Translations under genes and position numbers: made by a program
Shown here: one piece after another, positions 1 to 64,000 of the stretch
Layout of the letters: every line of letters begins with the position of its first letter
Numbering within the stretch: position 1 is the first letter of the stretch
NCBI GenBank assembly: GCA_021816925.1
Contig: JAKAWQ010000009.1
Location: 2,364-66,363, forward strand
Length of the DNA stretch: 64,000 nucleotides
Source: Pseudomonadota bacterium
GTDB lineage: Bacteria > Pseudomonadota > Alphaproteobacteria > Acetobacterales > Acetobacteraceae
Reading direction: 5' to 3'
The notes under the pieces: model-generated
Seen by the model: only the letters and a program-made list of their open reading frames with translations
What the model was told of the DNA's origin: nothing
The model's database searches: none

Positions 1-50
1 TGGCCGTTCGTCACCGGATCGAACGTCCCGGGATAGACGCCGGCGCGCAT
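1..50 (-). CDS. coaD: phosphopantetheine adenylyltransferase, 5' end only (gene runs off the window)
   Basis: Reverse-strand ATG at 50..48 translates MRAGVYPGTFDPVTNG, which matches the conserved N-terminal GxFDPxTxGH nucleotidyltransferase motif of CoaD. Only 16 codons are visible. Confidence 0.6.
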   Translation of the reverse strand, partial: MRAGVYPGTFDPVTNG

Positions 51-67
51 GGCACCGTCCCGTTCAC

Positions 68-2818
68 TCATCGCCGGCTTCGATCATCGCCCCCCTCGTC
101 CACGCCCGCCTCCTCGGCCCCGGCTTCTACCACCGGGAAGACGCTCGTCACGGATTCCCCGTTATCGAGGCGGAACAGCCTCACCCCCATCGCCTGCCGC
201 CCGGTGATGCGCACCTGGTCCGCCGGCACGCGGATCAGTCGCCCGGCATCCGTCACCAGCATCACATCGTCGCCCTCACGCACCGGAAAGCTCGCCACCA
301 CCGCGCGCCCGCTGCGTGCCGAGAGGGCGATATTGGCAATCCCCTGCCCGCCCCGCCCGGTCGTGCGATACTCGTAGGCGGAGCTCCGCTTGCCGAACCC
401 CGCATCCGTCACCGTGAGCAGAAATTCCTCGGTCGCGGCCAGCGCGGCGTACCGCTCTGGCGCGAGCGCAATCCCGGGCGCGCCCTCCTCCCCCTCGGGA
501 GCCTCCTCCCCCACGCCCGAAAGCGCACGCCGCCGTTGTCCGGCCACCCGCACATAGGCCGCCCGCTCCTCTCCGTCCACGGCCACATGCGCGAGCACCG
601 AGAGGCTCATCACCTCGTCGCCGGCCGCAAGGCGGATGCCGCGCACGCCCGGGCTCTCGCGGCCCGCGAACACGCGCAACGTCTCCCCGGTGATCGGAAA
701 GCGCACGCAGCGGCCGAGCCGGCTCGCCAGCAGCACATCCTCGCCCTCCCGGCAGGTGGCAACGCCGATCAGCCGGTCGTCCGCGTCGAGCTTCATGGCG
801 ATCAGCCCGCTTGCGCGCAGATTGCGGAAATCCGAAAGCCGGTTGCGCCGCACATTGCCGCGCGCGGTCGCGAACACGAGATGGAGGTTCTCCCAAAGCG
901 CCTCTTCCTGCGGCAGCGGCAGCACTGCCGTCACGCCGTCGGCGCCAAGCTCGGGCAGCAGGTTGACGAGCGCGCGGCCCTTGGCACCCGGGCCCGCCTC
1001 CGGCAGGCGCCAGACCTTCTCGCGAAACACCTTGCCGCCGCTCGAGAAGAACAGCACCCACTGGTGCGTATGCGCATTGAAGCTGCGCGTGACGATATCG
1101 TCCCCGCGCGTCGTCGCCGCACTGCGCCCGCGCCCGCCGCGGTTCTGTGCGCGGAACGTTTCGAGGGTAGTGCGCTTGATGAACCCCTCGCGCGTGATCG
1201 TCACCACCATCTGGCCGGGTTCGATCAGGCTTTCGTCGTCCGCCTCGGCATCGCCTTCGACGATCTCGGTCTGCCGCGGCGCGGCAATCCCGGCACGCAC
1301 CGCCGCCAGCTCCTCGCGCACCACCTCAAGCCGGCGCGGCCGCGAAGCGATGATCGCCAGCAGCTCGCCGATGCGGGCGGAAACCTCCTTCAGCTCCTCC
1401 TCGATCTTCTCGCGCTCGAGCCCGGTCAGCCGCTGCAGGCGTATCTCCAGGATGCCGCGTGCCTGCGTCTCGGTCAGGTGCACCGTGCCGCCGGCATCGA
1501 TCCGGTTCCCGGCATCCTCGATCAACCCGAGCAGCGGCTCCAGCCCCGCCGCCGACCAGGCCCGCGCCATCAGCGCCGCCCGTGCCGCCGCGCCGTCGCG
1601 GCTGGCGCGGATCAGCGCGATCACTGCGTCGATGTCGCCGAGCGCGATGGCAAGCCCCACCAGCAAGTGCCCCCGCTCTCGCGCGCGCCCCAGCTCGAAA
1701 CGGCTGCGCCGCAGCACCACCTCCTCGCGAAAGGCGAGGAAGGCCGCGAGCGCGTCACGGAGCCCCATCAACCGTGGCTGCCCGCCGTCCAGCGCCAGCA
1801 TGTTCACGCCGAAGCTCGTCTGCAGTTGCGTGAACCGGAAGAGCTGGTTCAGCACCACCTCCGCCGTCGCCTCGCGCTTCAGCTCGATCACGATCCGCAT
1901 GCCGTCGCGGTCGCTCTCATCGCGCAGATCGGAGATGCCCTCGATCGTCTTGTGCCGCACCAGCTCGGCGATCCGTTCGAGCAGGCTCGCCTTGTTCACC
2001 TGGTAGGGAATCTCGGTCACCACGATCGCCTGACGGTCGCGCCGGATCTCCTCGATCATGCTCCTGGCACGCAGGATGATCGCCCCACGCCCCGTTTCGT
2101 ACGCCGCGCGGATGCCGCCGCGCCCGCGAATGAGGCCCCCGGTCGGAAAATCCGGGCCCGGCACCAGCCGCAGCAACGCCTCGAGCGGCGCGTCGGGATC
2201 AGCGAGAAGGGCGAGCGCGGCATCGACGATCTCGCCCGGATTGTGCGTCGGAATGTTGGTCGCCATGCCGACCGCGATACCACTCGCCCCGTTGACCAGG
2301 AGGTTCGGGAACCACGCCGGCAGTACGCGCGGCTCTTCGGCGCTCTCATCGTAGTTCGGCTGGAAATCCACCGTCTCGCGGTCGATATCCTCGAGAAGAA
2401 GGCCCGCCGCGCGCGCCAGCCTGACCTCGGTGTAGCGCATCGCCGCCGGCGGATCGCCGTCCACCGAGCCGAAATTGCCCTGCCCGTCGATCAACGGGAG
2501 CCGCATGGCGAACGGCTGCGCCATGCGCACCATCGCGTCGTAGATCGCCGCATCCCCGTGCGGATGGTACTTGCCCATCACATCGCCCACCACGCGCGCG
2601 GACTTCCGGTACGGCTTGTCCGCCGTGTAGCCCGCCTCGTGCATGGAAAAAAGGATGCGCCGGTGCACCGGCTTCAGCCCGTCCCTCACGTCGGGCAGCG
2701 CGCGCGCGACGATCACCGACATCGCATAATCGAGGTAGGAGCGGCGCATCTCCTCCTCGAGCGTCACCGGCACGAGATGCGAGGGCGGCGGCGCGCCCGC
2801 CTCGGGTCTGTCGCTCAA
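68..2818 (-). CDS. gyrA: DNA gyrase subunit A
   Basis: 916-aa ORF. The N-terminus reads ...[37 protein letters not shown]...[22 protein letters not shown], the GyrA catalytic/QRDR region, followed by C-terminal beta-pinwheel repeats. Confidence 0.97.
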
Positions 2819-2858
2819 GGGCGCCTCGGATAACTCGGATCAGGCGCGATCGGAGCGG

Positions 2859-3353
2859 TCAGAACGGAATCTCGTCGTCGATCTCCCCGCCGGCCTTGCC
2901 GCCCTCCCAGGAGGCTCCCCCGGCGGTCCCGGCGCCGCGCGCCGCCCGCGCCGGGCCGGTACTCCTTGCTTCGGCGCCCTCGCCCGCGCCGCCCGGGGCG
3001 CCGCCGGAATCGAGCAGTGTCAGATCCCCGCGGAAACGGCTGATCACCACCTCGGTCGTGTATTTCTCCTGGCCCGACTGGTCGGTCCATTTGCGCGTCT
3101 GCAACGCGCCCTCGACATAGACCTTGCGCCCCTTGCGCAGGAAGCGCTCAGCCACGTCGGCCAGCCGGTCGTTGAAGATTACCACCCGGTGCCACTCGGT
3201 GCGCTCCTTGCGTTCGCCCGAGGCGCGGTCGTTCCAGCTCTCGCTCGTCGCGAGCGAGAGCTGCACGATCTTCTGGCCCTCCTGCGTTGTCCTAACCTCG
3301 GGGTCCCGGCCGAGATTACCGACGAGAATGACCTTGTTGACGCTGCCCGCCAT
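2859..3353 (-). CDS. ssb: single-stranded DNA-binding protein
   Basis: The ORF track extends to 3479, but the SSB sequence starts at the internal ATG at 3353 ([21 protein letters not shown]...). It has an OB-fold core, a Gly-rich tail and the canonical acidic C-terminus DDEIPF. Confidence 0.95.
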
Positions 3354-3470
3354 TCGCCCGATCCTCAAAAAGCCGCCGGCCCGCACCACCATAGAGACGG
3401 ACCGGGACGGAAGCCACCCCATCGCGCAGAGATGCCCTTCACAACCCGCCCGGCTTTGCCATAGACACGC

Positions 3471-3485
3471 GAACAACACAAGAAC
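3471..3485. promoter_or_regulatory. putative LexA (SOS) operator in the ssb-uvrA divergent intergenic region
   Basis: The sequence GAACaacacaaGAAC is a GAAC-N7-GAAC direct repeat, the alphaproteobacterial LexA-box consensus. It lies about 40 nt upstream of the uvrA ATG. Confidence 0.65.
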
Positions 3486-3523
3486 ATCATCGCCCTTTCC
3501 GCAGCCCTTCTCCCGGGGAGATC

Positions 3524-6382
3524 ATGGCCGGCTTCATCCACGTGCGCGGCGCGCGCGAGCACAATCTCAAGAACGTGGATGTCGCGATTCCGCGTGATTC
3601 GCTCACGGTCATCACCGGCCTCTCGGGCTCCGGCAAATCCTCGCTCGCCTTCGACACCATCTATGCCGAGGGCCAGCGCCGCTACGTCGAAAGCCTCTCC
3701 GCCTACGCCCGCCAGTTCCTCGAACTCGCCGGCAAGCCCGATGTCGATCAGATCGAAGGGCTCTCGCCCGCGATCTCGATCGAGCAGAAAACCACCAGCC
3801 ACAATCCCCGCTCCACCGTCGGCACGGTCACCGAGATCCACGACTACATGCGCCTGCTCTGGGCGCGCGTCGGCGTGCCCTATTCGCCCGCCACGGGCTT
3901 GCCCATCGAGGCGCAGACGGTGAGCCAGATGGTCGATCGCGCGCTCGCCATGCCAGAAGGCACGCGGCTTCTTCTGCTCGCACCCGTGGTGCGCGGCCGC
4001 AAGGGCGAATACCGCAAGGAGCTGGCCGAACTCTCCCGCAAGGGCTTCACGCGCGTGAAGGTGGACGGCACGCTCTACGAAATCGGCGAGGCACCGGCGC
4101 TCAACCGCAAGCTCAACCACGACATCGAGGCGGTGGTCGATCGCATCGTCGTCCGCCCGGGCCTTGAAACCCGACTTGCCGACAGCTTCGAGACCGCGCT
4201 CGGGCTGGCCGACGGCGTCGTTTATGCCGAGAACGCCGAGTCGGGCGAGCGCACCATCTTCTCCTCCCGCTTCGCCTGCCCGGTGAGCGGCTTCTCGATT
4301 GCCGAGATCGAGCCGCGCCTTTTCAGCTTCAACAGCCCGCACGGCGCCTGCCCGGCGTGCGACGGGCTCGGCACGGAGCAGTTCTTCGACCCTGCGCTCG
4401 TCGTGCCGGACGAACGCCTTGGCCTCGGCAAGGGCGCCATCGCGCCCTGGATCGGCGCGCACTCCCCCTACTACGACCAGACGCTGCAAAGCCTCGCCCG
4501 GCACTTGCGTATCAGCACGAACACCGCCTGGCGAGACCTCCCCGAAAAGACGCGCCACGCCGTCCTCTTCGGCACCGGCGAGGAGGAGGTCGCCTTCGCC
4601 TACAAGGACGGCGTGAAGAGCTACACCGTTCGCAAGCCCTTCGAAGGCGTGATCCGCAATCTCGAGCGCCGCTTCTCCGAGACCAACAGCGCCTGGGTGC
4701 GCGAGGAACTCTCCCGCTACCAGGCCGAGAAGCCCTGCGCGGCCTGCCACGGCGCGCGCCTTAAGCCGGAGGCGCTCGCGGTCAGGGTCGGCGGCAAGAA
4801 CATTGCCGAGGCCTCAGATCTTTCCATCCGCGCCGCCCACGACTGGTTCGCCAATGTCGGCTCGACCCTCAACGTCCAGCGCGCCGAGATCGCGCGCCGC
4901 ATCCTGCGCGAGATCGTCGAGCGGCTGCAGTTCCTCGTCGATGTCGGGCTCGACTACCTCACTCTCGCCCGCGGCTCGGCCACCCTCTCGGGCGGCGAGA
5001 GCCAGCGCATCCGCCTCGCGAGTCAGATCGGCTCCGGCCTCACCGGCGTGCTCTACGTGCTCGACGAACCCTCGATCGGGCTGCATCAGCGCGACAATGC
5101 CCGCCTGCTCACGACGCTCCAGCGCCTCAAGCGCCTCGGCAACACCGTCCTCGTGGTCGAGCATGACGAAGAGGCGATGCGTGCGGCCGACCATCTGATC
5201 GACATGGGGCCGGGCGCCGGGCTCGCCGGCGGCACCGTCGTCGCCGCGGGCATGCCGGCGGATGTCGAGGCCAATCCTGCCTCGCTCACCGGCGCCTATC
5301 TCGCCGGCCGCCGCCGCATCGAGATTCCGCCGCTCCGCCGCCCCGCGCAGAAGAACCGCGAGGTGCGCGTGATCGGCGCGCGCGGCAACAACCTCAAGAA
5401 CATCACCGCCACCTTCCCGGTCGGCACCTTCATCTGCGTCACCGGCGTTTCGGGAGGCGGCAAATCGACCCTCGTTGTCGATACGCTCTACAAGGCCGCA
5501 GCGCGGCGGTTGATGGGCGCGGGCACGGTGCCCGCACCGCACGAGCGCATCGAGGGGCTCGAACTCCTCGACAAGATCATCGATATCGACCAGTCCCCGA
5601 TCGGCCGCACCCCACGTTCCAACCCCGCCACGTACACGGACCTCTTCGCGCCGATCCGCGACTGGTTCGCGGAACTTCCCGAATCCCGCGCTCGCGGCTA
5701 CAAGCCCGGCCGCTTCAGCTTCAACGTCAAGGGCGGACGCTGCGAGGCCTGCCAGGGCGACGGCGTGCTGAAGATCGAGATGCACTTCCTGCCCGACATC
5801 TTCGTCACCTGCGATACCTGCAAAGGCAAGCGCTACAACCGCGAAACGCTCGAAGTGAAATATCGCGGCAAGTCGATCGCGGACATCCTGGCGATGACGG
5901 TGGACGAGGCGCTGCCGTTTTTCGCGGCACAGACGCGCATCGCCGACCGCCTCGGCGTGCTCCAGCGCGTCGGGCTCGGCTATATCAGCCTCGGCCAGCA
6001 GGCGACCACGCTTTCTGGCGGCGAGGCACAGCGCATCAAGCTCGCCAAGGAACTTGGCCGCCGTGCCACCGGACGCACGCTCTACATCCTCGACGAGCCG
6101 ACCACCGGCCTCCATTTCGAGGACGTGCGCAAGCTCCTGGACGTGCTGCACGCCCTCGTGGACCAGGGCAACACCATCGTCGTCATCGAGCACAATCTCG
6201 AAATCATCAAGACGGCCGACTGGATCCTCGACCTCGGCCCCGAAGGCGGCGACGCCGGCGGAAGCATCGTCGCCGCCGGCACACCCGAAACGATCGTCGC
6301 GACTCCCGAAAGCCACACCGGACGGTTCCTTGCGCCGCTGCTGCCGCCCGCCGAAGCGAGACGCTCCCGCCGCCGCGCGTAA
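3524..6382 (+). CDS. uvrA: excinuclease ABC subunit A
   Basis: 952-aa ORF beginning [65 protein letters not shown]. It has two ABC ATPase modules and zinc-finger Cys motifs ([16 protein letters not shown]). Confidence 0.98.
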
Positions 6383-6384
6383 GG

Positions 6385-6405
6385 CCAAGGGGCTCTGCCC
6401 CTTGG
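6385..6405 (+). terminator. stem-loop immediately after the uvrA stop
   Basis: ccaaggggc-tct-gccccttgg forms a perfect 9-bp stem with a 3-nt loop, 3 nt after the stop. There is no clear T-tract, so terminator function is uncertain. Confidence 0.45.
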
Positions 6406-6449
6406 ATCCCCGCCGGGGCCACCGGTCCCGGCCCCCATCCCTCGGAGGA

Positions 6450-6502
6450 GGCACGGGGGCCTGAGGCTCGTGCGGTACGCGCGAGCCTCAGCCCCCCGTG
6501 CC
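6450..6502. repeat. long imperfect inverted repeat (REP-like hairpin)
   Basis: ggcacgggggcctgaggctcg (6450-6470) pairs with cgagcctcagccccccgtgcc (6482-6502). The arms are 21 bp with 1 mismatch and an 11-nt loop. Confidence 0.5.
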
Positions 6503-6661
6503 GCAACCCATCAGGACGCCCACCCTGCCGACCGCAATTCCCTCGACACCGCCATCATGCTCCGAAGACCGGTGCGCATTTCCTACTATCCCGCGCCGCT
6601 GATCCGCATCGAAAGATCTTCGCCGTCATTTCCTGCCGAGTCGCTCTTACGCGCTGCTATT

Positions 6662-7231
6662 TTACGAGGCTTTGCCAAGCCATGCGACGGGTGGAAATTC
6701 CTTCCATCGACTTTCAATTTTCTCCCGTAGCCTCTCGTTGGCCGCAGCATCCACAATTTTTTTGATGACACATTTAATATCATCGCAAAAATCCTCAAGC
6801 ACAAACAGCGCCGCATCAATTTTCTCGCCGCCCGCCTCGTCTTTGCAGTCTAGCCTCGAAACGAGCTTGAGGTGTGGTCCTTCCTGGTTTCCCCTATGCG
6901 TCAGTACAATCGAGCGTTTCCTCCCGCCCTTGTTCCTGTCCGGGAAAAGACTGAAGTTGTGCACGAGGCCATTCCTCATTATTTGCTTCATTTGCTCGGG
7001 CAAATCGGCGCATCGAGAACCATATTGGAAGTTCCTATATCGCGGCGGGAACTTGTCCTTTATGAAAGCGACATAGTCACCACCACCGGCAAGTTTTGAA
7101 AGATACTCGATCATCGCTGCAGCACACAGAAATGGAAGGGGCGTCGGCTCCATCTTCTGGATGGCTTCGACCAAGCCCAGAAGGCAATCCCTCTTCTTCC
7201 ATAAATCTGCTGCTATTTGCCCGTTCCCCAT
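6662..7231 (-). CDS. hypothetical protein, low-G+C orphan, with a possible HEPN-like RNxxxH motif
   Basis: 189-aa ORF in a stretch visibly more A+T-rich than its surroundings (by eye, not computed). It contains ...QIMRNGLVHNF... (R-x4-H). I recognise no family. Confidence 0.6.
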   Translation of the reverse strand: MGNGQIAADLWKKRDCLLGLVEAIQKMEPTPLPFLCAAAMIEYLSKLAGGGDYVAFIKDKFPPRYRNFQYGSRCADLPEQMKQIMRNGLVHNFSLFPDRNKGGRKRSIVLTHRGNQEGPHLKLVSRLDCKDEAGGEKIDAALFVLEDFCDDIKCVIKKIVDAAANERLREKIESRWKEFPPVAWLGKAS

Positions 7232-7363
7232 CCCTGGCGTTCCCTACGCCAAGTTCTCGTATCAGGTTCCTTTGCTTCGCACTACGCTCTTTCGGCGCCC
7301 CGGCCGCGGGGGCAAAGGCCCGTAACCTCATCGGCGGTCGGCCCGCTCCCCGCCACGGGCCGC

Positions 7364-7729
7364 CTAAAGGGCCAACCGCGTCTCTATCCGCACCGTCTCG
7401 TAGTCGGCATGCAAGCCACCCTCGTCCCGATCCAGTAGGCCGGCATGCACCAGCGCCCGCACGCCTTCATGGGCCCGCCGGTAATCCCGCCCAAGCGCCT
7501 GCGCCAAGGCCCGCACGCTTCGAGCGGGCTGCCTATGCACCTGTCGGAGCAGTTCCATTCGCCGAGGAGTCATTACGCGCACTAACAGCTCGAGGCTCTC
7601 GAACCCGACATGCCGTTCCGCGTTCTCATCGCTGAGCTCACCGCGCTCCGCCCGATGCCAGGTATCGACGAACCGCCGGCCCATATCATCGAGGCGGTCC
7701 CCAACATGCACCTGCAGCTCCTTGCTCAT
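7364..7729 (-). CDS. winged-HTH DNA-binding protein, putative antitoxin
   Basis: 121 aa. The segment ...RRMELLRQVHRQPARSVRALAQALGRDYRRAHEGVRALVHAGLL... is a typical wHTH. The start overlaps the upstream ORF's stop as ATGA (7726-7729), as in toxin-antitoxin pairs. Confidence 0.75.
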   Translation of the reverse strand: MSKELQVHVGDRLDDMGRRFVDTWHRAERGELSDENAERHVGFESLELLVRVMTPRRMELLRQVHRQPARSVRALAQALGRDYRRAHEGVRALVHAGLLDRDEGGLHADYETVRIETRLAL

Positions 7730-7953
7730 GATCCTTCCCGCCTCGCGTCCCTGACGGCCGCTTTGAAATCCTCGATCAACCTCTCCGGCCCCTCGAAGCG
7801 ATAAGAGCTCTCGATGCCGCGAACATGCTTGTGATCTCCTTTGCCACGCTCATTGTCGAACAGAACAATCCGTTCATCCGCCCGGCCGTAGAACAGCGAA
7901 TATTTGAACCGATGGCGCGACGGCGGAACCGGCGACGGCAGGCCGCCCGGCAC
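7726..7953 (-). pseudogene. DUF6516/TumE-like toxin fragment with an unclear or truncated N-terminus
   Basis: The C-terminal part reads ...PVPPSRHRFKYSLFYGRADERIVLFDNERGKGDHKHVRGIESSYRFEGPERLIEDFKAAV, resembling the F-K-Y...FDNERGKGDH-H core I recall for this toxin family. The frame stays open to 8256, but the upstream residues look non-native. The nearest plausible start is GTG at 7953. Confidence 0.5.
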
Positions 7954-8252
7954 TGCTCTCGGCGATCCGCGACGGCCTTGCCCGGGCCATCCAGCTCCTG
8001 AACGACCGTCGGTCCTAGCCGCCAGGCTGAAAACTCCAGCCGAAGCCCGAGAAGACGCCACCGGTCCACGCGGCCGAGAAGTGCGCACTCCAGGAACACG
8101 ATTCCGGCACAGCCGAGCCCGCAACTGAATCGCCCGCCTCGGTGAACCGACGCCGGGGCTTCCCAATGCGGTCGCGGGACACATAATGCTGCATCGCCAA
8201 CCCCGCGCCCCATGGCAGCATGGGCCACGCATCCCCGCCGCCGCCCCGGCAC

Positions 8253-8891
8253 TCACACGAACGGCGCCGCAATCCCCTCCGCGTTGAGCGCCGCCTGCAC
8301 GGCCGGCCGCGCCGGAACCCGTTCCGCATGTTCACCGAGCGAGGGTACGTCGCGCGGCGGATGCGGCATCGCGCGTCCCCAGCGTACCAGCATGAAAAGA
8401 AAAAGATCGGCCGCCGAAAACCCTGACTCCAGCAACCACTCCCGCCCGTCCAACTGGGCGGCGATGCGCGCGAACATCGCCTCCAGCCGCTGGCGCGCCG
8501 CCTCCTTCACCGCCGGCGCGGCGGCCGGATCGGCAACATGCTCCTCCGGATAGAACCAGGCGCGATACTCCGCCTGCGGCGTGTTCGTCAGATGCACCAC
8601 CCATTTGTAGAACTGCGCCCGCTCGCGCGCGCCGAACGCCGGTGCAAGCCCGGCCTCGGGATGCCGGTCCGCCAGGTGCATCGCGATCGCCGCCGTCTCG
8701 AACAGCATGAGATCGCCGTCGAGCAGCACAGGAATCCGCCCGTTCGGATTGAGCCTGAGATACTCCGCACTCTTCTGCGCATTCTTCGCCCGATCGACCA
8801 GCCGGAGCTCGAATGCCGCGCCGATCTCGCAGAGCATCATGTGCGGCAGCAGGCTTACATTACCAGGATAGTAGTAGAGAGCATAGCTCAT
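8253..8891 (-). CDS. glutathione S-transferase family protein
   Basis: 212 aa. It has an N-terminal thioredoxin-like GST fold (MSYALYYYPGNVSLLPHMML...RIPVLLDGDLMLFETAAIAMHLA) and a helical C-domain. Confidence 0.88.
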   Translation of the reverse strand: MSYALYYYPGNVSLLPHMMLCEIGAAFELRLVDRAKNAQKSAEYLRLNPNGRIPVLLDGDLMLFETAAIAMHLADRHPEAGLAPAFGARERAQFYKWVVHLTNTPQAEYRAWFYPEEHVADPAAAPAVKEAARQRLEAMFARIAAQLDGREWLLESGFSAADLFLFMLVRWGRAMPHPPRDVPSLGEHAERVPARPAVQAALNAEGIAAPFV

Positions 8892-8907
8892 CGCGCTGCT
8901 TCCACCC

Positions 8908-9669
8908 TCAGAACTGCACGCCTCGCGTCAGGGCGCCGTCCACCACTAGGTTCGTCCCGGTGATGAAACTCGCCGCCGGGCTCGCCAGGAAAACCGCTGC
9001 CCGCGCCATCTCCTCTGGCTTTCCCATCCGGCCGGTCGGGTTGAGCGCCAGCGCCTTCGCGAATAGCTCCGGATTGCCGTGCTCGATCTTGTGCCACACG
9101 CCACCCGGGAAATAGGTATTGCCCGGCGAAACCGAATTCACGCGGATCCCCTTCCCCGCAAGCTGATACGAAAGCCCCTTCGCGTAATGAATGAGCGCCG
9201 CCTTGAAAACCCCATACGGCCCGGCCGCGAAATCCACCTCCCGCCCCGAAACCGAGGAAATGACAACGATCGACGCCGCGTCCGATCGCGTAAGGAACGG
9301 CATCGCCGCCTCCACGGCCTTCACCGTGCCCATGAGGTCCGTCTCGAACTCCGCCCGCCAGTTCGCCTCCTCCCGTCCGATCGCCAGCGCCGAGACGTTC
9401 GAGACCACGATATCGAGCCCGCCGAACTCGTGCCCGACCCCCGCAACCCAACGCCCGAGCGCCGCATGATCGGCGACATCAACCGCCCGCCCGCTCGCCC
9501 GAACACCCTTGCCCTTGAGCGCCGTCACCGTCGCCGCAACCTCCGCGGCCCCGCGCGCGCAAATCGCAACGTCCGCGCCCTCCGCCGCCAGGTGCTCCGC
9601 GATCGCTCGCCCGATCCCGCGCGTCGCACCGGTCACCAGCGCACGCCGCTCCTTGAGCCCCAGGTCCAT
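8908..9669 (-). CDS. SDR family oxidoreductase
   Basis: 253 aa. It carries the TGATRGIGRAIA Rossmann motif and the SDR catalytic region (...SSVSG...YGVFKAAL...). Confidence 0.92.
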   Translation of the reverse strand: MDLGLKERRALVTGATRGIGRAIAEHLAAEGADVAICARGAAEVAATVTALKGKGVRASGRAVDVADHAALGRWVAGVGHEFGGLDIVVSNVSALAIGREEANWRAEFETDLMGTVKAVEAAMPFLTRSDAASIVVISSVSGREVDFAAGPYGVFKAALIHYAKGLSYQLAGKGIRVNSVSPGNTYFPGGVWHKIEHGNPELFAKALALNPTGRMGKPEEMARAAVFLASPAASFITGTNLVVDGALTRGVQF

Positions 9670-9673
9670 GTTG

Positions 9674-10699
9674 CTACTCCTTCTTCGCTGCCGCCGGCTC
9701 GAGGCACCGCTTCGCGATCCCGGCCCCCACCGTGTATTTCGGATCGACGAAATTGCCGAGCCTGACGCGCCCGCATTGGCTCAGCATCATATAAGCGTCC
9801 CACCGCTCGAACCCGTATTCCGCCTCCATCCACAGCACGAGCTCGCGATAGGCAATCCGCGCAGCATCCTCGAGCGGCCGCGCGCTGCCGATCGCCATGA
9901 TGAAATCCGCCCGCTCCAGCCGCGGCCATTCGATGCCCCAGCCCTTGATCACGTCCACTCGGATCGTCGTCGTCGAGCCGTATTCCACCGCCGTTCCGCA
10001 CACCTCCCCGTCGCCCTGGCAGGCATGCGCATCGCCGATGAAAAGCCTCGCCCCTTTTGTCTTCACCGGCAGATAGGTGATGCTCCCCGGCCCCATGTCC
10101 GGCAGGTCCATGTTCCCGCCATGCTGATCCGGCGTCAGCGAGTTGATCGAATCGATCTCGGGTGAGGTGCTGAGCGTGCCGATATGCGGGTTGTAGGGCA
10201 GCACCACGCGCGCGCTCCAGCGCACCTCCTTCTCATCCAAATCGATCTTCCGCGTCACCTCCGGCAGCGGCGGTTGCAGCATCGCCGTCAACCCCGTTCC
10301 GGTCAGCGCCCCGAAATGTGGAATCATGCAGCACGTGCCGCGCGGATTCGCTCCCCTCGGCCGCATGCTCTCGATTTGAACAGCGAGCGCATCGCCAGGC
10401 TCCGCGCCCTCCACCAAAATAGGCCCGTTTTGCGGATTGACGAACGGCATCCGAAGCCGCCGCGTCGGCTTGTCCCGCTCCGTCCGGATCGCGCCCTCGA
10501 AGGCATCGCGCGTCTCGATCCGGATCCGGTCTCCCGCCGTCACGCTCAGCACCGGCTCCGAATAGGGCCCAATCGTGTAATGATATTTGCCCTGCGCCGC
10601 TTCCGTCAGCTCGTGCAGCACCGGCTTCCTCGCCCAGCCCAATCCGCGCCGTGCCGCAATCGACTCCGCAAGCCACCGCCCCGCCGCCGCTTTCGCCAT
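9674..10699 (-). CDS. acetamidase/formamidase family protein
   Basis: 341 aa with the FmdA/AmdA-type segment ...HGGNMDLPDMGPGSITYLPVKTKGARLFIGDAHACQGDGEVCGTAVE... Confidence 0.85.
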   Translation of the reverse strand: MAKAAAGRWLAESIAARRGLGWARKPVLHELTEAAQGKYHYTIGPYSEPVLSVTAGDRIRIETRDAFEGAIRTERDKPTRRLRMPFVNPQNGPILVEGAEPGDALAVQIESMRPRGANPRGTCCMIPHFGALTGTGLTAMLQPPLPEVTRKIDLDEKEVRWSARVVLPYNPHIGTLSTSPEIDSINSLTPDQHGGNMDLPDMGPGSITYLPVKTKGARLFIGDAHACQGDGEVCGTAVEYGSTTTIRVDVIKGWGIEWPRLERADFIMAIGSARPLEDAARIAYRELVLWMEAEYGFERWDAYMMLSQCGRVRLGNFVDPKYTVGAGIAKRCLEPAAAKKE

Positions 10700-10732
10700 C
10701 GTCGCCTCCCCAGGCCGCCGCCTCGCCCCGCC

Positions 10733-11542
10733 TCAGCCCTTCACCGCACCCGCCGTCAGCCCGCTCACCAGGAATCGCCGCACCGCGAGCGAGAACACCA
10801 GCACCGGCAGCATCACCATCACGCCGCCGGCGGCGATCCGCCCCCACTGCCAGCCGACGTAGTTCATGAAGTTCACCACTGCTACCGGCGCGGTCATCGC
10901 ACGCGTCCGCGTCAGGATCAGCGCGAAGAAGAAATCGTTCCAGGAGAAAACGAAGCAGAGGATGGCCGTCGCCGCCAGTCCCGGCGCCGCGCTCGGCAGC
11001 ACCACCCGAACCAGCGCCTGCCAGAACCCCGCCCCGTCGATCCACGCCGCTTCCTCGAGCGCCCGTGGCGCCGTCTCGAAGAACGGCCGCATCAGCCACA
11101 CCACGAGCGAAAGATCGAACGTGAGATAGATGATGATGAGCCCGATCCGGGTATCGAGCAGCCCGAGATGCCGGTAGGCCAGAAAATACGGGATCGCGAA
11201 GGCGGTCGGCGGCGCGAGCCGGCTCGCCACGATCCAGAGGCTGAGCGCGTCCGACCGCCGCCGCATCCTGGCGAGCGCATAGGCCGCCGGCACGCCGAGC
11301 AGCATCGCCAGCACCGTCGAGGCAGTGCTGGTCACCGCGCTGTTCATGAACGAGCGCGTGAATTCCCCTTCCCACAACGCAGCGTAATTGGCGCCCGTCG
11401 GCCGGAACCAGAGATGCGGCGGGAATGCGAAGATCTGTGCGTTGGTCTGGAAGGACATCCTGACTAGCCACAGGAACGGCGCGAGCACGAGGAGCGAAAG
11501 TCCGATCGCAAGCGCGTAGAGGATCGCCTTGTTCGCCCTCAT
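10733..11542 (-). CDS. carbohydrate ABC transporter permease
   Basis: The track ORF (to 12388) is over-extended. The true start is the ATG at 11542, which overlaps the upstream stop as ATGA. The product (MRANKAILYALAIGL...) has an EAA-loop region (EAAWIDGAGFWQALVRVVLP). Confidence 0.9.
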   Translation of the reverse strand: MRANKAILYALAIGLSLLVLAPFLWLVRMSFQTNAQIFAFPPHLWFRPTGANYAALWEGEFTRSFMNSAVTSTASTVLAMLLGVPAAYALARMRRRSDALSLWIVASRLAPPTAFAIPYFLAYRHLGLLDTRIGLIIIYLTFDLSLVVWLMRPFFETAPRALEEAAWIDGAGFWQALVRVVLPSAAPGLAATAILCFVFSWNDFFFALILTRTRAMTAPVAVVNFMNYVGWQWGRIAAGGVMVMLPVLVFSLAVRRFLVSGLTAGAVKG

Positions 11543-12471
11543 TCGTCCGCTCCCCAACCCGTCAAGCGCACGATCAGCCAGCTCAGCGCCAGGCTGACCG
11601 TTACCAACACCACCGTGATAGCGCTCGCATACCCCACATAGGAAAAATTGAAGGCCTGCTCGAACGCATAGTAGTTCGTCACCTCCGTGACCGATCCCGG
11701 CCCACCGTCGGTCAAAAGATAGATCAGCGGAAATGCCTTGATGCTGTCGATCAGCCGAAAGAGGCCCGCCACCATCAGCGTGCCGCGGACATAAGGAAGC
11801 ACCACGTAAAGCGTCGCCTGCCAGATCCTCGCCCCGTCCACCCTCGCCGCGTCCAGGATCTCCTCCGGCACCGTCTGCAGTGCCGCCAGCACCATCAGCA
11901 TGGTCAGTGGAAACCACTCCCACGTGTCCGCCAGGATGATCGAAGGGAGCGCCCAGGTGGCACTCGTGATCGGCGTCGCCACCTTCCAGCCGAGCGCCTT
12001 GAACGCCCAGAAAGCCGGGCTGATGTCCGGCGTATAGAGCACCTTCCAGATGATCCCGACGACGATCGGCGGCAGCACCATCGGCACCAGGAAGAGGGTC
12101 CGCAGCGCCTTCAGCATCCCCGAGCGCAGGTTGAGGAGGAGCGCAAATCCGATCCCGATCAGCATCTGCAGCCCGACCGTCCAGAAGGAGAGCTTGGCCT
12201 GCACCCAGAGCGAATTGCCGAACCGCCCGTCCGAGAGCATCAGCCGGTAATTCAGAAGCGGCCGTGAGAAATTCCACGCCGTTGCCGGGTTCGTCGGATC
12301 GAGTGGCGTGAAGCTCGTCGCCACCAGATAAAGGATCGGCAGCAGCGTCACCGCCATCAGCACGCCGAGCGTGGGCGCCAGGCACCATACCAGGAACCGC
12401 CGTCGCTGCCGTGCCAGCCGCTCACGTTTCGCCGCGCGCGGGCGCGCCGCCGCCGCGACGGCGAGACTCAT
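11539..12471 (-). CDS. sugar ABC transporter permease
   Basis: 310 aa, multi-TM, with the binding-protein-dependent transport motif (...LDAARVDGARIWQATLYVVLP...). It overlaps both neighbouring genes by 4 nt. Confidence 0.9.
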   Translation of the reverse strand: MSLAVAAAARPRAAKRERLARQRRRFLVWCLAPTLGVLMAVTLLPILYLVATSFTPLDPTNPATAWNFSRPLLNYRLMLSDGRFGNSLWVQAKLSFWTVGLQMLIGIGFALLLNLRSGMLKALRTLFLVPMVLPPIVVGIIWKVLYTPDISPAFWAFKALGWKVATPITSATWALPSIILADTWEWFPLTMLMVLAALQTVPEEILDAARVDGARIWQATLYVVLPYVRGTLMVAGLFRLIDSIKAFPLIYLLTDGGPGSVTEVTNYYAFEQAFNFSYVGYASAITVVLVTVSLALSWLIVRLTGWGADE

Positions 12472-13814
12472 CGCCCGATCTTGTAGCCGCCCATGCGGAT
12501 CGCCTCGATGGCCTGCGCCTCGGCCTCCTTCATCGCCACCGGCGCCGTCTGCTGCCCGGTCGCGATCGCATCGATCGCACGGTTGATCTTGTCGCCCACC
12601 GCCGGGAACACGGGCACCGTCCGGTAGCGCATGTAGGCCCCGTCACCAAGCTGGTCCAGCACCTTGAGATAGAGCGCCGCCACGTCCTGCCCGTTCAGCG
12701 TCAGCGTCTCCTTGAAGACCTCGCTCTCGATCACCGAGCGGCGGCACACGCTCGGATAGCCGTGCTCCTTGACCACCCTGAGCAGCATCTCCTTCGATAG
12801 TGCCCATTTGATGAACTCCCAGGCCGCGCCCTTCTTCTTCGAGCCCTTGGGAATGCCGAAACCATGGCAGGCCACGCCCGGAAAATCCCCCGCCGGTCCG
12901 CCCGGCACCATGCCGTAGCGCACCGTCTTCGCAACCGTGCTGCTCGGATCCTTGGCGAGCGGCAGGCCCCAGGTGATGGAGTTGGTGCGCATGTTGGCTC
13001 GGCCGGAGAGCTGCGAGTGCAGTGCCTGGTCGTCGGTGAACGACAGCACGCCCGGAGGCCCGTATGTCTTCAGCAAACCCGCATACCACGCTGCGGACGC
13101 GACCGCAGGCGGTGTGTCGAGCAGCGGCATCAGGTCCTTCGGCGCGTCGCGGAACACGCGCCCGCCGCTGGCCTCGAGGTAGGGCGGCCAGTTCCAGTGG
13201 TGCAGCTTGTCTGCGGTCCAGGCGGCAACGCCCGCCTTGCCGTGCACAGCCGCGCACACCTTGAGCACCTCGTCCATCGTCGTCGGCAACGCAAGCCCGG
13301 CACGATCGATCAGGTCGGCCCGCCCCGCATAAAGCAGCATCGCACCCGCCTCGACGCCGTAGGCATAGGTATGGCCCTTCGCGTCGCGCATCGAGGCTTC
13401 GACGCCGGGAACGAAGTCCACCGGGTCCCACGAAGCCGGCGTCACGTTCGGATCCTTGGTGAATTCGTCGAGGTCCGTGACCCACCCGGCGCCGATCCAC
13501 TTTCCCTGATAAATGAAGGTGACGATGATGACGTCATAGCTCGAGCCGCCTGTGGAAAGCTCGAGATCCATCCTCTGGTTATAGATCGGGAAGGCTTCGA
13601 TATCGAACGCGACCTTGATCCCGGTTTCCTTCTCGAACTCCGGGAAGTAGGTGCTGAGATACTGGTGGAACGGCAGCGAGAACGCCGCCCCCCGGATCGT
13701 CGTTCCGGCGTATTTCGACGTCGCCTTGCCGAGCACCGCCGGTGCCGGCAGGAGCGCCGCCCCACCGGCAACGCCCGCAAGCATCCGCCGCCGCGTCACG
13801 CTCAGTCTTTGCAT
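12468..13814 (-). CDS. ABC transporter extracellular solute-binding protein (sugar type) with a Tat-like signal
   Basis: An internal ATG at 13814 is preceded by GGGAGGA. The N-terminus MQRLSVTRRRMLAGVAGGAALLPAPAVLG is a twin-arginine signal. Confidence 0.9.
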   Translation of the reverse strand: MQRLSVTRRRMLAGVAGGAALLPAPAVLGKATSKYAGTTIRGAAFSLPFHQYLSTYFPEFEKETGIKVAFDIEAFPIYNQRMDLELSTGGSSYDVIIVTFIYQGKWIGAGWVTDLDEFTKDPNVTPASWDPVDFVPGVEASMRDAKGHTYAYGVEAGAMLLYAGRADLIDRAGLALPTTMDEVLKVCAAVHGKAGVAAWTADKLHHWNWPPYLEASGGRVFRDAPKDLMPLLDTPPAVASAAWYAGLLKTYGPPGVLSFTDDQALHSQLSGRANMRTNSITWGLPLAKDPSSTVAKTVRYGMVPGGPAGDFPGVACHGFGIPKGSKKKGAAWEFIKWALSKEMLLRVVKEHGYPSVCRRSVIESEVFKETLTLNGQDVAALYLKVLDQLGDGAYMRYRTVPVFPAVGDKINRAIDAIATGQQTAPVAMKEAEAQAIEAIRMGGYKIGR

Positions 13815-14324
13815 TCCGTTATCCTCCCGCTTCGGGTTTTCACCCCTTGCGCGCCGCAACGCGCACGCACGCGCGCTCATTCGTTCCATTGACTGCGCCG
13901 ATCTGTCAACGCTTTCATCCTACGCCGTTGCGCCACCCAGCCAACCCACCCGGCCTTACCGTACGCGCCGGCCACGGCCGGCCCGATGCCGGGGCTTCAC
14001 GTCATCGCCAGCCTTTCCGACATTTGCCGGAAGACGTGCGCAGCGATGATCGACACTCCGCCAAGAGTCTGGCATCCTCTTCTGCAACTTCACCGTTGCG
14101 AGGCCAAGAGATTGGCGGTTGGCATGCCCTTCGAACGGGCGGAGAGACCGCGCAGAGGAGCCCGGGAGCATAGACATTGTGGCGCTCCAGCGCCGGAAAC
14201 CGGTCGCACGAATGCCACCGTTCGCGGAGATCATCCGGTTATTCTTAGCGGTCCCTCAATGACGAGCCCACGGCTCCGGATCTGGCCGGCGGCGGCGACA
14301 CGCATCGCCGTCCTCTCCGACTGA

Positions 14325-15065
14325 TTGCCCTTCACCATGCTCACCCGCCGCCGCGTGCTGATCGCCCTCGAGGCTCTCTTCAACTTCGTGCTGCCCTGGG
14401 CTTGCTACCGCCTCACCAAACCGCATTTCGGCGAAGTGCACGCGATCATGGCCTCCGCCGCCCCGCCGATCGCCTGGAGCCTCGCCGAATTTGCGCGCAT
14501 CCGCCGGATCGACGCGCTTTCCCTCCTCGTGCTCGGCGGCATCGCGCTCTCTCTCCTCGGCTTCGCCTTCGGCGGTTCACCCAAGCTCCTCCTGATGCGT
14601 GAATCCCTTGTCACCGGCCTGATCGGCGCCCTCTTCATCGGCTCGACCGCCATCGGCAAGCCGCTCCTCTCCGTGCTCGCCGCCGCGAGCCTCTCCCGCC
14701 GCTCCGAGGCCGAACGCAACGCCTTCGACGTGCACCGCGAAAAGCCCAGGTTTCGCCGGGTGCTCGCCGTCATCACGCTCGTCTGGGGCTTCGGCCTCGT
14801 CGTCGAAACGGGACTGCGCGCCATCCTCGCCTTCACGCTCCCGGTCGGCCGCTTCCTGATCGTGAGTCCGATCATCGGCTACGCGACAATCGGCCTCCTC
14901 ATCCTCTGGGCCTTCCTCTACGGCCGCCGCGCCGGCCATGAAGGCGACCCAATTCGCGCGCCGTCCCTGACGCGCGACTCCCCTCGGCCCGACCCGCGCG
15001 CCGTTGTATCCATCCGGCCGCCCAAGGAGGATTCGCGCGCATGCCGCACCGACCGCACGGAATGA
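14325..15065 (+). CDS. hypothetical integral membrane protein
   Basis: 246 aa with several hydrophobic helices (e.g. LSLLVLGGIALSLLGFAF, VITLVWGFGLVVETGL, IIGYATIGLLILWAFLY). I could not assign a family with confidence. Confidence 0.65.
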   Translation: MPFTMLTRRRVLIALEALFNFVLPWACYRLTKPHFGEVHAIMASAAPPIAWSLAEFARIRRIDALSLLVLGGIALSLLGFAFGGSPKLLLMRESLVTGLIGALFIGSTAIGKPLLSVLAAASLSRRSEAERNAFDVHREKPRFRRVLAVITLVWGFGLVVETGLRAILAFTLPVGRFLIVSPIIGYATIGLLILWAFLYGRRAGHEGDPIRAPSLTRDSPRPDPRAVVSIRPPKEDSRACRTDRTE

Positions 15066-15098
15066 AAGCACGGGCGTGCACCCGCGCGTCGCGCTGAC

Positions 15099-16484
15099 AT
15101 GCCCGATCCCGACATTCTCATCGCCGGCGGCGGCAATGCCGCGCTCTGCGCGGCGATCGCCGCGCGCCGCGCCGGCGCCTCCGTGCTCGTGCTCGAAGCG
15201 GCGCCCCGCTTCTACCGCGGCGGCAACTCGCGGCACACGCGCAACATGCGCCTTGCACACGATACCGCGACCGAGAACCTGACCGGCCCCTACACCGAGG
15301 ACGAGTTCTGGGATGACCTGCTGCTCGTTACCGGCGGCCAAACCGACGAAAATCTCACTCGCCTCATGATCGGGGAATCAAAGGACATGCTCGGCTGGAT
15401 CGCCGAGCAAGGCGTGCGCTTCCAGCCCTCTCTCGGCGGCACGCTTAGCCTCGGCCGCACCAACTCCTTCTTTCTCGGCGGCGGACGGGCAATGCTGAAT
15501 ACGCTCTACCGAACGGCCGAGACGCTCGGCGTCACCGTCCGATACGATTCTGAGGTTGCCGACCTCGACATCGACGACGGCCGTTTTCAATCGGCAACCA
15601 TCCTCGAACGCGGCGAGCGCCGCAGCATCTCCGCCCAAGCCTTCATCGCCGCCTCGGGCGGCTTCGAAGCCAACATCGAATGGCTGAAAACCGCCTGGGG
15701 CCCGGCCGCCGAGAACTTCCTGATCCGCGGCAGCCCTTACAACCGCGGTACTGTCCTCCGTTGCCTGCTCGACAAGGGCGTGGCCGCGGTCGGCGATCCC
15801 ACGCAATGCCACGCGGTAGCCATCGACGCCCGTGCCCCGAAATTCGACGGCGGCATCATCACCCGGCTCGACTGCGTCGTTTTCGGTATCGTCGTCAACA
15901 AGTTCGGAAAGCGCTTCCACGACGAAGGCGAGGATGTCTGGCCGAAGCGTTACGCGATCTGGGGCCGCCTCGTTGCCGCCCAACCCGACCAGATCGCCCA
16001 CATCATTTTCGACGCGCCCTCGCTCACCCTCTTCATGCCCTCGCTCTACCCGCCGATCACCGCGCCCACCATCCGCGAGCTCGCTCCCAAGCTCGATCTC
16101 AATCCCGATGCGCTCGAACGCACCCTCACCGCCTTCAATCATGCCGTCCGCCCCGGCCATTTCGATCCGACAACGCTCGATGACTGCGCGACGGTCGGCC
16201 TCGCGCCTCGCAAATCCCACTGGGCATGCCGAATCGAAACGCCACCCTTCTACGCCTATCCGGTCCGCCCCGGCATCACCTTCACCTATCTCGGCACGCG
16301 CGTGAACCGCGAGACGCGCCTCATCATGCAGAGTGGCCGCCCTTCATCCAACATGTTCGCCGCCGGCGAGATCATGGCCGGCAACGTGCTCGGCCGCGGC
16401 TATGCCGCCGGCGTCGGCATGACCATCGGCAGCGTGTTCGGACGCATCGCCGGAACGGAGGCAGCCCGCCATGCACGCGACTGA
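15099..16484 (+). CDS. tcuA: FAD-dependent tricarballylate dehydrogenase
   Basis: 461 aa. It has an N-terminal FAD motif (ILIAGGGNAALCAAIAARRAGASVLVLE) followed by ...FYRGGNSRHTRNMR..., typical of TcuA. It is followed by a tcuB that overlaps it by 14 nt. Confidence 0.88.
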   Translation: MPDPDILIAGGGNAALCAAIAARRAGASVLVLEAAPRFYRGGNSRHTRNMRLAHDTATENLTGPYTEDEFWDDLLLVTGGQTDENLTRLMIGESKDMLGWIAEQGVRFQPSLGGTLSLGRTNSFFLGGGRAMLNTLYRTAETLGVTVRYDSEVADLDIDDGRFQSATILERGERRSISAQAFIAASGGFEANIEWLKTAWGPAAENFLIRGSPYNRGTVLRCLLDKGVAAVGDPTQCHAVAIDARAPKFDGGIITRLDCVVFGIVVNKFGKRFHDEGEDVWPKRYAIWGRLVAAQPDQIAHIIFDAPSLTLFMPSLYPPITAPTIRELAPKLDLNPDALERTLTAFNHAVRPGHFDPTTLDDCATVGLAPRKSHWACRIETPPFYAYPVRPGITFTYLGTRVNRETRLIMQSGRPSSNMFAAGEIMAGNVLGRGYAAGVGMTIGSVFGRIAGTEAARHARD

Positions 16485-17586
16485 GGCGCTCGCCGAGGCC
16501 GGCCGGCTGATGACCGTCTGCAACTCCTGCCGCTATTGCGAAGGCCTCTGCGCCGTCTTCCCGGCGATGGAGATGCGCCGTGCCTTCCCCGACGGCGATC
16601 TCGCTTATCTCGCCAATCTCTGCCACAACTGCGGCGCCTGCTACTATGACTGCCAGTTCGCCCCGCCGCACGAGTTCAACGTCAACGTGCCCGTCGTGCT
16701 CGCAAAGGTGCGCGCCGAATCCTACGCCCGCAACGCCTGGCCGGGCTTCTTTTCCCCGCTCTTTGCCCGGAACGCCCGCGCCACTTCTCTTGTGGCCGTC
16801 GTTTCGCTCGCCCTCTTCCTCGCCGGTTTCGCGATCGTCGATGCGCAGGGCCTCCTTCTCGTGCACACCTGCCCGGGTGCCTTCTATGTGCTGATGTCCC
16901 ACACCGCGATGGTGCTCGTCTTCGGCTTGGCCTTTCTTGCCGCGCTTGCGGCGCTCGGCGCGGGGCTGGCCAATTTCTGGCGCGGCATCTCCGAACCCTT
17001 GGCGACGCTCACCTCGCCCGCCTTCTTCGCCGAGGCCGCGCGCGACGCCGTGCGACTCCGCTATCTCGACGGCGGCGGCATCGGCTGCATGAACGAAGAC
17101 GAGCGGCCCACCGATCGCCGCGCGCTCTTCCACCATCTCACGTTCTGGGGCTTCATGCTTTGCTTTGCCGCGACCTGCGTCGGCACCTTCTATCATTACG
17201 TTCTTGGACGCGCGGCGCCCTATCCCTGGTGGGATCTCCCGGTTGTGCTCGGCACCGCGGGCGGGCTCGGCCTCCTTGCCGGCACCTCGGGCCTCCTGCA
17301 CGCGAAATTCCGCCGCGACCCCACGCTCCGCGATCCGGAAAATCTCGGCATGGACACCGCCTTCACCGCGTCCCTCTTCCTCACTGCACTCTCCGGTCTG
17401 GCCCTCCTCCTCTTCCGCGCCACGCCCGCCATGGGCATCTTGCTCGCGCTCCATCTCGGGATCGTGCTTGCGCTTTTCCTCACGCTGCCGTACGGAAAAT
17501 TCGTCCACGGCCTCTACCGGTTCGCCGCTCTCGTCCGCTACGCACGCGAACGCCGCGCGCTTGCCGCCGCGGCCGCCGAACCCTGA
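16471..17586 (+). CDS. tcuB: tricarballylate utilization 4Fe-4S membrane protein
   Basis: 371 aa. It has two ferredoxin-type Cys clusters (CNSCRYCEGLC, CHNCGACYYDC) followed by multiple TM helices, which is the TcuB architecture. Confidence 0.88.
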   Translation: MHATEALAEAGRLMTVCNSCRYCEGLCAVFPAMEMRRAFPDGDLAYLANLCHNCGACYYDCQFAPPHEFNVNVPVVLAKVRAESYARNAWPGFFSPLFARNARATSLVAVVSLALFLAGFAIVDAQGLLLVHTCPGAFYVLMSHTAMVLVFGLAFLAALAALGAGLANFWRGISEPLATLTSPAFFAEAARDAVRLRYLDGGGIGCMNEDERPTDRRALFHHLTFWGFMLCFAATCVGTFYHYVLGRAAPYPWWDLPVVLGTAGGLGLLAGTSGLLHAKFRRDPTLRDPENLGMDTAFTASLFLTALSGLALLLFRATPAMGILLALHLGIVLALFLTLPYGKFVHGLYRFAALVRYARERRALAAAAAEP

Positions 17587-17768
17587 AAGGTCCGCCATGC
17601 AGCTGACCGGACTCCTCCACAGCGCCAAGCTTCCCCGCCACGTCGAGTTCCCCGTCACCGAGGTGCTCGGCGACAGCGCCATCATTTCCTCCGATTTCGG
17701 CGGCACCCGGCCTTACGAAAAAATGAAGGAGGTCGCGCGCATCTGCTTCAAACACTGGCTCGCCCAAC

Positions 17769-18150
17769 CTACTGCCGCGTCAGCTGCCAGGCCGCTGCGG
17801 CGCCGACCGCCAGCACCGGCACGAAGCTTGCGAACACCCAGAACCCAGCGGCCTCGGCCGTGGCGCGGCCGATCCCCTCGCCAAGACCGACCGCATTCGC
17901 TGCGATCCCGCTCGCCGAGGAACCGAGCGCATACCCGATCCGCTGCATCGATGATCCAGTTTATGAACGCAACGCCGCCGATCTCTTTGACCGCCGCCCG
18001 CATCGTCGTTGCGGCAAGGAAAAAATCGGCCGCATGCAACCATACGCCGAGACAAAGCACCGTAAACGGCACCAGCCGGCCCGTTGCTGCGATTTCACGC
18101 CATTCTCGGCTGGGCTTGGGCACGACGTTCCCCTTCGTTCCTCTTGGCAC
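17769..18150 (-). pseudogene. MFS transporter remnant (N-terminal piece joined out of frame to a C-terminal piece)
   Basis: The frame of ORF 17713..18150 gives an MFS-like TM1-2 region (...LVPFTVLCLGVWLHAADFFLAATTMRAAVKEIGGVAFINW...) and then degenerates. A different frame downstream reads YALGSSASGIAANAVGLGEGIGRATAEAAGFWVFASFVPVLAVGAAAAWQLTRQ*, with its stop at 17769-17771. Confidence 0.5.
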
Positions 18151-18215
18151 CGCCGGGCGCGAGCCTGCGGTCGCGGAACTCCTTCACCTCGGTCGGTATG
18201 GCAACCGTGCGCCCT

Positions 18216-19221
18216 TCAGCGCGGCAGGCCCAGTGCAAGCTCCTCTCGGATGCAGGCCGAGAAATGCCCGGGCCTGACCTCGCGCAACATTGGCACGGCC
18301 TCGGCGCAGGCCGCCTGCGCATAACGGCAGCGCGAGCGGAACGCACAGCCGGACGGCGGATCGGTCGGGCTCGGCAGGTCGCCTTGCAGCAGAATCCGTG
18401 CCCCTCGCCGCGCCGGATCCGGAACCGGCGCCGCGGCCAGCAGCGCCTCCGTGTAGGGGTGCCTCGGCGTGCCGAACAGCGCCGCCGCCGGTGCCAGCTC
18501 CACCAGCCGGCCGAGATACATCACCGCAATCCGATCCGAGATATGCGCGACCACCGCCAAATCGTGCGTGATGAACAGCATGGCGAGACCGAGCCGCTCG
18601 CGCAGCTCGAGCAGCAGGTTTACTACCTGCGCCTGAATGGAAACGTCGAGCGCCGAGACAGGCTCATCAGCAACCAGGAAATCGGGCCGCAGCATCAGCG
18701 CCCGTGCGATCCCCACCCTCTGGCGCTGCCCGCCCGAGAACTCGTGCGGGTAACGTGCCGCATGACCGGGCGAGAGCCCGACCAGCGCCAGCGCTTCGGC
18801 AACGCGCGCTTCCCGTTCGCGGCCGGAGAGTTCCGGCCGGTGGATGATCAGGGGTGCCGCCAGGATTCGCCCTATCGTCATGCGCGGATTGAGCGAGGCG
18901 AAAGGATCCTGGAACACAAGCTGCATTTTCTGGCGGATCGGACGCAAGGCCCGGCGCGAAAGATGCGTGATCTCGCGCCCCGCGAAGCGGATTGATCCCC
19001 CGCTCGGCTCGGTCAGACGCAGCACCGTGCGCCCGAGGGTGGTCTTGCCCGAACCCGATTCTCCGACCAGCCCCAGCACCTCGCCGGCGCGCATGCGAAA
19101 CGACACGTCATCCACCGCCTTCAACGTTTCGCCAAGACGCGCGAACGGCCCGCTGCCCAGCGGAAACCATTTGCGGAGCCCCTCGACCTCGAGCAGGGCG
19201 GTCCCGGGCGGTGTCATCCCT

Positions 19222-19241
<20 letters not shown>
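18216..19241 (-). CDS. di/oligopeptide ABC transporter ATP-binding protein (DppF/OppF-like)
   Basis: It has a Walker A motif (GESGSGKTT), a signature motif (FSGGQRQR), a Walker B motif and the C-terminal oligopeptide-ATPase Cys motif. The start may instead be the ATG at 19217 ([14 protein letters not shown]). Confidence 0.9.
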
Positions 19242-20243
<1,002 letters not shown>

Positions 20244-20247
<4 letters not shown>

Positions 20248-21128
20248 GACCGCTCGAGCCTGGGGTCGAGTGCGTCGCGCAGCCCGTCGCCCACGAAATT
20301 GAAGCCGCTTACCGCAAGCGCGATCATCACGCCCGGGAAGATCGCAAGCCACGGCGCGGTTACGAGATATTCCTGCGCGTTGTTCAGCATGTTCCCCCAG
20401 CTCGGCGTCGGCGGCTGGATGCCGTAGCCGAGAAAGCTCACATAGGCCTCGAGCAGGATCGCGCGCGCCACGTTGAGCGTTGCCGCAACCACGATCGGCG
20501 CCACGGCGTTGGGCAGGAGCTCGCGAAAGATGATGTGGAAATCCGAGGCGCCGAGCACCTCGGCGGCCAGCGCGAAGTCGCGCTCGCGCAGGCTCTTCAT
20601 CTCCGCCTCGACCACACGCGCGACCTCCATCCAGGCGGTGGCGGCGATCACGAGCGTGATCGAGGCAAGCGTCGGCGTGATAAACGCCGCGAGCGCGAGG
20701 AGGAGAAAAATCTGCGGAAAACAGAGCACCGCATCGACGAAGCGCATCAGCGCCGCGCCCACCGAGCCGCCGAAATAGCCAGCGACCGCCCCGATGAGCG
20801 TCCCCGCCGCCGTGCTGATCAGCATGGCCGCGAACCCGATGGTCAGCGAAACCCGCCCCGCCATCAGGAGCCGCACCAGAAGATCGCGTCCAAGCTGGTC
20901 CGTGCCGAAAAGATGCGGGCCGAGGAACGGCGCGCTGAAGCGCACGCCGAGATCGATGTGCAACGGCCCGTACGGCACCAGATAAGGGCCGAGCCCGCAG
21001 GCTAGCACCAGCAGAAGAACCATCGCGAGGCCGCCGAGCGCCAGCCGATGGCGGCAGAAGCGCCTGAGCGCCCGCTGCCCAGGCCCGGTGCCCGGCGCCG
21101 CTTCGGCGATCCCCGCGGCCGCACTCAT
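20244..21128 (-). CDS. peptide ABC transporter permease (DppC-like)
   Basis: 294 aa, multi-TM, with a binding-protein-dependent permease fold. It overlaps both neighbours by 4 nt. Confidence 0.9.
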
Positions 21129-22075
21129 CGGAGCCGAATGCGCGGATCGGCCACGGCGTAGAGAATGTCCGCGACGAGGTTGCTCCCGATCACCATCAGC
21201 GCCGACAGCATCAGGATCCCCATCACCACCGGATAGTCGCGATAGCCGATCGAATCGAGGAAGAGCCTTCCCATTCCAGGCCAGGTGAACACCGTCTCAG
21301 TGACGAGCGCGCCACCGAGCAGCGTCGGCAATTGCAGTCCGGCGATCGCGATCATCGGCAAGAGTGCGTTGCGCAAGCTGTGGCGCAGCAACACCACCCG
21401 TTGCGGCAGGCCCTTGGCACGCGCGGTGCGCACGAAATCCTGGTTGATCACGTTCAGCATCGAGGAGCGCATGTAGCGGCTCCAGATCGCAACGGTGACG
21501 AGCCCGAGCACCGTCGCCGGCGCGATCAGGTGCCAGGCATAATTGAGGAACGAGGAATTCCCGGTGGTGTGCAGGTTGCCGGGCGGCAGCCAGCCGAGCA
21601 GAACCGAGAAGATGTAGATCACGACGAGGCCGAACCAGAAGGTCGGGATCGAGAGCGCGATCATCGCGCCGACCGTCGCCAGCGAATCGAAGATCGAATA
21701 GCGGCGCACCGCACCCAAAACACCGATCCAGGTGCCGAGAAGAACCGCGATCAACGTCGAGCTGATCATCAGCTCGAGCGTTGCCGGCAGGCGCGCTCCG
21801 ATCTCCCAGAGCACCGGCTGGTTGTCGCGATAGGAGCGGCCCCAGTTGCCCACTACCATGCGCCGGAACCACTCCCAGTACTGCACCGGCAGCGGCCGAT
21901 CGAGGCCCATCTGGTGGGCGATCCGTTTGAGTTCCGCCGCCGTCATGCCCGGTGTCAGCGTGAATTCCGCCAGCGGCCCGCCTGGCGCCAGATGCAGAAC
22001 GGCGAAGCCGATCACCGAGACGAGCCAGAGCAGCAGCAGGCTCTGGCCGAGGCGGCGCAGCAGAAAACCGGTCAC
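21125..22075 (-). CDS. peptide ABC transporter permease (DppB-like)
   Basis: 316 aa. The N-terminus MTGFLLRRLGQSLLLLWLVSVIGFAVLHLAPGGP is typical of DppB/OppB. It also has the segment ...DFVRTARAKGLPQRVVLLRHSLRNALLP... Confidence 0.9.
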   Translation of the reverse strand: MTGFLLRRLGQSLLLLWLVSVIGFAVLHLAPGGPLAEFTLTPGMTAAELKRIAHQMGLDRPLPVQYWEWFRRMVVGNWGRSYRDNQPVLWEIGARLPATLELMISSTLIAVLLGTWIGVLGAVRRYSIFDSLATVGAMIALSIPTFWFGLVVIYIFSVLLGWLPPGNLHTTGNSSFLNYAWHLIAPATVLGLVTVAIWSRYMRSSMLNVINQDFVRTARAKGLPQRVVLLRHSLRNALLPMIAIAGLQLPTLLGGALVTETVFTWPGMGRLFLDSIGYRDYPVVMGILMLSALMVIGSNLVADILYAVADPRIRLR

Positions 22076-22161
22076 GGGGCCCCGGGCATCCCCGTTCGGA
22101 GAGAAAGCCCGCGCGTCGCGGGAATCATCCGTTCTGGCTCATCGCGCCAAGGCGCCGGCGC

Positions 22162-23841
22162 TCAGCTTGTACCCCAGTACCAGTCCTTCACGTTCCAGGT
22201 GTTGCACGAAACATAGACGCTCGGCTGATAGCCGATCAGCCCCTTCTTCGTGCCCTCGATCGTCACGTACTGGAAGATGCACAACTGCGGGAGATCATGC
22301 CGGATGATGTCCTCGAGCTTCCAGTAGACCTTCTGGCGTTTGGCGCGGTCGAACGTGGAAACGCCTTCCTGGAGGAGCTTGTCCACCTCGGGATTGACGT
22401 ACTCCATCGTGTTTTGGCCGGCGCCGCCCTTGGCTGGAATTGCCTTGCTGCTGAAATAGGTGGTCACATCGGGGTCTCCCCCATACATCATGTCTTCGCC
22501 CACCATCACAGAATCGTAGTGCGAGAGGTTGAAATAGTCGCCCCAGATCACGGCCGGGGGCATGTTCTTGATGGTCATCTCGGCGCCGATGTCGCGCCAG
22601 TTCTGCTGCAGGAGCTGCTGGGCGGTCGAGCGCACGTGGTTGCCCGCAGTGGTGGAATTGAGGAAGGCCAACCTGACGCCGTTCTTCTCCCGCACGCCGC
22701 CGGCGCCGGGCTTCCATCCCGCGGCATCCAGCATCGCCTTTGCCTTGGCCGGATCGTATTTCTGCGGGGCGAGGTGCGGGTTGAAGGCCCAGGACTGCCG
22801 CGGCAGGAACGTCACCGTCGGGCTCGGCAGCCCATAATAGACCTGATCGATGATGGCTTTGTTGTCCATCGCCGCATAGAGCGCCTCGCGCACTGCGCGC
22901 TCCTTGAATTGCGGGCGCGAAAGGTTGAGCGTGATGCTCTCCGTGAACGGCGCGGGCCCGACGACGATAGTGCGGTCCTTGAGCTTCTTGGCCTGGTTGT
23001 AGTGATCGGCGGTGATTCCTTGCAGACCGATATAGTCGATCGCGCCGGTCTGGAACTGGGTGAACATCACGGTGAGATCCGGGATGTAGCGGAATACAAC
23101 CGTCTCGAGATAAGGGCCTTTGCCGAAATAATGCGGGTTGGCCGAGAGCGTGATGTGATCGCCGGGCACGCGCTCTTTCCACATGAAGGGGCCGGTGCCC
23201 ACTGGCGCGTTGTTGAAGGGCGACGTGTTCGGGTCGGCCGCCTTCGCCAGGATGTGCTTCGGTACGATGAAGGTCCAGGAAAGAAGTGCCAGGAACGGTG
23301 CATAGGGTTTCGCCATGCGCCAGGAGATCTCGGTCGGGCTTTCCACCTTGATGTCTTGCATCAGATTGAAGCCGTTCCTGAGCCACGCCCGGAAGTTCTT
23401 GTTGTTGATGAGATCGAAGCTGAACTTCACGTCATCGGCGGTGAAGGGCTGACCGTCGTGCCACGTCACGCCCGGGCGCAGCTTCACCCGCCAGGTAAGT
23501 CCGTCTTCCGAAATCCCGCCATTGGCGACCGTCGGCAGCTCAGTGGCGAGTTCCGGCACAAAGTCGCCGCTGGCGTTGGGAAGCCAGAGCGGGCTGAACA
23601 GATTGAGATGAACGCCCTGATCCACCTCGATATGCGGCATCAGCGGATTGAAGACGGTCGGCTCCTGCGAGAAGCCGATCACCACCTGCCCGGTCGGCTT
23701 CGCCGGCGGCGCCGCCCGCGCGACCCCCGGCCTCAAGCCGAGGAGGGCTGCGCCGGCCAGCCCCGCGCCCAGGACGCGTCGCCGCGAGAGCGCCGCCCGC
23801 GCCATCGCGCCACGCAGCAATCCGTCCCACTGATCCGTCAT
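22162..23841 (-). CDS. peptide/nickel ABC transporter substrate-binding protein (family 5) with a Tat-like signal
   Basis: The ATG at 23841 is preceded by GGAGGAGG. The N-terminus ...ALSRRRVLGAGLAGAALLGLRPGVARA is a twin-arginine signal, followed by an SBP_bac_5-like body. Confidence 0.9.
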   Translation of the reverse strand: MTDQWDGLLRGAMARAALSRRRVLGAGLAGAALLGLRPGVARAAPPAKPTGQVVIGFSQEPTVFNPLMPHIEVDQGVHLNLFSPLWLPNASGDFVPELATELPTVANGGISEDGLTWRVKLRPGVTWHDGQPFTADDVKFSFDLINNKNFRAWLRNGFNLMQDIKVESPTEISWRMAKPYAPFLALLSWTFIVPKHILAKAADPNTSPFNNAPVGTGPFMWKERVPGDHITLSANPHYFGKGPYLETVVFRYIPDLTVMFTQFQTGAIDYIGLQGITADHYNQAKKLKDRTIVVGPAPFTESITLNLSRPQFKERAVREALYAAMDNKAIIDQVYYGLPSPTVTFLPRQSWAFNPHLAPQKYDPAKAKAMLDAAGWKPGAGGVREKNGVRLAFLNSTTAGNHVRSTAQQLLQQNWRDIGAEMTIKNMPPAVIWGDYFNLSHYDSVMVGEDMMYGGDPDVTTYFSSKAIPAKGGAGQNTMEYVNPEVDKLLQEGVSTFDRAKRQKVYWKLEDIIRHDLPQLCIFQYVTIEGTKKGLIGYQPSVYVSCNTWNVKDWYWGTS

Positions 23842-24130
23842 ATCCGAGCCTCCTCCGCAGCCATGCCAGCCTCGCCGCAACGGACTTCACGCAGTGCCGC
23901 GCGCACTGCTGTCCCGTCCGGGCACGATCGAGCCCCAAGGTTCGGCCATGACAGGCAACGCTATCCGTTCAGGATCGCGCAATTCCGCCGCCCGGGCAAG
24001 CGTCCCCTTTTTTCGCGCGCGCGATCACAGGCGCGACCGCAAAGCGGGGCCGGCGGCACAAATACCCGACATCCTGCCGCGTCGCTCCGATCCGCGGAAA
24101 GCCACCTCGGCCGAACGCCGCGTGAAACCC

Positions 24131-24475
24131 CTACGGCGCCAGCGGCGAGTAATTGGGCGGCGGCGGCGGGTAATAGGGCTGCGGTGGCGCGTACGAGGGC
24201 TGTTGCGGCGGCGGCGGGTAATAGGGCTGCGGCAGCGGCGGATGCGGCGTCGTCACCGCCCCGCCCACGGCGCCGAGCGCGCCGCCGATCAAGGCACCGG
24301 TCGCTGCGCCGCGCCCGCCACCGGCAATCGCACCGATCGCCGCTCCCGTGCCAGCCCCAAGAGCCGCACCGCCAAGCGCCCGCTGCTGAGGACTGTACGG
24401 GTTGGTGCAACCTCCCAGCATCAGCGCGACACCCAATCCGGCCGCAACCGGCTTCAGCAGACGCATTTGCAGCAT
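24131..24475 (-). CDS. glycine-zipper lipoprotein with a proline/tyrosine-rich tail
   Basis: The ATG at 24475 is preceded by GGAGGA. The product has a lipobox (MLQMRLLKPVAAGLGVALMLGGC), a Gly-zipper (GAALGAGTGAAIGAIAGGG...GALIGGALGAVGG) and a tail (PQPYYPPPPQQPSYAPPQPYYPPPPPNYSP). Confidence 0.75.
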   Translation of the reverse strand: MLQMRLLKPVAAGLGVALMLGGCTNPYSPQQRALGGAALGAGTGAAIGAIAGGGRGAATGALIGGALGAVGGAVTTPHPPLPQPYYPPPPQQPSYAPPQPYYPPPPPNYSPLAP

Positions 24476-24709
24476 CGAATCCTCCAACCGGCCCGTCGCA
24501 TCAGGCCGATGAACTGGTCCGATCAACGCGAGCCAATGCGGCTTTTCTATGTTTCGCGGGCAAACGCCGCATGCGTCCGCCGCCGCCGCCGCGTCCTCTG
24601 CGATGCGATACTGGCCGGCCATCCCCGTTGCGCGCCGCGGCAATCGCCGATCTCACCAATCCGGACCTGTCGGGGCGGCAAAATCGAACAGGGAGCGGGA
24701 TATGCGTCC

Positions 24710-24953
24710 ATGAAGCGCCGAAACTTCCTCCGGGCGGCCGGTGCAATGCCGCTCGCCGCAGCTGCACCGAATGCTGCCCTTGGCAAGCACGCCGCCAGCG
24801 AAACCCGCGCGCGCCACCGCCACGCCGTTTCGCCGCGCCCGCCCCGGAGATCCCGCTTGGCCCGCACCGGCCCGCTGGGAGGCGCTCGATGCCGAGGTCG
24901 CCGACAATCTCATCAAGGCCCTCTGGCAGCATCTGTGCGGAAATTTACGGTAA
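24710..24953 (+). pseudogene. 5' fragment of a Tat-exported FAD-linked oxidase-like gene (frameshifted and truncated)
   Basis: The ATG at 24710 gives MKRRNFLRAAGAMPLAAAAPNAALG, a Tat signal. A second frame continues ...FRRARPGDPAWPAPARWEALDAEVADNLIKAL, resembling the N-termini of FAD/BBE-type oxidases. Nothing follows before merR. Confidence 0.4.
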
Positions 24954-24983
24954 GGGTCGCGGTTCGAGAGAGCAGAACGGCGC

Positions 24984-25445
24984 TCAAGGCGGGAACGCTG
25001 CTGCTTTCGGCTGAGATAGGGCCTCGATCAAAGGGCATTCCGCCGGCCCGCCCGCTTGGCATTGCCGGATGAGCGCCCCCAGAGTGGTCTCGACCGCCCG
25101 GAGATCAGCGATTTTGCGCCGCACGTCCTGGCGATGGCGGATGGCGGCCCGTTTAACGTCCTCGCACGGACGCTCTTCCCCCTCAGCCAGGCTGAGAAGG
25201 CCACGCACCTCGTCGAGAGAAAAGCCGAGTTTCCGGGCACGGTAGATGAAGGTAAGGCGCGCGATTTCACTGGTGCCGTAAACCCGGCGGCCACTCTCGG
25301 TGCGCCGCGGTCGCTGAAGAACACCGACCTTCTCATAGAAGCGGATCGTGTCGATGCCGCAGCCGGTTCGCCGTGCGGCCACGCCGATCGGTACCAACCC
25401 GCCAGCGGACCGGGCAGCCGATGCGCGGGTTCGACGGTCATCCAT
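24984..25445 (-). CDS. merR: MerR family Hg(II)-responsive transcriptional regulator
   Basis: It has an HTH segment (IGVAARRTGCGIDTIRFYEKVGVL) and three Cys positioned as in MerR (...EERPCEDV... and ...QCQAGGPAECPLIEAL). ATG at 25445 is used here; the track starts at an alternative TTG at 25454. Confidence 0.9.
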   Translation of the reverse strand: MDDRRTRASAARSAGGLVPIGVAARRTGCGIDTIRFYEKVGVLQRPRRTESGRRVYGTSEIARLTFIYRARKLGFSLDEVRGLLSLAEGEERPCEDVKRAAIRHRQDVRRKIADLRAVETTLGALIRQCQAGGPAECPLIEALSQPKAAAFPP

Positions 25446-25464
25446 GCGGCTCAACGCATGCCCC

Positions 25465-25495
25465 TTGATCCTGGAGTTACTCCAGCATGCATATA
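25465..25495 (+). promoter_or_regulatory. MerR-type promoter/operator
   Basis: It comprises TTGATC (25465-70), a 19-bp spacer containing the perfect dyad ctggagt-t-actccag (25471-85), and then CATATA (25490-95). The long 19-bp spacer with a central dyad is the MerR-family hallmark. Confidence 0.65.
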
Positions 25496-25684
25496 GAACT
25501 TCGCCAGATGAATTGGAGGGGTCATGAGTTTCAGACTAGGCGATGTTTCTTGCGCGGCCAGCCAAGCGAGGCGCAGCGCCAGTTCTGACGGCGGCCGCGA
25601 CCGGCCACGGGCGGCTCTGGTGTCGGGATTGCATGGGCTTCTGCGCAGTTTTCCTCCCGGGGCGGCAGAAGGAATATTCATCCA

Positions 25685-27736
<2,052 letters not shown>

Positions 27737-27802
27737 ACGCGATGCAGGGTCCAAGCAGGACAGCACGAGAAAGACCTCAGTGAACACGAAAGGGGAATAC
27801 CT

Positions 27803-28396
27803 GTGACAACAGCCAATGACTCCAGTCATCACCGGTTCCAGGCGCGCGGGAGCACCTTGGTTGCCACACTGGCCCTTCTCGGCCTCGCGTCCGCGGCCGC
27901 GGCGGCCGCGCCCACGGGCAAGATGGGGCCGACCAGCGCACCGGCGCCGCAAAACATGGCCGCGCCCAATGCGCCATTCACCATCGACGGGCGCAGCGCC
28001 GAGTTGAAAACCTATATGGGCCATCCGCTCGTGATCTGGCAGGTCGCCACCTGGTGTCCGAGCTGCCGGGCCGGGCTCGAGACCTTCGCGCAGCATCAGG
28101 CGGAGATCGACAAGTCGGACATCACGATCCTCGTGCTGCGCGACTACAAGAACGGCGGCTACCCTGGCGTCGGCATGCACAAATTTGTCGAGCAGGTCGC
28201 GCCGAAGCTCCTGAACGACCCGCATTTCGTGATCGGGAAAGACACGAAGGCGTTGTTCGACCTCTACAATCCGCACCACTTCATCGATGTCTATCAAGTG
28301 ATTGCACCGGACGGGCACATCGTCGTGGTTTCCTCGACCCCCTCCGCCACCTTCAACAAGATCGAAGGCTTCATCAAGCCAAAGACCGGATCATGA
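27803..28396 (+). CDS. exported thioredoxin-like (TlpA/redoxin) protein
   Basis: 197 aa. It has a signal-like N-terminus (LVATLALLGLASAAAAAAP) and a WCPSC active-site motif in a thioredoxin-fold context. Confidence 0.85.
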   Translation: MTTANDSSHHRFQARGSTLVATLALLGLASAAAAAAPTGKMGPTSAPAPQNMAAPNAPFTIDGRSAELKTYMGHPLVIWQVATWCPSCRAGLETFAQHQAEIDKSDITILVLRDYKNGGYPGVGMHKFVEQVAPKLLNDPHFVIGKDTKALFDLYNPHHFIDVYQVIAPDGHIVVVSSTPSATFNKIEGFIKPKTGS

Positions 28397-28914
28397 TCGC
28401 CGTGCTCCATCAGCGCGCGAAGATGGTGCCGCGTGCCCTCCAGATCGCCCTCGGCTCCCGCCGGGCCGTGATGGGGACGGCGGCGCTATTTCTCGTGGCT
28501 CTCGCTTTCTATGCGATGCTCCTGCCCGCAACCAGCACCGGCGGTGCGCTGGGGCTTGTCTCGCTTCGCTTTCTGTCGCCGGCCGAGTTCGTCCTCGCGG
28601 CGATCATGGCCGCGCTTCTTGCGCTGACGGTGGCACTCGGCGTCTACGGCCTCCGCCAGGGATCGCGGATGCACCCGGCCGACACCGTCCTGGGTGCGGT
28701 GCTGGCAACCTTGCCCGCGCTGCTTTGCTGCACGCCGGTCCTGCCGCTGGCGATCGCGACGATCGCCTCCGTGCTGCCGGCGGTCGGACAGTTTGGAGTG
28801 CCGATCCAGGGCTTCATCGCGACTCATGAGGGCGCGATCTACGGGGTAGCGATCGCACTGATGGTCTGGGGCCTCTATGGCAGTGCCCAACGGGCGCTGT
28901 CCTGCGCCTGCTGA
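28393..28914 (+). CDS. membrane protein with a MerF/MerT-like vicinal-Cys helix; putative Hg(II) transporter
   Basis: The ATG at 28393 overlaps the upstream stop as ATGA. The product is multi-TM. The helix LPALLCCTPVLPLAIA resembles the CC(F)TPVL motif of MerF. The C-terminus is ...SCAC. Confidence 0.65.
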   Translation: MIAVLHQRAKMVPRALQIALGSRRAVMGTAALFLVALAFYAMLLPATSTGGALGLVSLRFLSPAEFVLAAIMAALLALTVALGVYGLRQGSRMHPADTVLGAVLATLPALLCCTPVLPLAIATIASVLPAVGQFGVPIQGFIATHEGAIYGVAIALMVWGLYGSAQRALSCAC

Positions 28915-29525
28915 GGTTGAACCGTACCGGGTTTCCCGGAGGCTGTTTGGTTTGAGTCACGCTGCCATGGGTGGCGGCGAGAGCCCGCAGCACGCAATCG
29001 AGGATCTTCCGGCCGAGACGATCGTCTTCCTGCTCGGCAGCCGGTACTGCGAGACCGATCGGCTTTCGGACATCGCCCGAAGCCTGTTCGGCAACATTCC
29101 GGAGGACTTCGCGCTCGTGCAGGCGATCTGCGACTTCGTGCACGGACACCTGACCTTCGGCTAACCAGCACGCGCGCACCACCCGCACCGCCTGGGAGGC
29201 CTACAACGAGCGCGTCGGCGTGTGCCGCGATTTCGCCCGCCTCGCGCTCGCGCTCTGCCGCTGCATGAACATCCCGGCGCGCTACTGCACCGGTTATCTC
29301 GGCGATATCGGCGTACCGGCAGATCCGGCGCCGATGGATTTCTCGGACTGGTTCGAGGTCTTTCTCGACGGGCACTGGCACGTCTTCGATCCGCGCCACA
29401 ACGTGCCGAGAATTGGCCGCGTGCTGATCGGTTACGGCCGCGACGCCGCGGACGTGCCGATCAGCCACGCCTTCGGGCCGAACATACTGACCGGCTTCGA
29501 GGTCTGGACCGACAGGGTGGCTTAA
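28877..29525 (+). pseudogene. transglutaminase-like cysteine protease family gene, 5'-truncated and frameshifted
   Basis: ORF 28877..29164 (...DLPAETIVFLLGSRYCETDRLSD...ICDFVHGHLTFG*) and ORF 29220..29525 (VCRDFARLALALCRCMNIPARYCTGYLGD...) are two halves of one gene. Removing one A near 29163 restores ...FGYQHARTTRTAWEAYNERVGVCRDF. By my recollection of family length, the N-terminal roughly 100 aa are absent. Confidence 0.7.
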
Positions 29526-29652
29526 AGCGTGATTGCGCGAGGCAGAATCGTCGGAGCCCGCGAATCGCGCTCCGGATCAAAAGCTCGCCAAGCATGTGTT
29601 CCGCGGCGCGATCGATCGGGACCCTCCGCAAGCCCGCCGGGCGCAACTGGCG

Positions 29653-29967
29653 TCACCCGATCAGCATCTCGCTCACCGGGTTGAACAGGCAGAGCTTGCG
29701 GGTGTCGATGGCAAATTCCGCGGGCGCACCAGGCGCGAGCCGCGTATCCGGGGCAACTCGGCCCAGCACCTCGTAGTTGGCCAGGCGCAGCAGCACCACG
29801 GTCTCGACGCCCGTCGGCTCGGTCATTTCCACCGGCACCCGCACGAGCGGTCCGGAATGGTCCAGCCGGCAGCTCGGTTCGGCGACGCATACCGGCCGGA
29901 TGTCGAGCACCACGCCCCGGTTCCGGTACTCGCCGGCGCGCGCCGTCTCCGGCACTGACAGCCGCAC
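29653..29967 (-). pseudogene. C-terminal (TOBE/regulatory domain) remnant of a MalK/UgpC-type sugar ABC ATPase
   Basis: The sequence ...GVVLDIRPV...VPVEMTEPTGVETVVLLRLANYEVLGRVAPDTRLAPGAPAEFAIDTRKLCLFNPVSEMLIG matches the C-terminal domain pattern. There is no room upstream for the ABC domain. Confidence 0.55.
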
Positions 29968-30129
29968 CTCGCCCTCGCCGCGCTCGGCGAGGGCTGCTGC
30001 GCGCTCGCCCCGAGGCGCAGCCCGGCTTTCCCGCCGATGGAACCTGAACCACGCCGCCCTCCCCCGCCCCCTGGACTCCGCCTTCGCGCCGGCGCCAAAA
30101 TCCCCTGACCCCGGGAGAAGGCGAAAAGT

Positions 30130-31050
30130 ATGTCAGGAGACCCATGGCAGGCCGGCGCGGCTTATCTCGATGGCCGTTTTCTTCCACTTGCCGAAGCGAA
30201 AATCCCTGTCACCGACTGGGGCTATCGGCGCTCCGACGTCACCTACGACGTCGTCAGCGTCTGGAACGGCGCCTTCTTCCGCCTCGACGATCATCTCCGC
30301 CGCTTCCAGGCCTCGATGGAGCATTTCCGTCTCCACCCAAGCGAAACGATCGACGACCTCCGCGGCATCCTGCACGAGCTCGTCCGCCGCGCCGGTTTGC
30401 GCGAGGCCTATGTTGCAATGGATTGCCTGCGCGCCACGGCGCCGGCCGGCCGGCCCCGCCACCCGGCCAACGCGCGGAGCTATCTCCTCGCCTACGCCGT
30501 CCCCTATGTCTGGTTGATGCCGAGCGAGGTCATCGCCCGCGGCGCCCATCTCATCATCGCGACCAACCGTCGCATCCCGCCTGTCTCGGTCGATCCGCGC
30601 GCCAAGAACTTCCACTGGGCCGACATGACGCAGGCGCTCTTCGAAGCCCGCGACGCCGGCGCCGACAATCCCGTGCTCCTCGATCTCGACGGCAACGTCA
30701 CCGAAGGCCCGGGCTTCAACGTCTTCGCGGTCACCGAAGGCCGCATCGCCACGCCCGATCGCGGCGTGCTCGAGGGCATCACCCGCCTCTCCGTCATCGA
30801 GCTTTGCGCCCGCCTCGGCCTTCCCTGCGAGATCCGCCCCGTCCCTGCCGACGAGCTTCGTGCCGCCGACGAGATCTTCATCTCCTCCACCGCCGGCGGC
30901 GTCATCGGCGCAACACGCCTCGACGGCCGCATCCTCGGCAACGATCGCCCCGGCCCGATCACCGGGCGGCTGCACGAATCCTATTGGCGTCTCCGCTCCG
31001 AAGGCTGGCACGCCGAGCCGATCGACTACGCGCGCGCGGCCGCCGAGTAG
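30130..31050 (+). CDS. class IV (branched-chain/D-amino-acid) aminotransferase family protein
   Basis: 306 aa with fold-type IV hallmarks (...VTDWGYRRSDVTYDVVSVWNG..., ...DGNVTEGPGFNVF..., ...GVLEGITR...). Confidence 0.88.
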   Translation: MSGDPWQAGAAYLDGRFLPLAEAKIPVTDWGYRRSDVTYDVVSVWNGAFFRLDDHLRRFQASMEHFRLHPSETIDDLRGILHELVRRAGLREAYVAMDCLRATAPAGRPRHPANARSYLLAYAVPYVWLMPSEVIARGAHLIIATNRRIPPVSVDPRAKNFHWADMTQALFEARDAGADNPVLLDLDGNVTEGPGFNVFAVTEGRIATPDRGVLEGITRLSVIELCARLGLPCEIRPVPADELRAADEIFISSTAGGVIGATRLDGRILGNDRPGPITGRLHESYWRLRSEGWHAEPIDYARAAAE

Positions 31051-31077
31051 CGCGCGGCGAATCCCGGCCCTGCCTCG

Positions 31078-32031
31078 TCATGTCGCCTGCTCGCGCCCCT
31101 TGGCGAGCGCCAGCACGCCGATGATGATGAGCCCGGTCACGACATAGCGCAGCCCCGCGCCGACGCGCATCACGTTCAGCATCGTCACCACGAGGTCGAG
31201 CAGGATCGCCGCACCCCAAAGCCCGGCCGGGCTCGCCTGCCCGCCGGCGATCGAAGTGCCACCCAGCACCACCACCGCGATGGACATCAGAAGGTAGTCG
31301 GTGCCCATGTCAAGCGCCGCGCCGCCCGAATAGGCAGAGAGCAAAATGCCGGCGACGGCGGCGAGCACAGCCGATGCGAGATAAACAAACCCCAGCGTAC
31401 GGCGCACCGCCAGCCCCGCCAGCCGCGCCGCCCGCGCATTCTGCCCGATCGCCAGCACCGAGCGGCCGAACACCGAACGGCTGAGCGCCACGCTCACCAG
31501 CACCGTCAGCACAATGAAAATGAGCGCGATCACCGGCAAGCCGAGCACGCGCGCCACACTGAACGAAACCAGAAGCGGCGCCGGCGCCGCGTGCGACGTC
31601 CGCGAATAGGCAATCGCCATCGACTGGAACACGAATCCCGCGGCCAGCGTCCCGATCATCGGCGGGATCCGAAGCCCCTGGATCAGCCCAACATTGAACG
31701 CGCCCGCCGCCAGCCCGATCACCACACCCGCCGCGATCCCCGCGGCCAACCCGGCATTGCCGCCGTTCATCATCCCGATCGCGACATAGCCCGCGAACGT
31801 CATCACGCCGGGGATCGAAAGATCGATATTCCCGGGCCCGGCCGCGATCGTGAGCATCTGGCCGATGCCGACAATGGCATAGAAAGTCGCGAACTGCAGC
31901 GCGACCGCCAGCGTCTCCAGCATGCCGCGCCCCTGCACCGCCAGTGCGGTCACCAGCCACACGATCAGCGCCGCTCCGAACGACCACACCCACGGCCGTG
32001 CGTCGAGCCAAGCCCGCACGTTCCCGGTCAC
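31078..32031 (-). CDS. sugar (ribose-type) ABC transporter permease
   Basis: The track ORF is over-extended. The GTG at 32031 overlaps the upstream stop as GTGA. The product has a multi-TM RbsC-like body. Confidence 0.88.
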   Translation of the reverse strand: MTGNVRAWLDARPWVWSFGAALIVWLVTALAVQGRGMLETLAVALQFATFYAIVGIGQMLTIAAGPGNIDLSIPGVMTFAGYVAIGMMNGGNAGLAAGIAAGVVIGLAAGAFNVGLIQGLRIPPMIGTLAAGFVFQSMAIAYSRTSHAAPAPLLVSFSVARVLGLPVIALIFIVLTVLVSVALSRSVFGRSVLAIGQNARAARLAGLAVRRTLGFVYLASAVLAAVAGILLSAYSGGAALDMGTDYLLMSIAVVVLGGTSIAGGQASPAGLWGAAILLDLVVTMLNVMRVGAGLRYVVTGLIIIGVLALAKGREQAT

Positions 32032-33029
32032 GCCGCACTCCACCGGTTGAGCGCGCGCAGCCCCAGCACGACGATCAGGATCCCTCCCTGCACGCTGAGC
32101 TGCCAGTCGGTCGAGATATTGAGGAACGAAAGCAGCGAGCCCGCCAGCAGCATGATCCACGCCCCGATCACCGTGCCGAGCGGCGTCACGATGCCGCCCA
32201 CGAACTCGCCCCCGCCCACGATCACTGCGGCGATCGAGGTCAACGTGTACTGCGCGCCCACGGTCGCATCGCCCGCGGTGTTCAGGCCCGTCAACGCAAG
32301 GCCGGCGATCACGCCGCTCGCGCCGGCGAGCGCATAGAGTGCCATCCGCCCGGCGAGCAGCGACCACCCGGCACGCGCGATCGCCCGCGGATGGCCGCCG
32401 ATCCCGCGCAGGACAACGCCGTATGAGGTGTGCATCAGCAGGAACTGGCCGAGCGCGGCGAGCAGGATCGAGGCAAGCACCGGCAGCGGCACGAACGGCG
32501 GCTGCCACGCAAAGAGCGCCGGCAACCAGCCGGGCGGCGCGCCGCCCGGACTCGGCAGCACCAAGAGCGCGAGGCCGAGCCACACGAACGAAGCCCCGAG
32601 CGTGACAACGATCGAAGGCAGTCGCCGCACATGGATCAGTGCACCCATCCCCGCATAGGCCGCAACCAGCGCCGCCAGCGCAAGCCAGCCGAAAAGCGGG
32701 CGTGTCGCCAGCAGCGTTGCCGCGATGCAATTGACCAGCGAGAGAAACGGCCCGATTCCGAGATCGATGTCGCCGACCGCGATCACCGCCATCTGCGCCA
32801 TCGCCGCGAAGATCGCCGGCAGCGTGAAATTCAGCAGCACGCTAAGCCCGAAATAGCTCATCGCCCGCGGCTGCATCGCGAAGATCACGCTCAGCATCAC
32901 GACCAGCGCCGCCGCCGGCAGCCCGACCCGAAGCGCCGCCGCCCGACGCGCCCCGCGCTCGCCGGCACCGGCCGCGATCCCGGCCGCCATCTCCGCCGTC
33001 ACGTCAGCCGGCAATGGCAGGCTCCGCAC
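32028..33029 (-). CDS. sugar (ribose-type) ABC transporter permease
   Basis: 333 aa, multi-TM, RbsC-like (...IAVGDIDLGIGPFLSLVN...). Confidence 0.88.
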   Translation of the reverse strand: MRSLPLPADVTAEMAAGIAAGAGERGARRAAALRVGLPAAALVVMLSVIFAMQPRAMSYFGLSVLLNFTLPAIFAAMAQMAVIAVGDIDLGIGPFLSLVNCIAATLLATRPLFGWLALAALVAAYAGMGALIHVRRLPSIVVTLGASFVWLGLALLVLPSPGGAPPGWLPALFAWQPPFVPLPVLASILLAALGQFLLMHTSYGVVLRGIGGHPRAIARAGWSLLAGRMALYALAGASGVIAGLALTGLNTAGDATVGAQYTLTSIAAVIVGGGEFVGGIVTPLGTVIGAWIMLLAGSLLSFLNISTDWQLSVQGGILIVVLGLRALNRWSAA

Positions 33030-34482
33030 CGAACGAGGCCCCGATCACCCGCTCTTCACTGAGCTCGGCGTGCGCGATCTCGTCGGTGACAACCCCACGG
33101 TAGAACACGTAGACCCGGTCGCAATTCTCGAGCTCGGCGTTCTCGGTCGTGTACCAAAGAAACGCGCGGCCCGCCTCCGCCGCCCGCCGCACGTGCCGGT
33201 AAAGCTCACGCTTGGTCGCGACATCAACGCCGCGCAGCGGATCGTCGAACAGAATGATGTCCGCGTCTGCCGCGAACGCCCGCGCCACCAGCACCTTCTG
33301 CTGATTACCGCCGGAAAGGCTCAGGATCGGCGTGCCGATATCGGGCGCGCGAATATCGAGCCGCACCCGCCACTCCTCGGCTACCGCCGCCTCCCGCGCC
33401 GGGCTCAGCCAGCCGAACCGCGCCAGCCGGCGCACGCACCCGATGGTCGTGTTCCGCCCGACCGACCAGAGCGGAAAGATGCCCTCGATCCGCCGGTCGC
33501 CGCTTACGCTCGCAACCGTTCCGTTCACCTGAAGAGCGCCCCGCCGATGCCCCGCCGCCTCGAACACCGCCCGCAGCAGCGCGCGCTGCCCGTGCCCGGC
33601 AAGCCCGGCAAGTCCCACCACCTCGCCTGCCCGAACGGTAACCGCAAAGCGCGCATCCGGCCGCGCCGCCGCCGCGACGCGGATCTCGCCACGCCACTCT
33701 CGCGCGCCCGCCATCTGCGCCGGCTCGGCCGCGCGCATCACGCCCATCATCTCAACCAGTTGCGCCTCGGTAAGCTGGCCCGCCGCACCGCTCCCCACCA
33801 CCTGCCCGTCGCGCATCACGATCACCTCATCGGCATGGCCGAGAATCTCCGGCAGCCGATGCGAAATGAAGACAACCGCAATCCCGCGCCCGCGTGCCTC
33901 CGCCGTATAGCCCAGCAACTGCCCGGTCGCCGTCGCATCCAGCGAGGCCGTCGGCTCGTCGAGAATGACAAGCCGCACCTTTCGGTCGGTCTCGGTGAAG
34001 GCCCGCGCCGTCTCGACCATCTGCCGCTGGCCGATCGGAAGATCCCCGACCGGGCGCCTGGGGTCGATCCCGTGGCCGGGGAAGATCGCATCGAGCGCCG
34101 CGCCGATCAGCCGCCGCGCCCGCCGCCGCCAGCCGGGCCCGGCAAGCGCGGAATGAATCACCCGCGTGTTCTCCTCCGCGCTCAGGTTCGGGCAGAGCGA
34201 AAGCTCCTGGAACACAGAGCGAATGCCGAGCGCGCCCGCCCGGCGCACGCCGTAGCCGGCGCCGACCCCGTGCCCGGCCACGCGGATCGTCCCTCCGTCG
34301 GCTGCGAGCGTGCCACCAAGAATCTGCATCAGCGTCGATTTGCCGGCGCCGTTGTGGCCGACGACGCTGACCATCCGGCCGCTCTGGATCTCCAGATCAA
34401 CGCCGGCGAGTGCCTGCACCGCGCCGAAATTCTTGACGATCCCGCGAAGCTCGACGAGCGCCGCGCCCGTTTCCCCCGTCAT
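33004..34482 (-). CDS. sugar ABC transporter ATP-binding protein with duplicated ATPase domains
   Basis: The ATG at 34482 gives MTGETGAALVELRGIVKNF... It has a Walker A motif (GHNGAGKST) and two signature motifs (LPIGQRQMV, LSGGNQQKV). Confidence 0.92.
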   Translation of the reverse strand: MTGETGAALVELRGIVKNFGAVQALAGVDLEIQSGRMVSVVGHNGAGKSTLMQILGGTLAADGGTIRVAGHGVGAGYGVRRAGALGIRSVFQELSLCPNLSAEENTRVIHSALAGPGWRRRARRLIGAALDAIFPGHGIDPRRPVGDLPIGQRQMVETARAFTETDRKVRLVILDEPTASLDATATGQLLGYTAEARGRGIAVVFISHRLPEILGHADEVIVMRDGQVVGSGAAGQLTEAQLVEMMGVMRAAEPAQMAGAREWRGEIRVAAAARPDARFAVTVRAGEVVGLAGLAGHGQRALLRAVFEAAGHRRGALQVNGTVASVSGDRRIEGIFPLWSVGRNTTIGCVRRLARFGWLSPAREAAVAEEWRVRLDIRAPDIGTPILSLSGGNQQKVLVARAFAADADIILFDDPLRGVDVATKRELYRHVRRAAEAGRAFLWYTTENAELENCDRVYVFYRGVVTDEIAHAELSEERVIGASFGAEPAIAG

Positions 34483-34504
34483 GCGGCCGCGGCCGGGCTT
34501 GCCC

Positions 34505-35575
34505 TTACGGCATGCTGGTCGGAACCGGCGAGGGCGGCGGCGCGGTGTGCGCAAGATTCGCTGCCATCAGCCTCTCGGTCCATTGCTGGCTATAGAGCGG
34601 CGTCGATACGCCTCCCGGCGGCACGGCCTTGAGCCAGGCGTCGAGGTCCTTCGACATGATGACGAGCAGCGGCACATTCACGGTCTTCGGCACTTTGGCC
34701 CCGGCCAGGATCCGCTGCGCGACCCAGAACGCAATCGACGAGACGCCGGGCGCGGAAGAGAGCGAAAAGGTCCGATAGCCGCCCGGCGCGGACGCGAGCT
34801 TCTTCCAAAGCGCAAGCTCGTCCTGCCGGTTGCCCATGATGATCAGCGGCGTCGGCCGTCCGGCCGCCTTGAACGCCTCGTAAGTGCCGTAGCCGTCTCC
34901 GCCCTGCGTCACCACCGCGGCCACCTTCGGCAAGGTCGGCAGGATGCCCGCGACCTCTTTCTGGGCGATCGATTGCGTCCAGTTCCCGTGCACCGATCCG
35001 ACGAGCTTGATCCCCGGATACTTGGCGAACCCCTCGACAATACCGCGATGGATGTCATGATCAACCGACGTTCCGGCGATCCCGCGCACCTCAAGCACGT
35101 TGCCTTTGCCGCCGAGCCGCTTCGCCACGTAGTTGGCTTCCATCAGGCCCATATTGACGTAATTGTACGCAACCTTGTAGGCGCAGGGCGCGGTCGCGAG
35201 GCTGTCGAACACCACCACCACGATGTGGGCGCTGCACGCCTGCTGGATCACGCCGTTGAGTGCCGTCGGCGAGGCGGCATCGATCACGATCGCCTTCCAG
35301 CCCTGCAGCGTGAGATCGCCGATCTGCGAAGCCTGCTGCGGGGCGGAGTTGTCGGCGTTCACAACCTTGGTCCGGGCGATCACACCCCTCTTGATCGCGT
35401 CCTTGGAAGCAAGACCCCACATCTTCAGCATCTGCTGTCGCCAGCCGTTGCCGGCGTAGGAGTTGCTGAGCGCGATGCCGTCCTTGGCCGTGCTGGTATC
35501 GCCCGCACGCGCCGGACTTCCCATCAGCGCGAGCGACAACGCCGCCCCGACGACCAGGCATTTTCCGAGCTTCAT
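34505..35575 (-). CDS. sugar ABC transporter periplasmic binding protein
   Basis: The ATG at 35575 is preceded by GGGAGAG. It has a signal peptide (MKLGKCLVVGAALSLALMGSPARA) and a periplasmic-binding-protein type I body. Confidence 0.9.
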   Translation of the reverse strand: MKLGKCLVVGAALSLALMGSPARAGDTSTAKDGIALSNSYAGNGWRQQMLKMWGLASKDAIKRGVIARTKVVNADNSAPQQASQIGDLTLQGWKAIVIDAASPTALNGVIQQACSAHIVVVVFDSLATAPCAYKVAYNYVNMGLMEANYVAKRLGGKGNVLEVRGIAGTSVDHDIHRGIVEGFAKYPGIKLVGSVHGNWTQSIAQKEVAGILPTLPKVAAVVTQGGDGYGTYEAFKAAGRPTPLIIMGNRQDELALWKKLASAPGGYRTFSLSSAPGVSSIAFWVAQRILAGAKVPKTVNVPLLVIMSKDLDAWLKAVPPGGVSTPLYSQQWTERLMAANLAHTAPPPSPVPTSMP

Positions 35576-35878
35576 GGCGTTCTCTCCCTTGGTCCGGCCC
35601 GGCCGCGCCACGCGCCTCGGCCTCGGCCGGAACCGCGAACTTCGCGCACAGGATTGGGTAAACGGACGTTGGGATCATAGCGGAACCACCCGTTATCCGG
35701 CAAGGGACGCGGACCGCGATCGCGAGCCTGCAACCTCGGCGCCCAACCCCGCCGGCGCCGCCGTCGCTCCTCCGCGACCCTTTGCGGCGGCAGACTCGCC
35801 CAACCCGCGCCGAAATCGCGCCGTGCACGCGGCGCGATCTCGCTTCGGGCTTTCGATGAGAAGAAAGACGTAGTGTCC

Positions 35879-35921
35879 TGCCCCCTACGTTCGCTGCCCT
35901 TTGCAGCGAACGTAGGGGGCA
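35879..35921 (-). terminator. perfect 19-bp stem-loop
   Basis: tgccccctacgttcgctgc-ccttt-gcagcgaacgtagggggca. It lies downstream (minus sense) of gene 35999..36445 and is followed by a pyrimidine-rich stretch. Confidence 0.5.
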
Positions 35922-35947
35922 AGCAGGCCACTGAAAATAAAGGGCGA

Positions 35948-35999
35948 GTGTCCCGATTCCGACGATTTGTCATGACCAGGAACTTCGGAATCGGGACAC
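35948..35999 (-). terminator. 15-bp inverted repeat abutting the stop of gene 35999..36445
   Basis: gtgtcccgattccga...22 nt...tcggaatcgggacac. In minus sense it is followed by tcgccctttattttcag (T-rich). Confidence 0.5.
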
Positions 36000-36445
36000 T
36001 AGGCCGCAGCAATGGCGGCATCGAACGCAGCCAGCACCGCGGCATGCGTCGATCCGTCGTTCATGTGCTCCATGTCGCGGAAGCCGTGCTGCCTCGCCAC
36101 CTGCTGCAGAACCCGGTCCGCGTGCTCGAACGTCCGCAAGCCCGCGCGGTGTCGTGCTACCGCCCTGAGCGCGCCAACCGCGCAGTATCGCCGGTCTCGC
36201 GTCTCATAGAACCGCTGCGTCCATCGGGCCTCATCCTCGATCAGCGCACGCGCCATGCGCAGCAGCTCGGCTGGCCACGGCTCGGGCCGAGCCACCGGGC
36301 GACCGCCAAACAAAACCGCGAGGCCGCCCATCCCGGCGGCCACGCACCGCCTTGCGAGCCGCCAAGCCTGGCGTCCGAAAATCGCAGCCCACGGCGTTGG
36401 CACGGCCGTTGCTGGCAGGCGAAACTCAGTACCATCGAACGGCAT
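35999..36445 (-). CDS. hypothetical protein (resembles the DUF6197-type family)
   Basis: The ATG at 36445 is preceded by GAGGAGGA. The segment ...RWTQRFYETRDRRYCAVGALRAV...VLQQVARQHGFRDMEHMNDGSTHAAVLAAFDAAI fits my recollection of that family. No search was run. Confidence 0.55.
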   Translation of the reverse strand: MPFDGTEFRLPATAVPTPWAAIFGRQAWRLARRCVAAGMGGLAVLFGGRPVARPEPWPAELLRMARALIEDEARWTQRFYETRDRRYCAVGALRAVARHRAGLRTFEHADRVLQQVARQHGFRDMEHMNDGSTHAAVLAAFDAAIAAA

Positions 36446-36754
36446 CCTATCCTCCTCTCGCTGTCCCCTGATGGGCTCCGCTCGGAGGGCCCTCCCCACC
36501 CGCGATTCCGCTCGCCCAGGCGCAAGGTCGGCCCACTCGCCGCTGTCGCCCTTCTGTGGTCAGCGCTCTTTCCTTCCTCGCCTTTCGCCGGCATCCGAAG
36601 GCAGGACTCGTGCCTCTCTCATGCCGGAGTTCGGCGATCAGTTCCTCGGTCAGCGGAAAGCCCTCGCAGAGCTTCCAGGCGCGTCGCCGTCATCGGGCGG
36701 AGGGCGCAGAACGTCAAGGAAATACCGTCGGCTGCGCGCCGGAGCGGCGCGCCC

Positions 36755-37477
36755 TCAGCAGCCGAGCTTCGCCGCCAGCTCGCAAAAATCCTTGGCCGTC
36801 ACGTCGAATTTCCGGCCGTGCGGAGCCTCGGCCGTCCCGCCCGGCCCGTGCTCTGCGGGTCGCGGCACGAACGCGGTGCGAAACCCGCGCCCGGCCGCCC
36901 CCGCAAGGTCGCTCGGATGCGCCGCCACCATCATTGAGGCCCCGGGCGCGAGATCGAGCAGCTCTGCGGCCCGGTCATAGACGACCGCATCGGGCTTGTA
37001 CGCGCGCGCGATCTCCGCGCCCAGAATCGCGTCCCACGGCAGCCCCGCGTGCTTCGCGAGGTTGACCATCAGCGCCACGTTGCCGTTCGAGAGCGTGGCG
37101 AGGATGAACCTCCGCTTGAGCCGCCCAAGCCCCTCCACCACATCGGGCAGGGTTCGAGACGATGCCAGGCCCGGTTGAGCTCATCAATCGCCGGCTCATC
37201 GAGCCCGGAGATCGAGAATTCCTCAAGCAGAAAAAAGATTTTCCCGATGGAGATCGTCGAGCTTCACCCACGGCCGCTCGCCCCGGCGCACCTTCTCTAT
37301 CGCCGGCTGATAGCGCGCACGCCAGCGATCGGCGAAGGCGTGCCAATCTCTCTCGAAGCCGCGTGGGCCGAGAGCCGCCCGCGCCTCGCTTGCGATGCTC
37401 TCCCGCCAGTCAACCACCGTCCCGAACACGTCGAAGGTGAGCGCGCCGCCGCCCGTGCCGGGGTTTTGACCAGCCAT
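36755..37477 (-). pseudogene. haloacid dehalogenase type II (HAD superfamily), split by a frameshift in a homopolymer run
   Basis: The N-terminal part (ATG 37477, MAGQNPGTGGGALTFDVFGTVVDW...LHRENLFSA*) and the C-terminal part (36755..37141, ...LATLSNGN...AYKPD...) are in different frames. Deleting one base of the A6 run at 37211-37216 restores ...HRENLFLLEEFSISGLDEPAIDELNRAWHRLEPCP... Confidence 0.75.
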
Positions 37478-37485
37478 CGCCCGCC

Positions 37486-38271
37486 TCAAAATGCCGCCGC
37501 GGCGCGCGCCGCCGCCTCGAGCATCGCCACGTCGAATCCCTTGAGCAGCACCCGATAGCCCGCCGCTTGCTTTGCCCTCGCCGCCTCGGCCGATAGCGCC
37601 ACGCCCGCCATCACGATGCCCGCGCGCCTGATCTTCGCTTCCGCCTCGCCGACCAGCCGGCGCATCTCCGGATGGTCGAACTCGCCGGGGTGGCCGAGGC
37701 AGAGCGAGAGATCGAACGAGGCGATCGCCGCCACGTCGATCCCCGGCACCGCGAGGATCTCGTCGAGCGCCGCGATCGCCTCCGGCGTCTCGATCGTGAT
37801 GATGTTGAGGATCTCCCGATCCGCGATCCGCCAATACTCCTCCCGGCTCACGCCCCAGCGCGCGGCTGCGAACGACGGCGCATAGCCGCGCACCCCCGCC
37901 GGCGGATAACGCACGGCGGCCGTCGTGCGGCGCGCCTCCTCGGCGCTTCCGACCAGCGGGAAATTGATGCCCATCGCGCCGGCATCCAACACCGGCTTGA
38001 CGAGCCATGGCTCGTTCGCCGGCACGCGCACGAGCGGCGCCGTCCCGGTGCCCTGTGTGGCCGCGATCATCGCGTGCAGTGTTGCGAGATCGATCGCGCC
38101 ATGCTCCATGTCGAGGATCAGCGCGTCAATGCCGCTCCGCGCCAGAACCTGCACGAGTGCGGCGCTTGGCGTCGCCACCATGAAGGCGCCGATCGCGCTG
38201 CCTGCGGCAAGGTGCGCCTTCGCAGGATTGAGGAAGCCGCCGGCGATCTGCGGGGAGGATTGCTGAGACAT
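37486..38271 (-). CDS. HpcH/HpaI aldolase/citrate-lyase family protein
   Basis: The segment ...LARSGIDALILDMEHGAIDLATLHAMI...PLVRVPANEPWLVKPVLDAGAMGINFPLV...AVRYPPAGVRG... fits this family. The likely start is the ATG at 38271; the track extends to 38307. Confidence 0.85.
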   Translation of the reverse strand: MSQQSSPQIAGGFLNPAKAHLAAGSAIGAFMVATPSAALVQVLARSGIDALILDMEHGAIDLATLHAMIAATQGTGTAPLVRVPANEPWLVKPVLDAGAMGINFPLVGSAEEARRTTAAVRYPPAGVRGYAPSFAAARWGVSREEYWRIADREILNIITIETPEAIAALDEILAVPGIDVAAIASFDLSLCLGHPGEFDHPEMRRLVGEAEAKIRRAGIVMAGVALSAEAARAKQAAGYRVLLKGFDVAMLEAAARAAAAF

Positions 38272-38722
38272 GCCGCCATCCATGACCGCGTCCGCTCCGC
38301 CCGGCAAGCCGCCCCTTGTCCGCCATCTCCTCGAAACGTCGCTCTACGTCGAAGATCCCGCCCGAGCGCAGGAATTCTACCAGCGCCTGTTCGGCTTCCC
38401 GCTCGCCTTCGCCGATCAGCGCCTTTCCGCGCTTGCCCTCCCGGGCCCTGCCGTGCTGCTGCTCTTCCGCAGGGATGCATTTACAAAACCGGGCCGGACC
38501 CCGGGCGGTCTCGTTCCCGCGCACGGCGGCGCCGGCCACCTCCATCTCTGCTTCGCGATCGACGCCGCCGACCTCGCGGTGTGGCAAGAGCGGCTCACCA
38601 CGCTCGGCGTGCCCATCGAGAGCCGCGTGCATTGGCCACGGGGAAGCGAAAGCCTCTACTTCCGCGACCCCGACAACCACCTTCTCGAGCTCGCCACGCC
38701 CGGCCTCTGGCCCGACTACTGA
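38270..38722 (+). CDS. VOC (glyoxalase/bleomycin-resistance/dioxygenase) family protein
   Basis: 150 aa. The segment ...VRHLLETSLYVEDPARAQEFYQRLFGF...GHLHLCFAI...SLYFRDPDNHLLELATPGLW shows a typical VOC beta-alpha-beta pattern. Confidence 0.8.
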   Translation: MPPSMTASAPPGKPPLVRHLLETSLYVEDPARAQEFYQRLFGFPLAFADQRLSALALPGPAVLLLFRRDAFTKPGRTPGGLVPAHGGAGHLHLCFAIDAADLAVWQERLTTLGVPIESRVHWPRGSESLYFRDPDNHLLELATPGLWPDY

Positions 38723-38750
38723 TCCGCCTGATCCGCGTGCAAGCCTGGGT

Positions 38751-39122
38751 TCAGCGGGTCGCGATCAGCTCCCAGAAATGCGGCACGTTTCCCAGGAGCG
38801 ACGTCACGACGACGCCGACGCCCGCGGAGAGCTCCTGCAGCGAGGCTTCGGCGCCGTTGCCGAACCTCACACCATCATGCCAGGGGCCCTTGTCGAGGCG
38901 GACAAAGCTCGCCTCCTCGATCGCGCCGACACGGAGCCGCCGCTGCACGTCCGCGGGAATCCCCTCGAGTCGAAGCCGTGTGTCGCATTGCACGCAGATC
39001 GGCGTATCCTGTGTGCCCGGCACCGCCAGCCCGATCGTGCCGCTGCGAAACCGCGTCGTCACGTACCGCTCGCCTTCGCGCGCCGGCCGCGTCCCATACA
39101 TTTCAAGCGAATAATCGCACAT
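38751..39122 (-). CDS. hypothetical protein
   Basis: The ATG at 39122 is preceded by GGGGAGGGG. The product begins MCDYSLEMYGTRPAREGERYVTTRF... and looks like a conserved small protein, but I cannot name a family. Confidence 0.6.
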   Translation of the reverse strand: MCDYSLEMYGTRPAREGERYVTTRFRSGTIGLAVPGTQDTPICVQCDTRLRLEGIPADVQRRLRVGAIEEASFVRLDKGPWHDGVRFGNGAEASLQELSAGVGVVVTSLLGNVPHFWELIATR

Positions 39123-39280
39123 TATCCCCTCCCCCACGCCCGCGGGCCCATGCCCCGCCGGGGCGTGCACTCAGCATCTGCGTTGCGCGGCCCTCCGATC
39201 AAGGGGAGCGCAAAAAGTTTGTAGCGCCCCACCCGAACGCGCGGCAAGGAGAGGAATCCGTGCTCCTCACGGCACCCGCC

Positions 39281-39610
39281 TCATCCCGGCCTTCCGGGCC
39301 TGAGCAGCCGGTCCGCCACCAGCCACGCCGCTCCACGCTGCCACGATACATCGTCATCGCCACTGAGATCGACGCTGCCAGACGCGATCACCTGCCCGCC
39401 CGGCACCGCGCGGATCGCGATATTCACGCTCAGGATCAGGGCTGAGACCTTCTGCACGAGGCCAGTTGCAACCGCCTCGGCTCCCACCTCCCGCGCCGGC
39501 GCAACCGCGCACCCGTTGCACCCCGCAAGGTCGTTCCCGGCGATCACGCGCGCGATCGGCTGCACGCTGCTGGCGACATAGGTGCCCGAGTGCTCGAGGA
39601 GCCGCATCAC
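39281..39610 (-). CDS. hypothetical protein; possible last gene (14) of the novel operon
   Basis: 109-aa ORF with GTG/ATG starts at 39610/39607. It is in the same orientation as gene 13 and 135 nt downstream of it. No clear SD or family was found, and its frame stays open upstream without a canonical start. Confidence 0.35.
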   Translation of the reverse strand: MMRLLEHSGTYVASSVQPIARVIAGNDLAGCNGCAVAPAREVGAEAVATGLVQKVSALILSVNIAIRAVPGGQVIASGSVDLSGDDDVSWQRGAAWLVADRLLRPGRPG

Positions 39611-39744
39611 CCGCTCCTGAATCCGCCGGATGCGCGCGAGATCAGCCGGGTTCGGCCGCGCGCCGGGGGCAGGATGGCTCGTGTCTTCGAGCGTGAACGG
39701 AAGGAAGGTGGTTCGGAGCGGCGCTCCCGCCCGCGCCCGCGCCG

Positions 39745-40203
39745 TTACCGGCAGCAGCCCGAGATGCCAGGCTCACAGCACCCGCAACCCATGAGCGCAC
39801 AGCAATCCGTTGCACAGCAGCAATGGCAGCCGCAACCGTATCCGTGTTCACCGCGCCAGCCTTCACCGTGCGGCAACATCTCCGCCGCGCCCCCGAGCGC
39901 GCCCGCACTGCTCGCGAGCACCGCATTGAGGAGTTCGATGCCGAGTCTCACCGTCGTGCCGAGCCCCTCGCCGATTGTGCGCACCCCGCCCGCGCTTCCG
40001 CCGGCCGCCCCACCCGGCGCGCCGAACAGCGCGAGCGAGGGAGGCACCGCCCAACCCGGCATCGCGCCCGGCATCACGCCCCCGGGCGGCATCATCACCG
40101 GCATCATCATCGGTCCCGCTGCCGCCATGCGCGCCTTGTAGCGCGCGAATTCCGCCTCCGCTGCGCTCGAAGGACGTTCCGCACCACCATCCGATCCGCT
40201 CAT
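39745..40203 (-). CDS. novel-operon gene 13: Met/Pro-rich protein with an extreme C-terminal Cys cluster
   Basis: The ATG at 40203 is preceded by GGGAGGGGCGGAG. The product is 152 aa. It has a Met-rich segment (PMMMPVMMPPGGVMPGAMPG), a Gly/Leu amphipathic segment and the tail GCGCHCCCATDCCALMGCGCCEPGISGCCR (12 Cys in 30 aa). Confidence 0.75.
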   Translation of the reverse strand: MSGSDGGAERPSSAAEAEFARYKARMAAAGPMMMPVMMPPGGVMPGAMPGWAVPPSLALFGAPGGAAGGSAGGVRTIGEGLGTTVRLGIELLNAVLASSAGALGGAAEMLPHGEGWRGEHGYGCGCHCCCATDCCALMGCGCCEPGISGCCR

Positions 40204-40219
40204 CTCCGCCCCTCCCTGC

Positions 40220-40798
40220 TCAGCAGCCGCAAATGAAAATCTCGCACCAGCGCACGCGCGCCGTCGCGTTGAGCGCCATCGCGACGAGCTTCGCTCCCGG
40301 CTTGGTCGTGATCACGCCCTCCTTTACGCGATAGGGCGTGCCCGCATTCTCCTGCCGTGCCCATAGCATCGCCGTGCCTTCGCTGTCGGTCACTTCGATC
40401 AGCACGATGAAGGGTTGCGTCGTCACCGACGCCGCGTACTCCACCGAAAGCGAGACACAGCACCCCCCGCCGATGAAGGCGGTGGCGGTCCCCAGGTTCT
40501 GCGTCTGCAGCGCCTGCGGACTCACCTCCGCGCCCGTCGGCTGCACGCGCTCGAGCATCGCCTTCGTCATCGTCGAGAGTTGCCCCACGGCCGCGCCCGG
40601 GGTGGCTCCCGCCGTGTCCCCTTGCTTCGCCGCCGGCTGCACGAGCAGCTCCTTCGCCTCGCGCCTGCACTCCCGGCAGCCGCAGCGGCAGTCCCCGCTC
40701 GGCGCGCCGCAGCGCCGGCAATGCCCCGGTGACCCGTACGTCATCGGTGCCCAGGCGCGCGTGCCCGTGTAGCGGGCCGCCTCGAACGGTCTGAACAT
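40220..40798 (-). CDS. novel-operon gene 12: Cys-rich protein, paralogue of gene 11
   Basis: The ATG at 40798 is preceded by AAGGGAGAGG. The product is 192 aa. It has an N-terminal HCRRCGAPSGDCRCGCRECRRE, a beta-rich core (...VSLSVEYAASV...) and the C-terminus ...NATARVRWCEIFICGC. Confidence 0.75.
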   Translation of the reverse strand: MFRPFEAARYTGTRAWAPMTYGSPGHCRRCGAPSGDCRCGCRECRREAKELLVQPAAKQGDTAGATPGAAVGQLSTMTKAMLERVQPTGAEVSPQALQTQNLGTATAFIGGGCCVSLSVEYAASVTTQPFIVLIEVTDSEGTAMLWARQENAGTPYRVKEGVITTKPGAKLVAMALNATARVRWCEIFICGC

Positions 40799-40817
40799 CG
40801 CAGCCTCTCCCTTTACC

Positions 40818-41219
40818 TCAGCAGCATACCCGCTCGCACCAGCGCACGCGCGCCGTCACGTTCGTCACCGCAAGCGTCACGGTCGATCCCGCCGCCACCG
40901 CACCCAGCCCCTCGTACACATGGTAGCCGGCCGCCGGGCTCGGATCGCTCCAGGTGGTCGCCGTTCCTCCGCTCGAGACAATCGTCACCGTCACCGAGGG
41001 CGTCGTGGCTCCGCTCGCCACCGAATACTCCACCGTGAGCCGGCTTTCTCCCCGGCCGCCCACCATCCCCGAGTTCGTCGGCGCCTTTGCGTCCGCGTCA
41101 ATCTCCTCCACCACCGTCTGCTCGGCCGCGCCCGGCCAGGGCAACACCGGAACCCACATCACGGGATAGCAGCCGCACGGCGGCGGGCCGCCGCATGGCC
41201 TCGGCGAATGCGCGTACAT
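40818..41219 (-). CDS. novel-operon gene 11: Cys-rich protein, paralogue of gene 12
   Basis: The ATG at 41219 is preceded by AAGGAGAGGG. The product is 133 aa. It has an N-terminal PCGGPPPCGC, a core (...SRLTVEYSVAS...) and the C-terminus ...NVTARVRWCERVCC. Confidence 0.75.
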   Translation of the reverse strand: MYAHSPRPCGGPPPCGCYPVMWVPVLPWPGAAEQTVVEEIDADAKAPTNSGMVGGRGESRLTVEYSVASGATTPSVTVTIVSSGGTATTWSDPSPAAGYHVYEGLGAVAAGSTVTLAVTNVTARVRWCERVCC

Positions 41220-41231
41220 CGTCCCTCTCCT

Positions 41232-41432
41232 TCAGCTTTGCGGCGGCTTGCCCGGCGCCGCCTCCGGTTTCGTCAAATCCCGTACGATCCCGAGCACGTC
41301 GTTCACGATTCCGAAGCCTGCGCTGACGAACCCCGTCACACTGTCCGAGATCTTCTGCGGGATCTTGTTGTCGATCAGCGCGGCGGCGGCGTCGTGCACC
41401 AGCTCACCCACCGGTCCCAGGATCCGTGCCAT
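41232..41432 (-). CDS. novel-operon gene 10: small (66 aa) amphipathic protein
   Basis: The ATG at 41432 is preceded by GAGGGAGAAGG. The product is MARILGPVGELVHDAAAALIDNKIPQKISDSVTGFVSAGFGIVNDVLGIVRDL... Confidence 0.65.
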   Translation of the reverse strand: MARILGPVGELVHDAAAALIDNKIPQKISDSVTGFVSAGFGIVNDVLGIVRDLTKPEAAPGKPPQS

Positions 41433-41447
41433 CGCCTTCTCCCTCGC

Positions 41448-42884
41448 TCACGCCCGCGCAGGCGCGGCCATCGCCGCCACTTCGCGCTCGGCGAGCCGGA
41501 GCGCCTTGCTCGCCACTTCAAAGCCCCAGCCGAGCTGCGGCATCGGGTCGCAGAGCGCCGCCCCGCCGGCCCGCGTGAAGCTTTCCGCCGCCCTCCGCGC
41601 GAGACCCCGCTCGCCCTCGTGCCAACGCAAAACCGCTTGCCACGCTCCGAGATCCTTCGGAAACGCCCGCCGGAGCGCCGCCGGCGAAACCGCCAGACGC
41701 TGCGCCAGCACGCCGCTGAACACGCCCGCCGCGAAGGCGCGGAAGCCGGCATCTCCCGCCGTCAGCCGCCCGATCCGCTCCAGCACCAGCAGGCAGAAAT
41801 CGCGGATCGCCGGGTTCTTCGCGATCGTCAGGAAAAGCTCCGCCGTCTGCCAGTCCGCACCTGTTTCACTCTCCCAGAGGCGGCGGTACAGGGCCAGCGT
41901 GCGCCGGGAAAAATCCCCCGCTGCGAACGCCGCTTCCGCCGCCCGCGCCGCATAGAAGGCGCTCTCCATCGCCTTGTGGATGCCGCCGCCGTTCAGCGGA
42001 TCCGCCTGGTTCGCGGCATCCCCCACCAGCATCACCCGCTCATCGAAGATCTTGTCCGGCCGGAAGAACGCCGAAGAGCCGCCGGCAACTGCGCCCAACC
42101 GTTCCGCCCCAGAAAGAACCTCGGCAAGCTCACGCCTCAGAAATCGCCGGAACGTGGCGCCCGGCGCTTCGGGGAGCGGGAAAGCGGGGTCGAGCGCATA
42201 GCCGAGCCCGATATTCGCGAACCCCGTCTCGTCGGCGAAGAGCCACCCGTAGCCCGGAAAATAGGAGCGGTCGAAATAGACCTTGATCGGCGCGCCCTCG
42301 CATTTCACGCCGGTGAAATAGGCGCGTACCGAAACCGCCATCACGCCCGTCTTCAGCCGGTTGCCGATCGCCCGTGACACCGCGGAGGAAACGCCGTCCG
42401 CGCCGATCACGATGCGGCCGCGAAACTCCTCGCTTTTTCCGCCGCTCCTCGCGAACACGCTCGCGTATCCCCGCTCGCGTGACACGCCGCGCACCACCGG
42501 GCCGGCCCGGAATTGCGCGCCGTTGGCAAGTGCATTGCGAAGCAGGATATGGTCGAAGCGCCGCCGGTCGAGCAGCACGGCGAAGTCCGGATAGAGCGTG
42601 CGTTGCGGAAATCCCGCGCTCAGCGTTTTTCTTCCGTTGATGTAAAGATCGCACGCCTTGATGCAGCCCTTGGTCTCGGCCAGCACTTCCTCTGCGCAGC
42701 CGAGCCGGTCGAGCCAGGCGATCGCTTGCGGCGTGAGCCCGTCCCCGCACACCTTCTCGCGCGGGAAGTCCGCCTTGTCGAGAACGAGCACGTCCATCCC
42801 ACGACCCGCAAGAAAGCTCGCGGCCGCGGCCCCGCCCGGCCCCGCACCCACCACGATCACGTCATGCAGGGCCGCCGCGTTCAT
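41448..42884 (-). CDS. novel-operon gene 9: FAD-dependent geranylgeranyl-reductase family (MenJ-like) oxidoreductase with a roughly 100-aa C-terminal extension
   Basis: 478 aa. It has an FAD motif (VIVVGAGPGGAAAASFLAGRGMDVLVLDK) followed by FPREKVCGDGLTPQA, characteristic of the GGR family, then later GDAANQADPLNGGGI. The ATG overlaps the gene 8 stop as ATGA. Confidence 0.85.
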   Translation of the reverse strand: MNAAALHDVIVVGAGPGGAAAASFLAGRGMDVLVLDKADFPREKVCGDGLTPQAIAWLDRLGCAEEVLAETKGCIKACDLYINGRKTLSAGFPQRTLYPDFAVLLDRRRFDHILLRNALANGAQFRAGPVVRGVSRERGYASVFARSGGKSEEFRGRIVIGADGVSSAVSRAIGNRLKTGVMAVSVRAYFTGVKCEGAPIKVYFDRSYFPGYGWLFADETGFANIGLGYALDPAFPLPEAPGATFRRFLRRELAEVLSGAERLGAVAGGSSAFFRPDKIFDERVMLVGDAANQADPLNGGGIHKAMESAFYAARAAEAAFAAGDFSRRTLALYRRLWESETGADWQTAELFLTIAKNPAIRDFCLLVLERIGRLTAGDAGFRAFAAGVFSGVLAQRLAVSPAALRRAFPKDLGAWQAVLRWHEGERGLARRAAESFTRAGGAALCDPMPQLGWGFEVASKALRLAEREVAAMAAPARA

Positions 42885-43549
42885 CCGCTCGCCTCCACCG
42901 AAAGGAGCACAGGAATGCGTATCGTCCCCTCGCCCAGCACCACTACGCTGCCCCGATAGAGATCGGGCGGCAGTGCGTCGGGAATCATTCCTTCCAGCAA
43001 AAATTTCTCGAAATCCATCGGCGCGATCGCGATCTCCGGCGGCGTGACGCCGAGCGCGCCCTCGGGCAAAGTCGCGCCGGTCCGCTCACCCGCGAACGCC
43101 TCGACGAGAAGGCGCACGGGCTTCGCCGCCTCGGCCGATTCGTTATTGATCGAGAATGAAATGCGCACCGCACCGCCGGGCCGGAGCGGCAGGCGGTTGG
43201 TGATGCCGTAGGAGGGCGTCGCCGCGGCCGCGCCGGGCGCCATCGCGGCCAGAGGCCCCGGAGCCGCCGCCCCAGGTGCAACGCCCGGCGCCGCCGGCGG
43301 TTCCTCCGCTTGAGGGCTCAGCATCCGCTCGATGATCTTCGTCTGCGCCGCACTGCCGATCGTGCCGAGCATGGTAAGACCGAGCGAGAGCCCCGCCTCC
43401 GCGAGATCGAGCCCGCGCGCGAGCAACTCCCCGAACCGGTCGAGCCGCGCCTTGAGGTCAAGCGTGTCCTCCGGCGGCTGCGCTGGTGCCGCCTCGGACG
43501 GCGCCGCTCCGCCGGGTGCGGCCGCGCTGCCGTTGCCCCGCTCAGCCAC
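42881..43549 (-). CDS. novel-operon gene 8: hypothetical protein (amphipathic N-region, Pro/Ala linker, beta-sandwich-like C-domain)
   Basis: 222 aa with a GTG start at 43549 that overlaps the end of gene 7 by 8 nt. The C-terminal segment ...AVRISFSINNESAEAAKPVRLLVEAF...YRGSVVVLGEGTIRIPVLLSVE looks like an Ig/CARDB-type beta-sandwich (inference). Confidence 0.6.
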   Translation of the reverse strand: MAERGNGSAAAPGGAAPSEAAPAQPPEDTLDLKARLDRFGELLARGLDLAEAGLSLGLTMLGTIGSAAQTKIIERMLSPQAEEPPAAPGVAPGAAAPGPLAAMAPGAAAATPSYGITNRLPLRPGGAVRISFSINNESAEAAKPVRLLVEAFAGERTGATLPEGALGVTPPEIAIAPMDFEKFLLEGMIPDALPPDLYRGSVVVLGEGTIRIPVLLSVEASG

Positions 43550-43778
43550 GGCACCGGCACCCGTAGCAGGGCGGCTCGCAGCGGATGCACCATTCCTCGT
43601 GCATGCACGGGCGGGCCGGACATTCCAGGCCCCACACGATTCCCTCCGCCGTCTCGCGGATCATGCGCATCTCCCGGCGCGCAAGATGCACCGCCATATG
43701 CCCGAGCCGGACCGCGAGCACCGGCAACACCCCCGCCAGAAGCGCGAGCCCATCCGTCGCCGGCGGCCGACGCCGCAT
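43542..43778 (-). CDS. novel-operon gene 7: small (78 aa) single-TM protein with a Cys-rich C-terminus
   Basis: The ATG at 43778 is preceded by GGGAGG and lies 1 nt after the gene 6 stop. It has a hydrophobic helix (LALLAGVLPVLAV) and the tail ECPARPCMHEEWCIRCEPPCYGCRCRG (7 Cys). It is hidden inside the longer track ORF 43542..44099. Confidence 0.6.
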   Translation of the reverse strand: MRRRPPATDGLALLAGVLPVLAVRLGHMAVHLARREMRMIRETAEGIVWGLECPARPCMHEEWCIRCEPPCYGCRCRG

Positions 43779-43779
43779 C

Positions 43780-44385
43780 TCAGCCTCCCGCCCGATAGGC
43801 AAAGCCGGGCGGGCCGCAGCGCAGCGCGCGCGCCGGCGCCACCGGCACCGCCCGCGCACACCCCTCCTCGAGCCGGCTCGGAATTGCCGGATTGCCGAGG
43901 GCCGCCACATCGGCAAAGCTCCTCTCGTGCGCATGCGATTCCTCGCGCCGCGCGCACTCCCGCGGCACCACCCGCGTCCGGCCCGCGATCTCCACCCGCA
44001 GCACCTCGAAGCCCAGGAGCCGCGCCCGCGCCGTGTATTGCGAAGGCAGATCGAACACCTGATGAATGCCGATCGCGACCGGAGGGATCCGCGTGACATC
44101 GATCTCCACCCCCGGCACCCGGCTCACCGAGAGATTGACCATGGGCAAGCGCGTCACGTTCAGTTGCTCGACATGCAGCGGATCGATTTCCCGCACCCGA
44201 TCGACTGAGAGCGATTCGATCAGCAGCGGCTCGATCTGGTTCAGCTCCTTCACATGCACCGCAACCGGGGCGACCTTCTCGACCGCCGCGATCGTCACCG
44301 GCGCGATGTTGTCCACTTCCTCGATCGTGACCGGATTGAGCGTGATCGGATCGACGCCCGTGACCTGTTTGATATTGACGTCCAC
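43780..44385 (-). CDS. novel-operon gene 6: protein with a periodic V/I-x-P repeat region
   Basis: The GTG at 44385 is preceded by AAGGGAG. The product is 201 aa. Residues about 8-110 form roughly 9 degenerate 11-13-residue units (VDPITLNPVTIEE / VDNIAPVTIAA / VEKVAPVAVHVKE / LNQIEPLLIES ...). Confidence 0.7.
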   Translation of the reverse strand: MDVNIKQVTGVDPITLNPVTIEEVDNIAPVTIAAVEKVAPVAVHVKELNQIEPLLIESLSVDRVREIDPLHVEQLNVTRLPMVNLSVSRVPGVEIDVTRIPPVAIGIHQVFDLPSQYTARARLLGFEVLRVEIAGRTRVVPRECARREESHAHERSFADVAALGNPAIPSRLEEGCARAVPVAPARALRCGPPGFAYRAGG

Positions 44386-44398
44386 GTCTTTTCTCCCT

Positions 44399-45094
44399 TC
44401 AGAGTCCCGGCCAGACGTAATTGAGTACGATCACCTTCGCGGTGTCCGCCACCTGCGGCATGCCCGGGATTTGCACCGTCACACTGTGCTCGGCCGTGCC
44501 GCCGCTCGGCGGCGGCCGATAGAGGAACCAGACTTCGCTGCCCCCCTGCACCGCCCCGTCCACGAGCCAGATCACGCCCGTAGCAGGGCTGTTCCTCGGA
44601 AACGCCCGGAACAGCTGCATCTTGTTCCGCTCGTCGATATACGCATTGTCGTCACCCGAGGCGTAGTAGAGCGTTCGGCTCTTCGGCCAGAGCTCGATCG
44701 TCGGCGCGGGCACGGGCAACGGTCCCACGCCGATGAGCGTCACGAACGCGAACGCCTTGCGCAGCGGATCCGCCCGCGCCGTCGCCACCACGAGATCGGT
44801 GGTGCCGCTGGCAAAGAGCCCCTTGTCCGGCGCCCGATAGAGCCCCGTCTGATCGATCGTGCCGGCCCCCGGCGATCCGTCCGGGGCGATCACCGCGAAG
44901 TTCACGCCGGTATCGGCGTTGCACACGAGAGCCCGGAAGCGGATCTCCGTGTTCGCCCGATCCGTCCAGCGCTCGTCACGGAAATAGAGCTCTGCCTCCG
45001 CCGGCCGAATCTCCACCTCCACGCGGTGCCGCCACACGCCCTCGCGGAGGATACGCCAGTCCTCCCCTCGGCCCGCGTGCACCCGATGCCTCAT
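44399..45094 (-). CDS. novel-operon gene 5: hypothetical protein with an Ig-like segment
   Basis: 231 aa. The ATG overlaps the gene 4 stop as ATGA. The segment ...VNFAVIAPDGSPGAGTIDQTGLYRAPD... resembles bacterial Ig-like (Big) domain signatures. There is no signal peptide. Confidence 0.7.
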   Translation of the reverse strand: MRHRVHAGRGEDWRILREGVWRHRVEVEIRPAEAELYFRDERWTDRANTEIRFRALVCNADTGVNFAVIAPDGSPGAGTIDQTGLYRAPDKGLFASGTTDLVVATARADPLRKAFAFVTLIGVGPLPVPAPTIELWPKSRTLYYASGDDNAYIDERNKMQLFRAFPRNSPATGVIWLVDGAVQGGSEVWFLYRPPPSGGTAEHSVTVQIPGMPQVADTAKVIVLNYVWPGL

Positions 45095-45492
45095 TCCTCG
45101 AACGCCCCCTCGACCGCGGCCTTGAGCAGCCGGCCCGGCACCTCGCCCGTGAGATCGACCTCAACCGTCCCCCGCGCGCTCCCTTCCAGCGCGCATCCGC
45201 CCTCGCCGTCGCCGATCCTGCCCTCCACCCCGACACCGTGGGCGCGGATCGTTGCATTGGCCGGCTTGATATGAATGCGGAACGGACCCACCGATCCCGC
45301 CGCCACGCCCCGCGAGGGTGACAGAAACGGAATCCGCATCAGCAAAGGAATCGCCGCCACCTCGGCCTGAATCGTTCCTGTTGCGATTTCAAGCGCACCC
45401 TCCCCGTTCAGCGCGAAGGAAAGCGGCGCCATCTGCGTGCGCAGCCGGAACTCCGGCGCGCCGGCAAGCGTCACGTGCGCGGCGAATTTCAT
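45091..45492 (-). CDS. novel-operon gene 4: hypothetical protein
   Basis: 133 aa. The ATG overlaps the gene 3 stop as ATGA. I recognise no family. Confidence 0.65.
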   Translation of the reverse strand: MKFAAHVTLAGAPEFRLRTQMAPLSFALNGEGALEIATGTIQAEVAAIPLLMRIPFLSPSRGVAAGSVGPFRIHIKPANATIRAHGVGVEGRIGDGEGGCALEGSARGTVEVDLTGEVPGRLLKAAVEGAFEE

Positions 45493-45683
45493 GGCGCCTT
45501 CTCCTGCGCCTCTTCTCCTCCCTCCGGATAGACGCGCCGCGCGAGGTCGGTGAACATCGCATCCACCGTCTGGTTCAACCGTTCGAACCCGTCCAGCGCC
45601 TTGGCGATCTCCTCGCAGTTCTGCCCCTGCACCTCGAAGTGCACCATCGGCCCGAGGCGGATCGAAAGATTGATGCGCGCCAT
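45489..45683 (-). CDS. novel-operon gene 3: small (64 aa) hypothetical protein
   Basis: The ATG at 45683 is preceded by GGGGAGA. The product is MARINLSIRLGPMVHFEVQGQNCEEIAKALDGFERLNQTVDAMFTDLARRVYP... It is hidden in the longer track ORF 45489..46025. Confidence 0.6.
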   Translation of the reverse strand: MARINLSIRLGPMVHFEVQGQNCEEIAKALDGFERLNQTVDAMFTDLARRVYPEGGEEAQEKAP

Positions 45684-45700
45684 TGTCCCCGTCTCCCCGC

Positions 45701-46291
45701 TCAGCCGTTGCGCCGCCCGCGCCCGGTCTTCACCTGCTGCTCGGCCTCGCGCACCCGCCCGATCAGCAGTTCGAGCGAGGTCAGCACGGTGTCCAGCACC
45801 TCCCGCTCGCGCTGCCCGAGCGCCCGATAGAAGCGCGCCAGCTCCGCCCCGATCTTCCGCCCCTCCTCCGTCTTCCGGTAATCCTTGCCCCGCTCCTGCA
45901 AGACGCTCCCGAACTGATCCAGAACCGAAACCAGCCCGAACAGGAGGTCCGGCCCGGCCTTCGCCTCCGACTTCACCTCCTCGTCCCTCGCCTGGCTCTC
46001 CGGCATCGGCCTGCACCGCCTGCATCTCTTGATCCCGTCCTCAGGCCCGATCCGCCAGAGCCCGTAGGAGGCGGAGCACGCATCCTCGGGAATGGCCCTG
46101 CAGCCGCGCCGGTGCACCACGCCGCGCACGGCATCGAACCGGTAGGGCGCCGCCTCGGTCTCCTCGCGGTTGTCGATCCGAAGGAGCGTGTTCCATTCGC
46201 CGCGCCCCCGTTCCCGATAGAGCGCCTGGATGGCGATCGCCGCCTGCTCGACGAGCGGCCGCCCGCCTTCCCCGCTCATTCCCCACTGCAT
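45701..46291 (-). CDS. novel-operon gene 2: hypothetical protein with a 4-Cys (zinc-ribbon-like) motif and a helical C-terminal half
   Basis: 196 aa. The ATG directly abuts the gene 1 stop (TGAATG). It has CRAIPEDAC...24 aa...CRRC, then a charged helical region (...KDYRKTEEGRKIGAELARFYRALGQREREVLD...). Confidence 0.65.
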   Translation of the reverse strand: MQWGMSGEGGRPLVEQAAIAIQALYRERGRGEWNTLLRIDNREETEAAPYRFDAVRGVVHRRGCRAIPEDACSASYGLWRIGPEDGIKRCRRCRPMPESQARDEEVKSEAKAGPDLLFGLVSVLDQFGSVLQERGKDYRKTEEGRKIGAELARFYRALGQREREVLDTVLTSLELLIGRVREAEQQVKTGRGRRNG

Positions 46292-47212
46292 TCATTCATA
46301 GACATCCCACGCCCCACCGTCCTGCCGCTGCCGGCGATGCTTCTCCAGCCGGGTCGCGTAGTAGCGCCCGAGGAAGCCGAGCAAGAGCGAGCGCCCCGGC
46401 CCCGGCTCGAGACTCGCCTCGATCCGCCGGCGATGCCTCGCGTAGATACGACCGAGTGCGCGCTCCGGAGCATTGAGCCGGTTCATGTATGTCACCCGCC
46501 CCTCCTTGCGGTCGGCGTGGCAGTCGCCGTGATCGTCGATGAACATGATCAGGGCGCCCGCGCTGAAGAGCCCCGCAAGATACGAAAGGGCAACATTTTG
46601 CACAAGGAATATCGCCAGCACCAGGATCGCGTGTCCGCTCCGGTTGCGTGCCGAGCGGCGAAGCACCGCAAGTTCCCGCGCCCGCGTGAGACCCGTCACC
46701 CGCGCCGGCTCGAGCCGCAGCATCACGTCCTCCGCCTGCGCCGCGTGCAGGTGAACGATCGCCTGGCGAAGCAGCGGCGCGAGCACGTCGCGCTCGATGA
46801 ACATGGAGGCCACGATCACGTAGAACAGCCGCTCGCGCGCGTTTCGGATCTCGAACCAGCCGGTTGCCAGCAGCCGCTCGAACCGCGCGAGATACTCGCG
46901 CGCCGCGCTCTCGCCGAAGTCGTCGAGGAAGCTGTCCGCCAGGAAGCAGCAGCAGCCGAACAGGATGGCAAGCCGCCGCCGGCCGGCATCGAAGGTTTCA
47001 CCCGCAATCTCCGTGCAGGCGTGCCCGACCAGCGCCATCTTCGCGCTGAGTTCCAGCATCTTGCGGTATTCCGGCCCGTTCGCGGCCGCCAGTGCCGGGT
47101 AATAGGCCCCGACCAGCGGCGCGAGAACTTCCTTCACCTCGCCGCGATAGCGCCGCGAGAGTTCTTCGAGGCGAGCCGCGTCGGCCCCTTCGCCCGCCGC
47201 CAACCCGGCCAT
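46292..47212 (-). CDS. novel-operon gene 1: helical protein with two Asp-rich motifs (isoprenoid-synthase-like; inference)
   Basis: The likely start is the ATG at 47212, with GGAG 5 nt upstream; the track extends to 47374. The product is 306 aa. It has DSFLDD at residues 93-98 (46919-46936) and DDHGDCHAD at residues 226-234 (46511-46537), about 133 residues apart. Confidence 0.65.
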   Translation of the reverse strand: MAGLAAGEGADAARLEELSRRYRGEVKEVLAPLVGAYYPALAAANGPEYRKMLELSAKMALVGHACTEIAGETFDAGRRRLAILFGCCCFLADSFLDDFGESAAREYLARFERLLATGWFEIRNARERLFYVIVASMFIERDVLAPLLRQAIVHLHAAQAEDVMLRLEPARVTGLTRARELAVLRRSARNRSGHAILVLAIFLVQNVALSYLAGLFSAGALIMFIDDHGDCHADRKEGRVTYMNRLNAPERALGRIYARHRRRIEASLEPGPGRSLLLGFLGRYYATRLEKHRRQRQDGGAWDVYE

Positions 47213-47784
47213 AGCCACTCCGTTCCCCCCGTCCGCTGCTTGCGAGGAGCGAACGCCTCTCTCCCGCGCCGCCACGCCGGCACCGAAACAGAAATTGAGC
47301 TTACGACCGCGCAACCATCGCATGCAACGGAAACCCGCGCTTGCCCGGCAAACCGCCTCCCCCCGGGCGGCCACGCTGCTGGCATGCCCGCTCCGCCGGC
47401 AGATCGAGCGAACGCCGGAGTGCCGTCGCCGCGCTCACCATACCCATGAAATGATGCGTGAAATCATCCGGCCCGTAGCCGCCGAAATCGCCGGGCAGGT
47501 CGGCAAGCCGTGTCTCCGGGCCCGCCAGCCCGCCTGGTGCAGCACGCGACCGCGACCGCACCAGTTACCTTAGCCGACGCAGCGGGCTTCGAGTTACAAG
47601 GGTCTCGCGCGTGCTCTGGTCCCATCGCTGACGCGCGGTGGGACCCTGCGGCTGGTGGCCGGCCACGCGCAAGATCAACGAGAACACCAGCGGCCTCACC
47701 CTCGTTCGAAGAGGCAGGAATTGAAGCCGCGGGTGTGACGCGTCTCACACCGCTCAGCCGCAAGCCCCGCTATTCTCGCGTCCC

Positions 47785-48132
47785 GTGATGCACCCGCCCG
47801 CCGACACGGATCCCGAGAAGGACGCCGCCATGCTTGCCGAGGCCGCTCTCGCCCCATCCCGCCCGCGCACGCTGCCCCCCGGCCTCGCGCGCCTGCCCAC
47901 GGAGCATCTTGCCTTCGCCGGCCGCCTGCTCGCCTTCACCTACGACGATCGCGGCCGCTGCGACGGCTTCGTGCTCGAGCTGCAGGGCGGCGAAGAACGT
48001 TGTTTCGAAACCCGCGAGCCAGGGATCGAGGCCGCACTCCGCCGCGCGCTCGCCTCCGGCGCGCGGATGACGATCCTCACCGCCGCCGCCCAGCCCCGCC
48101 GCCCGCTCGCGATCCTCCCCGGCGAGGACTGA
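47785..48132 (+). CDS. hypothetical protein
   Basis: 115-aa ORF (GTG 47785 or ATG 47788), divergent from the novel operon. It has a plausible globular C-terminal half (...LLAFTYDDRGRCDGFVLELQGGEERCFETREPGIEAAL...). I recognise no family. Confidence 0.4.
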   Translation: MMHPPADTDPEKDAAMLAEAALAPSRPRTLPPGLARLPTEHLAFAGRLLAFTYDDRGRCDGFVLELQGGEERCFETREPGIEAALRRALASGARMTILTAAAQPRRPLAILPGED

Positions 48133-48232
48133 GGCTGCCTTCCCCTCCGCCGGCTCGGCTCGCCTCGGATTTCGTGCTGTGATCACGCGTCGTTCTGCTT
48201 GTTTGTTGCCCGGCGCAAGCGTCTTTCCGGCC

Positions 48233-49003
48233 TCACGCCTCCATCAGGTGGCGGAGAAAGATGCGCGTGCTCTCCTGCCGCGGCTCGGCCAGCACGATCT
48301 CGGGCGGCCCTTCCTCGGCGATCACGCCCTCGTTCATGAACACCACGCGGTCGGCAACGCCCTTCGCGAACCCCATCTCGTGCGTCACCACCACCATCGT
48401 CATGCCGTCCTCGGCAAGCTCGCGCATCACTGCCAGAACCTCGCGCACAAGCTCGGGGTCGAGCGCCGAGGTCACCTCGTCGAACAGCATCACCTCGGGT
48501 CGCATCGCGAGCGCGCGTGCGATCGCCACACGCTGCTGCTGCCCGCCCGAAAGTTGCCAGGGAAAACGGTCGCGGAACCCGGCGAGCCCAACCCGCGCCA
48601 GCACCTCGGCCGCACGCGCCTCCGCCGCCTCCGCGCTCAACCGCCGCACCAGCTGAAGCGCCAACGAAACATTCCGCCCGACGCGGAGATGCGGAAAGAG
48701 GTTGAAGTCCTGGAACACCATGCCGACGCGTCGCTGCGCCTCTGCCGTCGCGGCGCGCGAAAGCCGCGCGGCCGGATCCTGGACGGTCACGCCTTGCACC
48801 CGGATCCTTCCTGCATCGATCCGCGTGAGTCCCGCGACGCACCGCACCAGCGTTGATTTGCCGCTGCCGCTCCGCCCGATCAACACCATCACCTCGCCGC
48901 ACGCCACGCCGAGGTCGATGCCCTTGAGCACCGCCTGCGCGCTGAACGCCTTGCACACGCCTTCGAGCAGGATCGCCGGTCCCTGAGGCCCCGGCCCACT
49001 CAC
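48233..49003 (-). CDS. amino acid ABC transporter ATP-binding protein
   Basis: 256 aa. It has a Walker A motif (GRSGSGKST), a signature motif ([15 protein letters not shown]) and a Walker B motif ([11 protein letters not shown]). The GTG start overlaps the permease stop as GTGA. Confidence 0.93.
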
Positions 49004-49668
49004 GTCACGTGGAACCGCCGCTCGACCGCGCTCGAAAGCAACGACAGCGGATAGGTGAGCAGGAAATAGACCACCGCGAGCGCCGTATAGAACTCGAACG
49101 GCCGGTAGGTCTGCGCCACCGCCGCCTCGGCGCGGTAGGTCATGTCCGCAACCGCAATGATCGAGACGAGCGAGGAATCCTTCACCACCACGATCAGCAC
49201 GTTGACCACCGCCGGCAGCACGCGCCGGAGCGCCTGCGGCACGATGATATGCAAGAGCGCCTGCGCGCGCGAGAGCCCCAGTACCTGCGCCGCGTCACGC
49301 TGCCCCTGCCCGATCGAGACCAGCCCGCCACGGAAAATCTCGGAAAGAAAGGCACCGCTGTTGAGGCCGATCGTCAGCACCCCGGCCATCCAGGCCGAGA
49401 GATTGATCCCCGAAAGCACCGGCAGCACGTAGAACACCCAGATGAGCTGCACCAGGATGGGTGTGGTGCGGAAGAAATCCACGTAGGCATAGACGAGCTG
49501 CGAGGCGACCGGCACCTTCGCCGCGCGCGGCACCGCGGTCGCAAGCCCGAGCGCAAGCCCGAGTGCCAGCCCCGCGAACGACACCTCCGCCGTGATCGCA
49601 ACGCCGTTCCCGAAGCTCGCCAGCGTGTGGGCGTTGAAGACGACCGCCCAGTCCCACTTGTAGGCCAC
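49000..49668 (-). CDS. amino acid ABC transporter permease (His/Glu/Gln/Arg/opine family)
   Basis: 222 aa, multi-TM, with the segment ...[17 protein letters not shown]... and an EAA-like loop. The GTG start is preceded by GGAGG. Confidence 0.9.
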
Positions 49669-49725
49669 CCCGGCGCCTCCTTCGCGCCGCGCCTTGCGCA
49701 GCCCCGCCGGCGGACCTTTCCGGGC

Positions 49726-50577
49726 CTAGGTTCCGAGCCCGGAGTTCGCCGGCGTCACCTCTTTCGCATAGAGCGCCGCAACCGCGCCGCTCTTGTTCTC
49801 TTTGGCGAGGAAGCTGTTGAGCGCCGCCAGAAGCTCGGGATCGCTCTTGCGCACGCCCCAGGCGACCGGCGTCGCATTCACGCCTTCATCCGTGTCCGGA
49901 ATCGCCCGCGCCCAGGAAAACTTGGCCAGGATCGGCCGGCGCAGCGTGCTCGTGATCGCGAAGGCGTCCGAGCGGCCCGACACCACTTCGGCGACGAGAT
50001 TGCCGACGCTCGAACTCAAGAGCCCGCGCTCCTTCGCCTTCGGCAGGAGCTTCCGCGTGATCTCGCCCTCGATCGTGTTCTGCGTGAAGGCGACGGTGAC
50101 GTTCGGGCTGTCCAGGCTAGCGAGCGAGTCGAGCTTCTTCGGATTGTCCTTGCTGACGATGAAGATCTGCCCCGCCTTGAAATAGGGCACCGTGAAGTCG
50201 ATCACCTCCTTGCGAAGTGCGGTCGCCGAAATCGAGGCACCGATCATGTCGTACTTGTGTGCCAGCAGCCCGGGCACAATCGTTGCCCAGGTCGCACCCA
50301 CGAAGTCGATCTTGACCCCCCACTCCTTGCCCAGCATGCGCACAAGGTCCGGGTTGAAGCCGTACCACGTGCCGTTCGTGTGCTGCAGCACCATCGGCGG
50401 ATTGAGCGCCATCGCGACCCGCATCAGCCTAGTGCGCCTGATGCGCGCGAGCGCGCCTTCCGAGGCCGCTGCGCGCGCCGGCCCGGCGGTGAACACCGGA
50501 GCCAACGCGCCTCCGCCCGCGATCAGCCTGAGCGCTTGCCGGCGTGTCTTCACTGAAAGGTTCCTCTCTCGCGTCAT
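49726..50577 (-). CDS. amino acid ABC transporter substrate-binding protein (family 3) with a Tat-like signal
   Basis: 283 aa. The N-terminus ...KTRRQALRLIAGGGALAPVFTAGPARA is a twin-arginine signal, followed by an SBP_bac_3-type body. Confidence 0.9.
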   Translation of the reverse strand: MTRERNLSVKTRRQALRLIAGGGALAPVFTAGPARAAASEGALARIRRTRLMRVAMALNPPMVLQHTNGTWYGFNPDLVRMLGKEWGVKIDFVGATWATIVPGLLAHKYDMIGASISATALRKEVIDFTVPYFKAGQIFIVSKDNPKKLDSLASLDSPNVTVAFTQNTIEGEITRKLLPKAKERGLLSSSVGNLVAEVVSGRSDAFAITSTLRRPILAKFSWARAIPDTDEGVNATPVAWGVRKSDPELLAALNSFLAKENKSGAVAALYAKEVTPANSGLGT

Positions 50578-50700
50578 CGTTCTCTTCCTCCGCCGCCCTG
50601 ATGCGCTGAAAGCGCAATCACGATTGCTAACGCCGCTCCGCCGCCACCGTCAACCGAACCTCCCCCGCGCGAGGATTTGACGCCGTCGCACCGCCGGGTT

Positions 50701-51981
50701 TCAGCCCGGCACGGCACTCGCCGCAGCCTCCCCCCTCGGCCGGCGCGCGCCCGCCGCGCGCGGTTCCCCGATCGGTTCGGACGCCACTCCGAAATGCCGC
50801 ATATAAGGCCGGAATTTCGCCCGCTCCTCCTCCGGATCGAGGCCGTGTTCCTCGAAGCGGTAGTGGCGCAGCCCGTACCCGCCGTTGGGCTCGGCCTCGA
50901 GCGCCGTTGCGATGGCCTCTGCAGCGGCCTCCGGCAGCGCCAGCCCGAAATGCCGGTACACGCCCGCGACCGTCGCCACCGGATCCGCAATGAGGTCGAG
51001 ATAATGCACGTGGCAGATCGGCTCCTGCCAGCCGCTGCCTCCTTGGCTCTCCGCCACCATCCGCAACGCTCCCTCGAGCCAGCGCGCGCTTTCCCCTCGC
51101 CCGATCGCCTGCGCATCGACGCGGCGGCTGAACGCCCGGCGCAGCACCTCGGTCAGCTTGGCGACGGAGAGCAGAACCTTGAGCGGATCGCGGTGCACGA
51201 ACACCACCCGCGCGTCCGGATAGACCTCCTGGAGCGCCGCGAGCGCAAACACGTGGTCGGGGCACTTCAGAACCCACTGCGGGCGCTGCCCCGTCACACC
51301 CGGCCGGTATTGCAGATATTGCAGGAAGCGCTTTTGCAGCCGATAGGCTGGCCGGTGCCCCTCGGCATCCGCCTCGAGCCAGGTTCGATAGGAGGGAATC
51401 CGATACGTCGTGTCGAAACGGAGGCTGCGGAAGGTATGCGCGAGCACCTCCGTGCATTCCTGCGGCGAGGTTGCGCCGAGCGGGTGCAGATCACGGAACT
51501 CCGGCGCCAGCCGCCCGAACATCCTAAGCTGGCGCTCCACACGCGCCGCGCGGCGCTCCGGCGCCCCGTTCACCGCCCCGTCCGGAAACGGAAAGATCGT
51601 CTCCCACACCAGCGGTGCGCGGTTGGCCGGATCGCACACCATCAGTTGGTGCAGGAAGGTCGTGCCGCTGCGCGGCAGGCCGGTGATGACGATCGGCGCG
51701 GCGATCTCCTCCCGTGCGATGGCCGGTTCGCTCCTTCCGGCCGCCTCGAGGCGGAGCCGATTGGTGAGGAAGCGGAGTGCGTCCCACCTGAGCGCGAGCC
51801 ACCCGACCGCGCTGAGCGAGGCCTCCGCCGCGCAGGCGTCGAGCAGCCGCTGCAGCGGCTCTGCGATCTCCTCGGCGCCGAAATCTGCGAACCCGGTGCG
51901 CCGGCTCGCCGCCGCCAAAAGCCGTTCCGCGGCGAGGGGCCGGCTGAGGAGCCCGGCACGGTCGGCGAAGAAATCCGCCAT
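50701..51981 (-). CDS. sulfotransferase family protein
   Basis: It has a PAPS-binding 5'-PSB-like motif (ITGLPRSGTTFLHQLM) and a later region ...VVFVHRDPLKVLLS... The start is taken at ATG 51981 (MADFFADR...); the track extends to 52047. Confidence 0.8.
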   Translation of the reverse strand: MADFFADRAGLLSRPLAAERLLAAASRRTGFADFGAEEIAEPLQRLLDACAAEASLSAVGWLALRWDALRFLTNRLRLEAAGRSEPAIAREEIAAPIVITGLPRSGTTFLHQLMVCDPANRAPLVWETIFPFPDGAVNGAPERRAARVERQLRMFGRLAPEFRDLHPLGATSPQECTEVLAHTFRSLRFDTTYRIPSYRTWLEADAEGHRPAYRLQKRFLQYLQYRPGVTGQRPQWVLKCPDHVFALAALQEVYPDARVVFVHRDPLKVLLSVAKLTEVLRRAFSRRVDAQAIGRGESARWLEGALRMVAESQGGSGWQEPICHVHYLDLIADPVATVAGVYRHFGLALPEAAAEAIATALEAEPNGGYGLRHYRFEEHGLDPEEERAKFRPYMRHFGVASEPIGEPRAAGARRPRGEAAASAVPG

Positions 51982-52402
51982 GCCGAACGCAAGGCTTCGG
52001 ATCTTCACAGCCCTGCTCCGCTGCCCGCAGGCAAAACGCGCCGGCAAGACGCGCGCCGGGCGCGCACGTCAGTTGTGCCGGGTTCGCCCGCGCTCATCGT
52101 CCCAAGGCAGCGGCTCTCTCGCCGCCGGTCATTCATAGAAGAAGACCGCACGCAGAACTCCCGCCCGGCATCCTCAGCGCTCGCGCGCTCCCATGAGCGG
52201 CGTGCCCCGGAAACGCGCCTCCCCCGGGGCGGACCGGCCCCGGCGCGTGAACCGGCGCCTGGCGCCCGAGACGCTAACCCCGCCCGGCGGCCCTGCCTAG
52301 ACGGCCGCGGGCCCGGCTCCGGGGTATGGGCGCCGGAGAGGACAGCTATGCGGATCTGTGCCAGGATACGTGCAACGTCCAGGGAACCGAGACGAGCGGG
52401 AG

Positions 52403-52927
52403 ATGCTCCAGCTTCTGCTTCTGCGCCACGCCAAGTCGGCGTGGGACGATCCCAAGGCCGCCGACCGCACGCGGCCGCTCAGCCGGCGCGGCGAACGCGC
52501 GGCGGCGGCGATCGGCCGGGCGATGGCGGAGCGCGGACTGGCGCCCGACCTCATCCTCGCCTCCCCGGCGCGGCGCAGCCTGCAAACGTTGGCCGCGCTC
52601 GCGCCGCTCCCGCCGAGCACCCGGATCGAGACACCTGAGGCGCTCTACCTCGCCGAGGCTGAAACCCTGCTGGCGGTGCTGCGCGAGCTTCCCAATCAGG
52701 TCACGAGTGTGCTCGCGATCGGCCACAATCCCGGCTTGCATGAACTCGCCGTGAAGCTCGCCGGCGCTGGCGCGGAGCGCCCCGACGTGCTCCGCCTCGC
52801 ACAGAGCTTTCCCACCGCCGCGCTCGCCGAATTTGCGCTCAACGGGCGATGGGCCGATCTCGGCCGCCGCCCCAGCCGTCTGGTACGCTTCCTGCTGCCG
52901 CGCGACCTACCCGAGCTCGCCGCCTGA
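52403..52927 (+). CDS. histidine phosphatase family protein (SixA-like)
   Basis: The ATG at 52403 gives MLQLLLLRHAKSAWDD... with the RHA/G catalytic motif, then ...RPLSRRGE... and ...GHNPGLHELA... Confidence 0.85.
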   Translation: MLQLLLLRHAKSAWDDPKAADRTRPLSRRGERAAAAIGRAMAERGLAPDLILASPARRSLQTLAALAPLPPSTRIETPEALYLAEAETLLAVLRELPNQVTSVLAIGHNPGLHELAVKLAGAGAERPDVLRLAQSFPTAALAEFALNGRWADLGRRPSRLVRFLLPRDLPELAA

Positions 52928-52944
52928 ACGAGACGATCCCCAAG

Positions 52945-52988
52945 GCCGAACCGGGTGCGGAACCGGGCGCGGAACCGGGCGCGGAATT
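52945..52988. repeat. 12-bp tandem repeat, about 3.6 copies
   Basis: gccgaaccgggt gcggaaccgggc gcggaaccgggc gcggaatt, in the intergenic region between the SixA-like gene and gltA. Confidence 0.85.
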
Positions 52989-53141
52989 GCTGCATAGGCG
53001 AAGGTTGCGCCGGACGTATTTCCGCCCTTATTTATTGCACCGCGGGAAACGCGGCCGGCCGACGCTCTCTCCTCACGGCGGGAACCGCCGCGTCGGGTGC
53101 GCGGGCGGCTCCGCCGCCTGCGTTGCATAAGGAGAGAGCGC

Positions 53142-54449
53142 ATGAGCGGCATGGCCAACGGCTCCGTCACCATCAGTTTGGACGGCACCAATAAATCGCT
53201 CACCTTGCCGCTTTTGAACGGCAGTCTCGGCCCCCCGGTTGCCGACATCCGCAAGCTCTACGGCAATCTCGGCATCTTCACTTACGACCCCGGATACGGC
53301 GAGACTGCAAGCTGCGAGAGCAAGATCACCTATATCGACGGCGATCTCGGCATCCTCCTCTATCGCGGCTATCCGATCGAGGAGCTGGCCGAGCACGCAA
53401 GCTTCATCGAGGTCGCCTATCTCCTGCTCAACGGGGATCTGCCGAACCCGGCCGAGCTTGCCGAGTTCGACCAAGGCGTGCGCCGCCACACCATGCTGCA
53501 CGAGCAGCTCCGCCGGTTCTATGAAGGCTTCCGGCGCGACGCCCATCCGATGGCGGTGATCTGCGGCGTGGTCGGCGCGCTCTCCGCCTTCTACCACGAC
53601 AGCCTCGACATCACGAACCCCGGGCATCGCCGCATCAGCGCCTTCCGGCTGATCGCCAAGATGCCGACGATCGCCGCCTGGGCGTACAAGTACGCCACCG
53701 GCCAGCCCTTCGTCTATCCGAACAACGAATTGGGCTATGCCGAGAACTTCCTCTACATGATGAACGCGGTGCCGGCCGAGCCCTTCAAGGGCAGCCCCGT
53801 GCTCGCCCGCGCGATGGACCGCATCCTCACGCTGCACGCCGACCACGAGCAGAACGCTTCGACGAGCACCGTCCGCCTCGCCGGCTCGACGGGCGCCAAC
53901 CCCTTCGCCTGCATCGCTGCCGGCATCGCGAGCCTCTGGGGGCCGGCCCACGGTGGCGCCAACGAAGCGGTGCTCAGGATGCTGGGCGAGATCGGCAACG
54001 TGACGGCGATCCCCGATTTCATCGCCAAGGTGAAGGACCGCCACAGCAACGTCCGCCTGATGGGCTTCGGCCACCGCGTTTACAAGAACTACGACCCGCG
54101 GGCCAAGATCATGCAGCGCACCTGCCACGAGGTGCTCGAGGAGCTCGGCATCAAGGACGATCCCCTCCTCGACCTCGCGGTCGAGCTCGAGAAGATCGCG
54201 CTCGAGGACGATTATTTCGTCAGCCGCAAGCTCTATCCGAACGTCGATTTCTACTCGGGCATCATCCTCAAGGCGATGGGCTTCCCGACCAGCATGTTCA
54301 CCGTCCTGTTCGCGGTTGCGCGCACCGTCGGCTGGATCAGCCAGTGGAAGGAGATGATCGAGGATCCCTCGCAGCGCATCGGCCGCCCGCGCCAGCTCTA
54401 TACCGGCTCCGTCGAGCGCCACTACCTGCCGATCGAAAAGCGCGGCTGA
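53142..54449 (+). CDS. gltA: citrate synthase (type II)
   Basis: The ATG at 53142 is preceded by AAGGAGAGAG. The segments ...[23 protein letters not shown]..., ...[25 protein letters not shown]... and ...[14 protein letters not shown]... are citrate synthase signatures. Confidence 0.96.
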
Positions 54450-54613
54450 CCCGCCTTCCCTGCGCCCCGGCCCGCGCTGAGAAAGGCCGCCGCCGGGGCC
54501 TTCATCCGTGCCGGCTCAGCGCCGCGGCCGCGGCCCTCGGATGGTGCGGGCCGAAACGCATCGTGACTCCGCCGGCCTCCAGGTCCCGTTTCGCTCTGCT
54601 CTCGCTGATCCCC

Positions 54614-55009
54614 TCAGGGCTTCTTCTCAACCGTCTCGACCGGTCCGCCCGCCTTCCGCCAGGCCGTCAATCCACCCCGGATATGAGCGACGTTCTCGAG
54701 CCCCATGTCCTGCGCGGTCTTGGCCGCCAAAGCGGAACGCCAGCCGCTCGCGCAGTAGAACACGAACCGCCTCGGCTTGCTGAACTGGGGCTTCGCGTAG
54801 GGGCTCTCCGGGTCGATCCAGAATTCGAGCATGCCGCGCGGGCACGAGAACGCCCCGGGGATTCGCCCCTCGCGCGCGATCTCGCGTGGATCGCGCAGAT
54901 CGACGAACAGCACGCCCTCCTCACCGTGCAATCCGAGCGCTTCCTCGATCGCCAGCGTCATCACCTCGGCCTCCGCCTCGGCCAGCAGATCCCTGTACCC
55001 CCTTTTCAT
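54614..55009 (-). CDS. rhodanese-like sulfurtransferase domain protein
   Basis: 131 aa with an active-site loop (FYCASGWRSALAA) in a rhodanese fold context. Confidence 0.88.
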   Translation of the reverse strand: MKRGYRDLLAEAEAEVMTLAIEEALGLHGEEGVLFVDLRDPREIAREGRIPGAFSCPRGMLEFWIDPESPYAKPQFSKPRRFVFYCASGWRSALAAKTAQDMGLENVAHIRGGLTAWRKAGGPVETVEKKP

Positions 55010-55364
55010 CGGCCGCCCCTCTCACCCCGCGCCGGCCGGCGCGCCCTTGGTTACCACGCGCGCGAGACCTGCGGAAACGCCGCTTCCCTCCCCCATCTCG
55101 CCATTTTTCTTCTGAGGGGGCCGTCCCATCCTCACCCCGCCATCGCGAGGGCCCGCGGCTCGCCTTTCTCGCCCCTTGTATGTCCCCTGTGCTCCCGGTC
55201 GGCGGTAAGCTGAAGGGGGCGACGGCGGACGGAAGCCTGATCCACCCCAGGGTTAGCGAGCCCGCGGGAGAGCATGGTGCTCTCTCTTGCGCGCTCCGCG
55301 CGTGCGAGAGGAACGGCGAGGGCAACGCGCCAATCTCGATCGGCCCACCCGCGTGCCCGCTGCC

Positions 55365-55838
55365 TCAGCACTGCTTGACCTCGGCAATCTTGCCGCCGCT
55401 GATCCGCGCAAGCTCCTCCGCACTCGTGCGAAAGACATGCGCGGGCGAGCCGGCCGCCGCCCAGATCGGATCGAGATCGAAAAGATCTGCATCGAGCAGC
55501 AGAAGCGGCGGGCTGAGATGCCCCACCGGCGCCACCCCGCCGATCGCGAACCCCGTCGTCTCGCGCACGAACTCCGCATCCGCGCGCGCCAGCGCCACGC
55601 CGAGCGCCGCCCCCGCCTTCGCCGGATCCACCCGGTTTGCCCCTGAGGTTATCACCACCGCCGCCCGTCCTCCCGCACGGAAAACGATCGACTTGGCGAT
55701 CTGCGCCACCGTGCAGCCGACCGCGGCCGCCGCCTCGGCAGCCGTGCGCGTACCCACCGGAAAGACCGTGATCGTGTCCGGATGCCCCGCCGCCGTGAGC
55801 GCGGCACGCACGCGTTCCACCGATCCCGCCCCGCTCAT
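55365..55838 (-). CDS. YbaK/EbsC-type aminoacyl-tRNA deacylase domain protein
   Basis: The real gene is the last 157 aa of track ORF 55365..56924 (ATG 55838, preceded by GAGAGAGAGGG). It reads ...CTVAQIAKSIVFRAGGRAAVVITSGANRVD...GFAIGGVAPVGH... Confidence 0.82.
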   Translation of the reverse strand: MSGAGSVERVRAALTAAGHPDTITVFPVGTRTAAEAAAAVGCTVAQIAKSIVFRAGGRAAVVITSGANRVDPAKAGAALGVALARADAEFVRETTGFAIGGVAPVGHLSPPLLLLDADLFDLDPIWAAAGSPAHVFRTSAEELARISGGKIAEVKQC

Positions 55839-55895
55839 GCCCTCTCTCTCGCTTGCCTTGCCAAAGCCGCCACCGGCGGCCCACATGCCGGCGCG

Positions 55896-57044
55896 ATGGA
55901 CCCGCTCGCCCTCTATATCCACTGGCCGTTCTGCCTCGCCAAGTGCCCCTATTGCGACTTCAACAGCCACGTCCGCGAGCGCATCCCGGAGCCTCGCTTC
56001 CGCGCCGCTCTTCTCGCCGAACTTGCCTGGGAGGCCGCGCGCCTCGGCCCTCGCCCGCTCGGTTCGATCTTCTTCGGCGGCGGCACTCCGAGCCTCATGT
56101 CGCCCGAGACCGCCGCCAGCCTCATCGAGACCGCCACCCGCCTTTTTCCGCCCTTGCCCGATCTCGAGACCACGCTCGAAGCGAACCCGACCAGCGTCGA
56201 GCGGGAAAAGCTCGCCGCCTTTCGCAAGGCCGGCGTCAACCGCCTCTCGCTCGGCGTCCAGAGCCTCGATGAGGCGGCGCTCCGTTTCCTCGGCCGCCGC
56301 CATTCCGCGGCCGAGGCGCGCGCGGCGCTGGACGCCGCCCGGCACGTCTTTCCCCGCCTCTCCTTCGACCTGATCTACGCCCGCCCCGTCCAAGCCCTCT
56401 CCGCTTGGCGCGCCGAGCTTGCCGAGGCGCTTTCCCTCGGCCCCGATCATCTCTCGCTCTATCAGCTCACGATCGAACCCGGCACCGCCTTCGCCGCCCT
56501 CCACGCCCAAGGCGCCCTCGGCCTGCCGCCCGCCCGCACCCAGGCCGCCCTCTATGCCGCAACCGCGCAAGCGGCGGCACGCCACGGCCTCTTTGCCTAC
56601 GAAATCTCCAATTATGCCCGCCCCGGCGCGGAAAGCCGGCACAACCTCGCCTACTGGCGCTACACGGACTACGCGGGCATCGGCCCCGGCGCTCACGGAC
56701 GCCTCACGCTCGGCCCCTCCCTCTTCGCCACTCGCCGACGCCGCGCCCCCGAGGCCTGGGCCGCCCGCGTCGAGGCCGCCGGCCACGGAACGGACGAACA
56801 GGAGGCGCTTTCGCCCGCTGCCCGTGGCCGCGAGATGCTGCTGATGGGGCTGCGCCTCGCCGAAGGGATCGATCCCGCCCGCTTCGCCGCCCGCACCGGC
56901 CTCGCCCTCCAAGAGGCACTCCACTCCGAGGTCCTCGAGCAGCTCCTCGACGAAAACTACCTTGCCTGGCGTGGAGAAAAACTCGCCGCCACGCCCGCCG
57001 GCCGTCTCCGGCTCGATGCCCTCCTTCCCCGCCTCCTGCGCTGA
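55896..57044 (+). CDS. hemW: radical SAM family heme chaperone HemW
   Basis: The ATG at 55896 gives MDPLALYIHWPFCLAKCPYCDFNSHV (CxxxCxxC radical-SAM motif), followed by a HemN-like body and a HemN_C region. Confidence 0.92.
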   Translation: MDPLALYIHWPFCLAKCPYCDFNSHVRERIPEPRFRAALLAELAWEAARLGPRPLGSIFFGGGTPSLMSPETAASLIETATRLFPPLPDLETTLEANPTSVEREKLAAFRKAGVNRLSLGVQSLDEAALRFLGRRHSAAEARAALDAARHVFPRLSFDLIYARPVQALSAWRAELAEALSLGPDHLSLYQLTIEPGTAFAALHAQGALGLPPARTQAALYAATAQAAARHGLFAYEISNYARPGAESRHNLAYWRYTDYAGIGPGAHGRLTLGPSLFATRRRRAPEAWAARVEAAGHGTDEQEALSPAARGREMLLMGLRLAEGIDPARFAARTGLALQEALHSEVLEQLLDENYLAWRGEKLAATPAGRLRLDALLPRLLR

Positions 57045-57103
57045 AAGAAACCGGTGCCCGCGCCAAATGCTCGGCCGATCCGTCCGCGCCTCCCCATGCT
57101 GCG

Positions 57104-58828
57104 CTATTTCCGCGCCAGCACCTTGCGCAACGCGCCGAGCGGGCGCGTATTGAGCACGTCATCGGCCTCGATCCAGCCCCGCCGCGCCTGATCGACGCCG
57201 TAGCGGATCAAACCGAATTGCCCCGGATCGTGCGCATCCGTCGAAATCGCAAGCCGGAGCCCAAGCTCCTTCGCCGCCCGGCAATGGTGCGCATCGAGAT
57301 CGAGCCGATCCGGCTGCGCGTTCACTTCCAGATGACAGCCGCGCTCGAGGGCGCCCCGCATCACCCGCTCCATATCAACCCCGTAAGGAGCCCGCCCGTT
57401 GATCAGCCGCCCCGTCGGGTGCGCCACGATATTGAGCAGCCGGTTGTCCATCGCCCACAAAAGCCGCTCTGTCTGCTTCTCCTCGGCAAGCTCGAAGTGA
57501 GAATGGATCGCGCCCACCACGAGATCGAGCCGGCCCAGGATCGAATCCGGCAGGTCGAGCGTACCGCCCTCCAGGATATCCACCTCGATCCCCGCAAGCA
57601 CCGTGATGCCCGAAAGGGTCCGGTTCAGCCGCTCGATCGCCGTGATCTGCTCGCCGAGCCGCCTCGCATCGAGCCCGTGCACCATCGCCATGCGCCGGCT
57701 GTGGTCCGTCACCGCCACATACTCGTAGCCGCGCGCCTGCGCCGCCGCGGCCATCACCGCGAGGCTCGCGTGGCCATCGCTCGCATCGGTGTGCACATGG
57801 AGATCGCCGCGGATATCACCGATCGCGACCAGCCGCGGCAGCCGCCCCTCGCGCGCCGCCGCGATCTCCCCCTCGTCCTCGCGCAGCTCCGGCGGCATGG
57901 TGGCAAGCCCGAGCCTTTCGTAGATCTCGGCCTCGGTTCGCCCGGCCACCCGCCGCGCGCCCTTGAACAAGCCATACTCGTTGAGCTTGAGGCCGCGATC
58001 GATCGCGATCTGCCGGAGCGCAATGTTGTGCGCCTTCGATCCGGTGAAATAAAGGAGCGCCGCGCCGTAGCTCGCCTCGCCCACCACCCGAAGATCCACT
58101 TGCAGCCTGGCCGCGCGCAGCACCACACTCGAACGCGTCGTCCCCTTCTCCAGCACCTCCGTCACATCCTCACAGCCGAGGAAGCGCTGCATCACCGGCC
58201 GCGGATCTTCCGCTGACACAACGAGATCGAGATCGCCCACGGTCTCCCGCCGCCGCCGGGAGCTTCCGGCAACCTCCGCCCTCGCCACACCCGTCGCACC
58301 CCTGAGTGCCGCCAGGAGCGGCGCCACGACCTCATCCGCCACCGCAAGCTTCATCCGCGGCTTCTGTCCCGCGCCATGCTTGAGCGCCTCCACGAGCTTC
58401 GCCGCCGTCACGGTCCCGAAACCTGGCAAGCGCGCCACGTCTCCTGCCGCCAGCGCCGCCGATAATTTCGTAACAGAATCTATCCCGAGCGCCTCGTGCA
58501 ACTTGTGCACCCGCTTCGGGCCGAGCCCCGGCAGGCCGAGCAGCGCCGTGATCCCGGCCGGCGTCTTGCCGCTGAGCCCCTCCAGAAGCGGCAGCCTTTC
58601 CCCGCGCGCCAGCGTCGCGATCTTCTCCGCAAGGTCCGCGCCGATCCCCGGCAGCGCATCCAGCCGCTCGCCCGCCGCCAGCATCTCGGCGACGCCGCGC
58701 GCGAGCCCGCCCACGGTTCGCGCCGCCTGCCGGTAGGCCCGCACGCGGAACGGATTCGCCTGATCGATCTCCAGGAGGTCGGCAATCTCCTCGAGCGCCG
58801 CGGCGATCTCGGCGTTGGCAACCGGCAT
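57104..58828 (-). CDS. polX: family X DNA polymerase with a C-terminal PHP domain (PolX)
   Basis: 574 aa. The N-terminal region NAEIAAALEEIADLLEIDQANPFRVRAYRQAAR contains HhH motifs. It also has Pol-beta-like palm residues (...GDLDLVV...) and PHP His/Asp motifs (...GDLHVHT..., ...VAVTDHS...). Confidence 0.9.
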   Translation of the reverse strand: MPVANAEIAAALEEIADLLEIDQANPFRVRAYRQAARTVGGLARGVAEMLAAGERLDALPGIGADLAEKIATLARGERLPLLEGLSGKTPAGITALLGLPGLGPKRVHKLHEALGIDSVTKLSAALAAGDVARLPGFGTVTAAKLVEALKHGAGQKPRMKLAVADEVVAPLLAALRGATGVARAEVAGSSRRRRETVGDLDLVVSAEDPRPVMQRFLGCEDVTEVLEKGTTRSSVVLRAARLQVDLRVVGEASYGAALLYFTGSKAHNIALRQIAIDRGLKLNEYGLFKGARRVAGRTEAEIYERLGLATMPPELREDEGEIAAAREGRLPRLVAIGDIRGDLHVHTDASDGHASLAVMAAAAQARGYEYVAVTDHSRRMAMVHGLDARRLGEQITAIERLNRTLSGITVLAGIEVDILEGGTLDLPDSILGRLDLVVGAIHSHFELAEEKQTERLLWAMDNRLLNIVAHPTGRLINGRAPYGVDMERVMRGALERGCHLEVNAQPDRLDLDAHHCRAAKELGLRLAISTDAHDPGQFGLIRYGVDQARRGWIEADDVLNTRPLGALRKVLARK

Positions 58829-58833
58829 GCCGC

Positions 58834-59757
58834 CTACGCGCCGCCCCTGGGCACATTACCCCTGGGCACATTACCCCTGGGCACATTACCCCTGGGCGTG
58901 CCGCCCCTCGCCGCCTCGCCCTCCGGCGCCGCCCCGCCCACCACCAGCACCGGCACGCCGGCCGCGGCTAGCAGGCGCGCAACGAACCCCTCCGCATCCT
59001 CGGGCAGCCGCGCCCGGTCGAGCACCGCAAGCCGCGCCCCCGCCGCCCGCAGCGCCTCCGCGATCGCCCCCGCCTCGGCGCTCCTGAGACGGCGCCTTTG
59101 CACCCGCGCCGGCGGCACCCCGGCCTCGCGGAGCACTCCCTCCAGCCGCGCCTCGCTCCCCTCCTCCGGCGCGACCAGCACCAGATCCTCCGCAGCAGCG
59201 CGCGCGATCGCCGCACCGATCTCGAGACCGCCGTCCTCCTCCCCGGGCAGCACCACCGCAACACTCCCGCGCCTCACCCAGGGCCGCGACGGTACCAGCA
59301 GCACTCCCGCGCCGTCCCGCCAGAAAATCTCCCCGCCCGTTCCCCGAAATCCGGCAAGCCGCGCCGCCACGGATTCGACCATCACCAGGATATCCCGAGC
59401 CCCCGCACGCTCGGCGAGCGCGCCCGCCGGATCCCCGCGCAGCACCGAAAAGGCGCTCGGCACCCCAAGCGCGCCCGCGGCCACCTCCAGCATCCGCCGC
59501 GCCTCTTCCGCCGCCAGGCGGAAATCCTCCAGCATCTGCCCCGCATCGAGCGCCCGCCAGGTGTGGCCTGGCAGCCGAAGCTCGCGCGCGAACGGCAAGC
59601 CAGCCAGCGTCAGCAACGCCTCGTTCTCGACGAAGAGGCCCTCGAGATCGAGCGCGAGCAGGTGCGCAAGCTCCGCCGCCAGCCGGAACGCCGGGGCTTC
59701 CGCCCCACCCTCCCGCGCCATCACCAGAACCCGCCGGTAGCGGGGCAGCCTTGCCAT
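58834..59757 (-). CDS. hypothetical protein (alpha/beta, possibly tandem USP-like) with a C-terminal PRGNV repeat
   Basis: 307 aa. The ATG lies 2 nt after the Lon-like gene's stop, suggesting an operon. It ends ...GGTPRGNVPRGNVPRGNVPRGGA. The family assignment is uncertain. Confidence 0.55.
   Translation of the reverse strand: MARLPRYRRVLVMAREGGAEAPAFRLAAELAHLLALDLEGLFVENEALLTLAGLPFARELRLPGHTWRALDAGQMLEDFRLAAEEARRMLEVAAGALGVPSAFSVLRGDPAGALAERAGARDILVMVESVAARLAGFRGTGGEIFWRDGAGVLLVPSRPWVRRGSVAVVLPGEEDGGLEIGAAIARAAAEDLVLVAPEEGSEARLEGVLREAGVPPARVQRRRLRSAEAGAIAEALRAAGARLAVLDRARLPEDAEGFVARLLAAAGVPVLVVGGAAPEGEAARGGTPRGNVPRGNVPRGNVPRGGA
58844..58897. repeat. 15-bp tandem repeat, about 3.6 copies
   Basis: The unit cccctgggcacatta occurs three times plus a partial copy. 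In-frame it encodes (PRGNV)x3 at the C-terminus of ORF 58834..59757. It begins 16 nt upstream of the polX start codon. Confidence 0.9.
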
Positions 59758-59759
59758 GG

Positions 59760-62183
59760 TCAGGACTCCTCCCGATCGGCATCCGCCCGCGCCGCCTCGC
59801 GCCGCACCCGCGCGAACTCACCCAGCCGATCCTCGACCAGCCGGTTCACGCTCCCTTCCGGCCACGCTCCGTCCGCACCCCGTTCGCCCGCATCCCTCCC
59901 GGTCAGGAGCGCAATCCCCTCGTCGATCGTACTAATCGGATAAATGGCGAACCGCCCCGCCGCCGCCGCCGCCACCACATCCTCGCGCAGCATCAGATGC
60001 TGCACGTTCGAAGCAGGGATCAGCACGCCCTCCGTCCCGCTGAGCCCGCGCGCCTTGCAGATGTCGAAGAACCCCTCGATCTTCTCGTTCACCCCGCCGA
60101 TCGCCTGCACGACGCCGTGCTGGTTCACCGAGCCTGTCACCGCAAGGTCCTGGCGGAGCGCCAGGCCCGAGAGCGCGGAAAGCAGCGCATAAAGCTCCGC
60201 CGACGAAGCGCTGTCACCCTCCACGCCCCCGTAGGATTGCTCGAACACGAGGCTCGCCGAAACCGACATCGGCCGGTCGAGCGCATACCGCCCGGCAAGA
60301 AACCCGGAGAGAATCAGCACACCCTTCGAGTGCAGCGGCCCGCCCAGCTCCACTTCGCGCTCGATATCGACGATACGCCCCGCCCCCGGCCGCACCCGGC
60401 AGGTGATGCGCGAGGGCCGGCCGAACGCGTGCGCCCCGAGGCCGAGCACGCTCAACCCGTTCACCTGCCCGACCCGGCTGCCCGTTGTGTCCACGAGCGC
60501 AATTCCGCGCAGGATCATCTCCCGGCCGCGATCCTCGATCCGCCCGGCGCGGCGGATCTGCCGGCCGATCGCTGCCGTCACATCCGCGCGCACCACCGCC
60601 GCGCGGCCGGCGGCGCGGGCACAATGATCCGCCTCGGCCATCACGTCGCGCACGCGATCCACAAGCAGCGAGAGCCTCTCCGAATCCTCCGCGAGCCTTG
60701 CCGCGTGCTCGACCACCCGCGCCACCGCCGCACGCTCGAAGGGATGCAATCCCGCCCGCGCGGCCAGCCCGGCGATCAGCCGCGCCATCGCCGCCTCGGC
60801 CGGCGCCGAACGCGGCGTGTCATCCTCGAAATCGGCAAGAACCTTGAAGAGAGCAGGAAAATCCGGATCGAGCGCGGAGAGGAGATAGTAGAGCATCCGC
60901 TCGCCGAACAGCACCACCTTGACATCGAGCGGAATGGGATCCGGCTCCAGCGTCATCGTCATCGCCAGACCCAAGAACCGCCCGGCATCCTCGATCACGA
61001 TCTCCCCGCGCAAGAGCGCCCGCTTGAGCGCTTCCCAGCTGAACGGCTCAACCAGCAGGCTCCTTGCATCGATCAGGATCATCCCGCCGTTGGCGCGGTG
61101 CAGCGCGCCCGCCTTGATCAGCTGGAAGTTCGTCACCAGCGCACCCTGCTGCGAAAGATACTCGACCCGCCCGACCAGATTCCCGAGTGTCGGATGCAGC
61201 TCCTCGATCACCGGCGCGCGTGCCTCCGCCCCCGTGCAGCTCACCAGCACGTTCACCTGATAACGCTCGAGGAAGGCACCCCGCATGGCCCCGAGCGGTG
61301 CCTCCTCCTCACCTCCTGCGCTGGCGAAAAGCTGCACGTTGTCGAGCAGGTCCGCACGTACCCGATCGAGATGCGCGAGCACCTTCTCGAGCCCGGCGAA
61401 CGGCGCCCGCACGTCTTCGATCAGTTGGCCGAGCGCGAACTCCGCCATCTCGCGGTCGAGCGTACGCACCGCCTCCCGCCGTTCCCGATCAAGGCGCGGA
61501 ATGGCCCGGAGCGTCTGCTCGAGCTCTCGTTCCACCTCCAGGATCACCGCCTGCGCCTCGCGCTTCCGCTCCTCCGGCCAGGCATTGAACTCCTCCGGCG
61601 GTACCACCTTGCCCTCGCGCGCAGGTGCGACGGCAAAGCCGGCCGGCGTGCGCAGGATCGCCGTCCCCTTCGCCTCCGCCTTCTCGCCGAGCGCCTGGAA
61701 CGCGCGCTCGTTCCTGCCCCGGAACTGTCCCTCGATCGCCCCGCGCCGGCGCTGATAATCCTCGCCCTCGAACACCGCCGTCAGCGCGCCACGCAGATCT
61801 TCGGCCAGCCGGCGCATCGCCTTCTCGAAGTCCGGCGCCCGGCCGGGCGGCAACGCGATCGCGCTCGGCCGGTTCGGTGTGCCGAAATCGTTCACGTAAA
61901 CCCAGTCGGGCGGGCAGACGCGGAGCTGGCTCGCTTCCCTGAGCATCGCCCCGACCGAGGCGCGGATCTGCGCGGCACTCAGACCGATCGCAAAAATGTT
62001 GAACCCGCGCCCGCCGATTTCGGTGCCGAAGCGGATCGCCTCGCTCGCCCGCTCCTGGCCCAGAAGGCCGGAGAGCGGCTCGAGTTCCGCCGTGGTCTTG
62101 AACTCGAGACCCGAAAGGTCGGCCGGCCGGTAGAGCTTCTCCGCCGGCAGCGCCGGCACCCCGGTCGATTGGCCCGTTGCCAT
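59760..62183 (-). CDS. Lon-related ATP-dependent protease (AAA_32 N-domain plus Lon_C/S16 protease domain)
   Basis: 807 aa. The N-terminal segment ...YRPADLSGLEFKTTAELEPLSGLLGQERASEAIRFGTEIGGRGFNIFAIG... is typical of this Lon-like family. The C-terminal protease region reads ...GPSAGVE-like (YGGVEGDSASSAELYALLSALSGL...). Confidence 0.88.
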   Translation of the reverse strand: MATGQSTGVPALPAEKLYRPADLSGLEFKTTAELEPLSGLLGQERASEAIRFGTEIGGRGFNIFAIGLSAAQIRASVGAMLREASQLRVCPPDWVYVNDFGTPNRPSAIALPPGRAPDFEKAMRRLAEDLRGALTAVFEGEDYQRRRGAIEGQFRGRNERAFQALGEKAEAKGTAILRTPAGFAVAPAREGKVVPPEEFNAWPEERKREAQAVILEVERELEQTLRAIPRLDRERREAVRTLDREMAEFALGQLIEDVRAPFAGLEKVLAHLDRVRADLLDNVQLFASAGGEEEAPLGAMRGAFLERYQVNVLVSCTGAEARAPVIEELHPTLGNLVGRVEYLSQQGALVTNFQLIKAGALHRANGGMILIDARSLLVEPFSWEALKRALLRGEIVIEDAGRFLGLAMTMTLEPDPIPLDVKVVLFGERMLYYLLSALDPDFPALFKVLADFEDDTPRSAPAEAAMARLIAGLAARAGLHPFERAAVARVVEHAARLAEDSERLSLLVDRVRDVMAEADHCARAAGRAAVVRADVTAAIGRQIRRAGRIEDRGREMILRGIALVDTTGSRVGQVNGLSVLGLGAHAFGRPSRITCRVRPGAGRIVDIEREVELGGPLHSKGVLILSGFLAGRYALDRPMSVSASLVFEQSYGGVEGDSASSAELYALLSALSGLALRQDLAVTGSVNQHGVVQAIGGVNEKIEGFFDICKARGLSGTEGVLIPASNVQHLMLREDVVAAAAAGRFAIYPISTIDEGIALLTGRDAGERGADGAWPEGSVNRLVEDRLGEFARVRREAARADADREES

Positions 62184-62216
62184 CCTCGCCCCATCCCCGC
62201 CGAAAGCCCGACAATA

Positions 62217-63137
62217 CTATGACCGGCCCGCCCCCTCGCGTAAGCGGCGGTGGATCGTGAGCGCCTGCGCGTAAACCTCCCGCCGCGGCCGGCCGCTCTC
62301 GCCGGCCACCCGCGCCACCGCCTCCCTGACACTCATTCCGCCCCCAAGCAGCGCCTCAAGCCGTGCTTCCGTCCCCCCGCCCGAAACACCCTGACCCTCC
62401 GCCGCCAGCGGTCCCACCACCAGCGTGATCTCGCCCCGCGCCGCCGCCTCCCGGTAATGCGCCGCCAACTCGCCGAGCCTGCCTCGCCGCACTTCCTCGA
62501 ACCGCTTGGTAAGCTCGCGCGCCACTGCCGCCTCGCGCTCGCCGAACGCCGCCGCAAGGTCCGCAAGTGTCGCCGCCAGCCGATGCGGCGCCTCGTGCCA
62601 CACCAGCGTCGCCGCAAGCCCCGCCCGCTCCAGCGCCGCAATGCGCGCGAACGCCGCCCGCCTCGCCCCCGCGCGCCCCGGCGGAAAGCCGAGAAAAAGA
62701 AAGGGCTGCGGCGGCAGGCTCGAAAGCGCGAGCGCCATTACCGCCGCGTTCGGCCCGGGCACCGCCGACACCGGAAGTCCAGCCCCGGCCGCCGCACGCA
62801 CCAGCCGGAAGCCGGGGTCGGAGATCAGCGGCGTCCCCGCATCCGCAACGAGCGCCACCCGCCGCCCTTCGCCGAGCAGCCGCAAAATCTCCGGAACGCG
62901 GCGCTCCTCGTTGTGCTCGTGCAGCGCGGAAAGCCGCGCCGAGATTCCGAAAGCACGCGCGAGCACCCGCGTCACGCGCGTATCCTCGCACAGCACGAGA
63001 TCCGCCGCCCGTAACGTCGCAATGGCGCGCGCACCCATATCGCCGAGGTTGCCGATCGGCGTGGAAACCAGCACAAGACCGTCCGGGACATTCGTGCTCG
63101 GCCGGTCGAGGGAAGGATGAGATGAGTCGTCGGTCAT
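62217..63137 (-). CDS. rsmI: 16S rRNA (cytidine1402-2'-O)-methyltransferase
   Basis: The true start is the ATG at 63137; the track is over-extended to 63347. The product reads ...LVLVSTPIGNLGDMGARAIATLRAADLVLCEDTRVTRVL...VALVADAGTPLISDPGFRLV... Confidence 0.92.
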   Translation of the reverse strand: MTDDSSHPSLDRPSTNVPDGLVLVSTPIGNLGDMGARAIATLRAADLVLCEDTRVTRVLARAFGISARLSALHEHNEERRVPEILRLLGEGRRVALVADAGTPLISDPGFRLVRAAAGAGLPVSAVPGPNAAVMALALSSLPPQPFLFLGFPPGRAGARRAAFARIAALERAGLAATLVWHEAPHRLAATLADLAAAFGEREAAVARELTKRFEEVRRGRLGELAAHYREAAARGEITLVVGPLAAEGQGVSGGGTEARLEALLGGGMSVREAVARVAGESGRPRREVYAQALTIHRRLREGAGRS

Positions 63138-64000
63138 GGCTGGTCCTGCTCTTGAGCCTGGGGCTTGCCGCCTGCACGGTCCAGAGCCCGCTCTACGCGC
63201 CCGGCCAGCCCGCCGGCCTCTATCCCGGCGCGGCGGCCGCGCCCGCACCGGCAAGCCGCAAGGTCGCTCTCCTCCTGCCGCTCTCGGGGCCGCTCGCCCC
63301 GGTCGGCCAGGACATGCTCCAGGCGGCCGAACTCGTCCTCTCGGCACCCGGCTCGCCGCCCTTCCACGCCTACGACACCACCGGCACGCCCGCCGGCGCG
63401 GCCGCCGCCGCCGGCCGCGCCATCGCCGGCGGCGCCGGCATCATCCTCGGCCCGTTGACCGCGCCAGATACCGCCGCCGCCGCGCCACTCGCCCGCCAGG
63501 CCGGCGTGTCGATGCTCGCCTTCACCAACGACGACGCAGAAGCTCGTCCCGGCGTCTGGATTCTCGGCGTCACGCCCGGCCAGCAGGTTCGCCGGCTGGT
63601 CGCGCTCCTGCAAGCCAAGGGGAAGACGCGCCTTGCCGCCCTCGTTCCCGAAAACGCGTTCGGCTCCGCCATGCAGGCCGCGCTGCAATCCGCCGCCGGC
63701 GCCGCTGGCGACCCCCCGCCCACCATCCAGAGTTACACCTCCGGCATGGCGAACCTGAACCAGGCCGTACGCATCCTTTCCGATTACGCCAACCGGCGCG
63801 GCCCGATCGAGGCGCAAATGCGCGCCGCCCGCGCCCTCGACAACGCCGCCGGCCGCGCGCGCATGCATCAGCTGAACCGCCTGCCGATCCCCCCGCCGCC
63901 TTTCGATGCACTGCTGCTGGCCGCCACCGGCACACCCTTGCAGGAGATCGCGGCGCTGCTCCCCTACTACGACATCTATCCGAACCAAGTGCAGATCCTC
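63122..64000 (+). CDS. LpoA-like penicillin-binding-protein activator lipoprotein (partial, runs off the window)
   Basis: It is absent from the ORF track because there is no stop within the window. The ATG at 63122 is preceded by GGAAGGA. It has a lipoprotein signal (MSRRSWLVLLLSLGLAAC) and then a type I periplasmic-binding-fold-like sequence (...KVALLLPLSGPLAPVGQDMLQAAEL...). The divergent position next to rsmI matches the E. coli rsmI-lpoA arrangement. Confidence 0.78.
   Translation, partial: MSRRSWLVLLLSLGLAACTVQSPLYAPGQPAGLYPGAAAAPAPASRKVALLLPLSGPLAPVGQDMLQAAELVLSAPGSPPFHAYDTTGTPAGAAAAAGRAIAGGAGIILGPLTAPDTAAAAPLARQAGVSMLAFTNDDAEARPGVWILGVTPGQQVRRLVALLQAKGKTRLAALVPENAFGSAMQAALQSAAGAAGDPPPTIQSYTSGMANLNQAVRILSDYANRRGPIEAQMRAARALDNAAGRARMHQLNRLPIPPPPFDALLLAATGTPLQEIAALLPYYDIYPNQVQIL

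Follow-up and report, generated by a model that had tools for sequence, protein, structure and literature searches.

An exported redoxin and a Cys–Cys membrane protein as a candidate Hg(II)-uptake pair in merA operons of acid-loving bacteria and some archaea

INTRODUCTION

The locus analysed here is best read against the Hg(II) carriers of known mer operons. Among the closest are MerF, the two-TM Hg(II) importer (PF11431) of pMER327/419-type mer operons, and the two-gene arrangement MerT–MerP, a PF02411 membrane protein with an HMA-fold periplasmic partner, as in Tn21 and Tn501. A further point of comparison is offered by ResA, TlpA, CcmG and Etrx, exported proteins of thioredoxin fold which work with the Cys-bearing membrane proteins CcdA or DsbD. 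To our knowledge, the two cysteines of known electron conduits are placed on separate helices and are not neighbours in the chain; a disulfide between adjacent cysteines is strained. In mercury-resistance surveys and reviews, Hg binding and transport are assigned entirely to MerP, MerT, MerC, MerE, MerF, MerG and MerH (PMC8261052, PMC3466566), and operons that lack all of the listed Mer transporters are currently read as having no dedicated uptake.

Here we describe a redoxin gene and a membrane protein gene that follow merA in the window, by which we mean the whole stretch of 64,000 nucleotides of an Acetobacteraceae contig that was analysed. An earlier sequence-only reading of this DNA had proposed that the redoxin might replace MerP and that the membrane protein, as a larger MerF-like protein, might replace MerT, and it knew of no mer module of this kind; in agreement, a literature search found no description of the redoxin–membrane pair as a mer module.

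RESULTS

Organization of the mer locus

The locus consists of a divergently transcribed regulator of MerR type with three cysteines, an intact merA and, directly downstream, the redoxin–membrane pair (Table 1). All structural elements named in the sequence-only reading, namely an exported WCPSC redoxin, a multi-TM protein with a Cys-Cys helix and a C-terminal SCAC, the ATGA overlap of the two genes and their position behind merA, are present where that reading had placed them. The cysteines of the regulator, read from its translation, are spaced C-x34-C-x7-C, and its NCBIfam scores (MerR TIGR02051, 115 bits; CueR, 116 bits) each fall under the respective cutoff. The merA product is a full, intact MerA (NCBIfam PRK13748, 797 bits against a cutoff of 600; TIGR02053, 570 bits), with an N-terminal HMA (NmerA) domain, the active site CINVGC and a C-terminal Cys pair, CCAG.

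After a gap of 66 nt the redoxin gene begins with a GTG codon, with AAAGGGGA 7–8 nt upstream. The ATG of the membrane protein gene (28393–28395) overlaps the TGA of the redoxin gene (28394–28396), which points to translational coupling of the two, and most homologous loci of proteobacteria are inferred to share this 4-nt overlap. A promoter and terminator scan for the operon boundary gave nothing above shuffled expectation. Between merR and merA lies a small ORF, the last 110 nt of whose frame are within merA; it has counterparts at the same position in loci L001 and L002 (69–71% identical) and one in A. multivorum pACMV1, annotated as a 170-aa hypothetical protein whose end coincides with the merA start. 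Pfam and NCBIfam scans gave no match for this ORF, which is possibly part of the mer operon. Within the window, the mer islet is surrounded by decayed genes, with a transglutaminase-like fragment downstream.

Table 1. Features of the mer islet, in positions of the window
Feature	Position	Strand	Basis
merR-type regulator gene	24984..25454	-	Pfam MerR-DNA-bind, MerR_1, MerR
Small Cys-bearing membrane ORF (MNAYCDNPG...) between merR and merA	25684..26205	+	Translation
merA, mercuric reductase	26096..27736	+	PRK13748, TIGR02053, Pfam HMA, Pyr_redox_2, Pyr_redox_dim
Redoxin gene, 197 aa, exported, TlpA/ResA fold (predicted)	27803..28396	+	
CPSC codons (C85-P-S-C88), proposed periplasmic Hg(II)-binding or redox site	28055..28066	+	Sequence; alignment
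ATGA start/stop overlap of the redoxin and membrane protein genes	28393..28396	+	Sequence; -4 overlap recurs in relatives
Gene for four-TM inner-membrane protein, 173 aa, unnamed family	28393..28914	+	
MerF/MerT-like half, residues 98–173: TM3 LLCCTPVLP, periplasmic QGFIATHE loop, TM4, tail SCAC	28684..28911	+	HHalign
Vicinal Cys112-Cys113 codons	28726..28731	+	Alignments A1, A2
C-terminal S-C-A-C, cytoplasmic tail cysteines (predicted)	28900..28911	+	Sequence; tail Cys in 42/54 representatives

The membrane protein belongs to an unnamed family with an invariant Cys-Cys pair

The membrane protein, labelled 'hypothetical protein' in public records, belongs to a family of 109 clusters at 90% identity (85 at 50%). 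In alignment A1, and in alignment A2 with its 54 diverse members, the Cys-Cys pair provides the sole invariant residues of the family, within the motif LLCC[ST]PxxP; in the window protein it lies in the stretch ...LPALLCCTPVLPLAIA.... Cysteines in the C-terminal tail are found in 78% of the representatives, with two or more in 24 of the 54, and are absent from the other 22%. The AF2 model (pLDDT 71.7) has four TM helices, preceded by an N-terminal amphipathic helix, with the Cys-Cys pair at the centre of TM3, the region where confidence is lowest (pLDDT ~51–57). By positive-inside statistics (mean K+R of 4.3 for the N-terminus, 3.1 for loop 2 and 3.6 for the tail, against 0.8 and 0.5 for the outer loops) the protein is predicted to be N-in/C-in, with its tail in the cytoplasm. 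Two periplasmic loops are conserved, LPAT-TGG after TM1 and QGFIATHE between TM3 and TM4.

When the membrane protein and 54 relatives were scanned against Pfam and NCBIfam, nothing but noise was obtained (Colicin_V, SecF and a weak MerT match in 2/54). A Foldseek search of the AF2 model against the PDB gave nothing below E = 1.8, a result that is uninformative because the model is weakest around the Cys-Cys pair, and that is thus no evidence of a new fold.

Comparison with Mer carriers and with CcdA/DsbD

Profile comparison points specifically to MerF and MerT. With HHalign, the A2 profile matched MerF at Prob 82% (E 1e-5, score 36) and MerT at Prob 84% (E 7e-6, score 39; Cys-Cys aligned on Cys-Cys, hairpin only), both below 90% and confined to short hydrophobic segments. 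For calibration, MerF against MerT gives 95.7% and a score of 51, while MerC, MerE and MerH score 18 or less against the A2 profile. An artefact of composition was rejected as the source of the match, since reversed profiles scored at most 23 and column shuffles at most 16. The larger MerF-like protein of the sequence-only reading is borne out to this extent: in its C-terminal half, the membrane protein is remotely related to MerF and MerT. In addition, P0168 is a natural fusion of a MerF/T-like Cys-Cys hairpin with this four-TM protein.

In particular, the TM3–TM4–tail half of the window protein aligns across all of MerF, and the two proteins have in common a vicinal Cys pair inside the membrane with (x)TPxL (the Pro-containing segment) after it, a helical hairpin with both ends predicted to be cytoplasmic, C-terminal tail cysteines in the cytoplasm and a gene beside merA in mer operons. 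The MerF alignment places the Cys-Cys pairs one residue out of register (CC-TP versus CC-F-TP). The window protein differs from MerF, a two-TM hairpin of ~80 aa, in its two extra N-terminal TM helices and amphipathic helix (173 versus 81 aa), in its tail (SCAC versus ACC) and in having an obligate exported redoxin partner. Neither P0001 nor any of the 54 members matches Pfam Transport_MerF (PF11431) at E ≤ 1. Moreover, MerF co-occurs with the membrane family in four loci (L011, L016, L023 and L028), which indicates that the two are not simply interchangeable.

The likeness to MerT–MerP is also one of arrangement: in both cases two genes specify a periplasmic CxxC protein and an inner-membrane protein with an intramembrane Cys-Cys pair and a cytoplasmic Cys pair, and the redoxin–membrane pair can fill the same slot between merR and merA. 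However, the fold of the periplasmic partner is that of thioredoxin (ResA/TlpA) here and the ferredoxin-like HMA fold in MerP; the window protein has four TM helices with the Cys-Cys pair in TM3, whereas MerT has three with the pair in TM1; and the second set of cysteines lies in the C-terminal tail of the window protein and in the TM2–TM3 cytoplasmic loop of MerT. Just 2/54 members match Pfam MerT (PF02411), at E ~0.005 and under the gathering score.

MerH of M. marinum pMM23, compared because of its same size and TM count, and MerC share with the membrane protein a similar length (MerH, 171 aa), four predicted TM helices, a merA neighbour and cysteines both within a TM helix and at the C-terminus, but their Cys motif is in TM1 and neither has a redoxin partner. 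Identity with MerH was rejected (HHalign Prob 0.3%, with the MerH Cys-Cys pair in TM1), as was identity with MerC (PF03203, NF033784; HHalign Prob 1.5%, no NCBIfam match) and, again by HHalign, with MerE. A CcdA/DsbD identity was likewise rejected, DsbD (PF02683), DsbD_2 (PF13386) and CcdA being unmatched at E ≤ 1 in 54/54 members; the conserved membrane cysteines are vicinal only and do not sit on two separate helices as in CcdA/DsbD.

The redoxin resembles TlpA and ResA

The redoxin has a hydrophobic N-terminus (signal or anchor, approximately residues 1–36) and the motif W84-C85-P-S-C88 (TWCPSC), encoded at 28052–28066. In alignment A3 the invariant residues are T83, W84, C85, S87, C88, Y120, G122, D162, Y164 and P180, the last being the cis-Pro, and C85 and C88 are invariant in all 21 aligned homologues. 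Pfam gives weak AhpC-TSA and Redoxin matches. The core of the AF2 model is confident (pLDDT ~95), its best Foldseek matches are ResA, CcmG, TlpA and Etrx (prob 1.00; TM-score 0.73–0.79 when normalised to ResA chains), and a profile search of the PDB led to Etrx, TlpA and ResA. The redoxin, as modelled, is a thioredoxin-fold protein of TlpA/ResA type with a CxxC, a cis-Pro and a predicted export signal or anchor.

The redoxin shares with ResA, TlpA, CcmG and Etrx its fold, N-terminal signal or anchor, CxxC and cis-Pro, and like them is paired with a Cys-bearing membrane protein. Unlike them, it falls far under the cutoffs of the named NCBIfam equivalogs TlpA/ResA/DsbE/StoA (TlpA, 19 bits versus 230; ResA, 18.6 versus 170), has conserved motifs of its own (TWCxSC, GGYPG and PDIYxLI), has a membrane partner unrelated to CcdA/DsbD and is found in the context of merA and not of cytochrome maturation. 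The redoxin has no HMA match, and the ferredoxin-like HMA domain with GMTCxxC that marks MerP is absent from it.

Distribution and linkage to merA

Dozens of acid-loving bacteria, and some archaea as well, have the pair beside merA. Hosts are Acidiphilium/Acidocella, Thiomonas, Rhodanobacteraceae, Acidithiobacillus plasmids, Methylacidimicrobium, Saccharibacteria-like MAGs and haloarchaeal plasmids. The redoxin gene adjoins the membrane protein gene, in either order, in 58 of the 62 loci where adjacency could be judged, and members at only 24–35% identity still adjoin the same TWCxSC redoxin subfamily, again in either order; the pairing is far beyond chance. The two families are also alike in size (109 membrane protein and 105 redoxin clusters).

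A merA gene is present within 3 kb in 44 of 50 informative loci (88%). Across lineages the pair is co-located and co-oriented with merA under a regulator of MerR or ArsR type, and two operon layouts occur, one of which, merR<>redoxin–CC–merA, seen in many Thiomonas-type loci, puts the pair in the position of merTP. Of the other six loci, three show the pair immediately behind a gene of merR type, two of these with other mer genes nearby. The remaining three have no nearby mer gene: L039 has an ArsR regulator and cupredoxins, L062 a two-component system and DegP, and L049, a partial match only, no merA or merR match.

In roughly 30 merA-linked loci, tblastn with verified queries found no MerT, MerP, MerC, MerE or MerF, and there the pair is the sole candidate transporter. 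The proposal that the pair stands in for MerP and MerT is favoured by the linkage to merA, by occupancy of the merTP slot and by the likeness to MerF and MerT. A canonical MerT, MerP, MerC or MerF accompanies the pair in about ten loci, and the pair is thus not always a replacement. That the pair is the only transporter of the present genome is not strictly true either: contig C76 carries a degenerate merT–merP locus, merR–merT–merP–merP followed by a truncated merA fragment.

Pairwise distances of the Cys-Cys protein and the redoxin correlate closely (r = 0.93), whereas each correlates with MerA at only ~0.72, and closely related pairs adjoin MerAs that are 57–58% divergent, which argues for repeated recruitment to merA and against a single hitch-hiking event. 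As judged from these distances, the redoxin and membrane protein genes co-evolve and have joined different merA lineages.

DISCUSSION

By comparison of loci we have established that the redoxin and membrane protein genes are real, translationally coupled and co-inherited, and that they are embedded in merA operons across phyla. We suggest that the two proteins probably act together as a thiol relay for Hg(II) import, in the roles that MerP and MerT fill elsewhere. The exported redoxin would capture Hg(II) on its CxxC, in the periplasm or, in single-membrane organisms, at the outer face of the membrane, and would dock on the periplasmic loops of the membrane protein (LPAT-TGG and QGFIATHE). Ligand exchange would next move Hg(II) onto the invariant Cys-Cys pair halfway along TM3, a helix kinked by proline, and from there to the cytoplasmic tail cysteines. 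In MerA, either NmerA or the Cys pair at the C-terminus would then receive it, and the enzyme would reduce the delivered Hg(II) to volatile Hg(0). We infer the binding of Hg(II) by the redoxin or the membrane protein, the direction of its transfer, and physical contact between the redoxin and the membrane protein and between the tail and MerA.

The main rival, which we consider unlikely, is a disulfide-reductase relay across the membrane, working as a small counterpart of CcdA/DsbD plus TlpA/ResA, in which the tail cysteines and the Cys-Cys pair would shuttle reductant from the cytoplasm to the redoxin, and the redoxin would re-reduce or de-mercurate periplasmic thiols damaged by Hg(II); its role would be envelope protection and not Hg import. 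The sequence-only reading had itself set mercury uptake against a CcdA/DsbD–TlpA-like system, a scenario that is not borne out, for the membrane partner shows no CcdA/DsbD similarity in any of 54 members. An electron relay draws some likelihood from the redoxin, which by structure belongs to the TlpA/ResA class, whose known members are reductases: the closest solved relatives of the redoxin (ResA, TlpA, CcmG and Etrx1/2) are all CcdA/DsbD-dependent reductases, with no metal chaperone among them, both the CxxC and the cis-Pro are invariant, and two of the pairs are placed accordingly, that of L062, where merA is absent, alongside a DegP protease and a two-component system of envelope-stress-like type, and that of L039 beside DsbA-like and cupredoxin genes. 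The membrane partner tells against it, for 0/54 members match the DsbD, DsbD_2 or CcdA Pfam models at E ≤ 1, its cysteines are vicinal, unlike the separate-helix cysteines of known electron conduits, and its specific resemblance is to the Hg carriers MerF and MerT; nor does a disulfide relay require the 88% linkage to merA or the occupancy of the merTP slot.

A second reading, likewise unlikely, is that the pair handles soft (thiophilic) metals in general, or sequesters or exports them instead of importing Hg(II), for example by buffering Hg(II), Cu(I), Ag(I), Cd(II) or As(III) on the outward-facing side of the membrane, the linkage to merA then reflecting co-selection in metal-rich acidic habitats. 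Most hosts are indeed acid-mine-drainage organisms that meet many metals, the neighbours of the pair include cupredoxins, P-type ATPases and ars genes, and L039 and L070 are under ArsR-type regulators without an adjacent merA. However, ArsR-family regulators also run bona fide mer operons, as on M. marinum pMM23; the linkage is specific to merA (44/50) and does not extend to cop, czc or ars genes; the pair has come to sit with several distinct merA lineages; and its nearest transporter relatives are importers. That the genes are accessory, without any mercury role, and merely carried on mobile mer islands would fit the position of the islet among decayed genes and the presence of homologues on plasmids, with IS elements flanking. 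We regard this as very unlikely because of the conservation of the pair: both proteins are recognizable down to 24–35% identity with their cysteines invariant, the translational coupling is conserved, the pair was recruited independently to divergent merA lineages in two operon layouts, and it occurs in Bacteria and Archaea.

Returning to Hg(II) import by a thiol relay, MerA might also be its cytoplasmic driver, which would make the cassette a minimal transmembrane thiol relay of a new kind, an extension that we hold to be quite unlikely. NmerA and the C-terminal cysteines of MerA would not only take Hg(II) from the tail but would keep the membrane Cys chain and the redoxin reduced, a single NADPH-dependent enzyme thereby powering both import and the repair or de-mercuration of extracytoplasmic thiols. 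If this were true, a thioredoxin fold would have been turned into a dedicated Hg(II) metallochaperone, and archaeal and acidophile mer operons, now described as lacking transporters, would have in this module their main mercury importer.

Finally, if the proposed uptake function is correct, annotation of mer operons in metagenomes would improve, given that 'hypothetical protein' and 'redoxin/peroxiredoxin' are the present labels of the two genes, and the pair would offer a compact two-gene part for engineered Hg uptake at low pH as well as a clean system for studying the passage of Hg(II) along cysteines across a membrane. The pair is a candidate importer for dozens of operons that appear to lack one, in acid-mine-drainage bacteria (Acidiphilium, Acidocella, Thiomonas, Acidithiobacillus plasmids and Methylacidimicrobium) and in archaea, and it would add to the mer system a new transporter family and a new fold for the periplasmic partner.

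Organization of the mer islet

The gene pair directly downstream of merA is built as a sequence-only reading had described it, every element proving correct: a redoxin with WCPSC, an ATGA overlap, a helix with vicinal cysteines (CC) in the second product and a terminal SCAC. The MerA product carries an NmerA HMA domain and CCAG at its C-terminus, and the redoxin gene, whose product has a hydrophobic N-terminus corresponding to an export signal, follows the end of merA after 66 nt. Scans for promoter and terminator consensus sequences gave nothing informative.

The small ORF preceding merA encodes two hydrophobic helices and a low-complexity tail, belongs to no Pfam or NCBIfam family and has a counterpart at the identical position in two homologous loci (L001 and L002, 69–71 % identity); the counterpart in A. 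multivorum pACMV1, annotated as coding for a hypothetical protein of 170 aa, stops where merA starts. One possibility is that the ORF encodes a further mer accessory membrane protein bearing Cys. Immediately 3' of the pair, a transglutaminase-like gene apparently lies in two frames, with the Pfam Transglut_core match confined to the second, which suggests that the gene, at the edge of the mer islet, is decayed.

Features of the mer islet in the window and of selected related loci
Feature	Position	Strand	Remarks
MerR-family regulator	24984–25454	−	three Cys, spacing C-x34-C-x7-C
Small Cys-bearing membrane ORF between merR and merA	25684–26205	+	frame overlaps merA by 110 nt
merA, full-length	26096–27736	+	NCBIfam PRK13748, 797 bits (cutoff 600)
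Gene 1, redoxin	27803–28396	+	GTG start, AAAGGGGA upstream; 197 aa; WCPSC
Gene 2, membrane protein	28393–28914	+	173 aa; LPALLCCTPVLPLAIA; SCAC at C-terminus
ATGA overlap of genes 1 and 2	28393–28396
Transglutaminase-like gene	28877–29525	+	frames 28877–29164 and 29220–29525
Halobacterium zhouii fusion (L060)	NZ_CP089595.1 (plasmid), 4527–5852		441 aa; C2H2 zinc-finger-like N-terminus
Redoxin–CC pair on a bacterial contig (L062)	5444–8636		38–42 % identity
MerF-like protein (L071)	1008–1319		103 aa; LLCCGAPLL ... RCCTAP; directly upstream of CC gene
CC-motif membrane protein (L072)	2033–2629		198 aa; GACCTLP; two genes downstream

The redoxin and the membrane protein

The redoxin is an extracytoplasmic member of the TlpA/ResA superfamily and belongs to a distinct subfamily, as judged from its motif, fold, structural matches and low family scores. 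Across 21 homologues from related loci, T-W-C-x-S-C, Y120, G122, D162, Y164 and P180 (the cis-Pro of thioredoxin folds) are invariant, and the variable N-terminus provides a hydrophobic signal or anchor. The core was modelled confidently by AlphaFold2 (pLDDT about 95), and it is matched best by the structures of ResA, CcmG/DsbE, TlpA and Etrx1/2 and more weakly by those of Sco proteins, in agreement with a profile search of PDB sequences. Both Pfam matches (AhpC-TSA and Redoxin) are marginal, and scores against the NCBIfam TlpA, ResA and StoA models are about 19 bits, with cutoffs of 170–230. The subfamily forms 105 clusters at 90 % identity, under generic public names (peroxiredoxin, redoxin family protein, TlpA family disulfide reductase).

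Nearly equal in number are the 109 clusters at 90 % identity of the membrane family, found by a word-indexed search of 5.8 billion proteins; all are unnamed or ‘hypothetical protein’, none has a Pfam domain, and Acidiphilium, Acidocella, Rhodanobacteraceae and Betaproteobacteria from acidic sites account for most of them. Scanned exhaustively with HMMER, 1.84 billion representatives gave 85 clusters at 50 % identity. The window protein itself matches no Pfam or NCBIfam model. Among 54 diverse aligned members, with identity to it down to 21 %, the sole invariant columns are Cys112 and Cys113, within LLCC[ST]PxxP; the C-terminal tail contains Cys in 42 members, and in 24 of these more than one. 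The AlphaFold2 model (pLDDT 71.7) has an amphipathic N-terminal helix and four TM helices, TM3 being kinked at CC-TP, and an N-in/C-in topology is predicted from family mean K+R counts (N-terminus 4.3, loop 1 0.8, loop 2 3.1, loop 3 0.5, tail 3.6). A Foldseek search with this model gave no similar solved structure (best E=1.8).

In two distant relatives (L071 and L072), the pair is flanked by a further small membrane protein with a CC motif. One metagenomic protein (P0168) is a natural fusion in which an extra MerF/T-like CC hairpin precedes the four-TM protein at its N-terminal end, so that it has six TMs and two CC motifs; in another (P0152), NmerA and the first ~190 MerA residues run directly into the TM3–TM4 half of a family member, probably through a deletion or as an assembly chimera.

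Reference sequences of known mercury carriers came from plasmids: verified MerT, MerP, MerC and MerE from one record of the Tn21 type, MerF from several records, and MerH from pMM23 of M. marinum. In profile–profile alignments the C-terminal half of the window protein (residues about 98–173: TM3, loop, TM4 and tail) aligns with the whole of MerF (Prob 82 %, E=1e-5, score 36; TPVL segments coincide, CC pairs shifted by one residue) and with MerT from TM1 to the cytoplasmic Cys loop (Prob 84 %, E=7e-6, score 39; CC on CC). Under the same conditions MerF against MerT, a generally accepted relationship, gives 95.7 % and a score of 51, whereas reversed profiles score 17–23 and 40 column shuffles per target at most 16. 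Given these results, the notion of a ‘larger MerF-like protein’ holds insofar as the sequence comparison identifies a hairpin whose relationship to that of MerF/MerT is remote but specific, but not as membership of any named mer transporter family, which is ruled out by the lack of a Pfam or NCBIfam match and by a Prob of at most 1.5 % for MerC, MerE and MerH.

Genomic context

With each of 185 579 species represented by one genome, a scan yielded 51 loci, to which were added three plasmid records with annotation and, for distant members, twelve contigs of metagenomic or genomic origin. The redoxin adjoins the CC gene in 58 of the 62 loci where this could be judged, and the pairing is maintained in distant members at 24–35 % identity and in both gene orders. 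A 59th case is the H. zhouii fusion of zinc finger, redoxin and DUF3105 directly upstream of the CC gene, through which DUF3105 may be functionally tied to the module in haloarchaea; this fusion gene lies in an ArsR-led operon divergent from merA–merB.

In 44 of 50 informative loci, merA is no more than 3 kb away. Two layouts recur: merR divergent from (small ORF) merA–redoxin–CC (the window, A. multivorum pACMV1, an A. ferrooxidans plasmid), and merR divergent from redoxin–CC–merA, where the pair takes the classical place of merTP (Thiomonas and its relatives). By tblastn, canonical mer transporters are present in only about ten loci (merT–merP in L004; merC in L013, L038, L041, L047 and L064; merF in L011, L016, L023 and L028), and the pair is the sole candidate transporter in roughly thirty merA-linked loci. 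RefSeq labels it ‘redoxin family protein’ and ‘hypothetical protein’.

Three of the six remaining informative loci have a merR-type gene directly upstream, two of them with other mer genes nearby. The other three lack a nearby mer gene. In a nanohaloarchaeon-like MAG (L039) an ArsR regulator stands over the pair, beside cupredoxin and DsbA-like genes; L062, with an OmpR-type two-component system, a DegP/HtrA protease and no merA within 6 kb, fits an envelope-stress rather than a mercury role and is one of few such contexts; and L049 has only a partial membrane-protein match and no merA or merR match.

The window's own genome holds a second, degenerate mer locus on a 4.4 kb contig (C76) outside the window, in the order merR divergent from merT, two merP-like HMA genes, a merA fragment (only about residues 86–198), HMA domains and a P-type ATPase. 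Its MerT and MerP homologues thus stand apart from the only intact merA, and because of them the pair is not demonstrably this organism's only route.

Mechanism

The CC protein and the redoxin are closely correlated in their pairwise distances (r=0.93), either of them less so with MerA (about 0.72), and MerAs adjoining closely related pairs differ by 57–58 %. In this the pair behaves like a cassette that was linked to different merA lineages on more than one occasion; unless it functions together with MerA, such a pattern is difficult to account for. Simple hitch-hiking appears very improbable.

A miniature DsbD/CcdA–TlpA-like electron relay, repairing or de-mercurating periplasmic thiols, is the main rival. 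The redoxin's relatives and two non-mer contexts speak for it, but the vicinal CC of the membrane protein, its MerF/T likeness and the absence of any CcdA/DsbD similarity (no model match in 54 members) argue against it, and we consider it rather unlikely. A generic soft-metal role seems to us about equally doubtful.

The best-supported model, which we favour with some reserve, is a thiol-ligand relay for Hg(II), consistent with the invariant residues, topology, remote homology, operon position and repeated recruitment to merA. Hg(II) would bind the CxxC of the periplasmic redoxin, pass to the intramembrane CC in TM3, then to Cys of the cytoplasmic tail and on to NmerA or the C-terminal Cys pair of MerA, which would reduce it to Hg(0). 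Such a relay would mirror the established logic of MerP to MerT to MerA (Morby et al., 1995; Hamlett et al., 1992, both as cited in PMC11227200; reviewed in PMC3466566).

Where mer operons have been reviewed or surveyed (PMC3466566, PMC8261052, PMC7760498), the list is limited to MerP, T, C, E, F, G and H, and a full-text literature search found no published description of the redoxin–CC pair, in line with the initial impression that it was not a described mer module. In our view the pair falls within an established type of system, that of mer Hg(II) thiol-relay importers, in which both the membrane family and the fold of the partner are new.

Follow-up and report, generated by a model that had tools for sequence, protein, structure and literature searches.

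A conserved cysteine-string tail on the final protein of a bacterial island of 13 genes, widespread and undescribed, with two isoprenoid-type enzymes

The tail of protein M is a conserved cysteine-string module, placed at the extreme C terminus of the last protein of a bacterial gene island found in the 64,000-nucleotide stretch of DNA analysed here (the window). The island is widespread, undescribed and made up of 13 genes, which encode two isoprenoid-type enzymes (A and I) and four proteins ending in cysteine (G, K, L and M). Our tentative reading is that the cysteine thiols of the tails accept isoprenoids from A through thioether bonds, after which I saturates the chains. That the island as a whole is a bacterial protein S-isoprenylation system, in which A prenylates C-terminal cysteines, I saturates the added chains and the lipidated proteins form an assembly, is more doubtful, and we put it forward as a possibility that is on the unlikely side.

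Results

The C terminus of M reads ...GCGCHCCCATDCCALMGCGCCEPGISGCCR, with final residues CCEPGISGCCR, and its last 30 residues contain 12 cysteines (40%) in CxC, CC and CCC runs directly before the stop codon (39745-39747, minus strand). Among the 375 six-frame open reading frames of at least 60 amino acids in the window, this was the highest cysteine count for any 30-residue stretch; the second highest, 7, lies in gene G of the same operon. At a background cysteine frequency of 1.4-2.1%, the binomial tail for the cluster is ~4e-15 to 5e-13, and its origin by chance is excluded. A first-pass annotation of the same letters had called the tail of this 152-amino acid protein far above what is usual, which the translation and the ranking bear out, and had noted the lack of a signal peptide, with which inspection agrees: no hydrophobic signal-peptide segment was visible at the N terminus. 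No simple repeat was apparent by eye in the DNA that encodes the tail.

The tail, which the first-pass annotation expected to recur in orthologues, was present in every orthologue examined. All nine homologues aligned at 39-69% identity carry it, with C134, C135, C140, C142, C143, P145, G146 and C150 invariant, and 21 orthologues from syntenic loci have 7-14 cysteines within their final 30 residues. The terminal motif CC-x-P-[GS]-V-x-x-C-C is common to the final 35 residues of M orthologues; the terminal residue is cysteine in 16 of 21, and 20 of 21 have a cysteine among the final two residues. Over these 35 residues the 21 orthologues average 34% Cys and 20% Gly, followed by Ser, Glu, Pro, Asp and His, with almost no hydrophobic or basic residues (Phe, Leu, Ile and Trp each <3%). 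The tail is net acidic and is usually preceded by a His/Gly-rich linker. Internal cysteine positions (CGC, DCC) are conserved, (CG)n expansions differ in their number of CG units (loci L037 and L019), and CCEPSCCEP[SD]CC is present in some orthologues. In the orthologue from locus L002, the final 36 codons differ from those of the window M at 10 synonymous and 11 non-synonymous positions; 10 of the 12 cysteines are kept, and one CC pair has become GS. Reading frame, modules and cysteine positions are all retained among orthologues at 27-77% identity.

The tail is the last of several modules of M, which run in the order N-terminal helix (AEAEFARYKAR), Met/Pro-rich segment, amphipathic helix, His/Gly linker and Cys tail. 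The Met/Pro-rich segment contains an invariant Trp (PGWAVPP); its Met/Pro-rich stretch is lineage-specific and missing in orthologues of the L001/L007/L039 type. Orthologues are 142-186 amino acids long with conserved N-terminal modules, and a strong GA-rich ribosome-binding site, GGGAGGGG, lies upstream of the M ATG. Helices resembling that of M were found in G and H (hhalign probability 54% for G-M and 45% for H-M) and, by eye only, in J and B (J-M profile probability, 1.8%). M itself had no Pfam or NCBIfam match at E<=0.1, 22 members of its family gave no metallothionein match at E<=10, and lax-threshold Pfam scans of individual M, E and F family members returned noise only. Weak profile matches of the M tail to snake phospholipase A2 in the PDB were compositional.

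Table 1. Genes of the island and features of protein M, with their positions in the window
Feature	Coordinates	Strand	Length (aa)	Description and basis
Gene A	46292..47212	-	306, from conserved start	Isoprenoid-synthase fold, predicted; AF2 model, fold search, alignment
Gene B	45701..46291	-	196	N-terminal domain with C...CxxC motif, helical C-terminal half
Gene C	45489..45683	-	64	No family match
Gene D	45091..45492	-	133	No family match
Gene E	44399..45094	-	231	Conserved, no family match; probably beta-rich, judged from sequence
Gene F	43780..44385	-	201	Pro-containing repeats of ~11 residues
Gene G	43542..43778	-	78	Helix, then Cys tail ...CMHEEWCIRCEPPCYGCRCRG; like C-terminal half of M
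Gene H	42881..43549	-	222	Disordered N terminus, M-like helix, Pro/Ala linker, beta-rich C-terminal domain
Gene I	41448..42884	-	478	FAD-dependent geranylgeranyl-reductase family; TIGR02032, Pfam FAD_binding_3
Gene J	41232..41432	-	66	Small, helical; Gly/Phe/Val-rich helix, Pro-rich end
Gene K	40818..41219	-	133	Cys-containing short N terminus, jelly-roll domain, tail ARVRWCERVCC
Gene L	40220..40798	-	192	Homologue alignment, structure model, fold search
Gene M	39745..40203	-	152	No Pfam/NCBIfam match
Met/Pro-rich stretch of M	40054..40113	-		PMMMPVMMPPGGVMPGAMPG; alignments
Conserved amphipathic Gly/Ala/Leu helix of M	39886..39969	-		~Residues 79-106, GLGTTVRLGIELLNAVLASSAGALGG; alignments
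Cys-string tail of M	39748..39837	-		Translation, Cys statistics, orthologue conservation
Island Cys-tail peptides				...DCCALMGCGCCEPGISGCCR; ...ARVRWCEVFSC

M is the last gene of a tightly packed operon (39745-47212, minus strand) whose 13-gene order is identical across all complete loci; A, I and the Cys-tailed genes co-occur in every one of these. Two of its genes are represented by more than 320 protein clusters, and the island occurs in hundreds of bacteria from soil, peat, sediment and acid-mine sites, including Acetobacteraceae, Caulobacter, Rhizomicrobium and Geothrix, and at least one carrier has been deposited under a strain name (Caulobacter sp. LARHSG274). Its flanks vary by locus and in some cases contain IS elements or integrases. 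No Pfam or NCBIfam family matches 12 of the 13 genes, and gene I gave the sole match when all island proteins were searched against Pfam, NCBIfam, PHROGs and PADLOC; there was thus no PADLOC or PHROG match to suggest an anti-phage defence or phage-derived module. Encapsulin, gas-vesicle, microcompartment and R-body systems were likewise rejected, with no shell-protein family match. Only A and I are enzyme-like, the other 11 proteins being non-enzymatic and structural-looking, and conserved C-terminal Cys motifs occur in four (G, K, L and M). Family and Rfam searches found no protease, transporter, metal-handling gene or riboswitch in the island, and no metal transporter, chaperone, regulator or metal riboswitch in or near it; an Rfam scan of the window and four loci gave no riboswitch or other RNA near the island. 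By-eye comparison of the regions upstream of A in 66 loci revealed no regulator box common across lineages, a promoter-like GTTGC...CGTAAG pattern being confined to close relatives. Literature searches found no description of the island or of its gene combination, nor anything on it in work on bacterial Cys prenylation.

Protein A is predicted to adopt the class I terpenoid-synthase/trans-prenyl-diphosphate-synthase fold. Its AlphaFold (AF2) model has a pLDDT of 91.7 and a pTM of 0.90, and the top 50 Foldseek matches of the model in the PDB were all trans-prenyl-diphosphate synthases or class I terpene synthases (TM up to 0.65; probability 1.0, with one at 0.99). Two Asp-rich motifs, each at the end of a long helix in the model, are separated by ~130 residues. 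Across 61 sequences, the first is a DDxxD variant in which D93-S-F-x-D97 is invariant and D98 is present in at least 90%; the second, D226-D227-H-G-D230 (DDxxD) with ...D234, is invariant, and its leading part has the consensus L-I-M-x-I-D-D, which contains no Gln. A gave no Pfam or NCBIfam match, placing it outside the polyprenyl synthase and ComQ sequence families, and its profile had no match among PDB sequences, where the E, F, H, D and M profiles also gave nothing significant. A profile HMM search of 1.84 billion representatives returned only members of the A family and fragments, none of which connects it to known synthases; the weakest match, P0176, had only a sub-threshold polyprenyl_synt match. 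No copy of A was found in the plasmid collection. The enzyme could equally be a terpene synthase or a chain-elongating enzyme producing a free lipid.

By its sequence, protein I is a member of the geranylgeranyl-reductase (GGR) family, and reduction of prenyl C=C bonds is its putative activity. It scored 197.2 bits against TIGR02032 (curated cutoff, 158.8) and matched Pfam FAD_binding_3; its best sequence match in the PDB was 3oz2, a DGGGPL reductase. GGR motifs comprise an active-site Cys behind the flavin, YxWxFP-x7-8-GxG and GGG (PMC6309074). In the I family the active-site Cys was present in 20 of 24 sequences, Y-x-W-x-F...G-x-G in all 24, with the motif Pro replaced by Val, Ile, Ala or Phe, and N-G-G-G in 20 of 24. 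From their matching deviations, the four sequences without N-G-G-G appear to represent a second paralogue; some islands carry a second, more divergent copy of I. Against the equivalog models of MenJ, BchP/ChlP and DGGGPL reductase, I scored far under the cutoffs, and its matches to the QhpG (1e-30), LodB and GoxB maturase models were all below cutoffs. Its sequence is equally similar to flavin halogenases; a halogenase was rejected, the GGR motifs being retained and WxWxIP missing on inspection.

Proteins K and L are paralogues (hhalign probability, 99.6%) in both of which R-W-C-E is invariant and is followed by another Cys, six residues past the Trp. L consists of an N-terminal CxxC-x6-CxCxCxxC-RKEAKEL cluster, a jelly-roll beta-sandwich and the tail RVRWCEIFICGC. 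The N-terminal C-x2-C-x6-C-x-C-x-C-x2-C is kept in 117 of 120 homologues, GGGCC stands where the sandwich begins, and the final residue is Cys in 120 of 120; K ends in Cys in 20 of 22 homologues. The tail patterns of the island are CC-x-P-G-V-x-x-CC, RWCExVCC and RWCExFSC. The structure model of L places RWCE in the final beta-strand, which is predicted with confidence, and this Trp presumably belongs to the fold; the last few residues, terminal Cys included, have low model confidence and are therefore likely to be flexible and accessible. Foldseek matched the model only to generic jelly-roll, CBM and tail-fibre-tip structures, the jelly-roll being of the type seen in trimeric fibre tips and C1q/TNF-like heads, and returned no cupredoxin, metallochaperone or lipid-binding (RhoGDI/PDE-delta) fold.

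Discussion

If the tails are lipidated, A would ionise a cellular prenyl diphosphate (FPP or GGPP) through its two Asp-rich Mg/diphosphate motifs and would move the prenyl group onto accessible C-terminal thiols of G, K, L and M, giving thioether-linked isoprenoid anchors; the many cysteines of M would permit multiple lipidation, as in eukaryotic cysteine-string proteins. I would then saturate the protein-attached chains. The lipidated proteins, together with other non-enzymatic island proteins, would assemble on a membrane or lipid surface, using the jelly-roll domains of K and L and the amphipathic Gly/Ala/Leu helices of G, H and M (by eye, also B and J). Such an assembly would be a previously unseen, membrane- or lipid-associated one encoded by a mobile 13-gene island. 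We infer the use of protein thiols as acceptors by A, the action of I on protein-bound prenyl groups and the resulting assembly.

Several observations point to lipidation. The only two enzyme-like genes both suggest isoprenoid chemistry, they co-occur with the Cys-tailed genes in a fixed order, and C-terminal Cys motifs are common to four proteins. The intolerance of L, K and M to C-terminal extension fits recognition of the terminus, and the terminal Cys of the L model is probably flexible and accessible. ComQ, PalQ and ChrPC, bacterial enzymes that belong to this fold class, prenylate ribosomal peptides, and features that would hint at a different logic (protease, transporter, metal-handling gene, riboswitch) are missing from the island. 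Against it, the characterised trans-IDS-like peptide prenyltransferases are all Trp-specific and A lacks their upstream Gln as well as any detectable sequence relation to a characterised family; the M tail is acidic and Gly/Ser/His-rich, whereas many lipidated tails are basic or hydrophobic; 12 cysteines far exceed the need of an anchor; and the roles of seven further proteins are left unexplained. We know of no bacterial enzyme of the fold of A that prenylates Cys. The putative S-lipidation that the first-pass annotation had read from the ...GCCR ending of M gains unexpected support from context, in A, I and three more Cys-tailed proteins.

Protein S-prenylation is regarded as a eukaryotic trait. 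The island resembles the Rab CC/CXC (GGTase II with REP) and CaaX systems in having Cys at or near the C terminus of several proteins and in its proposed product, a thioether isoprenoid anchor drawn from the cell's FPP/GGPP pool, and terminus recognition has been reported for Rab XXCC/CXC ends. The direct comparison with Rab or CaaX substrates made from the M ending does not hold, however: the island proteins have no CaaX box, no GTPase or REP/GDI Pfam match and, from searches for prenyltransferase repeat families, no alpha-alpha-barrel Zn prenyltransferase. The candidate transferase instead has a predicted class I isoprenoid-synthase fold and is co-encoded with a GGR-type reductase, the host is bacterial, and M has ~12 cysteines rather than two.

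Nearer in fold are the trans-IDS-like peptide prenyltransferases (ComQ/ComX, PalQ and ChrPC), which are bacterial, have an isoprenoid-synthase fold and act on ribosomal peptides encoded nearby; both they and A combine the class I fold, predicted for A, with two Asp-rich motifs (FARM and SARM). The characterised members all act on Trp, for whose recognition a conserved Gln directly precedes the SARM, and PalQ requires its acceptor at the peptide terminus (PMC13290415). A differs in having Phe-Ile at the Gln position, in lacking sequence similarity to ComQ or polyprenyl synthases, and in its putative substrates, which are whole proteins ending in Cys. The residues modified by known bacterial peptide prenyltransferases, in small natural products, are Trp, Tyr, Ser/Thr, Arg or His (PMC13290415). 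I shares the FAD motif, active-site Cys, YxWxF...GxG and GGG with geranylgeranyl reductases (archaeal DGGGPL reductase, BchP/ChlP and MenJ), and differs from them in its scores below the MenJ, BchP and DGGGPL equivalog cutoffs, in the replaced Pro of YxWxFP and in a substrate that may be protein-bound.

A serious alternative, which we judge only slightly less probable than lipidation, is that the M tail is a metal-thiolate module, like metallothioneins or His/Cys tails, for Zn, Cu(I), Cd or an Fe-S-type cluster. Its CxC/CC thiols would bind with help from neighbouring His, Asp and Glu. Within the multiprotein assembly the tail would store metal or act as a structural or redox site, perhaps as an electron donor to flavoprotein I, and A and I would make their isoprenoid as an independent product. 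The Cys- and Gly-rich, net acidic composition with its preceding His/Gly linker fits such a role, as do conserved internal Cys positions with a variable number of CG units, as expected for a capacity function; these internal cysteines and (CG)n expansions suit metal binding at least as well as lipidation. N-terminal Cys clusters in L and K and the C...CxxC of B make several metal sites plausible, and an archaeal GGR is reported to require a dedicated ferredoxin (an entry in the reference list of PMC6309074). The Met-rich stretch of the window M resembles Cu(I) Met motifs but is not conserved family-wide. Known proteins of this type (SmtA/BmtA, MymT, SlyD and HspA) share ~35-40% Cys in CxC/CC with Gly, Ser, Asp, Glu and His; M is similarly cytoplasmic, with a tail nearly without hydrophobic residues. 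It differs in that the tail is joined to a 120-residue conserved protein with other modules and strictly co-occurs with isoprenoid enzymes. None of the island proteins matched a family model for metallothioneins, ferredoxins or other metal-binding proteins, no metal-homeostasis gene or riboswitch lies in or near the island, whose flanks vary, and metal binding would leave unexplained both the strict linkage of A and I to the Cys-tailed genes and the exact Cys end of L in 120 of 120 homologues. Of the metal chemistry first proposed for M, the metallothionein-like composition stands, without a family model match or an accompanying metal-handling gene, and Fe-S or persulfide chemistry finds no supporting context in the island.

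Lipidation and metal binding can coexist, as two eukaryotic precedents indicate. The cysteine-string protein carries a string of more than 11 Cys, is multiply S-lipidated and serves as a vesicle anchor. In HIPPs, a C-terminal isoprenyl anchor accompanies metal-binding thiols (PMC11004388). Both differ from M in their unrelated domains (a J domain and an HMA domain, respectively) and in their use of DHHC acyltransferases or CaaX prenyltransferases, neither of which is present in the island.

Cross-linking is a less probable account, in which the tails would lock a self-assembling protein layer (jelly-roll K/L, repeat protein F, E and D) through disulfides between molecules, formed after assembly or on contact with oxidant. 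Keratin-associated proteins contain CCxP repeats, which the CCEPSCCEP[SD]CC of some orthologues resembles. Cys number differs among orthologues, and 11 of the 13 genes look structural, with the L jelly-roll recalling fibre tips and C1q/TNF-like heads. Keratin-associated high-sulfur proteins and the Cys-rich spore-coat and exosporium proteins CotY/ExsY share these CCxP-type repeats and structural-looking, self-assembling partners; but the island proteins gave no Pfam keratin or spore-coat family match, the island has neither an oxidising compartment nor a thiol oxidase of known type, and its isoprenoid enzymes have no counterpart in those systems. With no signal peptides or secretion genes, the proteins would be made in the reducing cytoplasm, I retains GGR rather than disulfide-oxidoreductase motifs, and A and I would be left without use. 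The earlier dismissal of structural disulfides in M was reasonable as a provisional view.

Other post-translational chemistry is highly improbable. M could be a large RiPP-like precursor with a tailored Cys-rich core, or I could act as a QhpG/LodB-like Trp hydroxylase that generates, at the W-x5-C of K/L, a Trp/Cys-derived cofactor or cross-link, while M supplies thiols in an accessory role. The maturase-model scores of I, the invariant R-W-C-E with its extra Cys, and the Trp-directed activity of all known trans-IDS-like peptide prenyltransferases lend themselves to this idea. Against this, the GGR family gives I a far better score and its motifs are retained, and M tails contain no Trp; Trp prenylation or Trp-quinone formation at RWCE was rejected because that Trp lies within a confident beta-strand of the jelly-roll. 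M as a RiPP precursor peptide was also set aside: it is a long protein (142-186 amino acids) whose conserved N-terminal modules are unlike a leader peptide, and the island has no protease, exporter, radical SAM, YcaO, lanthipeptide-type enzyme or other known maturase.

A chance or misframed reading frame, with Cys codons arising from composition, is effectively ruled out by the conservation data: the window is ~68% G+C and long spurious reading frames overlap M on both strands, but frame, modules and Cys positions persist at 27-77% identity, the tail carries synonymous substitutions, a strong ribosome-binding site precedes a gene tightly packed in its operon, and the binomial p is ~1e-13. The non-coding frame or unconserved tail that the first-pass annotation named as counting against its reading is excluded on the same grounds.

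Bacteria may attach isoprenoid lipids to their own proteins, and the island makes such lipidation a directly testable question; the named strain Caulobacter sp. LARHSG274 means that genetics may be feasible. If the tails instead bind metal or cross-link, the island would still represent about a dozen new protein families and a new multiprotein assembly with an isoprenoid product.

Conservation and architecture of the Cys-tailed gene

The first-pass annotation placed 12 Cys in the last 30 residues of gene M, the last gene of the minus-strand island A to M, and translation confirmed this count. Across the six frames of the window, 375 ORFs reach 60 aa, and among them the M tail had the highest Cys count per 30 residues; the second-highest, 7, was found in an ORF of the same operon. 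The binomial tail for 12 Cys is ~4e-15 to 5e-13 at background Cys frequencies of 1.4–2.1%, and the count is far from chance. As the window is ~68% G+C and contains many overlapping spurious ORFs, the coding status of M needed testing. A ribosome-binding site, GGGAGGGG, lies 5′ of the ATG, with 16 nt between the stop of the preceding gene and the M start. A protein search returned nine homologues (39–69% identity), all retaining the Cys tail, with C134, C135, C140, C142, C143, P145, G146, and C150 invariant. This low yield was attributed to fast divergence of M and the reliance of the search tool on shared words; by synteny, M is present at every locus that extends to the island's end. The 21 syntenic orthologues carry 7–14 Cys in their last 30 residues. 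Relative to the orthologue in an Acetobacteraceae MAG (L002), the last 36 codons show 10 synonymous and 11 non-synonymous differences, and all 12 Cys are kept except one CC pair, which is GS in L002. Judged from sequence conservation, M is a real, conserved gene.

The M family comprises an N-terminal helix (AQAEFxxYKxR), a Pro-rich segment (Met/Pro-rich in the window) with a near-invariant Trp (PxWxxPP), a conserved amphipathic helix (LGxTxRLG[IV][DE]LLNAxL...LGG), a His/Gly linker, and the Cys string. Cys (34%) and Gly (20%) are the commonest residues over the last 35 positions of the 21 orthologues, with Ser, Glu, Pro, Asp, and His next in frequency; hydrophobic and basic residues are nearly missing, and net charge is negative. 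Conserved elements are CC-x-P-[GS]-V-x-x-C-C at the terminus, D-C-C upstream, and C-G-C, and the middle varies in length, with (CG)n extensions in some orthologues. The Met/Pro-rich run PMMMPVMMPPGGVMPGAMPG (M residues 31–50; window 40054–40113, minus strand) is similar to Cu(I)-binding Met motifs, e.g. of Ctr1 and CopA; close relatives retain it, others do so in part (MAMPVMPGWAMPPSM), and it is missing from orthologues of the L001/L007/L039 type.

Features of the island and its downstream neighbors in the window
Feature	Position	Strand	Basis or motif
Operon A to M, 13 genes, tightly packed, M last	39745-47212	-	ORF calls
Gene A	46292-47212	-	AlphaFold2 model and Foldseek
Gene B	45701-46291	-	
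Gene F	43780-44385	-	
Gene G	43542-43778	-	C-terminal ...C-[CY]-E-P-P-[CI]-Y-G-C...
Gene I	41448-42884	-	TIGR02032 match
Gene K	40818-41219	-	C-terminal ...AR[LV]RWCExVCC
Gene L	40220-40798	-	C-terminal ...ARVRWCExFSC
Gene M, 152 aa	39745-40203	-	ORF translation
Cys tail, last 30 residues of M (GCGCHCCCATDCCALMGCGCCEPGISGCCR), 12 Cys	39748-39837	-	ORF translation
DUF3280 fragment	39281-39610	-	
Glyoxalase-family gene	38270-38722	+	
HpcH/HpaI aldolase	37486-38307	-	

Distribution and content of the island

The identical 13-gene order was found in L002, a distant ENA contig (L001), Caulobacter sp. LARHSG274 (L007), long contigs L008 and L089–L091, and every metagenome locus long enough to span the whole island. 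Homologous 90%-identity clusters number at least 348 for gene A and at least 324 for gene L, and named sources include Acetobacteraceae, Rhodospirillales, Rhizomicrobium, Caulobacter, and a Geothrix (Acidobacteriota) MAG. Flanks are unrelated from locus to locus, some with mobility genes, so the island looks self-contained and mobile; this suggests horizontal transfer. The mobility genes, within 10 kb (L008:3308-5058; L001:1-530; L089:2634-3083 and 20468-20933), are, depending on the genome, a tRNA gene with a phage-type integrase, an IS110 transposase, or a DDE transposase with an integrase. The downstream neighbors in the window (37486–39610) also follow the island in L002, and are therefore regarded as local synteny rather than part of the island elsewhere. 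Upstream of A (window 47213–47330; L005, L009, and L010), close relatives share TTTC(C/G)GTTGC-N10-12-GGTTGCGC-N4-CGTAAG, possibly a promoter; the pattern is not kept in more distant islands and matched no known regulator.

Searches of the island against Pfam, NCBIfam, and Rfam gave no transporter, protease, ATPase, regulator, metal-handling gene, or Rfam element, and its proteins matched no PHROG or PADLOC family. In the databases searched, 12 of the 13 families are unannotated, and this combination of genes did not turn up in the literature searches. Gene F encodes about eight consecutive 11-residue repeats with a Pro in each (e.g. VAPVAVHVKEL / NQIEPLLIESL / REIDPLHVEQL), then a conserved PRDCARRE...HERSF...GNPAIPSR segment; its sole, weak resemblance is to leucine-rich repeats. 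B begins with a conserved N-terminal H-x3-C...C-x2-C domain (HRRGCRAIP...CRRCRP), which may form a small Zn site; an acidic linker of variable sequence leads to the C-terminal half, which is helical and conserved and contains an M-like LFGLVSVLDQFG helix.

Two putative isoprenoid enzymes

Gene A matched neither a Pfam or NCBIfam family nor a PDB sequence, and its family forms a single isolated cluster among 1.84 billion representatives. The AlphaFold2 model (61-sequence alignment) is all-helical (pLDDT 91.7, pTM 0.90), and the best 50 Foldseek matches in the PDB were all trans-prenyl-diphosphate synthases (CrtE, FPPS, OPPS, and DPPS) or class I terpene synthases, led by the pimarane-type diterpene synthase Sat1646 (TM 0.63–0.65, probability 1.0, 12–17% identity). 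Two Asp-rich motifs, D93-S-F-x-D97-D98 and D226-D227-H-G-D230...D234, lie ~130 residues apart at long-helix ends, the usual site of FARM/SARM (first and second Asp-rich motifs) or DDxxD/NSE in this fold. D98 is present in at least 90% of sequences, and the remaining motif Asp residues are invariant.

Gene I scored 197 bits against the geranylgeranyl reductase (GGR) family TIGR02032 (curated cutoff 158.8) and below every equivalog cutoff, placing it in the GGR family at family level; among PDB sequences, its best hit was digeranylgeranylglycerophospholipid reductase 3oz2. Motifs of active GGRs are an active-site Cys, YxWxFP-x7-8-GxG, and GGG (PMC6309074). Among 24 aligned island copies, the Cys and N-G-G-G are each present in 20, and Y-x-W-x-F...G-x-G in all, with the Pro substituted. 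The four deviating copies, with the Cys shifted (R-C) and RGG replacing GGG, are presumably a second, divergent paralogue of some islands. Tandem GGR-family genes occur in some islands (L001:5832-8745, L034, L039, and L089:14695-17704), which hints at two distinct reduction steps or substrates. On fold and sequence, A and I, the only two enzyme-like genes of the island, both point to isoprenoid chemistry; this association is shown.

Further C-terminal Cys motifs

Besides M, three proteins, G, K, and L, have conserved C-terminal Cys motifs. Profile comparison identified K and L as paralogues (99.6%); G is similar to the half of M that comprises helix and tail (54%), and the M helix has a counterpart in H (45%). 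The final residue is Cys in 120 of 120 L homologues among the matches listed, where variants only add C or GC, in 20 of 22 K orthologues, and in 16 of 21 M orthologues; in 20 of these 21, at least one of the two terminal residues is Cys. The AlphaFold model of L (mean pLDDT 75.6; ~90 across residues 102–187) is an eight-stranded jelly-roll with RVRWCEI as its last strand and a low-confidence final five residues. Fold searches returned only generic jelly-rolls (carbohydrate-binding modules, Cry toxin domain III, phage tail-needle knobs, C1q/TNF-like heads, and nucleoplasmin). Two further Cys-containing elements of L are a conserved N-terminal cluster, C-x2-C-x6-C-x-C-x-C-x2-C-RKEAKEL, and GGGCC where the sandwich begins. 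In one lineage (L074:12792-13076 and L080:10731-11015), the product of the gene at the G position is 94 aa long and ends in an M-like tail, …CGCGGCGCAHCCIIECRPAVYRCSCCCC; in these two loci K is without its terminal CC (…RWCERMKY), as it is in L063 (…RWCERIEY). Cys tails seem, from these sequences, to be traded among island proteins.

Candidate functions of the Cys tails

The interpretation that draws on the most evidence, a tentative one, is that A would ionize a prenyl diphosphate and alkylate G, K, L, and M at accessible C-terminal thiols, that I would saturate the attached chains, and that the lipidated proteins would assemble with the other island proteins at a membrane or lipid surface. 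Eukaryotic cysteine-string proteins offer a precedent for multiply lipidated cysteine strings. The sole two enzymes are of isoprenoid type and strictly co-inherited with the Cys-tailed genes, and in the L model the terminal Cys lies in a probably flexible end whereas the Trp of RWCE is within a confident strand. Three families tolerate no extension past the terminal Cys, which suggests terminus recognition, as is reported for PalQ (PMC13290415) and Rab CC/CXC ends. Bacterial enzymes sharing the fold of A prenylate ribosomal peptides; however, all characterized trans-IDS-like peptide prenyltransferases are Trp-directed, and the Gln that precedes their second Asp-rich motif (PMC13290415) is not present in A. 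A free terpene or polyprenyl product of A is equally possible, and S-prenylation leaves seven island proteins unaccounted for.

The acidic, His/Gly-flanked M tail with its conserved internal Cys spacing fits metal–thiolate binding at least equally well. Such binding is possible, if rather doubtful, and may occur together with lipidation; plant HIPP proteins have both (PMC11004388). Disulfide cross-linking of a structural assembly is unlikely, other post-translational chemistry is improbable, and an artefact is scarcely credible.

The M tail would work in the manner of a metallothionein, a cysteine string, or a Rab-type end but belongs to none of these classes. No metallothionein family model matches it; the tails have no CaaX box; family searches of the island proteins gave no protein prenyltransferase; and the J domain of cysteine-string proteins is not present. 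Like ComQ/PalQ-type enzymes, A has a class I fold with Asp-rich motifs, but it differs from them in sequence and in the Gln. The interpretation in the first-pass annotation is partly supported: S-lipidation, the least likely-sounding of its options, gains real contextual support from the isoprenoid enzymes and the further Cys tails. On these family and literature searches, the island, and the M tail as part of it, is rated new in kind, although the chemistry of the tail may be of a familiar kind (metal binding) within an unfamiliar setting. The island is widespread, has an apparently culturable carrier, and offers a simple route to probe endogenous bacterial protein isoprenylation.

Follow-up and report, generated by a model that had tools for sequence, protein, structure and literature searches.

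The g11/g12 gene pair

The window, that is, the whole stretch of 64,000 nucleotides that was analysed, carries on its minus strand two neighbouring genes, g11 and g12, whose products share a short C-terminal tail ending in cysteine. Both ORFs have good Shine-Dalgarno sequences and are separated from their neighbours by gaps of 12–19 nt. The features of the pair are the following:

40818–41219, minus strand: g11 (ORF and translation), a 133-aa predicted jelly-roll protein with an N-terminal extension rich in Cys, Pro and aromatic residues, ending in ...TARVRWCERVCC
41169–41198, minus strand: N-terminal patch of g11, PCGGPPPCGC, a degenerate knuckle
40821–40856, minus strand: segment coding for the g11 tail, T122–C133, which includes the 25-nt stretch 40833–40857
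40220–40798, minus strand: g12, the 192-aa paralogue, in which a Cys knuckle at the N-terminus is followed by a low-complexity linker and a predicted jelly-roll; it ends in ...TARVRWCEIFICGC
40667–40720, minus strand: N-terminal Cys cluster of g12, CRRCGAPSGDCRCGCREC, with the spacing C27-x2-C30-G-x-P-x3-C37-x-C39-x-C41-x2-C44 (CxxCG knuckle)
40457–40471, minus strand: GGGCC motif of g12, G110–C114, at the start of strand 114–123; C113 and C114 are invariant, and g11 has no such motif
40223–40264, minus strand: segment coding for the g12 tail, T179–C192, which includes the 25-nt stretch 40241–40265

An earlier note on this DNA had taken the two genes for adjacent paralogues, each with an N-terminal Cys patch, and had recommended aligning them at the nucleotide and protein levels. 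Both patches are indeed present, PCGGPPPCGC in g11 and CRRCGAPSGDCRCGCREC in g12, and the paralogy is significant: BLASTP gives 38 % identity over 88 residues (E 2e-11), the family profiles align with a probability of 99.5 % (E 4e-23), and the longest word common to the two genes, a 25-nt stretch that is exactly identical between 40241–40265 and 40833–40857, arose in 0 of 100 shuffles. g11 and g12 are old sister paralogues that represent two old families. They have the string TARVRWCE in common and end in RVCC (g11) and IFICGC (g12).

The identity of the 25-nt stretch had been attributed to strong constraint or gene conversion, and only the first of these stands. All 8 of its 8 codons are the commonest codons of this genome (68 % GC), and the chance that eight codons coincide when the residues are identical is about 0.007, so that the match is somewhat closer than codon bias alone would give. 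In 56 other genomes, however, the tails of g11 and g12 share 156 of 308 codons against 131.8 expected from codon usage, which is only slightly above the prediction. The identity can thus be explained by amino-acid constraint together with codon bias, and recurrent gene conversion, which is not required, was rejected as its general cause. A repeated DNA or RNA element was rejected as well: the word has only two matches in the window at up to three mismatches, both within g11 and g12, and the single terminator-like hairpin inside it is below chance expectation. A shared tail with no special role, left by a recent conversion tract or by chance similarity between unrelated small ORFs, has a negligible probability in our estimate and is already refuted by the sequence comparisons, as the homology spans the whole 88-residue domain and the motif is retained by the two families across more than eight phyla.

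Conservation of the tail and its place in the fold

At least 324 homologues of g12 were found, none with a Pfam domain, and 13 close homologues of g11; in 57 of 58 genome loci, g12 has a g11 orthologue upstream. In every phylum sampled, conservation in both families peaks in the tail. In g12 the residues R181, R183, W184, C185, E186, F188 and C190 are invariant (C190 in 99 % of 175 sequences), and 99 % of these sequences carry ...RWCE[VI]FSC. In the g11 family, about 87 % of 71 sequences end in ...RWCExxCC, with Cys128 present in 97 %, Cys132 in 89 % and Cys133 in 87 %; the remaining members, about 13 %, end in CF, SC, CR, TY, TF, EY, TC or S. The earlier note had suggested looking for the motif in homologues, and the RWCE tail is kept across the 175 g12-family and 71 g11-family sequences. 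On this comparative evidence the tail is real and functional, and it is maintained by selection at the protein level in two old families. Conservation extends to the other cysteines: nine Cys of g12 are found in 95–100 % of 175 sequences, among them C27, C30, C37, C39 and C44 of the N-terminal cluster (95–98 %). The CxxCGxPxxxCxC motif also occurs in deep-branching g11 proteins, and in many g12 homologues the cluster is preceded by His-rich runs such as HHHHHH...HPHAHH.

In the AF2 model of g12, residues 102–187 form a beta-sandwich with pLDDT above 90, in which 178–187 is the final strand and 114–123 and 47–53 are further strands; pLDDT is 82 over the tail (181–190) and 67–79 over the N-terminal cluster. 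The tail cysteines are placed 0–5 residues past the last beta-strand, with the terminal Cys 3–5 residues from it, and Trp184 lies on the hydrophobic face of this strand, where it is probably buried. Foldseek returned generic jelly-roll matches only, and the core of g11 and g12, as modelled, is a generic eight-strand jelly-roll. The viral matches of g12 are generic fibre-tip jelly-rolls.

The endings CC and CXC had been likened in the earlier note to the motif classes recognized in Rab geranylgeranylation, in which RabGGTase acts together with REP. The two window copies do end this way, as do most g11 homologues in CC, and isoprenoid enzymes are encoded nearby. Yet the motif class is not conserved in g12: about 77 % of the family end in a single Cys as -FSC, further terminal Cys are found in only 23 %, and the CGC ending is restricted to the closest relatives. 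On the g11 side some 13 % of members end otherwise, and one genome (L048) lacks a terminal Cys in both proteins although it keeps the whole operon apart from g13. Because the extra Cys is found in so few g12 sequences and CC in only about 87 % of g11, the conserved feature, as far as the alignments go, is the strand-end Cys together with a C-terminal Cys, and not CC or CXC. Nor do g11 and g12 have a flexible hypervariable tail, the segment being the best conserved one and its Cys residues lying within five positions of a strand. No operon protein matches a protein-prenyltransferase family in Pfam or NCBIfam, the operon has no prenyltransferase alpha or beta subunits and no escort protein, and the one candidate transferase is of an unrelated fold. 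Given the unconserved CC/CXC, the structured tail and the absence of prenyltransferase families from the operon, the likeness to a Rab-type signal does not hold up. Lipidation of another kind is conceivable because the operon encodes an enzyme of isoprenoid-synthase fold and one or two reductase homologues.

The thirteen-gene operon and its enzymes

The pair belongs to an operon of 13 genes; in 58 genomes, which span more than eight phyla, its gene content and gene order are the same. Its carriers include Alpha-, Beta- and Gammaproteobacteria, Nitrospirota, Methylomirabilota, Nitrospinota, Actinomycetota, Acidobacteriota, Verrucomicrobiota and sulfate-reducing Deltaproteobacteria, and among cultured strains Paraburkholderia panacisoli DCY113, Caulobacter sp. 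BK020 and Nitrospira sp. T9. Besides g11 and g12 it contains, from its first gene onwards:

46292–47212, minus strand: A360, an orphan enzyme of predicted class I isoprenoid-synthase fold with invariant DSFxDDF and IDDHGDxxxD; first gene of the operon
45701–46291, minus strand: B196, with invariant H60, C64, C90 and C93 and a helical C-terminal half
45489–45683, minus strand: C64, a conserved 64-aa protein (LGPMVxFEVxGxNCxEI...)
45091–45492, minus strand: D133, conserved, small and beta-rich
44399–45094, minus strand: E231, conserved and beta-rich, ending in ...LNYxWPG
43780–44385, minus strand: F201, Val/Ile/Pro-rich; its repeats are short and irregular, and the motif RREQSxxHERSFPxVAAAGNPAIPS is conserved
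43542–43778, minus strand: G78, a small Cys-rich protein ending in CEPPCYGCRCRG, inside a longer spurious ORF
42881–43549, minus strand: H222, with an amphipathic N-terminal helix and a beta-rich C-terminal domain
41448–42884, minus strand: a flavoprotein of the geranylgeranyl-reductase family; one or two copies per operon elsewhere
41232–41432, minus strand: I66, a conserved 66-aa helical protein directly upstream of g11
39745–40203, minus strand: g13, 152 aa, with an amphipathic helix; its tail is metallothionein-like, having 12 Cys among the final 31 residues, and ends in GCCR

The g13 gene is found in 35 loci and is missing from operons of the Nitrospira type; across its homologues the metallothionein-like tail has 10–18 Cys, with His and Asp ahead of them. 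No signal peptide or membrane anchor was found in any operon protein sequence. Apart from the reductase homologue, the operon proteins have no match in Pfam, NCBIfam, PADLOC or PHROGs, and PDB sequence-profile searches with g12, A360, E231, F201, H222, B196 and D133 gave nothing significant. Comparison of H222 and of E231 with g12 revealed no further paralogy, autocorrelation of F201 shows no clear period, and a virus or plasmid origin was rejected, no match being found in IMG/VR contigs or PLSDB.

The flavoprotein scores 197.2 bits against TIGR02032 (cut-off 158.8), and its best PDB match is 3oz2 (E 1e-24), a digeranylgeranylglycerophospholipid reductase. The motifs FPRxKVCGDGL, FPGYGWxF...GxANxGxG and GDAANQxDPLxGGG are invariant or nearly so in 21 orthologues. 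By its sequence the protein is a member of the geranylgeranyl reductase family, as the family model is passed and the flavin-binding, CG(G/D)G and YxWxF motifs are kept. It also scores against QhpG (107 bits), LodB and GoxB, which mature Trp-derived cofactors, as well as flavin halogenases. One could therefore imagine that it acts on the invariant Trp and Cys of the tail, which are neighbours, with a second Cys six residues from Trp184, either by hydroxylation or by a Trp184–Cys190 cross-link, to give a protein-derived quinone or thioether cofactor as in the biogenesis of cysteine tryptophylquinone. We regard this as very improbable: the scores against QhpG, LodB and GoxB fall far below the family cut-offs (240 and 400 bits) whereas that of the reductase model is passed, the reductase-type CGDG and YGWxF motifs are invariant, Trp184 is probably buried in the model, some operons have no flavoprotein, and no radical-SAM or other maturase is present.

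The AF2 model of A360 (pLDDT 91.8, pTM 0.91) has prenyl-diphosphate synthases, CrtM-like enzymes or class I terpene synthases as all of its best 50 PDB fold matches (TM 0.44–0.63), and its two Asp motifs lie at helix ends, D89–D94 at the end of helix 72–93 and D222–D226 at the end of helix 205–225. In sequence, none of 34 family members matches polyprenyl_synt or SQS_PSY at E up to 10, and against the terpenoid families a single member reaches Terpene_synth_C at E 0.23. An exhaustive profile search of 1.84 billion representatives returned one tight cluster and four borderline relatives; one of these four alone (P0299) touches polyprenyl_synt, weakly (E 0.014), and membership of A360 in a named isoprenoid family was rejected at the sequence level. 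We are confident, from the predicted structure, that A360 is an orphan enzyme with the isoprenoid-synthase fold. It resembles the non-canonical class I terpene synthases (IB to IF), of which BalTS (5yo8) and Sat1646 (7e4n) are among its fold matches, in that the fold is recognizable from structure alone and the Asp motifs are unconventional. Those enzymes differ in making free terpenes, in not belonging to a conserved operon of structural proteins, and in motifs unlike DSFxDDF and IDDHGDxxxD.

The main rival to the reading given below is an endogenous thioether lipidation of the Cys-ended proteins of the module by these enzymes, which we consider unlikely. A360 would ionize a C15–C20 prenyl diphosphate and transfer the chain to a Cys, either the C-terminal one of g11, g12, g13 and G78 or the strand Cys flanked by Arg. 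Saturation of the attached chain by the geranylgeranyl-reductase homologues would follow, and the products would be phytanyl-like anchored proteins on the membrane's inner face or surrounding a lipid core. In its favour, A360 and one or two reductase genes keep a conserved order alongside g11 and g12 in most loci of the 58, A360 has a confidently predicted isoprenoid-synthase fold with two Asp-rich motifs, and Cys-Cys stands at positions −4/−5 before the first of these, where small residues permit long chains in prenyl-diphosphate synthases. The reductases retain the catalytic motifs of a family that in many cases reduces prenyl groups after their attachment to a larger scaffold. A Cys ending is found in three or four operon proteins and in no others, three consecutive ones carrying it at the extreme C-terminus, against a background Cys content of 1.0 % in the window. 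A precedent exists in PalQ, a bacterial enzyme of isoprenoid-synthase fold that strictly needs its acceptor residue at the peptide C-terminus (PMC13290415). Like ComQ and PalQ, A360 has the all-alpha fold and two Asp-rich motifs and adjoins its presumed substrate genes.

Against lipidation, however, the characterized peptide prenyltransferases of this fold use Trp and not Cys as the acceptor, and the Gln conserved directly before the second Asp-rich motif of ComQ/PalQ-type Trp prenyltransferases (PMC13290415) is not found in A360, which has L-I-M-x-I ahead of DDHGD, with M219 and I221 invariant or nearly so. Known members of the ComQ/PalQ group, with which A360 has no sequence similarity, prenylate short peptides, whereas A360 would act on folded proteins. 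Nor does the distribution of the genes fit well: two operons (L001 and L012) lack A360, B196 and the reductase, yet their g11 and g12 tails are unchanged, another (L058) is without the reductase, and in L048, where g13 is missing and both g11 and g12 lack a terminal Cys, A360 and the reductase are nevertheless retained. The Cys/His-rich patterns resemble metal sites, a tail of 10–18 Cys is an improbable target, and the terminal Cys is merely 3–5 residues away from a folded strand.

A multi-thiolate corner as the proposed role of the tail

Our leading reading, held tentatively and at somewhat less than an even chance, is that the tail is part of a multi-thiolate site at which a structural assembly binds metal or is cross-linked. 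g11 and g12 would be paired non-enzymatic jelly-roll subunits of a cytoplasmic 13-gene module spread across phyla, and the tail would consist of the last beta-strand (A-R-x-R-W-C-E) and a stub of 3–5 residues whose final residue is Cys. From the strand order of the jelly-roll we infer that three Cys groups may converge at one pole of the domain: the terminal Cys and the Cys ending the last strand form one, the CxxCG knuckle leading into the N-terminal strand is another, and in g12 alone a third comes from the invariant GGGCC with which the neighbouring strand begins. This corner would perform non-lipid thiol chemistry, binding metal, as a single ion or as a small metal-thiolate cluster, and/or bridging adjacent subunits through shared metal or disulfides, which might lock g11 and g12 into an assembly along with g13 and G78, both Cys-rich.

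Several observations lead to this reading. Nine g12 cysteines are nearly universal in the family and the CC/CXC extras are not; the CxxCG knuckle, which is typical of zinc-ribbon and rubredoxin sites, occurs together with His-rich runs, the Cys tail of g13 and the H/C/C/C set of B196; the predicted strand placement allows the convergence; and the operon encodes neither signal peptides nor membrane anchors. The vicinal Cys pair at the C-terminus of MerA is a metal ligand, and a MerA ending in ...SCCAG is encoded in the window itself. Terminal CC, CxC and CxxCG with His-rich flanks recall MerA, metallothioneins and zinc ribbons, although the module proteins have no homology to any of these families.

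The reading also draws on fibres built from adjacent Cys-bearing jelly-roll paralogues. In the Ena fibres of Bacillus, the neighbouring paralogues Ena1A and Ena1B (about 120–130 aa, roughly 39 % identity) are single eight-strand jelly-rolls whose core strands and flexible N-terminal connector both carry Cys, and these Cys serve inter-subunit links in fibres assembled intracellularly from subunits that have no signal peptide (bioRxiv 10.1101/2020.08.21.260141). g11 and g12 are likewise adjacent eight-strand paralogues, as modelled, with a Cys-bearing N-terminal extension, Cys in the core strands and no signal peptide. They differ in that their hosts are mostly Gram-negative and non-sporulating, that they have many more Cys, including the CxxCG knuckle and the C-terminal ones, and that they belong to a 13-gene operon with isoprenoid enzymes. 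Ena2A is among the weak fold matches of g12 (TM 0.2–0.28), neither g11 nor g12 matches DUF3992, the Ena1A/Ena1B family, in Pfam at E up to 0.1, and the PDB profile search with g12 returned no Ena chain; on the modelled fold, the resemblance is architectural only.

Other points weigh against a multi-thiolate site. No metal-binding family was matched significantly, zinc-ribbon segments being the sole PDB sequence hints for the N-terminal cluster of g12 (E about 0.7). The operon's sole enzymes, the isoprenoid-synthase-fold protein and the reductase homologues, are left unexplained, as is the Cys at the extreme C-terminus of three consecutive proteins. Disulfide cross-links in particular are unlikely in the reducing cytoplasm.

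The literature searched holds no description of the 13-gene module, and none of its genes belongs to a described family except for the reductase homologue. As it is widespread, horizontally mobile and tightly organized, the module must build something specific, and it does so with ten small non-enzymatic proteins, of which four have Cys-rich ends, and with enzymes that are solely of isoprenoid type. To our knowledge, protein S-prenylation is currently viewed as confined to eukaryotes and, in a different form, archaea. Should the module prove, as we doubt, to be a self-contained system of bacterial protein lipidation, in which A360 thioether-prenylates the terminal Cys of three or four co-encoded proteins and the reductases saturate the chains, this confinement would no longer hold: it would be the first endogenous protein S-prenylation in bacteria, carried out by enzymes and chemistry unrelated to the eukaryotic CaaX/Rab machinery, and a new acceptor chemistry for the isoprenoid-synthase fold. 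If the thiols instead bind metal or cross-link subunits, the module would represent a new kind of protein assembly inside the cells of environmentally important bacteria, nitrifiers and methane oxidizers among them.

A conserved paralogous pair

The neighbouring genes g11 and g12, the eleventh and twelfth of a 13-gene operon in the window (68% GC), were described in the earlier note as adjacent paralogues with a common tail, and this observation is borne out.

40818-41219, minus strand: g11, a 133-aa ORF with a GGAG-type ribosome-binding site upstream
40220-40798, minus strand: g12, a 192-aa ORF with a GGAG-type ribosome-binding site upstream

The genes are 19 nt apart, and their products, ending TARVRWCERVCC (g11) and TARVRWCEIFICGC (g12), are 38% identical across 88 residues (BLASTP, E 2e-11). 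Comparison of the two family profiles gave a match spanning the whole C-terminal domain (probability 99.5%, E 4e-23), and g12 is immediately preceded by a g11 orthologue in 57 of the 58 genome loci; the duplication is therefore older than the spread of the module. The N-terminal Cys patches, PCGGPPPCGC in g11 and CRRCGAPSGDCRCGCREC in g12, were found where they had been placed before. The 25-nt identity between the tails is exact and is the longest word common to both genes; with as many as three mismatches allowed, it matches the window at two places only, versus none in 100 shuffles. Chance was excluded as the source of the tail likeness.

At least 324 g12 homologues are present in the protein collection, none with a Pfam domain and nearly all annotated as hypothetical; a word search returned 13 close homologues of g11.

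Cysteine conservation in the g12 family (175 distinct sequences)
C27, C30, C37, C39 and C44: Cys in 95-98%
C113, C114 and C185: Cys in 100%
C190: Cys in 99%
Further terminal Cys: 23%

The g11 family (71 sequences) keeps the strand Cys in 97% of its members, and for the two terminal Cys the figures are 89% and 87%; exceptions end in CF, SC, CR, TY, TF, EY, TC or S, and two of them have Phe in place of the strand Cys. The tail motif is present in homologues of both families, across which A-R-x-R-W-(C)-E, an E-Y in an earlier strand and two Gly residues are invariant. The CxxCGxPxxxCxC knuckle of g12 also occurs in deep-branching g11 proteins, has decayed to PCGGPPPCGC in the lineage of the window, and the N terminus of Nitrospira g11 is free of Cys. 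The earlier reading of the CC and CXC endings as the motif classes of Rab geranylgeranyltransferase did not survive the comparison, since few g12 proteins carry a further terminal Cys and most end -FSC (commonest ending ...ARVRWCE[VI]FSC, with CGC limited to the nearest relatives of the window). On these alignments, the conserved feature of the tail is a Cys ending the last strand together with a Cys at the C terminus, not a CC/CXC class, and by the features tested g11 and g12 are not Rab-type prenylation substrates.

Either strong constraint or gene conversion had been proposed for the tail-coding segment. The eight codons common to both tails are each the most frequent codon of the genome; where the residues already agree, all eight codons would coincide with a probability of about 0.007, a low value but one calculated post hoc. 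Outside the tail, identical residues of g11 and g12 use the same codon in 15 of 24 cases versus about 12 expected. In the tails of 56 other genomes with both genes, 156 of 308 identical-residue codons are the same versus 131.8 expected from local codon usage, which argues against recurrent conversion; constraint stands, as both families keep the amino-acid motif everywhere. Identity at the nucleotide level is thus a by-product of this conservation and of codon bias; a short local conversion tract may exist in the genome of the window but is not needed. The tail-coding segment of g12 also contains a terminator-like hairpin (40243-40260, minus strand), the only one in 39200-47900 (3.7 expected in shuffles) and probably meaningless.

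The operon and its enzymes

The operon is tightly packed on the minus strand in the order A360, B196, C64, D133, E231, F201, G78, H222, a geranylgeranyl-reductase homologue, I66, g11, g12 and g13.

46292-47212, minus strand: A360, an isoprenoid-synthase-fold protein that forms an orphan clade
45701-46291, minus strand: B196, with invariant His60, Cys64, Cys90 and Cys93 and a helical C-terminal half
43542-43778, minus strand: G78, a small Cys-rich gene within a longer spurious ORF, ending CEPPCYGCRCRG
39745-40203, minus strand: g13, whose C-terminal tail is metallothionein-like, with Cys at 12 of the last 31 residues

The same genes occur in the same order in 58 species-representative genomes, from Acetobacteraceae, Rhizomicrobium, Reyranella, Caulobacter, Hypericibacter, Paraburkholderia, Rhodocyclaceae and several Gammaproteobacteria to many Nitrospira, Methylomirabilis, Nitrospinota, Solirubrobacterales, Acidobacteriota, Verrucomicrobiota, Chitinivibrionales, SEEP-SRB2 and one Bacillaceae-labelled MAG; no copies were found on plasmids or viral contigs. 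The g13 family, present in 35 loci, is missing from Nitrospira-type operons, and G78 is found in some loci only. The loci have one or two reductase copies, with two tandem paralogues in L002, L003, L011, L014-L016, L019, L029, L033, L034, L050 and L056; the operons of L058 and L001/L012 have none. Directly downstream of g13 lies a DUF3280 (PF11684) gene (39281-39610, minus strand), which among the other loci adjoins the operon in L005 alone, the closest relative.

Apart from the reductase, the operon proteins matched nothing in Pfam, NCBIfam, PADLOC or PHROGs, and seven of the family profiles had no match among PDB sequences. With 197 bits, the reductase homologue clears the cut-off (158.8) of the geranylgeranyl-reductase superfamily model, its closest solved relative is an archaeal digeranylgeranylglycerophospholipid reductase, and CGDG and YGWxF...GxG are invariant in 21 orthologues. 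It scores far under the cut-offs of QhpG, LodB, GoxB and halogenases; a Trp/Cys-derived cofactor in the tail is a weak reading, to which we give very little credence.

A360, which is 52-83% identical across phyla and has invariant DSFxDDF and IDDHGDxxxD motifs, was modelled with pLDDT 91.8 and pTM 0.91. Its best 50 PDB fold matches all have the class I isoprenoid-synthase fold, and include FPP, GGPP and long-chain synthases, CrtM-like enzymes and class I terpene synthases (best TM 0.63, diterpene synthase Sat1646). At the sequence level it stands as an orphan: when 1.84 billion representatives were searched with its profile, one full-length cluster (50% identity) was returned, along with fragments and four relatives of borderline significance (E 1e-4 to 8e-4). 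The FQxIDDxxD of these four is similar to the second Asp-rich motif of prenyl-diphosphate synthases, and a single one of them touches polyprenyl_synt (E 0.014). Class I enzymes that sequence does not reveal as such have precedents (PMC11234867). A Cys-Cys precedes the first Asp motif of A360, at chain-length-determining positions. A metagenomic protein, P0255 (461 aa), resembles an A360-B196 fusion, diverging after residue ~253 and resuming as B196, and is probably an assembly frameshift.

Lipidation of the C-terminal Cys would give these enzymes a use and account for Cys at the extreme C terminus of three consecutive proteins, yet we consider it unlikely. ComQ, ChrPC and PalQ, which are peptide prenyltransferases with this fold, all target Trp, and PalQ needs its acceptor residue at the C terminus (PMC13290415); a Cys acceptor is without precedent in the fold, and A360, unlike these enzymes, lacks their Gln before the second motif. 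Moreover, operons of one Acetobacteraceae MAG lineage (L001/L012) lack A360, B196 and the reductase and still have the tails, whereas L048 keeps A360 and the reductase with g11 ending VEY, g12 ending FSG and no g13. The Cys patterns also resemble metal sites.

Thiol groups and predicted fold

The only operon proteins to end in Cys are g11, g12 and g13, and among 49 other window genes, against a background Cys content of 1.0%, Cys falls in the last six residues of two only.

26096-27736, plus strand: MerA, a full-length mercury(II) reductase (NF010311, 797 bits), ending ...LSCCAG
36755-37141: a haloacid-dehalogenase-family ORF, ending ...LGC

MerA is a known bacterial example of a C-terminal vicinal Cys pair serving as metal ligand; it lies ~12 kb from the operon, an association not conserved in other loci. 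Tails of g13 orthologues carry 10-18 Cys, usually ending P-[GS]-V-x-x-C-C, beside a conserved amphipathic segment. G78 has orthologues in L005, L007, L008 and L010, and 90-aa versions in L002 and L003 end CCVPPCYGCGGCCT. The His/Cys/Cys/Cys set of B196 suggests a small zinc-type site. By eye, H222 (42881-43549), I66 (41232-41432), G78 and g13 have in common an amphipathic helical segment, [LI]G..[IL]......L.L..G, which could be a docking or membrane-binding peptide.

The AlphaFold2 model of g12, built from a 47-sequence alignment (mean pLDDT 76), has a beta-sandwich at residues 102-187 (pLDDT ~83-94 as 10-residue block means), a tail at pLDDT 82, and an N-terminal Cys cluster (67-79) leading into strand 47-53. 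Foldseek returned generic jelly-rolls only (E around 4e-4, TM ~0.3), namely carbohydrate-binding modules, C1q/TNF-like heads, tail-fibre tips, birnavirus VP2 and, weakly, Ena2A. Given standard jelly-roll pairing, the last strand would lie between strands 47-53 and 114-123, antiparallel to both, so that C44 with its cluster, C113/C114 and C185/C190 would meet at one corner, a placement that follows from strand order, not coordinates.

There, the three Cys groups would form a metal site or a cross-link. That the tails and Cys groups of g11 and g12 serve such non-lipid thiol chemistry is our tentative preference, at slightly short of even chances: it fits the predicted corner, the CxxCG knuckles, the CxC and CC runs, the His-rich flanks and the varying number of terminal Cys, but does not explain the operon's only enzymes. 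No metal-binding family was matched by g11 or g12. Thiol chemistry and lipidation are not mutually exclusive. Ena fibres are covalently tied polymers built inside the cell from adjacent, paralogous jelly-roll subunits whose N-terminal connectors bear Cys (bioRxiv 10.1101/2020.08.21.260141); g11 and g12 are not members of DUF3992/Ena, although they may work like Ena.

No account of the whole module, in which ten small proteins are joined by an orphan enzyme with the isoprenoid-synthase fold and by geranylgeranyl-reductase homologues, was found in the literature searched. We rate it as outside the known kinds of system, with its function inferred. Cultured carriers exist, and the readings set out here are therefore open to experimental decision.
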